A stretch of DNA of 63,399 nucleotides, the filler included, from Craspedostauros australis (lineage: Eukaryota), in NCBI GenBank assembly GCA_030167865.1. It is 11 parts of 11 records of this genome, joined end to end, with 100 filler letters (N's around TTAATTAATTAA, not from the genome) between each part and the next. Parts side by side here need not be neighbours in the genome. Positions count along the whole stretch, not along the records: positions 39,736 to 45,038 come from JALAGF010003242.1; 10 more parts are not named here. One strand, given 5' to 3'. Positions 1 to 63,399 of the stretch are shown here, piece after piece. Position 1 is the first letter of the stretch; every line of letters starts with the position of its first letter. Under the pieces are notes generated by a model that was given only the letters and a program-made list of their open reading frames with translations, was not told the DNA's origin and did not search any database. A program made the translations under genes and the position numbers.

Positions 1-592
1 CGTAGCTCGTATTGGTCAAAGATTCTATGACCGTACAGTCACAAGCAACCGAGGCGGAATGTTTGTGGCTGAAACAACACAGGGAAAAACAAACAAACAG
101 AGCATGTGTCTTTGTTGGATTCATGGCATGCGGTCACAATCTGGTTCACAACAAGGAGTGTATCAGCAATACACCAACAACAAATAAGCAATAGAAGACT
201 GTCATCTGTGTGCCTGCGAGTGCTTCATTTCGCGTCCTGAGCACGCAAGCAAGCCAGAATCATTCGGAAGCGATGGAATTGGCGCGAAAGATCCTCGTGG
301 CTGGTGGGAGGGAAAACAAACCAGCTGATCCCAACAGCAAAAGATCCAACAAAAAGAAGAATCCTCTTGTGGTGCGCAACACACATTCTACTACACACGC
401 ACTCTCACAGGGCTCGCGCTTGCGGAATTGCACGTGAACATGATCGTACTCATCAAGCACGAGCATGCAGAGTGCGTATAACACCAACCACTACGTGTAT
501 ACAATGTATCATAGGTCGTAATCCTACTATTCGAAGGCTCCAAGAGCACGCACTCCGCCCTTGCGCACGCTACAAGAGGCACAACCGCGACA

Positions 593-2930
593 TCAGTCTC
601 TGCGATCCATGTCGCCCTGGATGTACTGCAGGATGGAGCCGGATCGATCTGCGGCAAACACGGTGTCGAAACGTTGCTTGTGCAGAACGTCTCTGTCGGC
701 GTACTCCGACGTTCCTCGCTCTTGAGACTGCTTCGAGTCCATGTCGTTCGTCGGCACAACGAACTTCCTGTAAATGCCCTCGATCTCATCTCGGAATGCC
801 TCGCAGACGAATTCGCTCAGCTTGGGTGGCAGACGGAAGCGCACGACGTGCTGCACGCAGAAAAAGGAGGCCGTGGCGGACAGCGCCATCACCACACTGC
901 CGAGGGTCACATATAGAAGGGTGCCCTCGCGACGGATCGCGTCCTATCACCAAAGATTTGCACAGCGAGGATCCATGGCAGGGCGATCGCGGCACTGCCG
1001 GCCGCCGACATGCGCAGCAACGTGAGCAGGATCGGCGTCATCGTGACGATCTTGACGAGAGAGATGTTCTGCTTGAGGAAGGTTTTGCGCGTTGCGTGGA
1101 CTTTCCTGTGCAGGGCAGACCACAGCCTCACCACGAGGATCAGCTTGGGCGTCAAATGAAAGACGGAGAGGACCGCTCCGATCGTCGAGGCGAGCAAGGC
1201 CCACGAGCCAGCCACCTCCACCCTGTTGGAGTCGACCATTTTGCCCACCAATCGGGCGACGGTGAAGGCCCGCGCCGCCACAAACGCGAAGAATATTGTC
1301 ATCAACACCGACGACACAATCTGGCTTTCGCGCGTCGCCTGGTACAGCTGGTGCAGATCCTGCACGTTGTGATACAGCACGTCCACATCCTAGGCCCTCG
1401 ACAGCAGTTTGGTCTGCATTGCAGTGCCCAGACACTCGGTCTCGATCGGAGAGAGGGGCACGGGGTCTGTGGAGGAGGACGGGCAGAAGCACATGCGGCC
1501 AAAGTAGATCGCACTTCACAACGCCGACGTCGTCCCAATGCCGCAGCCTCCGTTGCTTGAGGGGACCGAATCGCGTCGATTCCCGCTGCAGCGCACATTC
1601 CAGGAAGGGACCGAATCGATTCCGCCTGTGGAACAGATGGGCCGCATCCATTCGATTGTCGAGACTTGAGATCTCGGTGTCTGGCATCATCAGCCGCCCC
1701 GTCTCATCGCAGCTTCTGTGGATATCCACCAGCCGTTCTTGCAGGCACAAGTTCTTCTAGTACACATCAACGATGAAGTGCTCGATCAAGCGAAGGTCAA
1801 AATGCACCAACACGTTCACGTCGTGGCTGTGCCGTTTGAATTGACCGTATGTTTCCAAGAAGGCCGCAGGCTCTTCGTCGTCGTAGTACTCGACGCTTTT
1901 CACGACGGCGCGGACTTTGCTCTCGATGCAAGGCAGGAACGGATTGAGGCTCTCAGGGATCCTGCGCTGCTCGGATTTCCCATGAGATAAACCGCCATCT
2001 TCTTCTTCGCACGCACGAGCTTTTCATCCTGGAACACGATCCTGGCCTCTTCGTTGCGGATCTTGTATTGCGATACGTATGCCATGGTCCCGAAGGACAG
2101 GAGGACACTCATGTCACCGGTGATGAACGCGATCCTTCCGCTTGCGTTGCCGCTGTTGCCCAGGATCTGCATGAGGTTGAATGCAATTGCGGCCGCTGAG
2201 AAGGTGGAGGACATGCTGAGGGCCTTGGCGAAGTTCTGCGCTTGCATCGCAAAGTCGTCGATGATGGATTCGAGGGGCTTCGGCAGCTTGAAGAGATGCG
2301 ACACGACACGACACGCTCATCGTGCACCGCAGCTTTCATGGCGAACTCGACGATCTGATCCACGGTGTCTTCCCTGATTTGAGCCATTCTGGCGTGATAC
2401 TCTATCAATCGATTGATCGCGCCATCATCGACGCCATCGATCTCGGAAATGAACTCGCTCCAGTACGTTGCAGGCTCGGTATCGCAACATCTGTGAGTCA
2501 TCTCCTCCTTGCGCTGCAGCAGTGCATCCTCCAGACCTGCTCCCGAGAGGACCTCATCCACCTTGACCTCCAAAATGAGCTTGGCAAAGATGACATTCCG
2601 AGTCGTCTGGTTGAAGATCGAATGGAACGTCAAGTTGGATGCCATGCCTCCTGGAACGAGGGAGGAGGAAAATCTGCTTTTCCAATCATTCAGCGACACC
2701 ATTGTGAGATCCTGCTTGGTCTCGATGCAGAGGGTGGAGCCTCGAAGAAGCTGGCACCAACCGCGGAGCAACCAGCACGCACTCGGCTCTCTGGAGTTCT
2801 CACGCGACACACCACCAGCAGCAATCACGGTGTTGATGATGTCACCCTGGCTCTCCCATGACAGTTCTACGATTTCTCTTGTGCGTGTGGACATGCAGCC
2901 ACAGCCTACCACGTGGTGGCACAGACACAT
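593..2930 (-). pseudogene. Disrupted gene for a large multi-helix or membrane protein of unknown family
   Basis: Protein-like ORF pieces 2109-2930, 1900-2304, 947-1750, 907-1386 and 593-910 tile one strand in different frames. An extra TGTCG unit at ~2299-2315 shifts the frame; removing it gives DERVVSHLFKLP. There is an in-frame TAG at 1757-1759 and several hydrophobic helices. Confidence 0.6.
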
Positions 2931-3228
2931 CGAGTTTCGTCATTGTCGTTGGAATAGGGGAGTCTTTCACATATGCGAGTATTTTATGATACGTACGAGT
3001 ATGGCACCATGGGTATGCACGATTGTGAGTGGGTTACGTGCTTTTTTCTCTTGGGGGTGCTCACGTACACTGCACACATGGAATATGCAAAAGAAATTGA
3101 TGGGGAGTTGATAGCATCTTTGCACAAAATGATTTAAATTGTGTCACTTCGACGATGTTGCCGTCGCTACTGGCGTTCGTTCCAAAATATCTATTCTATT
3201 CTATGTTTGTGAGCCGCCATCGTTTTCT

Positions 3229-6200
3229 TTACTTCGTGTAGTAACATTCGGTGCAACACGTGCAGATGATTTCTGGGTCTTCGCCATTCGGACCGTTTGC
3301 GCAGTCACTCTGGAGACTCCGAGGAGTGAACGAAGATGTGCAAAACACTGAATCAAGATTGCCGATGAAGTTGCAATCATATAGCAACAACTGCGTGAGT
3401 CCTGTAAGCTTGGCCAGTTGTGTTGGGACTGTGCCACTGAATGAGTTTCCCTCCACGCGTATGCTTCCCATTCCTGTGAGGAGGCCAAGCTCAGTCGGGA
3501 GCGGTCCAGTAAATAAGTTATCGTCGATGAAAAGACGTGCCAACCTAGTCATGAGGCCGATCTCAGATGGAAGCGTTCCGGTGAGTTGGCCACCCCTCAG
3601 ACCAAGAAGCCACAACGACGTGAGTCGATCAAATCTGAATGGAATTGATCCGATGCGGCCGTTCAATCCAAGATTGAGAATATCCAATCGCGACAGGTCA
3701 CCAATCTCAGAAGGGATTCCGTTGAAGAAGTTTCTGCCCAAATCAAGGAAAGCCAACGATGCCAATCGACCAATCTCCGATGGAATTGCTCCAGTGAGCT
3801 CGTTCCACTGAAAATCAAGATGTGTCAGCAAGGTCAATTGCCCAACCTCGGATGGAAGTGGTCCGAAGTAGCCACCGCTTGCTAGATCAAGATGAGATAG
3901 TTTTGTAAGTTGACCAAGCCAATAGGGAACTTGTGTACCGATCTTGTTCAGTTGCACATCAACATGTGTCAACGATGTCAACTGAGCCATCTCAGGCGGA
4001 AGTGATCCGGTGAACCCGTTGTACTGAAGATCAATATATTCCAACGATCTCAGTTGACGAATCTGAGATGGAATCTGTCCGGTGAAATCGTTTTGTCCCA
4101 GTTGAAGATGTGTCAATGATGTCAGCTGACCAATTTGAGATGGGAGTGGTCCAGCGAGCAAATTTTCCCTCAGATTCAGATACTCCAATGATGTCATTTG
4201 ATAGATTTCTGGCGGAAATCGACCTCGCAGTCCCATGTATTGCAGAGTCAGCTCTGATAGCATACTCAACATGCCAATATGGCGGGAAATGATACCATTG
4301 ATCTGCCCGGGATTCCTACTTTCCCCTCTCACCGACAACTTCTCAAGTTTTGAGAGATGATATAGGGCTGGATCGAGCGTGCCCCGCATGCCTGCGTCAT
4401 CCAAGACCACTGATGTCACACGACCGGCACGACACCACACGCCACGATTTGAAGTGCGCCAGGCACACAAGTGAAAATCCGATAGAAAGAACATGTTGTC
4501 GTTCCAATTGGCTCCATCGAGTGAAAAGTATATGCTCACCACTGCATAGTATTCCAACAGGAGTGGCGCAGTGGCTTGCGCATTTCCTGCGATCATTGAT
4601 GTGAGATGTGGATTGCTGTCGTTTGCCATCCAGTCCAGCGTACGATGTGCGGTACTGGTTGGATTGGCGAGTATGTCTGTATCGATTGAGGTAGGCTTTT
4701 CTTGGAGTGTGGGCTTGAGTACCTCCCAGATGGTGAAGAAAGCTTCCGATTGATCAAAGTTGTAAATTGGTATTGAGGTCTGAGTTGATGCTGGCGTGGA
4801 CGAGGGTATCGACGACGGCAATGGCGTTGTTGCGATCCAAGACGGTTGGGAGCTCAACATGGGCGTCGGTGGAGGGGTCACTTCAGCCTTGGATGGTGTG
4901 CTGGTAGGCGCTGGCGTCGGAGATGATGTTGGATCTGATGTTGGAGATGAAGTTGGATTGAGTGTTGGATTTGATGTTGGATCTAAAGTCGGAGATGAGG
5001 TTGGATTTGATGTTGGATCTAAAGTCGGAGATGAGGTTGGATTTGGTGTTGGAGATGAAGTTGGAGATGAAGTTGGATCTGACGTCGGAGATGAGGTTGG
5101 ATTGAGTGTTGGATCTGAAGTTGGACTTGGTGTTGGGCCTGAAGTCGGAGGTGAGGTTGGATTTGGTGTTGGAGATGAAGTCGGAGATGAAGTTGGAGAT
5201 AATGTTGGATCTGAAGTTGGATTTGGTGTTGGATCTGAAGTTGGATATTGAGTTGGATTTGATGTTGGATCTGAAGTTGGATCTGGCGTCGGAGATGAGG
5301 TTGGATTTGGTGTTGGAGATGAAGTCGGAGATGAGGTTGGATTGAGTGTTGGATCTGAAGTTGGACTTGGTGTTGGGCCTGAAGTCGGAGATGAGGTTGG
5401 ATTTGGTGTTGGAGATGAAGTCGGAGATGAGGTTGGAGATGAAGTTGGAGATGAGGTTGGATTTGAAGTTGGATTTGGTGTTGGACCCGAAATCGGATAT
5501 TGAGTTGGATTTGATGTTGGATCTGAAGTTGGATCTGGCGTCGGAGATGAGGTTGGATTTGGTGTTGGAGATGAAGTCGGAGATGAGGTTGGATTTGGTG
5601 TTGGAGACGAAGTTGGAGATGAGGTTGGATTGAGTGTTGGATCTGAAGTTGGACTTGGTGTTGGGCCTGAAGTCGGAGATGAGGTTGGATTTGGTGTTGG
5701 AGATGAAGTTGGAGATGAAGTTGGATTTGATGTTGGATTTGAAGTTGGATTTGCTGTTAGATTTGTCGTTGGATCTGAAGTTGGACCTGAAGTTGGGGAT
5801 GAGGTTGGATTTGATGTTAGATCTGAAACCGGAGATGAGATTGGATTGAGTGTTGGATCTGAAGTCGGAGATGAAGTTTGGCCTGAAGTCGGAGTTGATG
5901 CTGGCGCGGACGACGGTATCGACGACGGCAATGGCTGTGTTGTGATCCAAGACGGTTGAGAGCTCGACATGGGCGTCGGTGAAAGGGTCGCTTCAGCCGT
6001 GGATGGTGTGCCAGTAGGTATTGAAGATATGTCGATCGGTTCTCGTTCATCACCTGTATCTGGATTTGATATTGTATGTGAGGTTGCATTCGAACTTGGC
6101 GATGACGACGGCATGAATGACGGCAACGGCGATGTTGGGGCCCAAGACGGTTGAGAACTCAACATGGGTGTAAGTGAAGGGGACACTTCAGTCTCAGATG

Positions 6201-6576
6201 GTGCACCATTAGGCGTCGATGGTATGTCGACCGGTTCTCGTTGATCACCTGCAACTGGTTCACCAGCGGCGTTCGTTGCGCTGGTTGGTGTATCATCAGC
6301 TCCACCGCCTGTTCTATTGCTTGCGACAACGGCAACTGCCAACATACCGAAAGCCAACAAGGCGAAACATCGCCATCGCCAGTTCGGGTTCTTGAGTTCT
6401 CGTGAGTATTGGCTGCCATCGTCGGGGCACTGACGCAAAGTGAAGACATCGCCATTCGTCATCGGGAATTGTTCATCGTCGCTCATGGTCCGACGGAGTT
6501 CTCGAATTGTTTGGCGGAGTGGTTGGTGGACAGATTGATGAATGGAATGGCCCGATGGAGAGGGTTCGTATGGCAC
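3229..6576 (-). CDS. Diatom-type leucine-rich-repeat receptor-like protein (type II anchor, Pro/Thr/Ser stalk, LRRs, C-terminal Cys cap)
   Basis: TM segment [16 protein letters not shown], a long PTSx stalk, an LRRNT-like cap ([16 protein letters not shown]...LCAW...GVWC), many LxxLxxLxLxxNxxxGxxPxxIG repeats and terminal DC...[10 protein letters not shown]. The true start could be the downstream Met (MSDDEQ, 6486). Confidence 0.93.
4900..5900 (-). repeat. Coding 12-bp-period minisatellite (PTSx/PTPx tetrapeptide stalk) with higher-order block duplications
   Basis: GTTGGAGATGAA / GTTGGATTTGGT / GTTGGATCTGAA units run for about 1 kb, and larger blocks recur at 5106, 5346 and 5634. Confidence 0.95.
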
Positions 6577-8104
6577 AGTGTCGATGAGTCTCCAGTCCCT
6601 TCTTGGGTGTCCCTATTCTCCCATTTTGTGGTTGCGACTCGCCAAGACCAAGCACTGTCTGCTTTTATCCCGCAGAGAGTACCCGTTTGTGGCACCTCGC
6701 TCCTGCTGATCTCAACGCACATCAGCGTCAAACGGACGTATATATAATAATAGCTGCATCTATGCAAAGACGTTGCTTGGACGTTACAATGTGTTAGCAT
6801 CCGTTGAGTGTTTTGCATACCACTGGCACAGTATTCGTCATCAATCCAATTCATGGGGATCTGTACTCTTCAAGCACCACACTCGCAACTCATCGGAATA
6901 GTGCAGGGCATGACAGGAAAACGACGAACCGATCCTTGCAGCCTGCTCCATCCACGCAGTGTCATCGCCCATTCATCGCTCTTTCTCGCCAACAAGGATC
7001 TGGGAGAGATGCAAATCCTTGATCGCACTCGTGCACGTCAATAGTTGTTTGCTCTCTTCGCCATTCTTCTCTTTCTTCGTCCACGATTAGCCGAAGGAGG
7101 GGCTATGTGTACGAGCTGCTTGATGCAAAAGGCCTGAAGAAGATACGTGCTGATCTGCTCATGCGCTATGGTCTCATCTTTTATGCAAAGGGAGAAGAAC
7201 TTTGGGCGAAGCGAACTGTCAGCGAAAGGACAGTCCGAGGTTGCAAGGGCATGGTTACTTCCGAACTATTATCAGCGATGAAGCGAATGTCGCGATGCTG
7301 CGAAAAGATCGCGAAGTGCCCTGGGTCGTACTCTACGCCTGTTGGGGCCAGATCGACGAACATCGAGGCCGGAACTCCAGACCTTGCGACGCCAGAGTCC
7401 GAGGAAGGTCTCGTATTTATTGCCTTGCGCAAGTTGCAGCATGGGTCCGTTCTCTCTGTGTGCGGTGGCGTCCAGGAACGTGACATGTTCTGTGCGGAGC
7501 CCTGGTTGGGAGGTTTCGGCGACATCTCGTCCTCGCTTGTTGTGGTTGTTTGCATCATCCCTCTCACCAACAGGCAACTCATCGCCACAACCATCGCCAA
7601 TGTTCACTGCCGGATCGTTTTACTTGGCACTTCGCGCAACGAACTTCCCCAAAAGGGCTCCTTGGTTCTCAAGAAGAGCAAAGATATTTTCTGTTCTGAT
7701 CCCTGTTCCCGATCCAAGGGCCAGCATCATCGCCCTCTCCGCCTTCATCGTCCTCTGCACAGCGACAACCGCCACACCCATTGCGATGAGCCACGGAGCT
7801 GCAATCTGCAGCTCGTTCGACAATGTCCGTGGCGCCACGACTAAACACAATCAAACAGAAGGATAACTGAACCGAACACTTGTTAGATGAGCTGTAGCAA
7901 GCCCAGGATTTGTTGCGCGCCCAACAACAGAAACACTGCGAGCAGAAGACATCAGAAAAAGAAGGCGATGGCATTGGACTGCGAAAGAACGCGCGCTGCC
8001 AGCCATGTGTTTTGCGTTCACTTCCGACGCTGTGGGCGGGGGTGACCTGCAACACGCGTCAGTGAAACTTCCATCACCTACCAACAACAACGGCACATCC
8101 ATCG

Positions 8105-9359
8105 ATGGCGGTGCCAGGCCGCAAACCTTTGAAATGGTGCGGCCAAAACGGAACACAATGTAACAGCGATCACCTATTATGGACAAGACGAACCTCGGGC
8201 ATCAGCCTCGCATCCACGCTCAAAGGTCTGATGATGACTGGCCATGGAGCTGCAGCCAGGGTCAAGGCAACTCGCATGCCGGATGCAGCCTCTATTCTCA
8301 ATGAGAATCACGGACACAGAATGACAGAGCTTCCTCGAGCTTCGCGTGGCAACGGAAGCCACCCTCAGCGACATCTACCGCTGCCTCGGTCGAGCATACC
8401 ATCTTCCCAAACGAACCAGATGACGCAGATAACAACTGCTAATGGGATGGCAAATGGTTTTACAATCGCACAGCACAAAGGCAGCAGCCGCACCACAGCC
8501 GTGCGCTTGAGTGGCTCTGCATCCGAGTCGGCATCTACACGCAGGACGTGTCATCGTCCGCACGAATACCAGCGCCAGCATCAAGACCACCGTATGCCAA
8601 CACGTTCAGCCACAAAGGAACGTACAAAGTTGAGATCTCTTTGTGTGCATTCAATGAGGAAAGACCATCATCGTCACGGGAACAACAGTGCGTCCAACCT
8701 CCAGCCTTTGGAGAGACGGCGCCATCAACCAAGTGGAGGATGCAAACATTCAGAATCTGATTCCGCCGGTAGGGATGGCCGGTACTGTGGCAGGCTTTAC
8801 CCAGACGCGCGGAAACGAGACGGAAACGGCACGATGGTATACCGCGGCAGTATCGATCATCTTCTAGATGACACTTACAACATGTACGAAGCCTACACCG
8901 GAGATTGGAAGCAGGGCATGTTCCATGGAGTCGGCGGTCTCGTCTATTCCTTCGGCGATCAGGACGAGAGTGGGTTTGAGAATAACAAGAAGCACGGCAT
9001 AGGTCAACACCGCTTCCGCAATGGACGTGTCTCTCATGGCATGTACCGTCACAATGCGATGAAGAAAGGATCATTGTGGCATGCCAATGGCACTCGATAC
9101 CTCGGGCTCTTCGTGAGAGGAAAACAAAATGGGTTTGGCACGTTCTACTTTGACAAGAACAGCAGCACGGACCATGAAGGACAATGGGAGAACGATAAAA
9201 GCAACGGTCGCCGTGACTTGCAGTGGTCCGATGCTTCATACCACAACGGCGATCGGGCGCAAGGCGAGATGCATGGGATGGAACGTACGTCAACAACGAC
9301 GGAACTGTTTTCATGATCAAGGACTTTGGGTCAATGGCATGCCTGCGGCGCAGAATTAA
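8105..9359 (+). pseudogene. MORN-repeat protein, degenerate and frameshifted near the 3' end
   Basis: MORN-like units (YTGDWKQGMFHGVG, YLGLFVRGKQNGFG, HEGQWENDKSNG) with eroded consensus. The last unit, DQGLWVNGMP, lies in a different frame ending at 9359. Confidence 0.7.
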
Positions 9360-9731
9360 AGAGGAATGACGCGCATTGTACAGTGGAGCGAAATAGTATT
9401 TTTCATTTTCGCATGCTAGTTTTTGTGTCTTCACATCGCTTGGACAGCTCTTCGAACAAAGGTGGACGGTATTGATTGGGCAGAAGTTTTTGGCTGAGTT
9501 GTTGATGATGCCGATTGGAGAGAGGAGAAAGGGAAAATGTTCCCGGCAGCGTTAATAGTATCGACCATGAAAATGCGAGTCCACGTCTCCTTCTCTCTCT
9601 CTTACATTCAAGTGCTGCGTTAGCGAGCTTTCCGTTGCGGACGTACACTGACCATTAACTCGCTCGGCGGATCTCCCATATGCCGTATTCTTCCAACAGC
9701 AGGTGAGACGGGTGGGATTCTTCGCTCACCG

Positions 9732-10307
9732 TCACTCAGAGGACTGTTTCCCAGTTTCGATTGGTCGGTATCCACCGGAATTGTCAAATTCGATGTTTGA
9801 ATTCAAGAAAACCAAACGCACAAAGACGTACACCGCGAAACCCAATGGTGGCATCATCAAGGCACACACTAGGATGGGCAGCATCACCGTGTAATGAAAC
9901 CATTGGGAGACGCCGCAGTTCACGATGGAATCCATGGTGATCACCCACGCGATCATCAGATCGAAGCCGGCGTAATGGAGCCATCCCACCATGACGGCGT
10001 TGGGATCTTCGAACATCTTGACGATGCCGTCCAGCGAGCTGAAATCCAGCTTGGTGTTGTGCCCGTCGGCGGGGAAGACAAGGACGGAGATTGCCGTCAA
10101 TGCGTAGACGATACATGTTGACAGCACGAGGCTCAGCACGACGTGTGTGGTGTACTTGAAGCGCGGGACGAGCATGATCGCCAGCCAACCGAACAGGAGG
10201 ACCTGAAGGTAGAGAAAGACATCGTCGGCATCGAGGTTGAAGAGCAATTTGTATGGCATCAGCTCATCCTTGTAGGACGTGGCCGTGAATTCTTGGATCT
10301 TGGACAT
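9732..10307 (-). CDS. ABA4-like (DUF4281) membrane protein
   Basis: DFSSLDGIVKMF...GWLHYAGFDL...LMMPPLGF matches the ABA4/DUF4281 signature. About four TM helices. First plausible ATG is at 10307. Confidence 0.85.
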   Translation of the reverse strand: MSKIQEFTATSYKDELMPYKLLFNLDADDVFLYLQVLLFGWLAIMLVPRFKYTTHVVLSLVLSTCIVYALTAISVLVFPADGHNTKLDFSSLDGIVKMFEDPNAVMVGWLHYAGFDLMIAWVITMDSIVNCGVSQWFHYTVMLPILVCALMMPPLGFAVYVFVRLVFLNSNIEFDNSGGYRPIETGKQSSE

Positions 10308-10886
10308 GGCGGTGGTTGCGAGCGGTCTCTCCTGGATGGTGGTGTTGACGATGACGATGGCAGTCGCAATGAGATGAGGCGTTGCGCAAGTGACGAAGAT
10401 GTTGCAGCGGCCGAGTTGTGAGATGACATTGGAAGGTACCGATGACAACCAGAAACGTGCGCTGTGAGATTCCGCATTGCGCAGAGCCTTGGAGGACTTT
10501 GTGCGCCTCCACCGGTGTCCTTCTCACTGTTTCTCTTCTTTGGTGGAAAAAGCCTCATTGCCAAGGACGAAGCGCGAATCGGAACATGACCGGGTCTGAA
10601 GACAAATGGTAAGACCAAAAAGCTAGATAGAATAAGACGGAGGTGATTGCGACCATCCGGCTGCAAGTGGCGGCTACCTCTTCTTTTGCGCTTCCGCCTA
10701 CGCTTGCTCTTGCTTCATCATTTTGCATCTCGATGTCGTCATGGCCGGTGGATGCCCAACATGAGAGCAGACGATCACTGTTCATTCCATCCGCCCAATG
10801 GTAGATCGGCGTTCGCACGTCTCTCTCCATCATGTGTGCCAAATATAGAGAACATACCTTACGACGAGCATAGCCGTCGCCCTCGC

Positions 10887-12068
10887 TCAGTCCGTCTTGG
10901 ATTTCTTCGCCTTCTCCGCTTTGACGAACCGCTTGTCCAACAGCGACCGCAGAACTCCGGGACACAGCAATCGCAACCAGATCGCGGCGATCGCACTGGT
11001 GCTGGAAGCGACGATGAAATCCGCATTGCCGGCCGCCACTTTGTCCAGGATCTCGACGGCCACATCGTGGGGATCCGCGCCGTTGGCGGTCGTGTCATCC
11101 ATCTTGCCGTACGACGATCCGTCGCCCGTGACGGCGTTGAGACTTAGGTTGGTGCGGATGTATCCGGGGCTTGCGACGTGGACGTCGACGTGCGATGCGG
11201 ACAGCTCGGCTCGCAGGCTCTCGCAGTATCCTTGCACGGCGAACTTGGAGGCCGCGTAGCTCGTGCGCGATGGGATGCCGACCTTGCCTTGCACGCTCGA
11301 TATCCAAAGGATCTTGGCCGTCGATTGCGGCGGCTGCTGGATCATGCCCGGCGTGACGATCTTGGACAGCGCGGCGCCGGCCAGGAAGTTGATTTGCATG
11401 ACCTTCTGATCGACGTCGATGGTGGTGTCGACGAAGTTGGATCTGCTGGATACGCCGCCGTTGTTGATGAGGACGTTGATCGTGCCTTGGCAGGCATCGA
11501 GCGCCTTCTTTCCCATCTTCTCCACGTCCGTTGGATCCGAAAGATCGCAGGTGATCGTGTGAATTGTGGTGGTGGCTGAAGATGATGATGATGTGCTGGA
11601 CAAATCTGCTTTGAGCTGGTCCAACGCCGCCGCATTGCGTCCCGACAGAACGAGGTGCTTGGGATTGCAAAGGATGAGCTTCGATGCCAACGCCTTTCCA
11701 AGACCACCCGTGGCGCCGGTCAGCAGGATCGATGATCCATCGAAGACCTCGAGGGTCTTATCGGCGCAGTTCATTGTCGCGTCAATTTGTTCCGCGTTCT
11801 CAGACGTGGCAGTTAGGGAGGCAGCGGAAGAAAAAGGCGCTGTTGGTGACAAAGTCGGTCTCAACGACGAGCTGGACTGGTGGTGGTGGTATGAGTACTC
11901 TGTGAAACGAAACTTGCTTTGATGGAACTTGCGGCTTGGACTGAGGGAAGGCGACCAAGCTTCAACTGTTGTTGCGCGCGGATCCAGCTGGCTGATGAAG
12001 ATAATGCCGGTGGCCAACGCGATGCCGATGAGAAGGGTCAAGGATCCACGCTCCGATCGGGCAACCAT
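10887..12068 (-). CDS. Short-chain dehydrogenase/reductase, DHRS7/DHRS7B-like, with N-terminal presequence
   Basis: TGATGGLG, NNGG, SS, YAASK and PGYIRT motifs. The hydrophobic N-terminus is followed by a Ser-rich segment. Confidence 0.92.
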   Translation of the reverse strand: MVARSERGSLTLLIGIALATGIIFISQLDPRATTVEAWSPSLSPSRKFHQSKFRFTEYSYHHHQSSSSLRPTLSPTAPFSSAASLTATSENAEQIDATMNCADKTLEVFDGSSILLTGATGGLGKALASKLILCNPKHLVLSGRNAAALDQLKADLSSTSSSSSATTTIHTITCDLSDPTDVEKMGKKALDACQGTINVLINNGGVSSRSNFVDTTIDVDQKVMQINFLAGAALSKIVTPGMIQQPPQSTAKILWISSVQGKVGIPSRTSYAASKFAVQGYCESLRAELSASHVDVHVASPGYIRTNLSLNAVTGDGSSYGKMDDTTANGADPHDVAVEILDKVAAGNADFIVASSTSAIAAIWLRLLCPGVLRSLLDKRFVKAEKAKKSKTD

Positions 12069-12639
12069 TGGGGATGCTCAAACCGCTGAGTCTCGAATCG
12101 ATGATTGAACGGAGTGATTGATGAGACAGACAACGAATGGTGATGGTTGAATTGGATTGGGTTGTGTGTTGTTGGGTGCAATGGAGTGGAGTGGGACAGA
12201 AGGATTTTATGTGAACGGAGAGGCACAAGACATCACGGACTCCCACACACAGACCTTTTGCGATGTGAGCGCCAAACCAACAACAAGGATCGCCACAACG
12301 TCCTCGCTTTTTGCGAGCGCAGTGTGTGGTGACAAGAGAAAACACGATCCAAAACCGAAAAGATCCAAACGCAATCTTCCCGTTATTTTGGCGTTTGCTG
12401 TCAGTCGTCGGGTACGACTATGATCCATTATGATACATTCGACCCAACTTTCGTATCATCATGGAGAGGCTCCAACTTTGGAAATAGACAGAAAGATCAA
12501 CATGCAAACCTTGATTTCGCAAACCTCGAAGTTACTATGTGCAACTGGTGCTCTAATGTTGTGTAATGTGTGAGCAGAAGTTATTGAAGGAGTGATCCTA
12601 GAACATCATTGCACATCATTGCAATGCAAAATGTTAATT

Positions 12640-15600
12640 CTATCGCATCTTCCCACCTTTCTTGATGCCCATCTGTCCTGTCTTCGCCTTGGCCCGGGCA
12701 ACACCGGTACCGCCACCCGTCAGCAGCCCACCGCCTTCTCGGACCTGCTGGTTCATTGCCGCCTGCTCGCCTTCCAACCACGAATAGTTCTTGTTGCGCT
12801 TGGCCTTGGCTCGCGCATCGCGCTTGTTCGTTTCGGAACGACGTTCCGATTCGATGAATGCGGCATCCATGCGTAGCTCGCGTGAGATGGCCTTGTGCTC
12901 GCGCTTGAATTCACGTCGCGTGCGATCGATGGCGATCTGGATGGCCTTCTTGCCCTTGTCCTTGGACATGGAGTACCGCGTGGGATCTTCCATGCGCGGC
13001 GCCAGGCTCTTGATGATGGTGTCCTGGAAGGTGGCACCAGGGCGGCGCATCAACGGTGCGCGCTGCGATCGGCAGTGCTGCGCGATGGCGGTGGCCAAGG
13101 TCTCGAGGCGCTGTCGCACGGGGCCGGCCACGAGTTTCGTCTTCGTCATGAGGAGGATGGTCTCGCTGGCTTCGCTGAACAGCTCCTGGATGGAATCCAA
13201 AGCCAAGGCGTTTCCCAAAGTCGCGATGGTTTGCTGCATCAGATCCAACGAGGTGACGAAGACTGCGACCCACATTGTATCGTCATCGTTGGCAATGATC
13301 TTGGATCGTTCCAGGCTGAGCTTCGGTACCGTGGTGGCATCTTTTTGATTTTCCTTCGTCCACCTCGACAGTCGCAGCGACAGTTTTTGGAACGACGGCA
13401 GACCCTTCGCCACGTTCAAGCTGGGAACCGACAGATTGCCTGGATTCTTCGCGAACAACCGCAGGACGGAAACTAGGAAGGCCAGCGCTTCCGTCGGCAC
13501 GCGTTTGGCCTGCTTGGTGTACTCCAACTGAAGGCCCGCGCACATGATGCCCATGACCAGGTCATAGAGGGACAGGATTGGCGTGTGCGACACCATGTGC
13601 CCCAGTAGCAGTATGGCTGGCGTCACGACGTGATGTCGCAGATCCGTGACGGGGAAGATGTGTCCCATGGCGCGCAGGAGGAAGATGGATCCCGTCGATG
13701 GCCACGCCGTGAGCTCTTCATTTTCCGTCTTGCGGATGAACTCGGCGTCACGCAGGCGCTTGGCGTGGGCGTTCTGAAAGATGCCCAAACGTCGGTTCCA
13801 TACCGCGCCGGCACTTTCTGGTGCATCCTGCGCCATGTCGTACATGACCTTGGTGATGGCATCGAGTTGCTGGTACCGGGCGAGCTCCTCCCCGCCATTG
13901 CCATGCTCGCAGATGGCATCGCCGACCGCGATGAATCGACGCAGCAGCACGTCGTAATAGTTTTGCATCTTTTCCGTGTTGCGATGGTCGAGGCGGACCG
14001 AGTTGGCGGCATGGATACGTTGGATGATGGTCGATGCATCTTCTCCCGTCTCGGCATATCGGCCAATCAAGTCATGCAGTGCATCGAGGGTTGTGGGAGC
14101 CTCGAACACGAACGGCATCGACGATCTGGATAGAGCAACGCGCAATAGAATTTAGTGCAACACAAGGTCAGATAGAACCGAGCAAAGTGGAGAAGAGGAG
14201 GAACGTGAGTCGGGTACGTACTTTCTGATAAAGCTCGGTTGATGCAGCGGCAATGCAATCACTTTGCTGTCTGGAGGTGAAAGAGTGTCATTGTCAAGGA
14301 GACCAATCAGGGTGAAGGCGATAGGATATCGTCCTGAAGAGTACTATGTGACATTGGTTTGGTTGTTGTGTGGATCACATCACGCGTCGAATGAAAAGAT
14401 ATGCCAAATGCAAAACGCCTTGAACATATTTCATGAACACAGAGCATGGAAGAGAGAAGGTGGAATCGGAAATCCCATCTTCTCCAGTTCGTGCGACATT
14501 TGTGTGTGTATGTTTGATCCGTGCAGTGTGTGTTTTGTGGAGTAGTACCACACATGTTATGCATGATGCAGTACAGTGCATTGCTGTATTCACAGTCCAA
14601 ACGAAGCCGCAGCAACTGAATGCCGGTGTGCATACAAGCGAACGTACCTTGCTTGCTCTTTGGCCTTGCGTTGTTTCATTTGAAGGACTTCCAATTTGAG
14701 TTTGGTGGCATCCTCGTTCAACTTTTCATCTTGCGTGGCTTCGCGCAGTTTGATGTGGTGTGGCTTGATTCCGTTTTCGAAATCTCCATCTTCGTAGTCG
14801 ACATCGTACAGCACGGAACCGTCTTTTTGGATGTGCACGTGAGCGATGGTTCCATCGTACCAAGCCTTGTGTCCATCAAACTGTTCATCGGCATGGTAGT
14901 TGGCCTTGACACGGACGCCGGCTGCCAAGGGGTGTTTGACGTTGGAAACAGAGTCGGACGCGGAATCATCATCGTCGTCGTCGTCGTCGCTGCCACTATC
15001 TTGCGCATCAGTCCTTCCCTTGCCAAGATCGCCAATCGCATCATCGTTATCGTCGTCGCTGCCATATATATTGGTCTTGGTGGATTTTCGTTCCTCCGCC
15101 AAGGTCTTGACGACTTCGCCATTGCGATTGACGTACACCAAACCATCGGCCGTGAATCGTGCCTCCAGTTTGTCGGCTCCATCGTCATCGTCATCTTCCG
15201 AATCGCTCAATTCGTCTGGATTCCGAGCATTGCCACTGGCCTGCCTGCGCTCCTTCTTCTTCCTCCTCTTCCGGACCTCATTGACGGATATATCCGACAG
15301 GTCGTCATCTTGAAAGTCCCCGTTCATACGCGCCAACCGCTTCGTCTCCAGCTCCTGCAACCGCTCGGCTTCATCCTTTGCGATCTCCTCGGGCGTCTTG
15401 GTGCGATCCGTCGCCTTGCGCTTGGGCTTGGTCATCATGGCATTCATCTCGCGTCCCCAGTCCATCATCTCTTCGTGCTCCTGCTGGAACAGCGCGTTCT
15501 CCTGCTTGAGGTTGGCATTGTCGCGATACTGCAGCAGCTCGCTCAATTCGGCAAACTGCTCGTCCATCTTCTCGACGACATCGATCTGCGTTTCCTTGTT

Positions 15601-16260
15601 CTGGCTCTTTTCCAATTTGCGCATCTTGCGGCGCGCGACGATATCGTCCAATTCCGTCTTGCGCTGCGAGTAGACGTTGGACAGGTCGGTCGACATCATG
15701 CCGGCGGAGCCGTAGGGATTGACGTCGGCCGGTTTCGTTTGGAAACCACCGAAATGCAATTCGGTATCGATGGCGGCGAGGTATCCCTTATCTTTGGGAT
15801 CCTCATCGTCGTCCTCGGCCAAGTCGTCGGCATGCTGCAACAACGGCCGGCCTTTATGCGTCAATTCCATCGCGTCATCGAGCTGATACTTCGTATGGCG
15901 CTTGGATCGGCGCATCCGTTCGCGCACGACACGCGCCAGCATGCGATCCTCCTTCGTCATGGCCGTGTCGTACTGTCCGATACGCCGATCGATGAAGGAG
16001 TTGTGAGATTGCTGCATCGTCGACTTGAGCTGCGTGCGTCTGCCTTGCAATGATTCCAACGTCTGTTGCTTCGATTTGGGCTTCGAGATGGTGCGATTGT
16101 GGACTTCATGTTTGGGACGCTTTTGGCGCGACGTGATTTCGAATGGATTGATGTCCGCGAAGTTGCCGTTGTTGGACGATGCCGTCTTCTTGCGTTGCGG
16201 CAGGCCCTTCGGCAGCGACGACAGCGATCTCTTGGACTTTGATTGTCGTTTCTTCGCCAT
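12640..16260 (-). CDS. NOP14: Nucleolar protein 14 (SSU processome); exons 16260-14648 and 14125-12640
   Basis: NPFE, FIDRRIG, ELTHKG, LHFGG, RTKTPEEIA..EAERLQELE..RLARM and C-terminal KREHKAISRELRMDA. Donor AG|GTACGT at 14647 and acceptor TCCAG| at 14126 join in frame (KEQAR-SSMPFVF). Confidence 0.92.
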
Positions 16261-16855
16261 TGTGATGATGCGACCAGAGTGCGTCGAATTCTGTTGTTGC
16301 TATTGATGTTGCTATTGATGTTTCTATTGATGTTGCTATTGATGTTGGCGATCTCCTGAGATGCGATGATCAAGTGATGTGAGTGTGAGCGTGAGTTGGG
16401 TGGGACAAACGGAGTTATACCGAACCTCGTTCCGGAGTGGTGATGAACGGAACGGCGGTGTGCCCATCACCGCCGCCATGGTCGACGTTGGCGTTGCGCA
16501 TTCTTTGGTTTTGTGCTTTTTGTTGGTTGGATGAGGGTAGTCGATCGAGTCGGTCTTTCAGTTCCAATTCTGCCGACGACAGCCAGACATCGTATCTTTT
16601 GTTGAGGAACACAAAGATACGAATTAGTCCGCAAAAGACGACACAAGAAACGTTGCGAGCAAAAGACACGCAGAGATAGGAGAATCATTCCGATCCGGGT
16701 GCTTTGCCAACAACGGTATTGGTCACAACAGTGGCGAACGGCAAGGAGAAAGACCAGCCAGGTTTCTCGCTGTGGTGAGAAGTGTCACGCAAAGCATAAA
16801 TCGTGAGGATCTTCGCCACTCACCCACGCTGCTCACTCCAACGACGACAACGATC
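16261..16855. promoter_or_regulatory. Probable bidirectional promoter region between NOP14 and the nuclease gene, with a 12-bp TATTGATGTTGC repeat near 16300-16347
   Basis: Two genes start head-to-head about 600 bp apart; the short tandem repeat is visible in the sequence. Confidence 0.45.
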
Positions 16856-17803
16856 ATGAAGACCATGGCCATGACGATGAAATCACGTGCCGCGATGCTG
16901 GTTGCCCTTGTTGGACTGCTGTCCAGCACAATGACCGCATCTGCCTTCGCCCCGATGGGCAACGGCGTTGCCGGACGCGTTGGAGCTGCGGCTGCGCCAT
17001 CCCCTGCTCAGCAACAGCAGAAGGACATCTTCCGCAAGGGACCATCGTCCAACGCGGTGGCCACGCGCAACGCGTCTCCGCTCTTCGCGCGCGGAGGTGC
17101 CAAGGCCCAGAAGAACGTGCTGCAGAAGATCCTGCCGGCCATCGGTTCCGCCATGACTTCCGTCGCCGCGGCCCTCTCGTCGCTGTCCACCCTGCAGAAG
17201 ACCCTGTTCGCCGCCATCTTCGTCCTCGGCCACCACTTCGGCCGCAACCCGCCCATCATGACGCCGTACCGCGACTCGCTCTCCATCCCGGCACGCTTCT
17301 ACGGCCCCAACGCGCCGCTGCTGCATGGACGCGCCGTGTCCGTCAGCGACGGCGACACGATCCGATTCTACCATCTGCCCTACCCGTGGCAGAAGCCGCC
17401 TGAGAAGATCAAGGTCTCGCAGGTCGCTCTGGCCGTGCGCCTCTGCACCATGGACACGCCCGAGACGCCCAAGTTCGGCAAGCCGGGACAGCCCTTCGGA
17501 CTCGAGGCCAAGGAGGAGCTCACCAAATTCCTCGGCAAGGGCAAGATCTCCATCCGCATCCTGCAGAAGGATCAGTACGGCCGCTGCGTGGCGCAGGTCA
17601 TCAAGGACGGCAAGCACGCCGACGAACACATGCTCAAGAAGGGACTGGCGGAGGTCTACACCGGCGGCGGTGCCGTCTACGGACCGAAGGGATTGGAGAA
17701 GTACCAGGAGATGGAGAAGGCAGCCCAGAAGAAGAAGCTAGGCATCTGGAGCAAGGGCAAGCGCGAATCTGCTGCGGAGTACAAGAAGCGAACGAAAGAA
17801 TAA
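16856..17803 (+). CDS. Staphylococcal nuclease (SNase/thermonuclease, LCL3-like) with bipartite plastid-targeting presequence
   Basis: VSDGDTIR, VRL..MDTPET, QPFG.EAK, DQYGRCVA, ML.KGLA.VY and A..KKLGIWS motifs. The signal peptide ends in TASAFAP. Strong GC3 coding bias. Confidence 0.92.
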   Translation: MKTMAMTMKSRAAMLVALVGLLSSTMTASAFAPMGNGVAGRVGAAAAPSPAQQQQKDIFRKGPSSNAVATRNASPLFARGGAKAQKNVLQKILPAIGSAMTSVAAALSSLSTLQKTLFAAIFVLGHHFGRNPPIMTPYRDSLSIPARFYGPNAPLLHGRAVSVSDGDTIRFYHLPYPWQKPPEKIKVSQVALAVRLCTMDTPETPKFGKPGQPFGLEAKEELTKFLGKGKISIRILQKDQYGRCVAQVIKDGKHADEHMLKKGLAEVYTGGGAVYGPKGLEKYQEMEKAAQKKKLGIWSKGKRESAAEYKKRTKE

Positions 17804-18320
17804 ACATGTTAAAGTATAGTACTCTGTTATCACGAATTGCGTCGATGCTGGTTTGATCGAAGACACTCCAAAATCTCTATGCATCGGTCTCTTTCTCTCT
17901 GTCTCTCTGCTTATACGCCTATCCACCGCAGGGCCACAGCAAAGATTGTGCTACGATCAGGCTCCTCTCAGTGGACATCGAGAGGCAATGGAGTAAATAC
18001 AGAACGAAGTAGAAGCAGCGGTAATTTATGGAAACGTCATCCTTTCCTGTTTGGTTTCGAGAACTTGGCAGCGGCACGTCTGAATCTTGTCACAACTCTT
18101 GGATTCGCGTTGCGGCTCCTCGAACAGAAGTCGTTGGGTTCTTTGGCACTCTTTGGCACGAATCAATTGAGGTTGTCTGTCCTTCGCGGAAACAATCAAC
18201 ATGGTGTGTTGGTGCTGTCGATGTTACTCCTGTTGCTGTTCTTGTTGGTAACAGATGGGTGATCATTCTGCGGTTGTCAACACTCACACAAACTCTCTGA
18301 TCGCCGGAACTTTCAGCAGA

Positions 18321-18400
18321 TCACATCGCTTCACATCACACGGCTTCACTTGGCTTCACATCGCTTCACATGGCTTCACATCGCTTCACATCACATCACG
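18321..18400 (+). repeat. 10-bp tandem repeat (T[C/G]GCTTCACA) upstream of the Cys-rich gene
   Basis: About six copies are visible, ending roughly 95 bp before the ATG at 18494. Confidence 0.8.
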
Positions 18401-18493
18401 AACACTTCGACATTCTACAAGTACGCACACAGCACCCACATCAACACCCACATCAATACCAATACCAACACCAACAATAGCACTGTTACCAAT

Positions 18494-19435
18494 ATGAGGA
18501 ACGCCATCTTTCAGCTCTTCCTTCTTTCGCTGATCGTGCATGTCGCGTCGTTTTCGGGTGAATGCAACTACGACATGCGACTTTGGCTGCAATGCGTGCA
18601 CATTCATTCGGAGGAATGCTCCCAGTGCGGGGAGATCTCGCACCGCTCTGTGTCTCTGCTGGATTGCACGGACTTCACAGCCCACTTCTGCGAGATGGAG
18701 GCGTGCTGTCCACCCTGCGCCGACTCGACAAACGACCCGCAAGTCCCCTACGGCCAGATAGGGGACTTACGGCAATTGACATCGTGCATCGTTGGAGAGG
18801 GATGTTTCAAACCGGACTGCGATGCCATTCACAGCACCACGCAGCACTGCAACACCGAGTACGGTGACTTCAGCTCGTCCTGCAGGGTGGATTTGCCGGC
18901 CAATCTCAAGACCAACAAGGATGTGACGCCTCACACGGATAGGTACTTCTGGCTAGATTTCAACCGCATCATGCCGTCCTTCGCGTCCGATTCCTTCAGC
19001 CCCCAAGCCATCCAAGAGTGCCAGACCGATGCAGACGCCTTCTTCGGCTGCGGGCTTTCCAAAGGCATCTTGAACAACGAAACCTACTACCCCCGCAAGT
19101 ATCACAGTATTCAACGATGCTCCTACAAGCACGACCTCTGGACCCGATGTCTGCGGGATAACGACTGCGAGAAAAAATGCACCAACACGCCCGATATGGA
19201 TTGCAACGAGTTCACAGACTCCACCTGCGGCAAGCAGTGTTGTTGTGACTCTTGCGACGATCTCATGGAGCAGTACATGTCGTGCGCTCAGGAAACTGGA
19301 GAATGCTCCGGTCCGACCTTCGAATGCTCCGAGCGATTCTGTTTGAGCGGTGCCACCTCCTACGAGTGGGGATGGGCGGTTGCGATGATCGCAGCCAGCA
19401 TCAGCGGACTTTTGTGCATGGCGTCGATGATTTGA
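18494..19435 (+). CDS. Secreted Cys-rich protein, probably GPI- or tail-anchored
   Basis: Signal peptide MRNAIFQLFLLSLIVHVASFS, two related Cys modules (C..F....C....CC..C) and a C-terminal SGA followed by a hydrophobic tail. Confidence 0.75.
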   Translation: MRNAIFQLFLLSLIVHVASFSGECNYDMRLWLQCVHIHSEECSQCGEISHRSVSLLDCTDFTAHFCEMEACCPPCADSTNDPQVPYGQIGDLRQLTSCIVGEGCFKPDCDAIHSTTQHCNTEYGDFSSSCRVDLPANLKTNKDVTPHTDRYFWLDFNRIMPSFASDSFSPQAIQECQTDADAFFGCGLSKGILNNETYYPRKYHSIQRCSYKHDLWTRCLRDNDCEKKCTNTPDMDCNEFTDSTCGKQCCCDSCDDLMEQYMSCAQETGECSGPTFECSERFCLSGATSYEWGWAVAMIAASISGLLCMASMI

Positions 19436-20811
19436 TTGGAGCAGCTTGATGATCTCTCTCTCTCTGTCGATTTGCGGGGGCGCAACAGGAACAGTAGCAA
19501 TAGCGGCAACTGTGCAGGGGGCAATGAGCACGCCTTCGTCACCACCATTGTCGACAGAGTCGTCGGAGTTGCTGCCAGTGAGCTTGTCGTCTCGCAGCAA
19601 GCACCACACTCCTCAACTGGTAGTATACATAATCTGACATAACATCCCAAAGTGCACGATTACTATGGTTCTGTATAGTCGCCTCAGTCTGCTCTATTGG
19701 CGTGCTGTGAGTGGAGTCTGACCTAGGTCGTATAATACATACCACTTTGTGCATGAATGTTGTTGCTCTCTCTGTCTCTCTGTCTTGAGTCACATGCTAC
19801 CACAACACTCACACTGTCCAGACCTGTGCGCAGACACAAGGTCCTTGTTGCAAACGGACAGCTGCTTCGAGACGCCAATGTTCGTGAGCACATCGACTGT
19901 AACGAACACATCATTCGATAGTGTATCACCAACTCAGCCCAGCCGTCTGTTCTCCATTCAGAAAACAGATCGCGTGAAAGTCAAAACTGCTTTTGCTCCC
20001 TTCGCGACACAGACGCCATTTGCCAGTGACGACTAAATCACCCAATATCAACCAATCGTGTTCCGCAATCCATGATGCCTTTACCCAACAGAAGTTCTTC
20101 GAAAGGGTAATTGGCACTCATATTCTAATGCGCGACTCGAACCTATTTATGAATGGGCTTGCACATGGTCACTACCCACGTCAGCTGGACACTGGGTGAG
20201 ACACAATGGATCTATGTGGTGAGAAACTTTTCTGGTCTTGATGCTCGAAATCTTGTCCTCACAAGATTGTGATATTCTTCACAAATTGTCAATGTTGTGG
20301 AGTGAAAGGTGACTCCACTGGTTCGCGCCATGGAACTTGTTCCACCCCACAATCTGCGACAAGCAGCTTGACACAAGATCCCCACTCCACACGACCCATG
20401 ACAGGGCAACGCAGTGAAGCAGAGAGGCCTACAAACTCCATCCACACAATGGGGGGAGGAAGCGACGCCTCCAACACTGTGTTCTTCGTTGGGTGGACGG
20501 TCGCGTTCCGCTGCCTCACATCACATCACATCACAATCTGTCACAGAGTCTTCTCCGCATAACACACAAGACAAAGGAAGAGACAAGTAACCATCTGCGG
20601 CACGGACACAACCAACGACGAGGGAGGACTGGAAGCACGAGTATCTGCAGACAGCGAGAGAGGTGGTATAGATCGTGCTCGTAGTAGTGTACTATTCCTC
20701 GCCTCTACATATAATATAATACCATACTATTCTATTCTATTCTATTCCATTAATAGCAGAGCAATACCAGAGCAACACAAGAGCAATCATAACTCACATC
20801 CAACCATCAAC

Positions 20812-23800
20812 ATGACGCACCGCAACGATACGAGCACACCATCGCTTCTGCCGACACGGCAATCCAAAGCTGCGTTCGACGCTGCCAACTTATCTTCAGG
20901 ACGCGAGTTCTACGATGATGGATACACCGAGGAGGAACTGAACCTCGCCGAACCGCCTTCGTCGCTGAACCTCAATGGGGGCAGCGCCTCGAGACGGCTG
21001 CGGCCATCGCGATCGTCGATGTCCGGCGAAGGCTCGGAAGGCACGGGACCTTCCCAGGCCCCATCGCTGTCGGCATCGTCCATGAGCTTCTTCCCTCGCA
21101 ACAAGGAGCTGGCGAGGTTGACGTACGTGAGGGATGCCGTCATGACTGGACCATCTTCTGCGAATGACAAGCAACACCAGCAACTTCGCGGCAACGACAA
21201 ATCGAAGCACGAGATGCGGCAGAGAGGCCAAAGCCGGGAGCGGTCCAGCAAGTCACCATCTGGCGACAAGGCGGCTTCGCCCATTCCGTCAAAATCTGCG
21301 CAAGCTCCCGCAGGGAATGGCGACGCCAGCGACAAGCCCAAGATCCTGGCACGCAACTCATCCAGCCTTTCCATCTCCGCAAGCAAGACAAGCCTCGCGT
21401 CGGCAACCACCACACGAGTTCTCGCGCGCCGCAAATGCCTGCCTGCCGCGTTGGTGTGCGGCACCAGCGGCACCGGCAAGTCCAAGCTCGTGGAACACTT
21501 CCTCAAGCAGAACTGCTGCACGTGCGCAGCGTCCAAGCGCCATCGCATCAAATGCACGTGCTGTTACATCCTGCGAGGCAAGTACGACGAGTACATCGGC
21601 AGCAGCGACCCATTCTCGGCCATCGTGCAGGCGCTGACGGACTTCGCGAGGCAGCTCAAGCATGTCGATCCCAAGGAGTTCGCGCGGATTCGACACTGCG
21701 TGGCCAAGGCATTCGATGAAGGCGCGGAAGCTCAGGCCCAGTCTGCGGGGGACGATGAGGGACTCGCGGCATCCGAGACCACGGCTCCCTCGGCGGCTTC
21801 CAGCGGCGGCGGTGGTAGCCGCAGCGATGCCAATGGCAACGTTCAGAAGTCGGTCCTTTCAGCATTAACCGTCGTCGTTCCTTCGCTCTCGATGCTCTTT
21901 GAGGAGACGAAGACAGCCTCGGCCTCAGCCACAGCCACCAACCGCAACAATAGCAACAACAAGAATGATGGCGCGAAAACTGGTACCCCAAAAGGACAAA
22001 CCGCGCCCACCGCATCGCAATCGGCAAGGGTGCAAAGGGCAATGTCGAAGTCCACTTTGGACGATGAACTCGACGGATCCAACGACAGCAAGGATACGCA
22101 CGGCATGGAGGGCGGAATGGCTGCATTGGCTCGCAGGGGCGGTGCGGACAACTCTCCGACACAATCAACCTCTGAAGAAGGCGGCGATTCGACCAACAAT
22201 GCCTGGAATAGACTGCAATACATCTTCACCCAATTCGTCAAGGCCATCTGCACACCGCAGCGACCGATCTATCTCTTTCTCGACGATCTGCAATGGTCCT
22301 CCGATGTCGGGCTGGAGATGCTATCCAATCTCATTTCCGACCCGCAACTTCAGAACTTCATGTTCTTCGGCACGATCAGGCATGAAACGAATCCGCACAC
22401 GGGCGAAAGCCTCATGATTCCTCCGGAAAGTCCATTGCGCAACTGCTTCCTCGAGAGGTTGGGTGCTGATGAGAACACACCTGGACAAGAAATCTCCGGC
22501 AAGGATGGTGAGAAGAGCAGCAACCTCACAGTCGGCAGAGACGGAGCGTCCAGCGCAAATGACAAGGTGAATGACGGGGTGATGGACAGGAAGCTGGAAC
22601 AGATCTACCTCGACAATTTCACGGAAGACGAGACTGGTCGTTGGTTGTCCCAGCTCCTCAATCGTGCGGTTGTGGAGCTGGAACCTCTCACCAAGAAGCT
22701 TCATGCCACCACAGACGGCAACATCCTGTTTCTATTGGAGTCGTTGCAGGAGCTGGAACGCAACCATGTGCTGGTGTACAGCCGCATCTCGTTCCAATGG
22801 GAGTGGAACCTGCAAGGTTCATCAAACAACAAGGAAGAAATCCCGATCAGCGACAGCATCACCGCGGTGCTCAAATCCAAGCTGCTGCACATGCCGGAGG
22901 AGCTGCAGCAGGTTCTGTCCATCGCAGCGTACATCCGCACTAACTTCGACACGCGTCTGCTTCAGCTCCTGCTGACCAACGAGAAGGCCCATGCCTCTGG
23001 AATCATGCAAGATGGGACGGCGGCGGGAGAGGGAGGATCGTTCAGGTCGGGCAGAGAATCGTCTGCACCACTCACTTCGGAACAAGGAGCGCCCGCCGTT
23101 CCCGACCAGCAGCGGCTTGAAGAACTGCTGGAGCAGGCCGTTTTGGAACGCATCATCCTGAACCCGATCGGTGACAGCACTTACTCCTTTGCTCATGACA
23201 AAGTGCGAGAAGCCGCCTACGGCATGGTGCCGTTCGGCGAAACGCGAGACAAGCTGCGTCTGCGAATTGGCCACTGTCTGCTGGATCTGTGCAAGAAGTC
23301 CATACAATCGACTTCCAAAGATCTACAAGAGCAGCAGCATCTCAAACAGACGAGCGCGGCATGGTCGCTTGATGGTTCACCGCAAGAAAAACGCGACGAC
23401 ATCGACAATCTGCTCTTCGTGGCAGCCGATCATCTGAACAGCGTCCCGACGAAGGACCACCTATTCATCGTGAAGTTGAATCTAGAGGTTGGCGAGCGGG
23501 CTTTGAAGATAGCCGCAATCGCATCGGCGGCCACGTACCTTCACAAGGCTGCTACATCCATGAAGAAGGTCCGCGATCCATGGGGGCAACATTACGACCT
23601 CAGCCTTCGGTTACATCGCGCGAGAGCTGATGTCGAGCTGACCCTCGGCCACTACGACGCTGGCTACAAGATCGCGGAGGAAACTACAAGCAGAGCCAGA
23701 ACATTGGACGAGAAACTTCCGACGTACGTGTCATTGGTGCACGCGCTTGGTCGTCAGGACCGGCAGCTCGACGCCTTGAATCTCACGTTGGACACCATGC

Positions 23801-25344
23801 GCATGATGAACATGTTCCCCAAGCGGTGGTGCATGATACATGTCATGAAGGACCTCTCCAAGATCAAGTCGTACCTGCGTCGACACACGGATGATCAGAT
23901 CGTCAATCTACCACGCACTACGCACCGACGCGCTATGATCGCAATGAAGCTGCATACGGCGGTCCAGACCAGAGCCTTCGTGACCAAGAAATTCCTGATC
24001 TGGCTGACCTCAGTCTGTAAGTGCGTCAAGCTCACGATCAAGTATGGAATCTGCGCAGGATCCGCCAACGGCTTCGTCTCCTACGGGCTCTTCCTGTCCG
24101 CCAACGGCGACCACAAGGCAGCCGTGCGATCCTCCGACCTCGGCCATCGAATCCTGACCTCCATCAAGGACAAATCGACAGGGGGGCTGATCCACATGGC
24201 CTCGGGGATGTTCATTTATCCATTCAGCCGCCCGCTGTCGCAGGTCATCCAGCACATCCGGGAGGGGTATGTGATGGCCATGATGAACGGCGAATTTGAA
24301 ACTGGCTTTCTTACGTGGCAGTCCTGCATCATCATGGCCTTCTGCGCCGGGTACGAATTGAAGTCGCTGATTCGGACCACGGAGATCACGCTGCAGCAGT
24401 ACAAGACCTACCGCGTCAAGTCGATGATGGGCATGGCGACCTCCTACCTGGAGGTGATGAAGATCTTGCACGGAGTCCAGCCTCTTGATTGGGACGAGGT
24501 GAGGGCCATTTCCAATCACGTACTGGAGGACGATGGCATCGGCTCCGCAGAACACTACACGCTCTCCTTCAAATTCTTCACCCACATGTCATTGGCCACC
24601 TACTTCTTCAAGTACGACATGGCAGAGAAGATATTCAAGCTATTCTATCGATTGAACGAGCAGAACAAATCCTATGGAAGCGAAACCTCTAGATGCCTGT
24701 TCATGGGTCTGATCGGTGCTGCGCAGTACAGAATCAAGAAGAAACGCCGGTACTTGACCATGCTCCGCAGCGCCATTCGGACGCTGCACAAGAGTTCCAA
24801 GACCAAAGGACGCAACTGCATGCACCATCTGTTCATCCTGGAGGCGGAGGAGGCTGCTTCAACGAAGAGCGCGCCGGACCCTCAAAACGTCAAGAATCTG
24901 TACGATCTAGCGGTCCTGGTCGCCACCAAGGTGTCGCATGTCCAGGATGCTGCGTTGGCATGCGAATTGGCAGGTGAGCACTTCGTGCGGCAAGGCCAGC
25001 ACGACATGGTGTCAAGTTACTTCGCGATGGCTGCCGAGTACTATATCGAATGGGGTGCCACCATCAAGGTGCAGCACGTCCTCGATCGACGCGGAAAGTA
25101 CATCGAACACCATGCAATGCAGAAGATCAGACGAAAGCTGGATGGCGACGTGGAAGAGGACGACGGCATCGTGAGCAACTTCACCGGTTCAGAGTCGGGA
25201 TCAGGCGCACAGAGAACGCAGTTGGACTTCTTGGCGTCGACGCAGGTGGGTCTCGACTCCGCCATGGAGGCCATTTCTGAGAATGGTCCCCCGGTGCACC
25301 CAGAGGATACGGTGTCTGTGCTGACGGACCTCAGCGGATACTAG
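20812..25344 (+). CDS. STAND-class P-loop ATPase (AAA_16-like) with helical/TPR-like C-terminus
   Basis: Walker A GTSGTGKS, GKYD...PFSAI, Walker B LFLDDLQW, T.GNILF, FAHDKVREAAY, LACELAG and Y.EWGA.IKV. Uninterrupted 1510-aa ORF. Confidence 0.9.
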   Translation: MTHRNDTSTPSLLPTRQSKAAFDAANLSSGREFYDDGYTEEELNLAEPPSSLNLNGGSASRRLRPSRSSMSGEGSEGTGPSQAPSLSASSMSFFPRNKELARLTYVRDAVMTGPSSANDKQHQQLRGNDKSKHEMRQRGQSRERSSKSPSGDKAASPIPSKSAQAPAGNGDASDKPKILARNSSSLSISASKTSLASATTTRVLARRKCLPAALVCGTSGTGKSKLVEHFLKQNCCTCAASKRHRIKCTCCYILRGKYDEYIGSSDPFSAIVQALTDFARQLKHVDPKEFARIRHCVAKAFDEGAEAQAQSAGDDEGLAASETTAPSAASSGGGGSRSDANGNVQKSVLSALTVVVPSLSMLFEETKTASASATATNRNNSNNKNDGAKTGTPKGQTAPTASQSARVQRAMSKSTLDDELDGSNDSKDTHGMEGGMAALARRGGADNSPTQSTSEEGGDSTNNAWNRLQYIFTQFVKAICTPQRPIYLFLDDLQWSSDVGLEMLSNLISDPQLQNFMFFGTIRHETNPHTGESLMIPPESPLRNCFLERLGADENTPGQEISGKDGEKSSNLTVGRDGASSANDKVNDGVMDRKLEQIYLDNFTEDETGRWLSQLLNRAVVELEPLTKKLHATTDGNILFLLESLQELERNHVLVYSRISFQWEWNLQGSSNNKEEIPISDSITAVLKSKLLHMPEELQQVLSIAAYIRTNFDTRLLQLLLTNEKAHASGIMQDGTAAGEGGSFRSGRESSAPLTSEQGAPAVPDQQRLEELLEQAVLERIILNPIGDSTYSFAHDKVREAAYGMVPFGETRDKLRLRIGHCLLDLCKKSIQSTSKDLQEQQHLKQTSAAWSLDGSPQEKRDDIDNLLFVAADHLNSVPTKDHLFIVKLNLEVGERALKIAAIASAATYLHKAATSMKKVRDPWGQHYDLSLRLHRARADVELTLGHYDAGYKIAEETTSRARTLDEKLPTYVSLVHALGRQDRQLDALNLTLDTMRMMNMFPKRWCMIHVMKDLSKIKSYLRRHTDDQIVNLPRTTHRRAMIAMKLHTAVQTRAFVTKKFLIWLTSVCKCVKLTIKYGICAGSANGFVSYGLFLSANGDHKAAVRSSDLGHRILTSIKDKSTGGLIHMASGMFIYPFSRPLSQVIQHIREGYVMAMMNGEFETGFLTWQSCIIMAFCAGYELKSLIRTTEITLQQYKTYRVKSMMGMATSYLEVMKILHGVQPLDWDEVRAISNHVLEDDGIGSAEHYTLSFKFFTHMSLATYFFKYDMAEKIFKLFYRLNEQNKSYGSETSRCLFMGLIGAAQYRIKKKRRYLTMLRSAIRTLHKSSKTKGRNCMHHLFILEAEEAASTKSAPDPQNVKNLYDLAVLVATKVSHVQDAALACELAGEHFVRQGQHDMVSSYFAMAAEYYIEWGATIKVQHVLDRRGKYIEHHAMQKIRRKLDGDVEEDDGIVSNFTGSESGSGAQRTQLDFLASTQVGLDSAMEAISENGPPVHPEDTVSVLTDLSGY

Positions 25345-25609
25345 AGAGGTAGTACTGCTAGAGTGCTTCGGTGACGCAGAAGCGGATGAGCACGAGCGAC
25401 GTGCGCGGTTGCCGCATTGATGTGATGGAAAAGATGGATGGACAGAGAGTGGATGGGCAGCGAGTTCACGTAGAGTAGTGGTAAACCGGAATCGTAGGAT
25501 GATTCCATGTGCTCTCGAGCAAACAAGATACATACGGGTATCGGTATTGATGTTTCGTGTTGGTGTTTGGCATGATAGTCGTAGTAATGGGCCTGTTCAA
25601 AAACCTGTG

Positions 25610-26542
25610 CTACTCTGTGGATGTCCTCGCACTCGCCCCAACATCCGCACCCTTGGAGGCATCATTTGCTCGCTGCGTCGCTGCCGCCAAGGCACCGTCA
25701 ATGATGCCAAAGTACTCGTCCGGATGATCACGATGCATGCGACAGTGGTCCGAGTCTTCGAAGCGGTGCTCTGCGATCTGAATCTGCGGGAATTCTTCGC
25801 GGCGCTTTTGCAGGAGCTGCCGCGTCCAAAAGGCATCGCTGAGCAGGTCGCAAGACGAGTAGACGTAAATGGCATGCGGGCAGACGGTGCTGACCTCCAT
25901 CCGTTTCCAAAACTGAGACGGTCGATGCCAAGCGAATGTGACCGTGCACCAAGCCGTGAGGCTGAGGGACGCCGCGACCGTGTACAGGGGCTGGAAGGCC
26001 CGCAGAGACCAGTTGGGATGAGGGAAGCTCTGCGTCCAATCCTTCGTGTTCCATATCATGCGGATGTAGCAAGGACACGAGTCGAAGAGCTGGTAGCCGA
26101 GCCGAATTCTGTCAAGGATGTCGTCGTTGGACACATTGAGGCGGCCCGCGTCTTCTTCTGTGGCACTGACATCGCCAGCACCGGTCGATTGCGACTCCTT
26201 CTGCAAGAGCAATTCCACCTGTTCGAGGAGAAACGCGCCGCCGTTGCTCATCGTGTGCATCACGACAGGCGTTCGGCGATGTCGCGACGTCGCATCTTCG
26301 CCACTTTGACGATTAGTGTCTGCATCTCGAATCGCACGGCGCAAGTCGGCGATGATGTGATGTCCCGTGTCTTGCAATGATGCATTACAGATGAAGCGCC
26401 GAGGTGGAGAAACTGCGGCAACGACGGAACAGTTTCGGCTCCTGTACCATTCGATGTACGTCTCAACTTGTGTCGAAGTGGCACCCAAGTGTGGTAGAAC
26501 CACCGCAATGGCTCTCGGCGACTGCACAATGTGAACGCTCAT
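25610..26542 (-). CDS. DUF829 / TMEM53-like alpha/beta-hydrolase-fold protein
   Basis: HLGA, HTMSNGG, FDSCP, YVYSSCDLL and FEDSDHCRMHRDHPDEY motifs. Confidence 0.85.
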   Translation of the reverse strand: MSVHIVQSPRAIAVVLPHLGATSTQVETYIEWYRSRNCSVVAAVSPPRRFICNASLQDTGHHIIADLRRAIRDADTNRQSGEDATSRHRRTPVVMHTMSNGGAFLLEQVELLLQKESQSTGAGDVSATEEDAGRLNVSNDDILDRIRLGYQLFDSCPCYIRMIWNTKDWTQSFPHPNWSLRAFQPLYTVAASLSLTAWCTVTFAWHRPSQFWKRMEVSTVCPHAIYVYSSCDLLSDAFWTRQLLQKRREEFPQIQIAEHRFEDSDHCRMHRDHPDEYFGIIDGALAAATQRANDASKGADVGASARTSTE

Positions 26543-29500
26543 CGATGACCTGGTCGGCAATCGCTCGAGAGATCAGCTTATGAGGATGCTGGTCGTTGTG
26601 TTGTTGCTCTGTTGGTGCTCTATCGGCACTCTCCGCCTCGTCCCGGAGGGAACAATTGCTCCCTGCTACCTTGGTCACAACTTAATGTGCGTCGTCGAAA
26701 GAACGCTCTGCAGGAGAGAGTCTTGCGAATGCTGCTGTCGCGATGGATCTGTCCCATCCGCAATGATGGAAGAGCAGGCTGTTACGACCTCTCCAACGTT
26801 CGTTTTCGTCCGATTGCTGTTCCTCCTTTCCTCTTTGTGCGGACAGAGAACGAAGTGTGGGTCGAAGTGTTCGCATCATCGCCGCTGTCGGGTCGCAATC
26901 TCCAGCGAAGAGATAGGTAACCACTCTGCAGCCACACACGACGCGCACGTACAAACCACTTCGGTAAAGTGCATCGTTTTCCGGACTACTCGCTGTGCTG
27001 GAAGCGGGGCGACGCCAGATGAAAATGTGAATAGCTTCCATCACCAAACGAGACACACATCGTCAATGATTCTGCGCGGCTGATGGGAGAGGTCTCGGAG
27101 TGGATCTTGTGATGGAGCTGCCTTTGTCTCGGGGGAGTACGAGCTACGCGTACCTATGCACGTCCTGGCATGGTGTGGGGTGAGCTATGATTAGTGGGTA
27201 TGTCCACTCTTGCGATTACTTGTCTGCCTGCCTGCCTGCGAGTTAGATGTCCCTACAAGCTCCACTGCGTGTATGTACCAGTATGGAAGGTGTGCTATGA
27301 CATGAATGCGATGTTCGATGCGATAGCTTGGCTTGAATAATACTTGTGTGTCTTGTGTTCTGTCCATGGTGGCTGGGACGCACATGCCTAACATGTCCGT
27401 GCGGCATCTACAAGTGTCATCAACACGATTCCTGCATTTCTACTGACTCCTCCCTCGCGGGTTGATCCTTGGCTAGCTCCTCTCTCCTCACCATCATGCG
27501 GATACCCAGTTCCTGCTCCAGCTCTTTCATCTGCGCAACTCCTGCTCCTCCGACTACTAGTACTTCTAGCCGTGTCTGGACGTTTGCAATTACGTGAGCG
27601 AACCTTCCGCAACTCGCAGGGAAGGATTTCAGATTTAGGGAAGGGGATGGTGTCGATGAGGCAATCACCCAAGTGTCCCACAAGTGGCATGGTACATCGC
27701 GTTACGTTGCGAATACAACCACGTCCCAGCGACTGGCTCGTGATGGACATTGAGGAAACGGCGATGCCCGATTCTGAGTAGCTTCGCCTGGAGCGGTCTT
27801 GCGGGGCCGAACCACAACAACAGCACCGCCGCTGACACCACTGCTGACGACGCCAAAAGCGTCCGTCGTGCCACACTGGGACAGACGCAGATACATGATC
27901 GAATCAACCTCAGCCCCCGGTACGTGGAACCCCTTGTGCATTGTCCTCCTCCCAAAGGAACAAAGCCTCTTTGTGCACCACGACACAGATCTGATCGATG
28001 CAATCCGAGCAGTGCCTTTCGCCACTTGATATCCTTGTGGCGCTCACCCGCGAGCGGTCGGCAAGGAACTGAAGAGCGTTTCGTTGCTGCGCATTGCCAC
28101 CAGGTTTCCGCCAAGCAATTTCCCTCTCATGGATCGGGTCGCTCCCGATGAGCGTCTCAAAATCATCCACGTGTGGCATCAGGGCACTTCCTTTGATACC
28201 ACGCGATTGGATGGCATCGTGGTGGGTGGGTACAGAACAGAGCAGAATACTCTCGAGTGCAATACTGCACAGTAGCTGAGCACGTTGTTCGTGTTCCTTG
28301 CACCATCATCAAATGCCAAGGGGCGCTCGTTCTCCTTTGGATTGCAAATGGAGAGAGGTCGATGCTGCCGATGTATGCAATGGCTGTGTTTCTGCGTCAC
28401 AGTGCTGTCTTGTGGACATGTGTCGGTGTTGGTGCCAATGTTCGGGTGCGGCTGCGGATGTGGATGCGTTGACAGGTGTCCGTGAGTGTCATAGCACAAA
28501 GAGTCCACACGCTCCACGAGTCCACACATTCCGTGGCGCAGTTTTCATTGACGAATGGTTGATTGGACTGTGCACATCGCACAACAGTCGCCACTACCAA
28601 CATAGGACGTGCGAATATCCCTAATGACGTTTTGCTTGCGTCCGGACACTTTCTCTACGACCCCATTCAGGATACGATAGTATAAAAATGCGGATTTTTA
28701 ATATTTTTACTTAAATCATCCTATTATTTTGTAGATAGTATATGGGTTAAGTTACAAGCTTCTGGGCCTTGTAGTTAAAAAGTTTATAATTTTCGCATTA
28801 GTCTACGACTAAACACGTGAGGCATGCGAACGTAGAGGGGTAACTTGGATTCGAAATTCTCAGTCGTGCTCCGACCAATGTCCAGTCGTGTCCTTCATCT
28901 ACACACTCACATTTCGCGTGGGTGAGGTGGTTTGTTGCGAAACAATGTCGAGGATTTTGCAGTGGAAGTAGGCATGCTGAAGTTGCTGCTTTATCTGGGC
29001 TGTGGATCAGTTGTTGAGATCCAGAGTTGTGGGTTGGTGTGTAATCCAAAGCCTGACCCCCACCAAGACTGTCACACTGCCTTNTTCTCGGTTCTGCCAC
29101 CGTTCATGGCCCAACAGGTTGAGCTTCGTCCACGTCCCATTCAGCACACATTGCCTTCCCTCCATGTACCCACTCAATTGTACAGTCTCGCCCTTGCTTC
29201 AGGTCTATTCCCTGCCTGTGTGCTTGGACCTCCTCTCTGCTGGTCGTCACGAACAGACATTGTTGGCTTCTGGCTGTTGTTCATCTGCTCTCCTCTCAAC
29301 TTCTTGTTTCAGTGTCAGTGAACCTGCAAGCACTCACATCANNNNNNNNNNNNNNNNNNNNNNNNNNNNNNNNNNNNNNNNNNNNTTAATTAATTAANNN
29401 NNNNNNNNNNNNNNNNNNNNNNNNNNNNNNNNNNNNNNNNNTATGATACGAGATCGCTCAGCAAAAACGTGCGGTGCAAAAAAGGAAGAGAAAGCGAGAA

Positions 29501-30699
29501 TCGAACCGAAGCAAAATAATATCGCAAGCGTCCTCTCACAGTGACCACAATGCATTGCTGCGACAGAGCATACAAACTTCAAATACCGTCGATTGCATTA
29601 ACACTCCCACGACCAGTGTCGCAAACACACACTTCGAAATGGATTGGCAAACGCTACGCTTCTGAAACCAAAACACACGCGAAAATCAGCTCTGATCTGA
29701 ACCAGGTGGAATGAAGACGTCAATTCGAACGTCTGTCCAACCACACGCAACTTTGGCGATGTCACGCACCACGGAACATGTGACATCACACCGTACTTAA
29801 CGAAAACAAGTACGACGTCATCGCAGGGCCGACTCCGATTAACGTCTGTAACGTTCAAATGAGCACACATTCTTGTTTTCCATCAAGCTACCCACCAAGC
29901 AAAACACAAAGAAAGCGAAAATCAGATAGAAATGGGTTCCACGTGTCGTGACATGATCCCCCACAACTCAACGTCTGTCCGCTTGCATCGTATTTTGCCT
30001 CTAAAACAGTAGATTGCCACCCTCATAACTTTATAACTAAGGCCTGGACTCACCATCTAACGCCTGAATCATGTTACCATAACGATAAAGTATATAAATA
30101 TAGGTTTTGATTTTTATGAGGGGCCGTACAAGCTTGGGCCAAAATGCATTCTGCCTGGACCGCACCGCTTTTCGCTCACACGGGTCATACAAAAAACATA
30201 TGTAAAATGTGCATGGGTGCTCCTCTAACCAAAGCAAGCTCATGTGTGGTACAAAGTAGCTATTCTGCATCCATTGTGATGAGTGCATGGTGTGAGAGCC
30301 TGTACAAAGCAGAGAACACAAGAATTATGATTTCGGTGTGAGGTGGAGTAAAAGCATGAAGTCTCTGTCCACACAGATGGACAATATCCAGACTGTGACA
30401 CCCGCTACAATTGATGAACTGGGACGACCAAACAATCTGAAAGTATGTAACTACTCTAATCAGTTGCAGCCGCCGCTCGCTTCATGTTGCTGGCCACACA
30501 GGGACATCACTCCGGAGACGTGGTCCCAGTGCCTCGTGAAGAGGGGCGGAGAGGTCTGCTTGGTAGACATGTCGGCAGCGATCCAACCAGACAAGTTTCT
30601 GCGAACGCAATGTGGTCGTTTTCCACCCACTGTTGAACAGCAAAATGTTGAATGGCGTCGTGGCGTGTGCGACGCGAGGGCTGCCGTGCGTTGGCCATC

Positions 30700-31900
30700 A
30701 TGAGCGTAATTCAGTTGTTCTCGTACAGCACCGTACCACACCGCTGAAGTACACCAAGCTTGCCAAGGATGCAACAAATGCATAATGCCATGCGACCATC
30801 ATCGGAAGCACAGAGAAGTTCAGCCTCTGTGCTGGACATGGCAACCATGATCTGCACTCTCGGTTTCCATGCGATGGCAGCAGCAGCGAGATGGAAAATG
30901 ATGGACAACACTGACTGTTGTTGCTGAGTGTCCATGGCCCAATCACTGTCAGCATACCTTTAGAGGACATTGGGTTGTTCTGCTGGATGGCCAAATACAT
31001 CATCATGTGCTGGCATTTGCTTGGCTGGAACAGGCATGGGTGGTAGTGCAGGGACAACGTCGGTGCAATGCAGCGCGATGCCTTGAGCGGGAGTGCGGAA
31101 GAGATATCGAGAAACCTGCTTGGCGACAGCGAAATGATCTATGGCCAGCCTCGCCAAGAATTAAAAGAGTTTCACGATGGGAAAAGCGATGGCTGGCCTA
31201 CAGGTGATCATGGGACAGATGAGTTCGCCGATAGCCTCACAATAGCATTCAATGTCTGCCTGTGCCTGCTTGAGGCCGCATGCATCCAAGGCTTCAGAAT
31301 CGTCCAGCTTGCGTATGCGCGCATTGCCATCATCCATTGGAGTGAGTGCACCATTCATCTTCTTCTGCTCATTCCATTTGAAAACCTTTTTGAGATGTGT
31401 GCTATTGTGGATGGAGACATGTGTGGCAGCTTGGATCAGATATGCACCAATGAAGTGTTGGAGAACACTGAATCATTTCATGGGAATGAACAGGAACGAA
31501 TCCAAGCTCATCGCAGATCGTGGAGCAAGCTGCTACATCACTGCATGCAATGGCAAAGTCGTCAACCTTACATAGAAAGAGCATGTTGTGTTCTTTGTAA
31601 GCACTGCGGTATAGGCATAGAGCATGCATGGTGGGCCTGAAACCCATGCGCTGCAGCTGTGCATCAACGTGCACCGCCCACTGCCATAGTGCTCAGGAAT
31701 GACCCTGAAGATTCTTGCTGATGAGAGTCATGCAGCCAAACGGAATGGGTGCGCGTCCCTACGACCGCCACCAGTCAGCAAAGGGGCTGTCAACATGCAT
31801 GAAGTACTTCTGTGCACCACAAGAAGCCTCTGCAAATGCATTGTAAATGCCAGTGCCAGAGATGGTCTTGTTCTCCATGGTTGTGACAGCAATTAACAAC
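30700..31900 (-). mobile_element. Degenerate Ty1/copia RT-RNase H relic
   Basis: Fragments LFLCKVDDFAIA, IGELICPMITCRPAIAF, VSRYL and AIAWKPRVQIMVAMSSTEAEL...LYENN in shifting frames. Confidence 0.85.
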
Positions 31901-32025
31901 CAGAGTTGCTGTGAATGTGTGCCCTGTGATTGCTGCCTTGCCTGTTGGAATGTACATATGTGTATGTGCATCGCTCACCCATTGTTCTCTTATGCTCTAC
32001 ACACAAGCGGTGCAAACATTTGTGT

Positions 32026-32124
32026 TGTGAGTGATCTGTGAGTGATCTGTGAGTGATCTGTGAGTGATCTGTGAGTGATCTGTGATTGATCTGTGATTGA
32101 TCTGTGATTGATCTGTGATTGATC
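32026..32124 (+). repeat. 11-bp tandem array: 5x TGTGAGTGATC then 4x TGTGATTGATC
   Basis: Read directly from the sequence; it abuts the end of the LTR-like copy. Confidence 0.95.
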
Positions 32125-32811
32125 GAAATCACATCACAAATTGGGCACACACAAAAAATCAGAATGTCGGAAGGACATTTGTGAACAATCATTTCTGAGA
32201 GCATCGGGAATGCAGTCTGTCCATCAACTGACAGAAATGCATGACATCAAGCAAGGATTGATGTATTTCACAACTAAACCTCAAATGACAATATCTTCAC
32301 CATACCACTGCATCATTGATGGAATATGGAATCTGAAGGATCATGGAAGATGACAGCTGACATCAACAGGATGTCATCATGTCACCACATCAACATCTTT
32401 CTCCACATCAGATCAAGAAGGCGAAGATTCAATGACCAAGTAACATCAAGATCGTGGATATGCAAGGAGAAGTTCAGATGAGACATTGGCGAATACTCAC
32501 AGAGTAGTGCACCAGTAGAGGACGAAATGATGGAGTATGTAACAAATACAGAGTATGTATCTAACACTGATGATGGTGCAGTACCAACACACAAGAGAGA
32601 GAGAGAGAGAAAGAGTGAGAAAATACAAGAAATAGCAAGAGAGCATCTCACATGCCAACTCATAGTTGGACGATAGTTGAGAGACACCAAGAGTATTGGG
32701 AGACTCCGAAAGGCATCGGAACAACGCAATGAAATAGCAAACGAAATAGAAACAACCACCACCACCACCGTCAACAGTCACAAGAGTATCCATGAGCGGA
32801 ACTTGCCAATA
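32114..32811 (-). mobile_element. Diverged LTR-like repeat, same family as 57415-58110 and 54272-54351
   Basis: The reverse complement starts TATTGGCAAGTTCCGCTCA, aligns by eye with much of 57415-58110 and ends AATCACA. Confidence 0.75.
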
Positions 32812-33199
32812 TGCCACATTGCCCAGGGTCCACACCTCATGTTCGCTGCTATCCATGAGATATGAATGCCGCAGTCTGGATTGCCACTACGGAATGCGAC
32901 GAGCACGATGTCCAGGGGCGATGTCGAAGACATGTAGCTGTTCTCGGTCGTTCATGCTGTTCCAGGTGATGTCAGCAGGTGGATGGTTGCCAGATGACAA
33001 CATGTCGATGTCAAACGCTGTATTGTTGGGATGGCTTGATATTTTGAGCATCATGACATGTCATGTGGACACACTGACGGCGACCCACTGCAGCCAATGC
33101 CGCAGGGTGCATGCTGGCACTCTCGTGCCGCGTTAGCGGAAGCATAACGACATCATTCATGTGGCCGATTGGCTTCTTGAGGTCCAATGGTGGCTGTGG

Positions 33200-34160
33200 A
33201 TCAGGTGTTATCACAGTATCTGCCGCAAGACTGCCTGCAGCAAATACATTGCAAATGTGTTGGACAAGTTGGAACGACAACAGGGATCAATACACAACCA
33301 ACATGGTTCCACGCAGAACAAGAATCATCTGGAAACGGATGACTCCAAACTACTAACACCTGACTAACAACACCAGTTCCAGCAGCTCATCGGGATGATG
33401 ATCTGAGTTGTTCAACTTGGATGCTTTGATTTTGCATTTGCAACTTCTTCACTTTCACGTTTCGCTGCATCATCTTGCAAAGGACGGGGATATCTGGAGC
33501 ACAAGGCCATATTGCAAACACAGATTGACTCTTGCCCAATGATATTTGACAACTTCAATGCAACACCATCCAATCCAGAAATGGCCTCGCAGATGAAGGA
33601 GGAATACCCAGAAGCATCAGAGGAAATTGACAACAGATCGCCAAAGCTGATCTACCTACAACTGCCAATGTATGCATTCGTCAATGGCGATCATGCACAC
33701 GATTGAGTCACATGAAGATCCAATGCTGGCATCATTCTATGCCTTGGAAGAACACCAGTATACTTCTCAAGCAAGAGGCAATCATCAGCCACAACTTCAA
33801 CATATGGCACCGAATTCAATGTCATGGGATCCGTGGCAAAAGAGACCATTGTGCTACTATGTGCACTCCAATTGCTGAGGGTGCAAGTCAAGTCGCTAGT
33901 AATCGCATCATGTGACAACAATGCTGCGATCTCGAACACGACGATCACAGAGAGCCTGCTACAAAAGAAGCATGCAGCGATATCATTTCGCAAAGTCTGC
34001 GAATCTGTGTGAGCTGGTATGCAAGTGCCAGTATATATTCCGCCAGCACAAAACTTTGCAGATATGCTCACAAAAGCATTGGCGAGACCAGCACTCGCCA
34101 CTTTCGTCACTGCTCTGTTCGACGGGAGTCATCCTCAAGATGAAGGGGCGTGCCAGCTTT
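33200..34160 (+). mobile_element. Degenerate CoDi-type copia RT/RNase H 3' end with polypurine tract
   Basis: FQQLIG, YPEASEEI, FVNGDHAHD, CDNNAAISNTT...KKHAAISF and NFADMLTKAL with stops. PPT GATGAAGGGGCG is followed by TG at 34151. Confidence 0.85.
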
Positions 34161-35287
34161 CACTGTAAACTATACCACTTACAAATCGAATTGGTGTGCG
34201 CTTCGGCACTTTGTTTGGCTGGTTTTCTGCGTTGGTGACTTTGCTTGTTGTGCAAGACTCCTCTGTCGGCCACCATGATCACCCGACCGGACTGAAAAAA
34301 CACTCGAAGCAAAAACGACTCTTTCGCAGCGACAACAGTAAAAAGCGCAAAATGTATGTCTGTCCGTCAACACGGCCACCAGCAATCGCGAAGGTTCAGG
34401 CAGCGACGGCTCGGATGTGTGATAAAAAATATCCAGTACTAAATCTACGGGCGATGGTGATGGTTCTCGCCAAAACGAGCATGCCCGCTTGCGCAACACA
34501 ACTCCGCGACGTGCCGAACGAGAACAACAAAAACATGGCCCAAATTGGGTGGAAATGTTGGGTGGACCCTCAACACGAAGTCTTGCTGCAACCCGTTTTT
34601 GTTGAACCGGTATTGATGGAAGATTGACGGTTCTCGTCAAAAAGTCGGACCGACGGAGCATTGCTACAACACGGCGCACTGCGAGAGCCTCGGAAGGACG
34701 GACCAACTGGCCAAAAAATGTCTCCCCCCGCGACTCGTTGGTTTGTGACTGAATGGGGTCATAAGACCTGCCCGTGTGCGTCACAGCAACACCGTCGATA
34801 CTACCGGAGTGGGGGCTATTTGACGACAACATTTCGGTCATATCAGTCCAAAGTTGGGGAAGCAATACGTGAACAAATGCAGAAAATAAGCTTTTTTTTT
34901 TCTGAGCGCCAATTTCCCCTGCTCCCTGTCCATCGACACTCTTCGTTCTGATTCGGCCAGATTCGGGAATTGGCACTAAATCTGCACAGACACCAGCCAA
35001 CAGCCGAACCCAAAAGAAACAGAACGAAACCCCAAAGGAACCAAGAAAGCAGCCAAACACCTCCACGAAACGAGTCAATGCGCGGGTATGCAGGTATTAC
35101 CACACTCACCCACGCAGTCTTCGGCGAATTGAGTAACTGTTCAGCAGTGTTGCTGCAGCGGACCCTGTCATTCCCTTCCTTTTTCGCTTCGCGGAGGATT
35201 CAAATCAAGACCTTCAAGCTACTCCGTCGCTTTCCTTCAGGGGCGAACGGTTCACAGTCGCAACATTGACTCCAATTTCAGCCAACC

Positions 35288-36475
35288 ATGCGCTCCCACG
35301 CTCCCCCCACCACAACACTCATGGCAACGATGACGATGATAGTCATCATGGTGATGACGATGATGGCGATGGAAGTCAGATCCGTGGCGGCATTCACTGC
35401 TCCATGCCCTTGGCTACCGCGCCTGTCGTCAATGCCATCGCACTCTCTTCTCTCTCAACAACAGCTGCGATGTGGGTCCAGCTCTCGTCTCCGTGCAGAC
35501 GGCAACAACAACTCGGAAGCAGAAGAACCAGCCGCTGGCGAGCCCACATTGGCAGAAGTGCCGACGGATCCAGCCCAGTACGCAGACCTCTTCAACAATG
35601 ATGACTTCTGGGACGCGAATTTGGACGAGGAAGGTGTCAAGGAGATGCTGGACAAGCACTTCAAGATATCTGCTCCGAAAGATGGCTTCTGGAAAAACGT
35701 GATTGGATCTCGAGCAGTCATCATCCGTACCGCCAAAAAAGAAGGCAGCAATGAGGGTGCGTTGGAGGGTACAGCATCTGGCCTCCTCTTGGGCTTGTCC
35801 AACAATCCCACGGGTTTGTGGATCATAGGCGAAAATCAAGACCCGAAGCACAGAGAGAAAGTCTTGGTTGCCGTCAAAAGATCGCTGGTGGTTGCCAGTA
35901 AAGATAGACCCACAACCCTCCGTGATTCGATCTTGATGACATTGGGAATCACCCATAACACCCAGAAGCCCAAACCATTCGACATGCTCCGCGTAGGCGA
36001 AGACGAATCAACATTCTTCTTTGGTGAAGCCAAATTTCGACACAAAGGCAACCATGAGCAGCAACCAACAAAGGTGTTTCTGAAGCCGCTGGACCTTGCT
36101 ACGGACCGCGACGTGGTGGCAATATTCCACACCGAAAGTGGAAGCGGCAAGACCGTCGAGCTGGCTGCAAGCGCTCATCTGAGAGATGCCGTGGTCAGCG
36201 TCTTGAAGATCATCGATGTAGACATACGGACGAAAGAATCAGGCGATCAACGGTACAACGAGGCCTATGAAAGCTTGACGAGCAGTTTGAAAAGTGTCGT
36301 GCAGTCGAAGCCCATCGCCTTCCAAACCATCATCAAAGAAATGAATGCTTGGGCGGAACCGACTGCAGATGGGGCCAAGGGAGACCCCGAATCCATCCGA
36401 ATCGTGTACTGTCTCGACGAAGCATCCGGATGTCCAAACCTCGTGCGGGAAATCATCCGAAATTACAGTCGACTC
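35288..36475 (+). CDS. P-loop NTPase with N-terminal signal-like peptide, 3' truncated by gap
   Basis: Walker A-like ESGSGKT, Walker B-like IVYCLDEAS and a hydrophobic N-terminus ending VAAFTAP. Confidence 0.6.
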
Positions 36476-36575
36476 NNNNNNNNNNNNNNNNNNNNNNNNN
36501 NNNNNNNNNNNNNNNNNNNTTAATTAATTAANNNNNNNNNNNNNNNNNNNNNNNNNNNNNNNNNNNNNNNNNNNN

Positions 36576-37990
36576 GGAGTATTGGTGGTAGGCGCGTACA
36601 TGTCGAATAATTCTTGGATGGTAGTGCTGCCACGATCGAACACTGGGACATTTTCGAATTGAACCCCACCATACTGTACCATGTGACTCAACCCTGCCTT
36701 GTATGTAGTCGTGGTCATGAGGAAGGAAACNACACCGGAGAGATCACAGGCACGCACACGGTACTGAAGAACTCGCGGCGGGATGCTTTGGCCGTGGCTC
36801 AACATGACGTAGTTGCGACGCAAAGTGCAAGCCTGGCTGTGCGTGATGATGTCGCGTTTGGACAGCATGGGCACCTTTTGTTCCTCCGATAGTCCATGTG
36901 CGTGCTTAGCAAGAATAGCAGTACACAGCGCATCTGACGCAGACTTGGCCAAAGTGGCTCTCGCTGTTTGGGATGACGTAGATTCTCCGAGCAAGCATAG
37001 GGTGTAGAGATTGGATGCCAACATCGTTGGAGGAAGTTCCACATTGCCACGTACGTATGCAACCACCTGTTCCATCTGACAAGTTGGCACGTCCTCTTCT
37101 GGAAGCAGGACAGTCCAAAGTGCAGATGATACGACACTCCACATCTGTTTGATGTAGCTCCAGATGGTCCGATCGTGCCTGCCTGTGAGAACAAACCCTT
37201 TTTTCGGCATCAGCAGCAACAGTTTTGGATCTAGGTTAGACCCAAGCGCCGACATCGCACGAACGATGGCACCACGCCTCCAGCTCTCCTCCTCCTGCAG
37301 ATCACACCCGAGCTTGCCGCCCCTCCTGCCCCAGCCGGCGCGCATCTGTTCCTCCTCATCGTCAACGAACGTGCTGTCGCTGTCAATAGAGGGATCTGCG
37401 TACCCCCCAGCAACAACAGTGTTGCAACGCTGGGGAAGCCTCCCTGGTGGGGTAGGCTTCACAGGGGGTGCAACATCAGCTGCAGCAGGCAGGGAGGGCG
37501 CGTTCACGATAACGCTCACTGTAGCCCCATCGCCGACACCTCGTCCCTCCGATCGCACCTTGACGTTGGAGTCATCAAAGACGCCTCCATTGTCATCGAG
37601 GATGTGAACGAACACATGCAGCTCGCGAGCGTGCGCATGCGTGCCGTTCGGGACGAGGTTGCCATCCGCTGCATGCATCGGCTTCACATCGATCACTCGC
37701 GTGATGGTGGTCGGCTTCCTCAACGCAGCGGACGGCTTGTCAGGCAACAGTTGTTCCGCAGTAGGCAGCAAATCCCCCTTCGAATCGACAGGAGGAGCAG
37801 ACACAGGGTGAGCGCGAGGTTTCTTACTGGGGGAGGGGTTACCATCCTTGGAGAGGGCCTTGGCGGTGGTAGAGAAAGGCATGATGCAGTTGTTTCTGTG
37901 GAGTAGTGTGGTTTGCTGGTTGGATGTGACGAACTGCACTGGTGTGAGACGAAGTGACGAACGGAGAGCATGCAATGATAGGTGGGCCAT
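36576..37990 (-). CDS. Unknown protein, 3' truncated by gap (copy 1)
   Basis: Long ORF nearly identical to 38331-39635, with many differences at third codon positions. Confidence 0.55.
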
Positions 37991-38330
37991 TCAGCAGCAA
38001 CAACAACAACAACAACTACTGCTACTACTACTACTACTACTCTGACGAGAACGGGCATTGAGCGATAGGGCGAGTGTGCATGGCATTGGCGAGGAAAGTT
38101 GTGAAATGGAGCGAACGTGTGGCGCGAATTTGCGAAATGATGGAGATGATGTGTTTTGTGTCATGTGTTTTGTGTCATGTGTTTTGTGACGAGCAGAATG
38201 TGGAATCATGTGCCACATGCTAACGTGTAANNNNNNNNNNNNNNNNNNNNNNNNNNNNNNNNNNNNNNNNNNNNTTAATTAATTAANNNNNNNNNNNNNN
38301 NNNNNNNNNNNNNNNNNNNNNNNNNNNNNN

Positions 38331-39635
38331 GGAGTATTGGTGGTAGGCGCGTACATGTCGAATAATTCTTGGATGGTAGTGCTGCCACGATCGAACACTG
38401 GGACATTTTCGAATTGAACCCCACCATACTGTACCATGTGACTCAACCCTGCCTTGTATGTAGTCGTGGTCATGAGGAAGGAAACCACACCGGAGAGATC
38501 ACAGGCACGCACACGGTACTGAAGAACTCGCGGCGGGATGCTTTGGCCGTGGCTCAACATGACGTAGTTGCGACGCAAAGTNNNNGCCTGGCTGTGCGTG
38601 ATGATGTCGCGTTTGGACAGCATGCGCACCTTTTGTTCCTCCGATAGTCCATGTGCGTGCTTAGCAAGAATTGCAGTACACAGTGCATCTGACGCAGACT
38701 TGGCCAAAGTGGCTCTCGCGGTGTGTGATGACGTAGATTCTCCGAGCAAGCATAGGGTGTAGAGGTTAGATGCTAACATCGTTGGAGGAACCTCCATGTT
38801 GGCACGTACGTAAGCAACCACCTGTTCCATTTGACGAGTTGGCACATCCTCTTCTGGAAGCAGGACCGTCCAAAGTGCAGATGATACGACACTCCACATC
38901 TGTTTGATGTAGCTCCAGATGGTCCGATCGTGCCTGCCTGTGAGAACGAACCCTTTTTTCGGCATCAGCAGCAACAGTTTTGGATCTAGGTTAGACCCAA
39001 GCGCCGCCATCGCACGAACGATGGCACCACGCCTCCAGCTCTCCTCCTCCTCCAGATCACACCCGAGCTTGCCGCCCCTCCTGCCCCAGCCGGCGCGCGT
39101 CTGTTCCTCCTCATCATCAACGAACGTGCTGTCGCTGTCAACAGAGGGATCTGCGTACCCCCCAGCAACAACAGTGTTGCAACGCCGGGGAAGCCTCCCT
39201 GGTGGGGTAGGCTTGACAGGCGGAGCAACATCAGCTGCAGCAGGCAGGGGTGGCGCGTTCACGACAACGCTCACCACTGTTCCATCGCCGACACCTCGTC
39301 CCTCAGATCGCACGTTGACGTTGGAGTCGTCGAAGACGCCTCCTTTGTCATCGAGGATGTGAACGAACACATGCAGCTCGCGAGCGTGCGCATGCGTGCC
39401 GTTCGGGACGAGGTTGCCATCCGCTGCATGCATCGGCTTCACATCGATCACTCGCGTGATGGTGCTCGGCTTCCTCAACGCAGCGGACGGCTTGTCAGGC
39501 AACAGTTGTTCCGCAGTAGGCAGCAAGCCCCCCTTCGAATCGACAGGAGGGGCAGACACAGGGTGAGCGCGAGGTTTCTTACTGGGGGAGGGGTTGCCAT
39601 CCTTGGAGAGGGCCTTGGCGGTGGTAGAGAAAGGC
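38331..39635 (-). CDS. Unknown protein, truncated by gaps on both sides (copy 2)
   Basis: Near-identical paralog or allele of 36576-37990. Both start after a gap with the same GGAGTATTGG. Confidence 0.55.
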
Positions 39636-39753
39636 NNNNNNNNNNNNNNNNNNNNNNNNNNNNNNNNNNNNNNNNNNNNTTAATTAATTAANNNNNNNNN
39701 NNNNNNNNNNNNNNNNNNNNNNNNNNNNNNNNNNNTGGAGGGAAACTTTCCCC

Positions 39754-39870
39754 TGGTACTGGAGCTACGCAAACCCTACGCCCTTTTCTGACAGCAACCC
39801 AACAAAAGGGCCCCCTCCTATGGTACTTGGGCTACGCAAACCCTACGACCCTTTTCCAGGGCAACCCACA
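39754..39870 (+). repeat. Two direct repeats 67 bp apart (TGGTACT..GCTACGCAAACCCTACG.CCCTTTT...GCAACCCA), possibly part of an LTR
   Basis: Copies start at 39754 and 39821, just upstream of the long ORF. Confidence 0.7.
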
Positions 39871-40109
39871 CAGGGTGTCACACAAACAAGAATAATTGCA
39901 CTAATCTCATAATCCGCACGTTTCTTCACCATCTACCAGTATTCTAAATTGACTACTTGTGGAACAGAAGACTCTCGTCCGGANNNNNNNNNNNNNNNNN
40001 NNNNNNNNNNNNACAGCTAAAGAACAGCCAACAAGACAACAGCCATTACGTTTGGGCTCTATTAGATTAACAGTCGCAAAAGATTGTCAAGCTCTTAGAC
40101 CTCTACAAG

Positions 40110-43100
40110 ATGACCGTCACCCAACGCCTTCAGGTCTCCAACCGGCCACCTCCCAAGAGGAGCCCAGGAGACAGGACCCTAGCCTTCGAGACCGTCCCCT
40201 TGGACCCGAAGGACCCAAGCCTCTCTGCCATCCTTGATGGCACACCAGGCTACCCAACGACTGGGCCATCTTCGCTCTCCTTCGTGGACATCGGAGATAG
40301 CTTCATCGAGGTCACTTTCCGACACCCCATCATCGTAGATGCATGGAACCGAAAGGAAAGAACCAACGAAACCGAAATCGTGCGCCACGTCCACAAGACT
40401 ACCTGGAACGCGTTCACGGAACTCAAACAGGAGTTCCGGATCAGCATCGAAACCGCCATGATCTTTGATCTCTTTCCAGCCAAGACCCTCGCNNNNNNNN
40501 NNNNNNNNNNCCAACTGCTGATCACCATCCATGAAGAAGCCACCGACATGAACCCGGCATTAATCATGTTCAACCTCAAGCACCCGGACGACGTGGCAAG
40601 GAACTACGAGACAGGACTCCTCATCTACCACATCGGAGAATGGGTCAGATCCATCGAAATTGAGGATGAATCCACTCTCAAATCCACCCTTGACACGATG
40701 TTCACCGACACGGACACCACCGCCAAAGCCATGGCAGACTTCTGCCGTTCCGAACGATGCGGCAAACGCCACCACAACAAAGCGTGGTTGGAGGCCATCG
40801 GAGAACATAAGAAGGCACTCTCCAACGCATCCGCGACCAGCGTCTCATCTGGGTCAGAAGCATCTACCCGTAGAACCAGACGCGACAACGACAGCCACCA
40901 CGGAGGAACTCCATCTGGGTTCTCCCTCATGATCGGTGGGAACACCCCGCACCGTACCCCACCCGACTTCCCGAACGAAACCCAACTCTCCAGCATCGCC
41001 AAGCACGGATCACCAAACACGTCCCCAGCGGCCATCGACACCCACGGTACCATCCCAACCAACGAGGGTACCGATCCAGGCACCGACTACAACCAACGCC
41101 CTGGTAACGACGACACCGCAGAAGCATCCGCCAGTCACGGCCCCACAGGAAGGAACAGGCTGTTCCCCAACATGGACCCAGCAACGATCGGCAATTTCGA
41201 CCGTAACCCAACTGGCGCCAAAGCAGTAACCTTCACCCCAGAACGCACCCCAGGCACCCTCCCCGACGAAACCCAACTCTCTGGTATCGCTGAGCGTGGA
41301 TCCATGACGACATCCCCAACAGCAACCGATGCCTGCAGCGACAACCCAAATGCTGCAGGTACCAGCCCCAGCAACGACAACGACCAGCACCCGGGCACCA
41401 ACGAAACTACCGGACCAACCACCAAATGTGGACCCGATGGAAGGATCAGAATGTCCCCCAACGTTAGCCCCACGACCATTGACGGTCACGGTCGCAGACC
41501 ACCTGAAGCCAAGGCAGTAACCTTCGCCCCTGGGACGACTACCAGAGACCCAGGAGACACTGCCACATCTCGGATGACCCACCAGGAGAAAGGTGGGAAC
41601 CGTCCAGCAAGCAACCGAAGCTCATGGGACCATCATGGTACCATGGGCAACCCACCACCTCACGGTATGGCCAGCTACCATAACCACGACGGACGCGAAC
41701 CAACGATCCGAAACCCAACCGCCAACACAGGAGCGAACCATGGAACAGATCATCCACGTCACCAAGACCCTGGACCCTATGGTAACCATGATCACACCAA
41801 CGATGGACCCCATGGATACCCAACCCGCATGGAGAACTCCCACGCACATGGGAACCCATTCCCGGCGTACCCGCATTCCCATCCAGGAGGATTTCCGCCC
41901 ATTGGAATCCCTGCCCACATGGGATACCCCCCAAACGGAAATGTAGGCTACCCGACAGCCCTGAGAGCTTTCATGCCTGTTGGAATTCCCCAACCTGGGC
42001 ACCCCCCGAGACCACCAGGACACAGGAACCAAGCAACAGGTCATGGCGCGAACCGAAGGGGACCAGACCCACACGTCTTAGGTCCTGACACCCACCGTGG
42101 GCACCACGCATTCGGGTACGCACCCCATCAGGGAGGCACCCATGGTGATACCCCAACTCCTCCCGCCAAGCTGACGAAGCGTCATTCCAACCCGAATGCC
42201 ACAAGCACCGGCCCCAGCAATGACCACGACCAGCACACCATCACCAACAAAGATACTGGATCAACCAACGAGCGCGGACCCGACGGAAGGAGCGGACCGT
42301 TCCCTGACGTAAACCCCGCTACTATTGGCGGACAGGATCGCAGGCCACCCGACGCCAAGGCGGCGGCAACCTTCGCCCCCAAGACAACCCCCAGGGACCC
42401 AGGAGACCCCGCCGGACCCCGCGCGACCCGCCCAGAGAGCGGCGAGAACCGCCCCGCGGACAACCAGAACTCATGGAACCATCATGGTACCATGGGTAAC
42501 CCGCTACCCCATGGGATGGCCAACAACCATGGCAACGGCAGACGCAAACTGACGAACCAAAACCCAACTGCGAACGCAGGCATGAACCATGGAACAGGAC
42601 CAACACACCGCCAATTTCCCATATCCTACAGCATGTACGGTTACGACAACGAAGGATACCATGGATACCCACCTAACATGGGGCCTCCTCACGCATATGG
42701 CCAACCACACATGGCGTACGCGCAACCGCACCCAGGAGGATTCCCACCTTTTGGAGTCCCTGTCCACATGGTATACGTGCCAAATGGAAGTGGAGACAAC
42801 CAAACAGCTCCAGGTGCTTTTGCACCAATTGGAAGCCTCCAACCAGGGTGCCCTCCAAGACCAACTGGATACGGACACCAGGCAACCGACCGTGGAACCC
42901 ACCATGGAGGGCCAGGGCTGCACATTGAGGCTCCTGGTACTTGCCATGAGCAACATGTGCCTGGGTACTCTTGCCATCAGGAAGCCAACCATGGTGAAAC
43001 CCCATCCGCATCAGCCAAGCTGGCGAAACGGCCACCCATCCTGGACTCCATCAGGTTCACGAGCGATGCAGTTTCCTTTCAAGTGGTGAACCACCAAACC

Positions 43101-45038
43101 CGGGCAAGCGGAACCGTCCTCGACACGGTCTCGACGGAACATCAGGAATCGTTCCCCACGTCAGGAACAGGAAGACAGTGTCTAATGCCTGATGAAAATA
43201 TGATCATCAACCTGGAGATGAGGGATGCATTGATGACATTCGACGTGATTCCCATCATGAAAGATGACGAGGACCTCCCTCCGCATGACATCACCCCAAA
43301 ACAGGAATGGAACCCACCAGACCACCAGGGTGGACACGTATGCAACATACCCAGGAGTTGCTACCTCACCGAGGACCTGGATGGAGGCGACAAGACCTTC
43401 GATTGGAGTGGTTTCCATGATGACCAACACGACCTTTCGACAGCGACCCCAGACAAGAATGGTCTGGCCCCGACGCATGATGATGCCAGAACCCCACCGC
43501 ATGCAGCACCCACCATCGAAGAGGAACCTCCCGCGACAGGGGAGCTCACAAGGACAACCGGCTCCATCGAACCAATGGCACAAAAGCCTCATGAGAAGGA
43601 AGACTCCGATCCAGGGTCATCGTACCTTCTTTGTTCATCGGGACCACCATCCTACCAACAAATGGATGACGGCGCTGAAGAAAGGGGAGGGAATGGGAGG
43701 AACATGCAAGAGAAGCGACCCCCCTCTACCATCAACGCCAGAAAGGACATCCTTTGGAAGATCAATTCTCACAGGACGAACCGATCTAAACCCAAGACCA
43801 TCTGCAAACGACAGGACACTGTGGAGAACCCCACGCATGGATCGAACCTGGGCGCTGCTAGGAGTGCCACAAAGTCAAAAACCGGGCTACGACATACACT
43901 GATGGACCTCGCACTACCCATTGATGGACCAGCAATCATGATGAGAGACAACAAGGCAATGGTACTGAACACCACGGCCCCTCCATCGCCCTTGAAGAAG
44001 AAACACTGCTCCTCGGCATTCCACCAGATTCGAGAGTGCATCGCCGCAGGTATCATTGTACTCTGCTGCATTGCTTCAATCAACACCACCTCTGACATGC
44101 ACACCAAACCACTCTCCAAAAACCCCTTCCGCCACATCGCATCGAAGACGGTCCTCAGGAACTTAATATACGAACCAGGGCCCCACCACGAAATCGTATC
44201 CCCCGCGAAACCGCGCGCCAAGGTCACCAGAGCGGAAGACGACCCTGACCTGCCAACCGATCGACCAGAGGCGCAATCATGCCACAGCAAGAAACGCACC
44301 GATACAAGAAACATCAATGTCATCCGGCACCAACAAACACGCATGGACATCAGCCCATCGTCAACTACCCTCTGGCTCACGACAACTCGACGGGAGCCGA
44401 CCCCTCTAGAGAGGTCCCGGAGAAGGCCACCTAGACCCGTCACACCGATCGCAATCACGTTGGCCGAATCCAGCCGGCAGACGCCACCAAATTTCGATGT
44501 CGCATGCGAGACGCCCGATATCCTTGCCACGACTACTGATCGCAATCCCAGTAACGGATCACTTGACAATGTTTGTCACCAACCCATCGACGCATCTCCG
44601 ACGGATCTCGCAACAGAACCCAGCCCACCGCCAGACATCAATTTTTCATTGACATCGGAAAGCTTGACGCCTCGGTTTTCTGTCACGCTGGAACACGTTC
44701 TCAGCTCTCAGGTGCTGTACCCTGCAGGGAAGAAGGGAACCTTCCATGGAATTGTCACAGGCTACGATGGTCACAGGGTCTGTATCTTCTGTACCAAGGG
44801 CAACAGGAAGGTCCACACTGACACCATGTCCTATGCAGACAGCCAATCCGTATTCCCACTCTCCCTCCACGAATATCCCGATGAAGACCTCAAGGCTACA
44901 GAGGTCCTCAGCATCGCAATCGCGGATGGACAGTGGTCCTACCCAGCTGACGACGGCGCATGGGCAGAGGAACTCAGCATGGATAGATCCACGAATCAGA
45001 GACCATCAACCTGCCACTTCTTCAGTTTGAGGAAGAAC
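40110..45038 (+). mobile_element. Long ORF derived from a CoDi-type copia element, with internal duplications and RNase H remnant but no recognisable integrase or RT core
   Basis: LRHTLMDLALPIDGPAIMMRDNKAMVLNTT..S.LKKKH...FHQIRECIAAGII...DMHTKPL is a copia RNase H C-terminus. DALMTF...LPPHDITPKQEWNP resembles the CoDi post-protease segment. The ORF stays open up to the gap. Confidence 0.75.
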
Positions 45039-45138
45039 NNNNNNNNNNNNNNNNNNNNNNNNNNNNNNNNNNNNNNNNNNNNTTAATTAATTAANNNNNN
45101 NNNNNNNNNNNNNNNNNNNNNNNNNNNNNNNNNNNNNN

Positions 45139-46140
45139 TGAATCCTCACGGATCACATAGGAAAGTGGAGTGTCGAGTGCACCATGTGTGTTCTCCAAGT
45201 AGTTCTGAATGTCTTCGAGGCTATCACGGACACGGTCCACTTTGACCAGTCGTTCTGGCATGTCCATCTCGGTTTCCTTCTTGATGCGTTGTTCCTCGAG
45301 GAAGAGCTCCCATAGCGCAACGAGGCGATCCATGGGCGCCTCTGCCGCCGTGAAAGGACGTTGAATGCGTTGGAAGTGGAATCGTGCATAGCGAAGTTGG
45401 CGCAGCTTTGTTTCATGAACCCAACCAACGCTGATGCCTGGATCCTTAATTTGCGGTGGTATATTGCCCTTGGCGCCTGCCTTGTATGCGGGGTTTTCAA
45501 TGAACCCGCTACCGTCACAGATGCGCTTGCACAGGGCAGTAACGCCTTCGTCAGTGATGGAGAGAAAATCGTCGAATTTGGTCAAGCCTTGATCCTCCAA
45601 AGCATCGACGATGTCATCATCGGGAAAGCTGAGTACGTTCTTGCAATAGTCACGTATCTCGTTGACGTTGGGATTTGCAGCGGCTGCCATGGTGTTAATG
45701 TTCGTGTATGATGTTGTTGATGAGGATGAGAGGGAAGTAGTGAAGGGAGAGAGAGATTGTGTTGTCAAGAAAATCACACTGGGACATGGTGTGTTTTCGA
45801 CGTAAAAAAAGTGTTTCAACGTGTGTTTTCGTGGTGCCAACCCGCGATGAGAAACACAGACCGGGCAACAAGGCACGCGATCTTTTCGCTGATAACAGCG
45901 TGTGTCTCAGTAGGGATTTCCGTGTAACCTACGGTCGGTGCGTCCACCAGTGTCATCCACACCACGCAATGCGAACGGTGGGATTGCATCCCGTTGACGC
46001 CGGTCACTCTGCGTCAACACACCATGGTCAAAGAGGATGCAGCACATTACAAGCAGTGCCGGCTTGGTGACGGTCCTCCCTCGGAGCGGGGTCCCAGTAT
46101 TATCGTCGCCTCTTCAGGCGGTCCCTGCACGCTCGCACAT
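45139..46140 (-). mobile_element. 5' end of a CoDi-type copia: LTR, primer-binding site and gag N-terminus (ATG at 45690)
   Basis: Gag-like QGL..FDDF...G.I.NP...DPG..V...HE.KL...GA..TPLSYVIR. The minus strand reads ...GAGACACA (LTR end, 45901) then CGCTGTTATCAGC (PBS-like). The outer LTR edge is approximate. Confidence 0.75.
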
Positions 46141-46696
46141 GCCCGCATGAGCGGATGAGAATGATAAACCAAGTTACGACACACGTGAAACCGATTTAGA
46201 GTGAAAAAGAGTAAAGATGCAGATTATGAGTCTTATCGATGTCGTATGCGTCAGTGCTGTTGTCTCATTGCTGTGTCGTCCATGATTGGTAGCGGCGGCT
46301 ATCGTGTAACGCCGTTTCAACGGTTTCATACATATCCCGGTTTGACATGACCTGCTGTCTTGAACCCATGCGGCAACGTTCGCCGCCATGCTCGGCATAT
46401 AAACTGCTCTAAACACTCTATGTCACGTTCTTATTACCGCAAGTCCTCGTTGTCGTCCACACTGGGCAGCCGCATGGTTGTGCGTACTTTATGGTATTCA
46501 TGCAGAACAGCATTAACCTCTGCTTCATGTCAATTTCGCTCTCATGTCATCCGTGGTATAAGATTCTACACTTTGGTAAACATACCATGCCATGCCTTGA
46601 GGTGCAGAACAGCACCAACCATAGAGCCCACACTCCATTGGCACCAATAGAAAGATAGAGTACCGTCCTCTCCTCTGCTCGCACTCCACCTGACTG

Positions 46697-48850
46697 TTAA
46701 CCAGATCGTTTCTTGTTGCGAAAACCCATGGCGACCTTCTCCCGGGCGATGCTGTCATCCACTTCGATCCAGTGCAGGGACTCGTGCTCTTGGTGTTGCT
46801 GGTTGCGCATGATGGGATTGGCGTACTCCGTGTTGCGCTTGAGGAAACGGCCGCCGCTCTGCTTGACTTGACGCACGATGGATTTGGCGATGACGGCCTT
46901 CTCACGACGTGATGATTTCTCATGCAACGGTCGGTGACTTTCGATGATCTGCATGAGCTTGAGGTTGCCGCTGTGTCGCTGGAATGGGATGCCGCGTCCC
47001 AGCAGCACATCCGAGTCCGTGGCGCACATGACGATCTTGTGTGTCGTCTCCTCGGCCTGCTTCTTGCAGCGCGCGTTGTTGCCCTTCTTGGTGGCACCTT
47101 TCGTGACACCGGATGCATCGAGCGACCCGACCTTACGCGCTTTTCTATTCGGTGCGACAGGATGGCACTCTGGATTGGAAATGACGCCCGTGCTGCCAAC
47201 GCCGTCCGGCGGAGCTGCATGATCACGTGCCACCTGTTGGTTGCACATGATATCCACACACGCAGACGCAGTCAAGCTTGAGGATATTCCAACAACAGCA
47301 CCCGCACGATAATCGTTGATACCAGCATCCGACAGATCCGTCTTTTCCTCCTCCAATGGCGTGCATCGCCAGTCGTCACGATACTCGTTGTCATGATCGT
47401 GGATGGGCAGTTGGGCTGCTGGGTTGTTGCGATCATAACTGCCAACTGTGTCAACGTGACAAGTGGACGCCGAATCAGCAACCCGCTCGCTCCCCTGACG
47501 ACTGGAATAGTCCATCTCCGTGCGACGCAGCCGCTGCAGGTTGTCCTGAAAGAGGCGCCGCTTGAGATCGCCGTTGGACGAGACCGGAATCATGTCGTCC
47601 CCGATGCCAAAGGACGAAAGGGCGTAGTGGCACTCGAGATGCGAACCGACGTGCGTGCGCTGCCTCAACCGGAGATGCTTGGGAACGGCCGCCTGCAGGA
47701 TGGAGAAGACGTGCTTGAGACGCTCGTCCTGCACGCAGAAGTGTATGGCGGAGACGCGGTACGGCAGGCACTTGGACCATGCGATGCGCTCGCGCTGCGC
47801 CTGCATCTCCGACATGAAATGCGCGGCGGTGGAACCCAGCGCGTAGAGGACGACGACGAGGCCCTTGCGCTGCGCCTCGACATGGCGTTCAAAGCAGGAC
47901 ATGAATAGGTACCAGTACTTCTGGTAGTGCGCGATGGTGTCCTCGTCCTTGCGGAAGGCGTATACCTTGAAGAGGATGGCGCGTCCCGCCCGGTCGTTGT
48001 TGAAGGGGAAGAGGTGCATGTCGCCCTGCTCGATGGCGCGCTTGGTGTCTTCGTTGAGATCCTCCCACGTGATGGACCTGGCGATCTTGTCCGAACCGAA
48101 GAGCTGCTGCTTGGCCTGGAAGTGGTGCACCATGCGCTTGGCGGCCTTGGCGGCGTGGAAGTCTTCCGCCCTGAGGAACATGAGGCGGAACTGCCGATCG
48201 CGGACGTAGGTGGGGTTGAGGAAGAGCGCCTTGTCGTAGGCAGCCTTGTCGTTTTGGTAGCGCAGCTCCTTGTCGAGCTCCTGCAGGCGCACGTTGACCA
48301 GCTCGCGCTCCTCCGCGTGGATGGGCGCCACGCCGTGTATGTCCTCGTAGATGACGTTGCGCTCGTTGAGCGAGAGCTGGTTCATGTCGTTGACGACGAG
48401 CATCTCGCCCTCCGTGATGTCCGCTTGAGGGCTGCGCTTGGCGGGCTTGTTGCTGAAGCCTCCAAATCGGTTGAGGTTGAGGTTGTTGTGCATGGTGAAG
48501 AACATGGGTCCGGACGGAGCCGCTGGATTCAGGGATGGCAAGGCCGAGCCCGACATGGCGTTCAAGAGGTTGGGCCAGCAGCACGCGGTGCCTTGGTCTG
48601 ATGAGGTTGGCGAGGCCACCTCGTGGGTTGGCGCCATGTTCCTCAATGGTGATTGCTGTTGCTGTTGCTGCTGCTGCTGCTGCTGCTCCTGAGGCTGCAT
48701 TGGTTGCTGCAGAGAAGGAAGATTGCTCCCATCGCCAGGAATCTGCGGCTTGCTGCATGCTGTGCCTGCCATCGTCGTCGCCAGCGTCACCCTGGTGGGT
48801 TCCATGTTGCCGACGGTCGGCTTGAACTCATTGACGCACGTCCGTTTCAT
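46697..48850 (-). CDS. Diatom CRAL-TRIO-like helical domain plus C-terminal DUF6824 protein, with polyQ
   Basis: LS..ER..IYEDIHG, FRLMFLRAE.F.A.KAA.RM, DRAGR, R.R.H.GS..EC.Y.L..FGI, and DVLLGRG....H.GN...GRFLK...W.EV....AREKV...FR. Confidence 0.88.
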   Translation of the reverse strand: MKRTCVNEFKPTVGNMEPTRVTLATTMAGTACSKPQIPGDGSNLPSLQQPMQPQEQQQQQQQQQQQSPLRNMAPTHEVASPTSSDQGTACCWPNLLNAMSGSALPSLNPAAPSGPMFFTMHNNLNLNRFGGFSNKPAKRSPQADITEGEMLVVNDMNQLSLNERNVIYEDIHGVAPIHAEERELVNVRLQELDKELRYQNDKAAYDKALFLNPTYVRDRQFRLMFLRAEDFHAAKAAKRMVHHFQAKQQLFGSDKIARSITWEDLNEDTKRAIEQGDMHLFPFNNDRAGRAILFKVYAFRKDEDTIAHYQKYWYLFMSCFERHVEAQRKGLVVVLYALGSTAAHFMSEMQAQRERIAWSKCLPYRVSAIHFCVQDERLKHVFSILQAAVPKHLRLRQRTHVGSHLECHYALSSFGIGDDMIPVSSNGDLKRRLFQDNLQRLRRTEMDYSSRQGSERVADSASTCHVDTVGSYDRNNPAAQLPIHDHDNEYRDDWRCTPLEEEKTDLSDAGINDYRAGAVVGISSSLTASACVDIMCNQQVARDHAAPPDGVGSTGVISNPECHPVAPNRKARKVGSLDASGVTKGATKKGNNARCKKQAEETTHKIVMCATDSDVLLGRGIPFQRHSGNLKLMQIIESHRPLHEKSSRREKAVIAKSIVRQVKQSGGRFLKRNTEYANPIMRNQQHQEHESLHWIEVDDSIAREKVAMGFRNKKRSG

Positions 48851-51601
48851 GTTGCTTTGCCTTGTCTTGCCTTGCTTCTGTTGTCTTGTATTGTCTAATA
48901 TAATATAATAGAATAGTATGCAATAGGATGCTGTTACGTATGTGTTGCCTTTGGTGTTGTCTTTGGTGGACGATCTAGCCGTATGCTATGCTCTCGAGTA
49001 TGATATGATATTCGACAATAATACCTTGGAATGCACAGTATTGGTCGGAAGTCCAGCCCACGCTGCGTTGCGTTGCTTTGTGTCGCGTTGGAGTAGAATG
49101 AAGATGACTGTGGCGCTGCAGCAAACAATGTTCAAGGGACAGTGCTTCGACCGAACCTGATACCCTCAAGACTTTGATGCCTCGTGCTTCTGGATTGAGG
49201 ATCAATCGCCCGAATGCACAAGGACGATGGGATGTATTCTGATGTCCTTGTGTGCTGTTCTTGGGTTTGGAGGCGGCATACCTCCGCGCACAGGTGCGCG
49301 TCGTGATCTGCAATTTCATCTCCTTGGTTGCGATGGTGTCGTGTTGTTGGTAGTGCGTTGGAGGAACAAAACAACGCCCATTCCCGCCAGCAAGCGGCTG
49401 ATACGCCCTGGTTTACAGGGGGCGGTCATGGTGATAATCCTCTGATGCCGCGGTTCTTGGCGACCACTGTTTCGTGTTGTTTCGCGCAACCTCTGGCTCT
49501 CTCGTTCTTGCGGCCTTATTGTTCCATGTTCGACGTCAGAACGCCGTGGTTGCGCACACAGATGTGGGTTGGTGTTGGCGTTGTTCCGTTTCCTCTCCCT
49601 TGTGCCAGTTCGCGCAGAGTTGCGAGTACGACTATTAGTGACCAGACACGTCATGAATAGATGGTCATAGTGGGTGTTCCACGATGATCCACCGCCGCAT
49701 GTGCTGCAATTGCGAATCGGAAATGGAGATACGAGGTAGCACAGCAGAACACAGATCTCAAGCGCTCGGTACTGAAATCAAGCACCAGATTAAATATGAA
49801 GCCAGCAGCAGGTACAAGGGCGCAAGTCAGCACGGTCATCTGACTCAATCGACACTTCTCCCGGGTGGTGGCCAGATGGGTGATTCTGTGTCACTGTTTC
49901 GCCGAAGAACATGACAATGGCAGAATTCGAAGTCGTCGACGTACTCTGAATGCCACACAAGGCAGGACTTCGTGGACTACCATTTACGAACGGCACCACC
50001 CACTGCCCAAATTGTTCTCATCCGGTGTTCTCGCCACTTCTCCCCACACCTCCAGTGGAGGTGGTTGTAAGGGTCATAATTTCATAATCTGGGCCTCTCG
50101 ACCAATCATATCGCTCCATTTAGGGCACAAGATACCTTTCGGCTCCTCGTTGAATTGGGGGTCAACGTCGACATAACGTCAATCGAAATAATTATGAACT
50201 CATTGTCCGCGAATATGAACGCTCCTCGGAGACCGTTCATAATTTCATAATCTCTCTGACGAGTCGTGGTAGTCCAAAATTCGTTCTCAACGGCTACATC
50301 GGAGCATAACTTTGTGCTCATACCAGATTGATCCGATGTGCTCTACTGCAAATTGATTATTCGTTCCCACCCGTTTCATCGCAACTCTCTGTTGCAGTTC
50401 AACTCCTTCTTTACATGCACCTAGTGTAACTCTGCATTTATCATCTGATGAACTCCAGCGGATCATATCTTCCCACCATCATCGCCAGCGCCAGGCTGCC
50501 TTGATTGCCATTATCCTTGTCGTTCTTGAGCATCTTTCTGCACAGCAGCACCTCCTCATGTGTGCTGTGGCACACTGCATCCTTGACACCATGCCTACAA
50601 GTGTGCGAAGGGGTTGGTACCTCAGCTCCGGCATCTTCCAACATCAAGCGCTATCTTTCTGGTCTTTGATTTGAGAGTATTGTGACTCCATGGAGTTCTA
50701 CAACTTCATTGGACTCACCAGGCCATCGTTCGATCGATCGGCTGAAGTGCTAGAGCCTGGCATCGAAGCGTTGCCCGTTGATCCGCGAGCCACGGCGCCA
50801 CCATGACCATCTGATATTCGCTGTTGTAAGTTTGACTGCATCAATGTCACTGCCATTGCAATGAAGTATCTGGCTTCCAAGTCAGAATTGAAGAACCATT
50901 TCTGGTAGGATCTGCCTTCATTGGAAGGTCGGAAGAGATCTTGGAGGATGTGGAGAGCAATGGACATGTCAGAGGCCGAAGTTGAGGCAATGGAAGAGCA
51001 CTCTCACGAAACAGGGACTATGGATGACAATTGTAACCTGCCATACGAAGCGATGGATCTTAAGAAGAAAGCAAAGGAAGATGTGGAATGCATCAACGAT
51101 GCCCAGAAGCAAAGAAGGTGCAAGTGGGAAGCTACAATGGCCATTTGTATCATCAAAGCAATGACAATGAGACGATAGGCAAGCAAACGATTGCGCTGAA
51201 TGCTGCGATGGTTGAGATAGGTACGTGGAGCATTCAATGAATGAAGGAGTGGACACCAGCAGCACAGCCAATGGAGAAAGGAAGACAGAGGGAAGCAGAA
51301 AAGCGACGACGCTTGGAGAGTAGATTGGAGATGAACTGCAGATGGCGAGGAGCAACACATACGTACATACAAACACATTCATCTGGTATATGGCAGTTGA
51401 AAACTGCACTTGGGCAAGACACATGCATTTGCGAATGTGTGAAGCAGCAAGAGATGTGCAAAACTGAAGCTGTGGATGGGTCAGCATACAGCCCCATTCA
51501 GNNNNNNNNNNNNNNNNNNNNNNNNNNNNNNNNNNNNNNNNNNNNTTAATTAATTAANNNNNNNNNNNNNNNNNNNNNNNNNNNNNNNNNNNNNNNNNNN
51601 N

Positions 51602-54271
51602 TACCAACATCTTGAACCATTGCCTGGCGCTCTGCACAAGTCCGTAGATTGGCTTGTGTAGGGTCAGGGCTTCGTCTGGTTGATGGTCCATCCCATTGGG
51701 ACAGTTCATGTAGATCTCCTCGTCGAGGTCTCCATGTAGGAATGCCGTTACGACATCGACGAGTGCGCAGTCCATCTTCTTGATNAGCATGATCACCATC
51801 ATGACCCGATAGGTCACGTCATGGATGACGGGTGAGTAGTGCTCTTGGAAGTCTACTCCTGCGACTTGTGAATAGCCACATGCAACGAGCCGTGCTCGAT
51901 GTGTGCCGTCGCGTTTCAGCTTGAAGACCCATTTGCACTTGCAGCATCTGCGGCTGTGTGGGATGGCGTCTTGTTTGATCTTGCTGTACACCTTGTGTGT
52001 ATCTGTGGAGTCGAACTCCTTCTTGATGGCTGCTCGATATCCCTTTCGATGGATGGGATCTGGATGGTTGAAGGCTCCATCGAATGTTGTTGGTTCGATG
52101 TGCTTCTCTGGTTCCTTGTTCTCGTCCTGCATCGACAGTCCGATGTCGATCGCTGGTGACTTGGTGATGATTGTGTTCATCCCGTACAATCCTGTTGTGC
52201 TATGATGGGTGATTTCGATCTCTTTATCCTCGTCTACGACTTCTTTGTCATCTGTAGTTTCGTTGTTGGATTTGTCGGTTATCTCATCGCTGAGTTCATC
52301 ACTATCGTCATTGGATGATGATTCGCTCTCATAGCCTTCCTCCTTTCGACCTCGTTCGTTGAAGTCTGCAAGCTCACGCAGAGCGCTAGGAATGCTCTTC
52401 CCTGTAGTCGGCTTGGGATTAGCTTCTCCCTTCCTGCCTCGTGCTTCATGACATCGGATTCTCTCCTTTCTAGCTATGTCACGCTTGTTTGGTTTGCTTG
52501 GTGGAGGTCTCGATGGTGTGTCAGGTGTAGACCTCGCCGGTGTGTTCGGAGGAGTGACGCCTGTGTCATCGTCAGCTTCATCGCCAGATGGCATGATCTC
52601 GTCATCCTCATGATTGGATTCGCTCCAATCTTCCTCGTCGGTATGGATTAGTTGAGTCACTACTCTATCGTCCTCATCATCCTCATCGTCGCTATCTGAT
52701 AGGATGTGATACCTGTTGCTGTCAGCGAAAGATACTCTCTTCGCTTCTGATGTTCGACGCATTGCTGTCCTTGGCATTGCTCCCTTCCGTCCAATGGTTG
52801 TGAAGCCATCTGCGTCTGTCGTTCCTGCTTCACTGGATATGTTCGGTGCTGGTGCCCAGCCACAGAACTGTCCGTATGATTGGTTGAGCCACTTGATATC
52901 CCGAGAACAGACCAGTGATTTGGTCGATGGTCTGTACATGTTGTAGACCCCCGATGCGTGTTGGTGTGCATATCCAATGAACACCATCTCTTCTCCTCTA
53001 TTCTTGAGTTTGGCGGTAATCCCGCCGTAGGTAGTCTTCACAACACCCACCTCTCCGAATGTGCGGAGTGCATCCGCATATGGTGGATCGTTGCCGAAGA
53101 ATTGTCGATGTGGTGACTCCTTTTGGTTCTTCGCTACAGTGATGTTGGCAATGGCAGTGACAGTGCTTGCAGCTGCTGCCCACAGGCCATGTCTATACTC
53201 TTTGTCGAGTTGTGCTCCGTTGAGCATGGAACGGATCTTGGTGTAGAGGTACGCGAACTTGCGTTCCACTCTGCCGTTCTGTTGTGGCGTGTTCGATGCC
53301 GTGAATTCGAATTTCATGTTGAGTCCTGCATCGATGAGAGTATCTTGCGTGGATTTGTTCTCTCCGCTGTTGTCTCCTTGGAAGATGATCTGTTGGTCAC
53401 CAGTCTGTGACTTGATCGTTTGGATGAATCGTTTGATGTACCCTGGTTGATCACTTTTGTTCTTGAGAAAGAAACTCCAGCAGTGATCTGTGCAGTCGTC
53501 CACAATCAGAGTCCAGTAGCGTTTATCTCCAAAGCTTATGTGTTTAGTGTAGCTAATGTCAATGAAGAGCCGTTCGCCATGGCGAGTTGCTCTTGGAATC
53601 GTTGCCTTTGGGATGTTCTTCACTCTTGCGTTCACGACCGCGCAGTCGCGACATACCGGCATCTCGCCGATGATCTTCCATCCGTACTGGGCGGCTGTCC
53701 GCTTCATGGTCTCGAGTGACGCGTGGCCGAGCATTCGATGCAAGTTCATCGCGCTGATCTCCTTGGATGGATTCTTGACGATAGCTGTGGAAGCCTTGTC
53801 GTTGTTCGTTGGCATGATAGGATGCATCTGCACTCCCGTGATGAATCCGTTGGATGTGGGGAAGACTCGATCGAACACGATCTTTGTTCTGGATTCGTTG
53901 ATGATGTCCATCAGAATGCCGTTGTTACCGAGCTGGTAACCGTTGTACAGAGCCTTGTTCGTGGAGAAAAGGTTCACCGCCATTTTTGGTGTGTACTTCA
54001 CATCATCGAGCCGGATGATGTGGCCAGTGTTGTCTTGTTGCTTGACCTTCAAGCGAATGGATCCCATCTTGGGAGAATCTAGCTTTGTGCTGTCTCCCAC
54101 TTGGACGAAGGACTTGATGTTCCGCACATTGAAGAGAGCGGCGTCTGAGTTGACGATGTGACACGAAGCTCCACTGTCGGCAAGCCAGGTGTCCTTGTTG
54201 ACCTTGTCCTTGTATCTGGTGCTCAGCTCGTGGAACTGCTCCACGGCGGCTGCTGCCATGTCGTTGTCATA
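51602..54271 (-). mobile_element. Ty1/copia pol (protease, integrase, partial RT), open frame
   Basis: WLADSGASCH, HRMLGH...CRDC, FIDI/DNSGE/NGRVER integrase triad, KWVFK.K.DG..RARLVA.G, DV.TAFL.G.L.EEIYM and YGL.QS.RQW. Confidence 0.97.
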
Positions 54272-54351
54272 TGTTGGCAAGTTCCGCGCACGGTAACCTA
54301 CGATCGTGGAAGATGGTGTTGGTTGATAGTCGTTCGTTTGCTATTTCATTA
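54272..54351 (+). mobile_element. Start of an LTR-like repeat abutting the copia gag/protease region, cut by gap
   Basis: TGTTGGCAAGTTCCGC...TTTGCTATTTCATTA is close to 57415-57494. Confidence 0.75.
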
Positions 54352-54451
54352 NNNNNNNNNNNNNNNNNNNNNNNNNNNNNNNNNNNNNNNNNNNNTTAAT
54401 TAATTAANNNNNNNNNNNNNNNNNNNNNNNNNNNNNNNNNNNNNNNNNNNN

Positions 54452-55986
54452 CGAGTATCATCTTCATATGTTCCACCACTTGTGTGGTATGAAGCTCGTG
54501 AAGATTCGCCCCTAGCCACTCGTCCGTCGCGTAGGCCATCTCCCTTGGAAACCCCCGGTTGAGGCCAATCTTTGACATCATCGTCTTCCAGACTGGCTTC
54601 ATAATCCTGTTGCATTGTTCCCTCGATAGTTGTGCCACTGGCAGCACATATTCCAGCTTTTTCATCAGAACTGTCCGTATCGCCGTCTCCGCATCTTCCT
54701 GTCGCATACGCCACGACTTCACATTCTCNNNNNNNNNNNNNNNNNNNNNNNNNNNNNNNNNNNNNNNNNNNNNNNNNNNNNNNNNNNNNNNNNNNNNNNN
54801 NCCTAATGTTTCGAATGCTTGCTCGCTTCCGCTTCTTGGCATCGCTTGCGGTACTCCCGTAGTCCCCTTCATCATCAGCTTGGCTGGCGTCTCTGTGTCC
54901 GTCGCATATCGCCACGTGCCGTCGCTGTTCCACTTGAAATCGACAGCCCACCACATACATTTCTCCACCACCAGTGCGCCGCCTGTCGCTCTTGCCAGGA
55001 TCTCCCACGATTGTACACTCCGCTGCATGCGCTGGATCGTTTGTTGTACGTCCTCGCCTTCCCGTGCGTTTACCACCAAATCCGTGTCATCCACAAATGC
55101 ATACCCCACCATCTCCACGTCTTCTCCGCTCGCCGCTGTTCGGAAGTTGGCTGTGTGCCCTTCTCGTTTCATGATTTCCAGTACTGGCGATGAGATCACT
55201 GCCCATATCACCGGCCCTGCTCCATTCCCTTGGTAAATACCCTGCATTGGTACCACCCATCGCTTGCCTCCGTACGTGAGTCGAGATTCGCCGTACGCAG
55301 TCCTGATGTAGTGCTCAAGTTGCTGGAGTGTGCTGAACATACACACCACTTCTGATTGCGCTATCCCTTGCCGTTGCAGTCCCAATGATGCCACCGTGTG
55401 CACGATTCGATCGTAGCAGCTCTTGAGATCATTTGTGCAAAGCACTGTTGGCACTCGCACCTGTCTGGCCCAGTCCAACGTGAGCTGCTTGTTCAGCGCA
55501 TGGTCGATTGCTCGATGCCGTTTGCGGCTGCCATATTGTTCCTCAGCAAACCCGTTTTGCTGTTCCGCCTGATGCGCAGCTTTGCGCCCGATGGCCTTGT
55601 TCGCAAAATTGAAATCCGCTTCGAATAGCACGATGGTCCTCAGCTTGTCGACTCTGAAGCTGTTCGCTTTCTTCATCAGCTCCACGTCGGTGCCTTGTCG
55701 CCATCGCTGGTACGAGTAGCCGCTTACCATCGCGATCGAAGTCATGCTTGCTTCAAACTCCGAATTCCTCCGATGGTGCGCTATAGCTTTGAAATGGCCA
55801 AAATGCAGCCCCGATGGTCCTGCCGACNTGTCCTCCTTGGCTCTTTTCCATCCTTGTTGGAACTCCTTCGTTGTCATTCCTGCTGGTATGCTCCGGCTTG
55901 CTACCGATTTCAGCCCTTGTAGGAGCTTCGCGGCGCCTTCATCAACCCATGGTCGTGGTGCGTAGCTTCCGTTGAGCGTTTGCTCC
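54452..55986 (-). mobile_element. Non-LTR retrotransposon (LINE) reverse transcriptase fragment, diatom Ambal-like
   Basis: GPSGLHFGHFKA, KLRTIVLFEADFN, QYGSRK, DLKSCYDRI, GIYQGNGAGP and AFVDD. Bounded by gaps. The clade assignment is tentative. Confidence 0.9.
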
Positions 55987-56085
55987 NNNNNNNNNNNNNN
56001 NNNNNNNNNNNNNNNNNNNNNNNNNNNNNNTTAATTAATTAANNNNNNNNNNNNNNNNNNNNNNNNNNNNNNNNNNNNNNNNNNN

Positions 56086-57102
56086 NCGATCGCTGGTGAT
56101 TCGGTAATGATTGCATTCATTCCATATAATCCAGTTGTACTATGGTGAGTGATCTCGACCTCTTCATCTTTGTTTTCGATTTCTTCGTCATCTGTAGTTT
56201 CGTTGTTGGAATCGTCTATCATCTCGTCGCTGAGTTCGTCACTCGCCTCATTGGATGATGGATTGCTCTCATAGCCTTCTTCCTTTCGACCTCATTCGTT
56301 GAAGTCTGCGAGCTCGCGCAGAGCTCTGGAAATACTCTTCCCTGTAGTTGGCTTGGGATTAACTTCTCCCTTCCTGCCTCGTGCTTCGTGACGTCGGATC
56401 CTCTCCTTTCTAGCTATGTCACGCTTGTTTGGCTTGCTCGGTGGAGGTTTGGATGGTGTGCCATGTGTAGACCTCGCTGGTGTGTTCGGAGGAGTAACGC
56501 CTGTGTCATCGTCGGTTTCGTCGCCGGATGGTATGATCTCGTCATTCTCGTGATTCGATTCGCTCCGATCTTCCTCGTCGTTACGGACAGATGGAGTTGC
56601 TCTTCCATCGTCCTCATTATCCTCATCATCGCTGTCTGATAGGATATAGTACATGTTACTGTCAGCAAAGGATACTTTCCTTGCTTTCGATGCTTGACGC
56701 GTTGCCGTCCTTGGCGTTGCTCCCTTCCGTCCGATGGTTGTGAAGCCATCTGCGTCCGTTGTTCCTGTCTCGTTGGATATGTTCGGTGCTGGTGCCCAGC
56801 CACGGAACTGTCCGTATGATTGGTTGAGCCACTTGATGTCCCGTGAACAGATGAGTGACTTGGTTGATGGTCTATACATGTTGTAGACCCCTGATGCATG
56901 TTGGTGTGCATATCCGATGAACACCATCTCTTCTCCTCTGTTCTTGAGCTTGGCAGTAATCCCGCCNNNNNNNGTCTTCACAACACCCACCTCTCCAAAC
57001 GTGCGGAGTGCATCCGCATATGGTGGATCGTTGCCGAAGAATTGTCGATGTGGTGACTCCTTCTGGTTCTTCGCTACAGTGATGTTGGCGATGGCGGTGG
57101 CA
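56086..57102 (-). mobile_element. Second, diverged copy of the copia integrase-RT linker region with a premature stop
   Basis: Aligns to about 52146-53160. CGA has become TGA at 56292-56294. Confidence 0.92.
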
Positions 57103-57262
57103 NNNNNNNNNNNNNNNNNNNNNNNNNNNNNNNNNNNNNNNNNNNNTTAATTAATTAANNNNNNNNNNNNNNNNNNNNNNNNNNNNNNNNNNNNNNNNNN
57201 NNTCTTTCTAATAATGTAAAGATATCAGGCAACGGGCATCAACTCATCAAATGGCAGCTTGT

Positions 57263-57414
57263 GCCGTCGGCGATATGCCAATGTTTACCAATAATTACCA
57301 ATAATTACCAAAAAACCGGAAATTAGCCAATAGCCACTAGTGGCCAGTGGCTAATTTCCACTTTTTTGGCACTTTTTGGTAATTATTGGTAGCCATTGGC
57401 CTATCGCCGACGGC
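57263..57414. mobile_element. 152-bp imperfect palindrome, MITE-like
   Basis: Ends are GCCGTCGGCGATA and TATCGCCGACGGC, inner arms ACCAATAATTACCAA and TTGGTAATTATTGGT, centre GCCACTAGTGGC. TGT flanks both sides. Confidence 0.8.
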
Positions 57415-58110
57415 TGTTGGCAAGTTCCGCTCACGGAAGCCTACCATCGTGGAAGATGGTATTGGTTGATAGTTGGTCTGTTTGCTATTTCATTAGTTGA
57501 GCACTCCAATCCTCTTGGTGTATGCCCGTTCTCTTGCCCGATGCTCTTGGCGCTTGAATCTGTTTTGTAGATTCGGTCTCCGACTATGAGTCGGTACGCG
57601 AGATGCTCTCTCGCTCCTCTCTGTATTCTCTCTGTCTGTTTCAGCATCGTGTGCTTTGTGCTACACGATACTCTGTGTTCGATGCATGCTCTGCATTCGA
57701 CACTTCATTCATTCACTATTGGTTCCTACTCCATGAGTACTTACCATTTGAACTTCACCTCCTGTATCCATGATCTTGATGCCCTTCGGTCATCCGATCT
57801 TTACCTTCTGCTTCTGACATGGAGACAGATGTCGACGTGGTGACATGATGGCATCCTGTCAACGTCAGTAGGCCTCCTTCTGCTCTCCAGATGCCACGTT
57901 CCATCAATGATGCGATGGTCTGTCAGATGATATTGTCATCTGAGGTTTATTTGGGAGGTGCCTCGAGATTCGCTTGGTACCGTACGTTGCCATTGATGGA
58001 TGGACGGACGATATTTCCAATTCTCTCAGAAATCGTTGATTGCAAATTTCCTCCAGAAATCTTGCTCTTTTTCGTGTGTTCCATTTCCGCTGTAATTCTG
58101 ACGAATCACA
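57415..58110 (+). mobile_element. Solo-LTR-like element (TG...CA, about 696 bp)
   Basis: Boundaries are defined by homology with 32114-32811 and 54272. No clean 5-bp target-site duplication. Confidence 0.7.
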
Positions 58111-58789
58111 GCATGCTATTTACACGAATGTAGTTTAACCGTCTAAGTGCGTATGAGAGAATAACAGGTTAACGATGCACATATACACGTACATCTCGAC
58201 ATATACTCACATGTACATCTCGACAAGTGAAATGATTGGTGAAGTAATTGGTGAAGTAATTGGAGAAACGATTGGAGAAGCATCGGAGATGTGCGATGAT
58301 GAGGAGCTGAGAGAGACCCCATCCAGGGTGTTCCCATGACAGATGGGAGACCGTGACCTGATCGAATGAACCGATCTGTATGATGCCTACGACTCGGCAA
58401 TGTCTAAGGCATCGAAACTATCAGCGGAGGACAACGTGCTTGTGTGCACGGATATGGGGTACTCGGTGGTGCACACATGTCCATGATGAATTTGCAATGA
58501 ATGCAAGATGGATGCCTGCTAGACCAACGGAGAGACCCATGGAGATCTCAGGAGGAGATCGAACTTTGGAATCAAGAGCACTGAAGAGCTCACAGTTCAG
58601 AGAAGTAGATTCTAACAAATGATTCACTTTCTACTATCACCACCGCCCTGGATTTCCAACAGACGACTATGGGACTGACGGTCGTGACTTGAAATTGGGG
58701 TGAACGAGGTTGGCCAGTTATGAAATTATGACCCTTACAACCACCACCATTAATATGATCTTTCCCACCACCTCCATGACATTTCCTTC

Positions 58790-61575
58790 TCACGCCATGC
58801 TCCCGACCTCCAAGTCAAACTCGCCTCCCAAGCTCTGCACCATCATGTAGTACGTCACAGACGCCGTGGAGTTCCAGAGCACCTGGTGGTGTGATCCGCA
58901 CGCTGTGATGGTGCTGCTCCCGTCTTCTCGCTCAGTATCCACACATTGTAGCACATCGCAGCTGAAGGTATCTTCATCGACGGCTCTCGTCCGTGGATAA
59001 GGTTCATCGACGATGATGATGACGGGGAAGTTTGGATCCGTGTCAATATTGTCAACAATGACAGATCCGTAGTGGTCGAAGTTGATCTCACTGATGGAAA
59101 CATACGTGGGCAGCCGACCTGCAGTGTTGCACGTCGAGGCATACATCGGACCGCCTGTGCCTTTCACCTTGTACCACACTCCACCAGTGCCTCGAGTTTG
59201 GGGTGGGGCGTCGCATCCCCCATACTCAAGGGCACCCTCAGATGTGCCTGTGATTCGTCCCACCGCAACCGCTGACGATCCTGATGTCACCAGCTCCAAC
59301 GAGATCGCTCGGCTGCAGATGTCGTTGTACGGGGAGATGCGGAAGTCCACGACGCCGTAGTCCTCGTCCAGGTCACGACCAGACACACGGATGAAGTACA
59401 GGACGTCCACCTCTGACGTCCATCGGATGGACCTGCCTCTGCCCTGCGCGATCTCGTTGAAGTCGCGATTCACACTCAAGAACACATCGCTGCAGTTCAT
59501 CTCCATCCCAATCGACGGCACTGCGTCTGTGGATCCTACCGAGTCGTCGACATTGGCGGCACATGACAAGGACGTGCATTCATCGCCGCGGTACATCGTC
59601 ACCTGCGTGTTGAACTGTGTGTAGATGGAGCATGTGGATGCGATGAGGTCCATCCCGTTCCCGATGAAGGAGAACCACACATCACGTCCTTCGGCGTCTG
59701 TGTCAGATGAGGTTGTCGATGGACATGATGGATAGTCCTGAATGGTGCGATCACCTTTGACGCTGATGAAACTGCGAGTTGCGCTCCTTGTTGTGATGGT
59801 TCTGTACTTGCCATCGAGGGGCAGCGGACCGATAGCCGATCTGCACTTGTCGTTGACGGCTGCATCCTCAACAGTGAGGGTGAAGGTGGGATGCAGTGTG
59901 GTCGTGTCGCTATCGGTATCGCTATCGGTATTCATCGTCACCTGCTGCGCGTCACTGTCAATGTCGCTACCAACAGTATCGGTACCAACACTAGCTGCAC
60001 CAGCAACAGCTGCTGTGTTCTCAACTGCGAGCTTGACGACGACGAAGTACTCTTGATCGAACGTCGTCTTCCATGTGGCGGATGTGTGATTGTTGCAGGG
60101 TGTCTTGACCAAGAACTCTGGCGATGGACTTGCTGAGGTCACATCGATGAGCTGGCGGAGGTTGTCACAGGATGCCGTGTTGCCATCGTTAGCAAAGATG
60201 AAGATCGATGTGGATGTGGATGTGGATGTAGATGTTTGCAGCAGCATGGATCCTGGATGGCATGTGGATGCTGTGAGCGGTTGGCCGGTTCCCTTGACGC
60301 TGTACCAGAAGAGGTACTCATCGTGATCGTCCGATTCTGTGACTATGTGTGTGTCATCGGAAATGATGGGAATGGTGGGAGGCATCTCTTCCACTGTCTT
60401 GATGGTTGGATGTAGCACTCCGATGGTGGTGGTCCCATCCGTCGGGATTGCGGTTGCCGTTTGGCATGTCTGGTTTGAAGATGGATCCACTTCCCGCAGT
60501 GTGATTGTGCAATCGAATTTGTTGGGTGATCGGTCTTCTGGTGTGTGAACTATTTTGGTGAGAGGCATGTCGCGTGATACGAGTAGATGTACAGCAAGAG
60601 TCATCCAGTTCATGGAAAGCAGGTGGTTGTGAAAGGTGAGAAGAATCGTTGACCAACGTACTTGAAGGAGATACAGGCAATCGGGACACAAGCAGTGGAA
60701 TTCCGTGCACGGAATCAGAAGCAAAAGGCATCCAACTCGCAACAATGCAAGTCTCACGTACCAATGAGCTTGTACTCCACTCCTTCATGTGCGTACCACT
60801 CCAACACGCTGCAGAATTCGTTCTCACTGTCCTCGTCGTTTTCAGCACGCAGGAACGTGGATGCATCATCATTGGCATCGATGCATTGCAGATCTCCACA
60901 TGTCCCAGTGAACACGCTGATTTTGGTGTTGATCTTGGTCTTTGCGTTGCACGTTGATGCACGCAGAATGGAGCCTGTGCCAGTCGTGTTGAACCAATTT
61001 CCTCGGTAGGCATCAAAGAAACTGCCTCTGGTGTCGATGAGAACGTCGTTTCCGCATGATACGACGGGATCAACCTCTGGAACTAGCCCCTCGAGGGTGG
61101 TGGAGACGCTCGATCCGATGGGAAGCCCGATTGGTGAGGCACAGAACACTGGATCTGGTGGTGCCTTCCTGTCTTCGTTTGCAGAACCAAATTTCGGGAC
61201 CGAGAGTACAAAATCGCCAACAGTGTTGCCGGCTCCATGCACCAAGGCGAAGTAGCGACCGTCAGCGTTGGGCACGACGGAAGCGATCCCCACTCTGCCA
61301 CTGATGCATTGCGATTCATCACAGCTGCCACCCTCAAACAGGGAAACTTGTGGAATGAATCCATCAGTGATAGGAGTCGCTATCACGTCAACGGCGAATC
61401 CCAAATCGATAAGAAAGGAATCGAAAGCCAGTTCGAACCACACTCCGGGCGCAGTGGAAACGGCACTGCCACAATCCCCAACTTTCGGAGGCTGGACGAT
61501 TCCGCTCTTAGTTGAGGATATCACTGAGTCCGTTGATGCAGGAACGAAGACGGCATCCTCGCACCGGGAGCTGCT
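58790..61575 (-). CDS. Extracellular repeat-domain protein (repeated N..C..A / GVWY..GTG...ASTC...L.C modules); 5' truncated by gap; intron 60761-60550
   Basis: About five related modules. Donor G|GTACGT at 60761 and acceptor AAATAG| at 60550 give in-frame YKLI-VHTP, matching the module ends YFIRVSG and YYMMVQS. Confidence 0.8.
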
Positions 61576-62136
61576 NNNNNNNNNNNNNNNNNNNNNNNNN
61601 NNNNNNNNNNNNNNNNNNNTTAATTAATTAANNNNNNNNNNNNNNNNNNNNNNNNNNNNNNNNNNNNNNNNNNNNGGAAGAAAAAAGAACGTTTTGGGAC
61701 GAATGACCACTGCGACTCTATTGAAGCGCCAATGAGCACCGTAGCGTCTGTGCGTTATTCACCTAATAGGTAGCTTTCCCATGAGTTTTAGCCCTCCATA
61801 ACTCTTAAAATATAAGGTCTTTGAGGGGTCTAAGGTGTTCAATAGAAACTTAACATTGATTTTAAGAGATATACGCAATTTTATACCCGATCCGTGCTGC
61901 GATGCCAACTTGGGCGTAACCTTTTCGCTCACCAGGGTCTTAAGTAGAGCCCAATACCGTTTGTTCGTTTTCGTGGAGGTCGACAGGTTTTATCATTGCG
62001 CGACTGTGACAATAACGAAGAGGGAAACGAGAAGGCGCAAGACTTGTTGGTGTGCGTTGTACAAGGTACCTAAATAGTTTTTGTGTTATGCTGCGAGTTG
62101 CCGTGATCGTTCTGTCCGTGTCGTGACTTCGCCAGG

Positions 62137-63399
62137 TTAAGCCGCTTCATCACCTTTCGCGGTCAATCTGCTCAAGTAGAAGCCAGCGTTCTTCTTCTCT
62201 GGTTGGTGCGTCACACGACCACCTGCCAACACGAGCTTCCAGTACGCAACCGCACCATGGATCGTGAACGCTTGATCACCTTCGGTGACCACCATGTCAC
62301 GCACAGAACAGTTGGTCTCAACCGCGTTGTCACCGTGTTTGGTGGTCAAAGCGAGATCGAGGCTGATGTCAGACGGAAAGATCAACAACCAGAAAGAGAA
62401 CTTGCGAACCGGAGAGGCTTGGACTTTCGCGACAGTGGCAGAGAGGGCGGTCTGTGCTGTTCCTGCGGCTTCGTCGTGGCAGTAAAATGCCTCGTCGCGA
62501 CACATCCAGGCGTTCACGCTTGGGCCGCGGATCATCAGAGAACGATGCTCAATGCCAGGAATGTGAGTGGGGATCTCAGCACTCCACAAGTTGACATCCT
62601 GCAGGGCGCAAGGAACACGGACATGAAAGCCTGCGAAGTTGCCATTTGTGACACCGATGTCGTTGATGAAATCAACAAGGAATTCGCGATTGCGTTCTGG
62701 AGCCTGGTGGTTGATTGCAACAGTGTATGGGTTTGTTGCTGTTCCATCTTCCTTCCGCGCGAACAAGGAATGGAAGGTGTCATCACTTGGACGAGCGCTG
62801 GAGGAGTTGTTGTCCTCGTCGCTCATGGATGACTCAGTGGATGCGCTCGATGCAGACCCAACACGATCTGGGAGTTCGATCTCTGCCTTTGGAGGCTTGG
62901 TTTGTGGACTCCCGAAGATACCAAGTGGTTTGGCGAGGCCATCAGAGCTGAGCTTCATGTTTGTTGTTGGTGTTGTTGGTGCTGTTGGCTGCGAATAGGC
63001 AGGGTGGACATGCAGTGTGTGAGGTGATGACACACGAGTCGGTGCAAAACGAACGAAGGGTGGCTGTAGTGAGAGATCACTCGCGCGGCCACACAAATCG
63101 TCAACACACGGATGGGTGCCCTGATGATGTGCCAATTCAACCAGAGATCCTGGGCCTGGTGCAATGCCGTTTTGTCGGAGAAATTTGAAGTAGCTTTTGA
63201 TGCTGCGCTTCTTCAGATTTCCAAATGCCCGCCTGCTGAAGGCACGAAGCTCATCACCGCGTTTACCAAACATAGCTGGCTGATTGTCGCAGATGTCTGT
63301 CGCGAACCTGATCTGGCTTCGTGCCTTGCCTGAACGCTCGACAGCAGAGGCAATCTGCAGAGATAGAGACTTACTCGTGCTTGGGAGATTGTCGACGGT
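62137..63399 (-). CDS. Unknown protein, 5' open at window edge; possibly a DNA-transposon accessory ORF
   Basis: The frame stays open 42 codons upstream of the listed Met, to the end of the window. Globular C-terminus (DGT.TNPY.V....PERNREF). The transposon link is inference only. Confidence 0.6.
   Translation of the reverse strand, partial: TVDNLPSTSKSLSLQIASAVERSGKARSQIRFATDICDNQPAMFGKRGDELRAFSRRAFGNLKKRSIKSYFKFLRQNGIAPGPGSLVELAHHQGTHPCVDDLCGRASDLSLQPPFVRFAPTRVSSPHTLHVHPAYSQPTAPTTPTTNMKLSSDGLAKPLGIFGSPQTKPPKAEIELPDRVGSASSASTESSMSDEDNNSSSARPSDDTFHSLFARKEDGTATNPYTVAINHQAPERNREFLVDFINDIGVTNGNFAGFHVRVPCALQDVNLWSAEIPTHIPGIEHRSLMIRGPSVNAWMCRDEAFYCHDEAAGTAQTALSATVAKVQASPVRKFSFWLLIFPSDISLDLALTTKHGDNAVETNCSVRDMVVTEGDQAFTIHGAVAYWKLVLAGGRVTHQPEKKNAGFYLSRLTAKGDEAA

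Follow-up and report, generated by a model that had tools for sequence, protein, structure and literature searches.

The open reading frame (ORF) that fills one contig of the Craspedostauros australis assembly GCA_030167865.1 is best read as part of a mobile, non-autonomous Ty1/copia LTR retrotransposon, which would borrow its enzymes from an abundant autonomous relative (family A) and would be subject to cis selection for translation toward the 3' end of its RNA (rough probability of 0.58 for this reading as a whole). The family to which this ORF belongs, hereafter the deleted family, encodes neither reverse transcriptase (RT) nor integrase and occupies several insertion sites. Its amino acids evolve nearly neutrally while nonsense and frameshift changes are purged.

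The window, i.e. the whole stretch of DNA that was analysed (63,399 nucleotides), is a chain of contigs joined through N-TTAATTAATTAA-N spacers and includes near-identical contig pairs. The contig considered here, JALAGF010003242.1 (G000:C3242; 5303 bp, positions 39736-45038), comes from an assembly of 65.9 Mb in 6734 contigs. Translation of 40110-45038 on the + strand gives 1643 codons and zero stops, in agreement with a first-pass annotation that had described a frame open for more than 1600 codons apart from a patch of Ns; this patch (18 nt, 40493-40510) equals the length of 7 residues at the same place in a sister copy. The remaining five frames contain 26-64 stops each. Low T content, which the same annotation had offered as a possible cause, was rejected, since base composition predicts about 51 stops in this interval and no frame exceeded 484 codons in 500 dinucleotide-Markov simulations. 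Its statement that nearby copia relics are full of stops needs correction too: the relics belong to other spacer-joined contigs and are not known neighbours, and the copia sequence at 51554-54280 is open for 908 codons. The ORF ends at 45038 because the contig ends there, at a gap spacer, and not at a stop codon. Another contig (C3194), 100% identical to this one over 1093 bp, is open up to its own end, and in the copy C4466 the frame continues for 549 codons beyond and enters the 3' LTR. By contig overlap, the entire ORF would thus be about 2190 codons long. No Pfam family was matched by the window ORF or by two other deleted copies.

Table. Features of the deleted element in and next to contig JALAGF010003242.1 (positions along the window)
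Feature	Position	Strand	Basis or remarks
5' LTR, 3' part; ends CTCTATTA	39736..40064	+	97% to the 5' LTR of C6683; 85% overall to the 3' LTR of C4466
Primer binding site (PBS)	40065..40078	+	Pairs over 14 nt with host tRNA-Asn(GTT), in its anticodon arm
Captured Gag N-terminus of family A: ~240-aa helical domain and low-complexity linker	40110..41225	+	Nucleotide identity to A copies
Crossover from captured A-type 5' end to old deleted-family body	41226..41530	+	Leaves a 297-bp in-frame duplication, 65% identical
Gly/Pro/His-rich disordered Gag region, tandem duplicate	41342..43030	+	Period 846 bp, 71% identical
Junction J1	43089..43101	+	~10-nt microhomology; 1494 bp lost (Gag core and protease motif), in frame
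Post-protease fragment of the parent polyprotein	43101..43430	+	76-80% nucleotide identity
Junction J2 and piece of the integrase-RT linker	43430..43793	+	Integrase core lost, ~1776 bp (measured across Ns; breakpoint inexact)
Junction J3, then RNase H remnant	43793..44170	+	9-10-nt microhomology; 1836 bp lost
Inherited post-RNase H extension, cut by assembly gap	44171..45038	+	Linker, then ~120-aa beta-rich domain
Assembly spacer	45039..45138	.	N run, TTAATTAATTAA, N run; element continues in other contigs

Genome searches with the 5' and 3' parts of the ORF returned at least 50 and at least 45 matches, respectively, mostly to family A (40 candidates scored in each search). Five copies of this family (C6239, C2559, C4488, C5896 and C6154) carry a weak rve followed by RVT_2, with E values in parent copies of 0.013-0.033 for rve (below the Pfam cut-off) and of 2.5e-24 and 8.4e-21 for RVT_2. 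The RNase H region matched 355 proteins, and RVT_2 is present in all 120 among the matches listed. The parent family has the PR-INT-RT-RH order and the copia-type RT that characterize Ty1/copia elements. Its length, estimated from overlapping copies, is about 11.8 kb, and its tail after RNase H reaches about 890 aa, versus a median of 29.5 and a maximum of 142 aa for the 100 homologues, out of 120 listed, in which the end motif was found. The translation past the usual end of copia pol that the first-pass annotation had pointed out is therefore real, but it is a novelty of the parent family and not of the window ORF. In 9 of 10 parent-type 3' ends, the stop lies 30 codons before the polypurine tract (PPT), and the tenth has a further stop 3 codons before it. 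In two deleted copies, C4466 and C6338, the position of this stop reads Trp and the frame continues for 99 codons or more into U3.

A closer autonomous donor of the deleted body was not found in genome DNA searches (at most 40 candidates scored per search). The body would come from an autonomous lineage that is a sister of A, absent from what was retrieved from the assembly. As the stem leading to the deleted family has a parent-like omega (0.05-0.43), most of the divergence from family A would predate the deletions, which probably occurred late on this branch; an old age of the deletions is unsupported.

The rearrangements observed against parent copies, namely five deletions (three of them large), a duplication and 5' captures of two kinds, are all in frame, as the first-pass annotation had noticed for the junctions, and integrase and RT are both absent from the ORF, as it had also noticed. 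J1, defined against two N-free parent copies, is common to four deleted contigs and is found in none of the 8 parent stretches; related polyproteins contain homologues of the Gag core lost there (E down to 4e-10). The J3 deletion takes RT and the start of RNase H, and the remnant has lost the first of what we take to be the catalytic acidic residues, the second being replaced. Each 40-mer spanning a junction occurs in 2-7 of the 12 deleted-type contigs and in 0 of the 8 parent stretches. The microhomologies at J1 and J3 would correspond to the pattern expected of template switching.

The extension that follows RNase H consists of a linker, which differs from that of the parent by two additional in-frame deletions, and of a beta-rich domain of about 120 aa starting at about 44712. 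The small C-terminal domain of the first-pass annotation does exist but is inherited from the parent and is not C-terminal, as the frame goes on in C4466. This domain and the last helix of the deleted family still align well with the parent. No homologue of the domain was found among 8000 scored candidates and no Pfam family was matched; the Atlas matches are unnamed, with recognition below threshold. A Tudor or chromo identity, considered because related polyproteins carry such domains before RT, is unsupported (model pLDDT 49 and best Z 3.2, a weak model that is uninformative either way).

The globular N-terminus and the Gly/Pro/His region described in the same annotation are present too, but the former is the Gag N-terminus of the parent and the latter, single copy in the parent, is found in two tandem copies in the window ORF. 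Positions 40036-40935 share 89-98% nucleotide identity with A copies, and this identity drops to about 81% near the crossover. Two other contigs, C5417 and C4677, carry a Gag N-terminus that is proper to the deleted family, at about 70% to A. The window and C5292 have the 5' end of A, with distinct join points that both preserve the frame; C6683, with a deleted-type LTR and an A-type gag up to the contig end, fits either family. A word-based search of longer proteins with the N-terminal 240 aa yielded no homologue at E 0.001, a search among 1.84 billion representatives gave none either, and the domain matches no Pfam family and has no viral match at E 0.001. Atlas matches at 0.92 to BTB-related fungal clusters were regarded as weak (only 138-145 features in common). 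The model of the domain is helical, with a pLDDT of 55 and a best structural Z of 4.3; this weak model is uninformative either way.

The LTR of the contig combines a U3 of the deleted-family type, with two repeats of about 50 bp, and an R/U5 common to the autonomous family. Complete LTRs are about 614 bp long, have terminal inverted repeats of 8 bp and end in TA...TA, not in TG...CA. A genome count gave 16 exact LTR starts with the deleted family's own U3 versus 90 of the A type. The PPT directly adjoins the 3' LTR in C4466 and C6338, and the PBS sequence suggests that the deleted element would be primed by a half-tRNA-Asn. Half-tRNA primers, either half tRNA-Met or half tRNA-Ile, are reported for copia lineages in plants (PMC6317226). 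A coding role for the frame within the LTR was rejected, the synonymous to nonsynonymous ratio being equal in all three frames and stops being present.

Copies, LTRs and target site duplications (TSDs), which the first-pass annotation had proposed to look for, were all found, supporting its proposal of a coding non-autonomous element. The deleted family is dispersed over 12 body contigs in distinct flanks, with further 3' ends on three contigs (C430, C6338 and C4748), some of these contigs possibly representing one locus, haplotypes or collapsed copies, as for C3194. Copies with the same junctions differ by 4-15%. As each assembled deleted-copy contig carries at most one LTR, TSDs were scored on solo LTRs: all four complete ones of the deleted-family type are flanked by 5-bp TSDs. 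An LTR of another family is nested in C4726 (291 open codons) and in the 3' end of C5417; two copies being broken in this way, the loci are not host-protected. The full deleted element would be about 7.5 kb long (estimate). Because it shares LTR ends, R/U5, PBS and PPT with family A, and because of the 5' captures, family A is its probable helper for mobilisation in trans.

Selection was analysed with purpose-written scripts implementing a 64-state codon model on trees of four regions, with a 35% coverage filter below which C430 and C4748 fall. No stop was seen in the deleted family versus 18.5 expected (summed 2dL 30.4), nor on its terminal branches versus 12.4 expected, and omega within the family is 0.58-1.04, on trees that recombination violates. 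A second method, based on context-matched singleton counts (C430 included, C4748 left out), gave 427 changes, i.e. 145 synonymous, 281 missense and 1 stop, for 129, 288 and 9.6 expected (stop deficit, P = 7e-4), and an omega of 0.89 (0.73-1.11) for the body. The single stop, in C430, precedes the position of the parent stop by 20 codons; the tail of this contig also has a 2-nt deletion just before the PPT, and the indels of C4748 are confined to the LTR part. None of the 11 rows aligned to the window ORF shows a stop or a frameshift. In the parent, by contrast, 17 pol rows were examined, of which 15 had data and 9 are broken, as are 6 of the 14 gag rows. The four small indels of the ORF are of 3 or 6 nt; 1-nt indels are found in 7 of 9 LTR rows, and 5 of 5 deletions of the A-type LTR break the frame. 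Selection keeping the ORF open, one of the options of the first-pass annotation, thus stands. A dN/dS near 1 or frameshifted copies, which it had held to argue against this option, were found for missense but not for nonsense changes in the first case and in none of the 11 rows aligned to the window ORF in the second.

The relaxation of missense changes is uneven. In the RNase H remnant, omega reaches 0.53 versus 0.047 in the parent (codon model; 0.047 to 0.15 for the parent across both methods). Most parent classes give 0.31-0.52 by the codon model, an exception being the N-domain, at 0.93 on its short internal branches, and three disordered regions of the parent give 0.70-0.75 by the singleton method. 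As the latter values overlap the interval of the deleted family, RNase H and the post-protease piece are the only parts where relaxation is clear. Residual constraint was detected in the post-protease fragment (omega 0.44, 2dL 6.5) and in the first Gly/Pro/His copy, which departs from 1 (2dL 8.1). Omega is 0.62 (2dL 2.4) for the C-domain by the codon model and 0.71 (0.33-1.63) by singletons, and 0.72 for the N-domain between the window and C5292 (8 synonymous and 15 nonsynonymous changes). The same mean omega would be obtained if a short motif in the late part of the ORF were essential.

Only a cis effect can purge stops from a passenger whose protein drifts, which suggests that selection acts on the element's own RNA. 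The following model can be proposed. An autonomous lineage, sister to family A, would have undergone microhomology-bounded deletions but kept LTR, PBS and PPT, Gag, RT and integrase being supplied by family A, whose 5' end would have been swapped in at least twice by template switching. The RNA would need translation to within a few hundred bases of its 3' end for survival or packaging. An early stop would create a multi-kb 3' UTR and expose the RNA to nonsense-mediated decay or, alternatively, would uncouple it from ribosome-linked packaging. Lineages with early stops would then fail at self-copying, and the encoded protein would be mostly filler. Co-translational localisation is described for Ty1 RNA (PMC4974528). 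The location of the parent stop, only 30 codons before the PPT, is consistent with such a need for translation to the 3' end, as is the continuation of the frame into U3 in C4466 and C6338. The need is not universal, since plant non-coding LARDs and TRIMs amplify without ORFs. Mini-Ty1 likewise tolerates internal losses of up to 5 kb (PMC4974528). It is tentatively suggested, as a rule that may well not hold, that ribosomes have to travel along the genomic RNA of this copia lineage nearly up to the 3' end, which would explain both the filler ORF of about 2200 codons and the parent's tail of about 890 aa, by which the parent stop is brought to 30 codons from the PPT.

In the main rival explanation, the fusion protein would itself work in cis, as reported for mouse IAP 1-delta-1 (PMC6466679, PMC7411935), the Gag N-domain and the Gly/Pro/His region docking the nascent chain and its mRNA on helper Gag particles; a late motif (the domain of about 120 aa or the terminal helix shared with the parent) would be needed, so that the whole frame would stay open while linkers drift. 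The parts retained are exactly the non-enzymatic, family-specific ones, the N-domain was recaptured twice in frame from the dominant helper family, most omega point estimates are below 1, and the C-domain and last helix align well with the parent. However, no region shows strong constraint within the family, the C- and N-domains included, and co-assembly would call for the Gag core, which has been lost. It is also conceivable that the 5' captures serve RNA packaging signals, placed in Ty1 within the first 380-580 nt (PMC4974528). This explanation is serious but rather unlikely.

Improbable, and largely refuted by the codon model and the singleton counts, is the absence of any current selection, the deletions being recent, the copies young or mere assembly consensuses, and the frame inherited with some luck. 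It would fit the parent-like omega of the stem, and short-read contigs can collapse copies, near-identical pairs being present in the window. Nevertheless, copies with the same junctions differ by 4-15%, and these hundreds of changes should give 10-18 stops; near-neutral missense would not have been allowed by an autonomous ancestor, and collapse removes private changes but cannot yield neutral missense without nonsense.

Ty1 p22 and Fv1 are Gag-like factors that restrain retroelements. A use of this kind by the host, the ORF being domesticated (as the first-pass annotation had also proposed) or encoding a dominant-negative Gag-like product that restrains family A, is very improbable: terminal branches without stops and copies more intact than those of the parent would suit it, but a single fixed locus, the lack of LTR machinery and an omega far below 1 are not what is seen, the copies being multiple and dispersed, with LTR, PBS, PPT and TSDs, two of them broken by nested insertions, missense near neutral (omega near 1) and the capsid-like core used by such factors deleted.

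If selection for translation toward the 3' end is indeed at work, these elements would represent a class of LTR parasites selected for translatability and not for a protein, in which recombination renews a 5' cassette that matches the helper. They would separate a long open frame from a conserved protein, two things usually read together, and would provide a natural experiment for cis selection on translation itself in retroelement RNA; how nonsense-mediated decay or co-translational packaging shapes non-autonomous elements would become testable in an alga. For annotation, an ORF of 2000 codons composed of pieces of retroelements does not by itself indicate a gene or a domestication.

Among known systems, the CoDi elements of diatoms share the copia domain order with the parent, and some CoDi families are described as lacking TG...CA ends (PMC2806351). 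The CoDi elements reported are 5.2-8.1 kb long, versus about 11.8 kb for the parent with its long tail. Five homologues that were looked up bear uninformative names. A literature search covering mostly open papers found no enzyme-less, ORF-keeping LTR element described in diatoms. TR-GAG elements of plants are also non-autonomous LTR elements with a single ORF (PMC4350172) but are shorter than 4 kb and encode a GAG precursor, whereas the deleted family is about 7.5 kb long (estimate), carries pol remnants and has lost its Gag core at J1. LARD, TRIM, BARE-2 and Morgane elements are likewise reported as deletion derivatives mobilised in trans, whose LTRs and internal parts are reshuffled by recombination (PMC13570524). 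LARDs, TRIMs and Morgane are either non-coding or left with decayed ORFs, unlike the deleted family, the internal region of which is one ORF. BARE-2 keeps pol and, to our knowledge, no element of these types keeps an enzyme-less frame of 2000 codons. The closest likeness is with mouse IAP 1-delta-1, a non-autonomous endogenous retrovirus that also arose by internal deletion, has an in-frame gag-pol fusion, as found here, and needs helper proteins. Its product is reported to aid retrotransposition in cis (PMC6466679, PMC7411935). IAP 1-delta-1 is retrovirus-derived and results from one 1.9-kb deletion, whereas the diatom element went through five deletions, three of them large, besides a duplication and exchanges of the 5' end, and lacks the Gag core; in addition, the putative cis effect of its translation or product on transposition is read from evolution (purged nonsense, near-neutral missense changes), the nonsense deficit being an indirect sign, and not from experiment. 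By analogy, the deleted family can be viewed as a non-autonomous copia derivative resembling IAP 1-delta-1.

The primer binding site (PBS) adjoining the 5' LTR of the window element has 51 exact matches across the genome. One of them, at C5417:2903-2917, is on the opposite strand and precedes a different copia gag; the tRNA-Asn primer may therefore be used by more than one family. The TG-start LTR of another copia family sits nested inside two deleted copies, and a pol piece of this family (window 51554-54280, minus strand) is open over 908 codons. In six related copia polyproteins (P0035, P0043, P0056, P0064, P0070 and P0079), RT is preceded by a chromodomain or by a PTM/DIR17 Tudor domain.

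Coordinates of the PBS, LTRs and autonomous parent
Feature	Location	Strand	Remarks
PBS	window 40065-40078		complementary to tRNA-Asn anticodon arm
TG-start LTR (other copia family)	window 54272-54335, 57415-57478; L041:1021-1525; L153:854-1366		
Parent with post-RNase H extension	L045:4761-9398	(-)	G000:C4488; also C6239, C3455, C1739
A-type LTR downstream of parent stop	L045:4136-4659	(-)	same seen in other A-type LTRs

A diverged subfamily copy, L042 (G000:C6075), stands at about 70% to both others. It retains both LTRs, contains many stops and gives no match to the post-protease piece; this copy is perhaps another internal deletion. In contigs C5391 and C2745 (G000), the sequences flanking deleted-type LTRs, one on the 5' side and one on the 3' side, have an identical 5-mer, so the two contigs may represent opposite ends of a single insertion.

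Elsewhere in the window, a near-identical contig pair with a common ORF (36524-38230 and 38343-39635) probably corresponds to haplotypes assembled apart. A gag-like ORF start (45151-45906, minus strand), similar to the ORF at L040:1383-2651 (minus strand), has no Pfam match. The fragment at 54396-56030 (minus strand) resembles a non-LTR retrotransposon RT in its motifs.

In the autonomous parent, the extension past RNase H reaches ~890 aa and includes a conserved, beta-rich domain of ~120 aa (omega 0.21), for which no homologue was found among 8000 scored candidates. Beyond the parent's stop, 41-210 codons of open frame reach into the A-type LTRs, within which this frame displays no sign of selection. 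The size of the whole autonomous element is estimated at about 11.8 kb, which exceeds the published CoDi sizes (PMC2806351).
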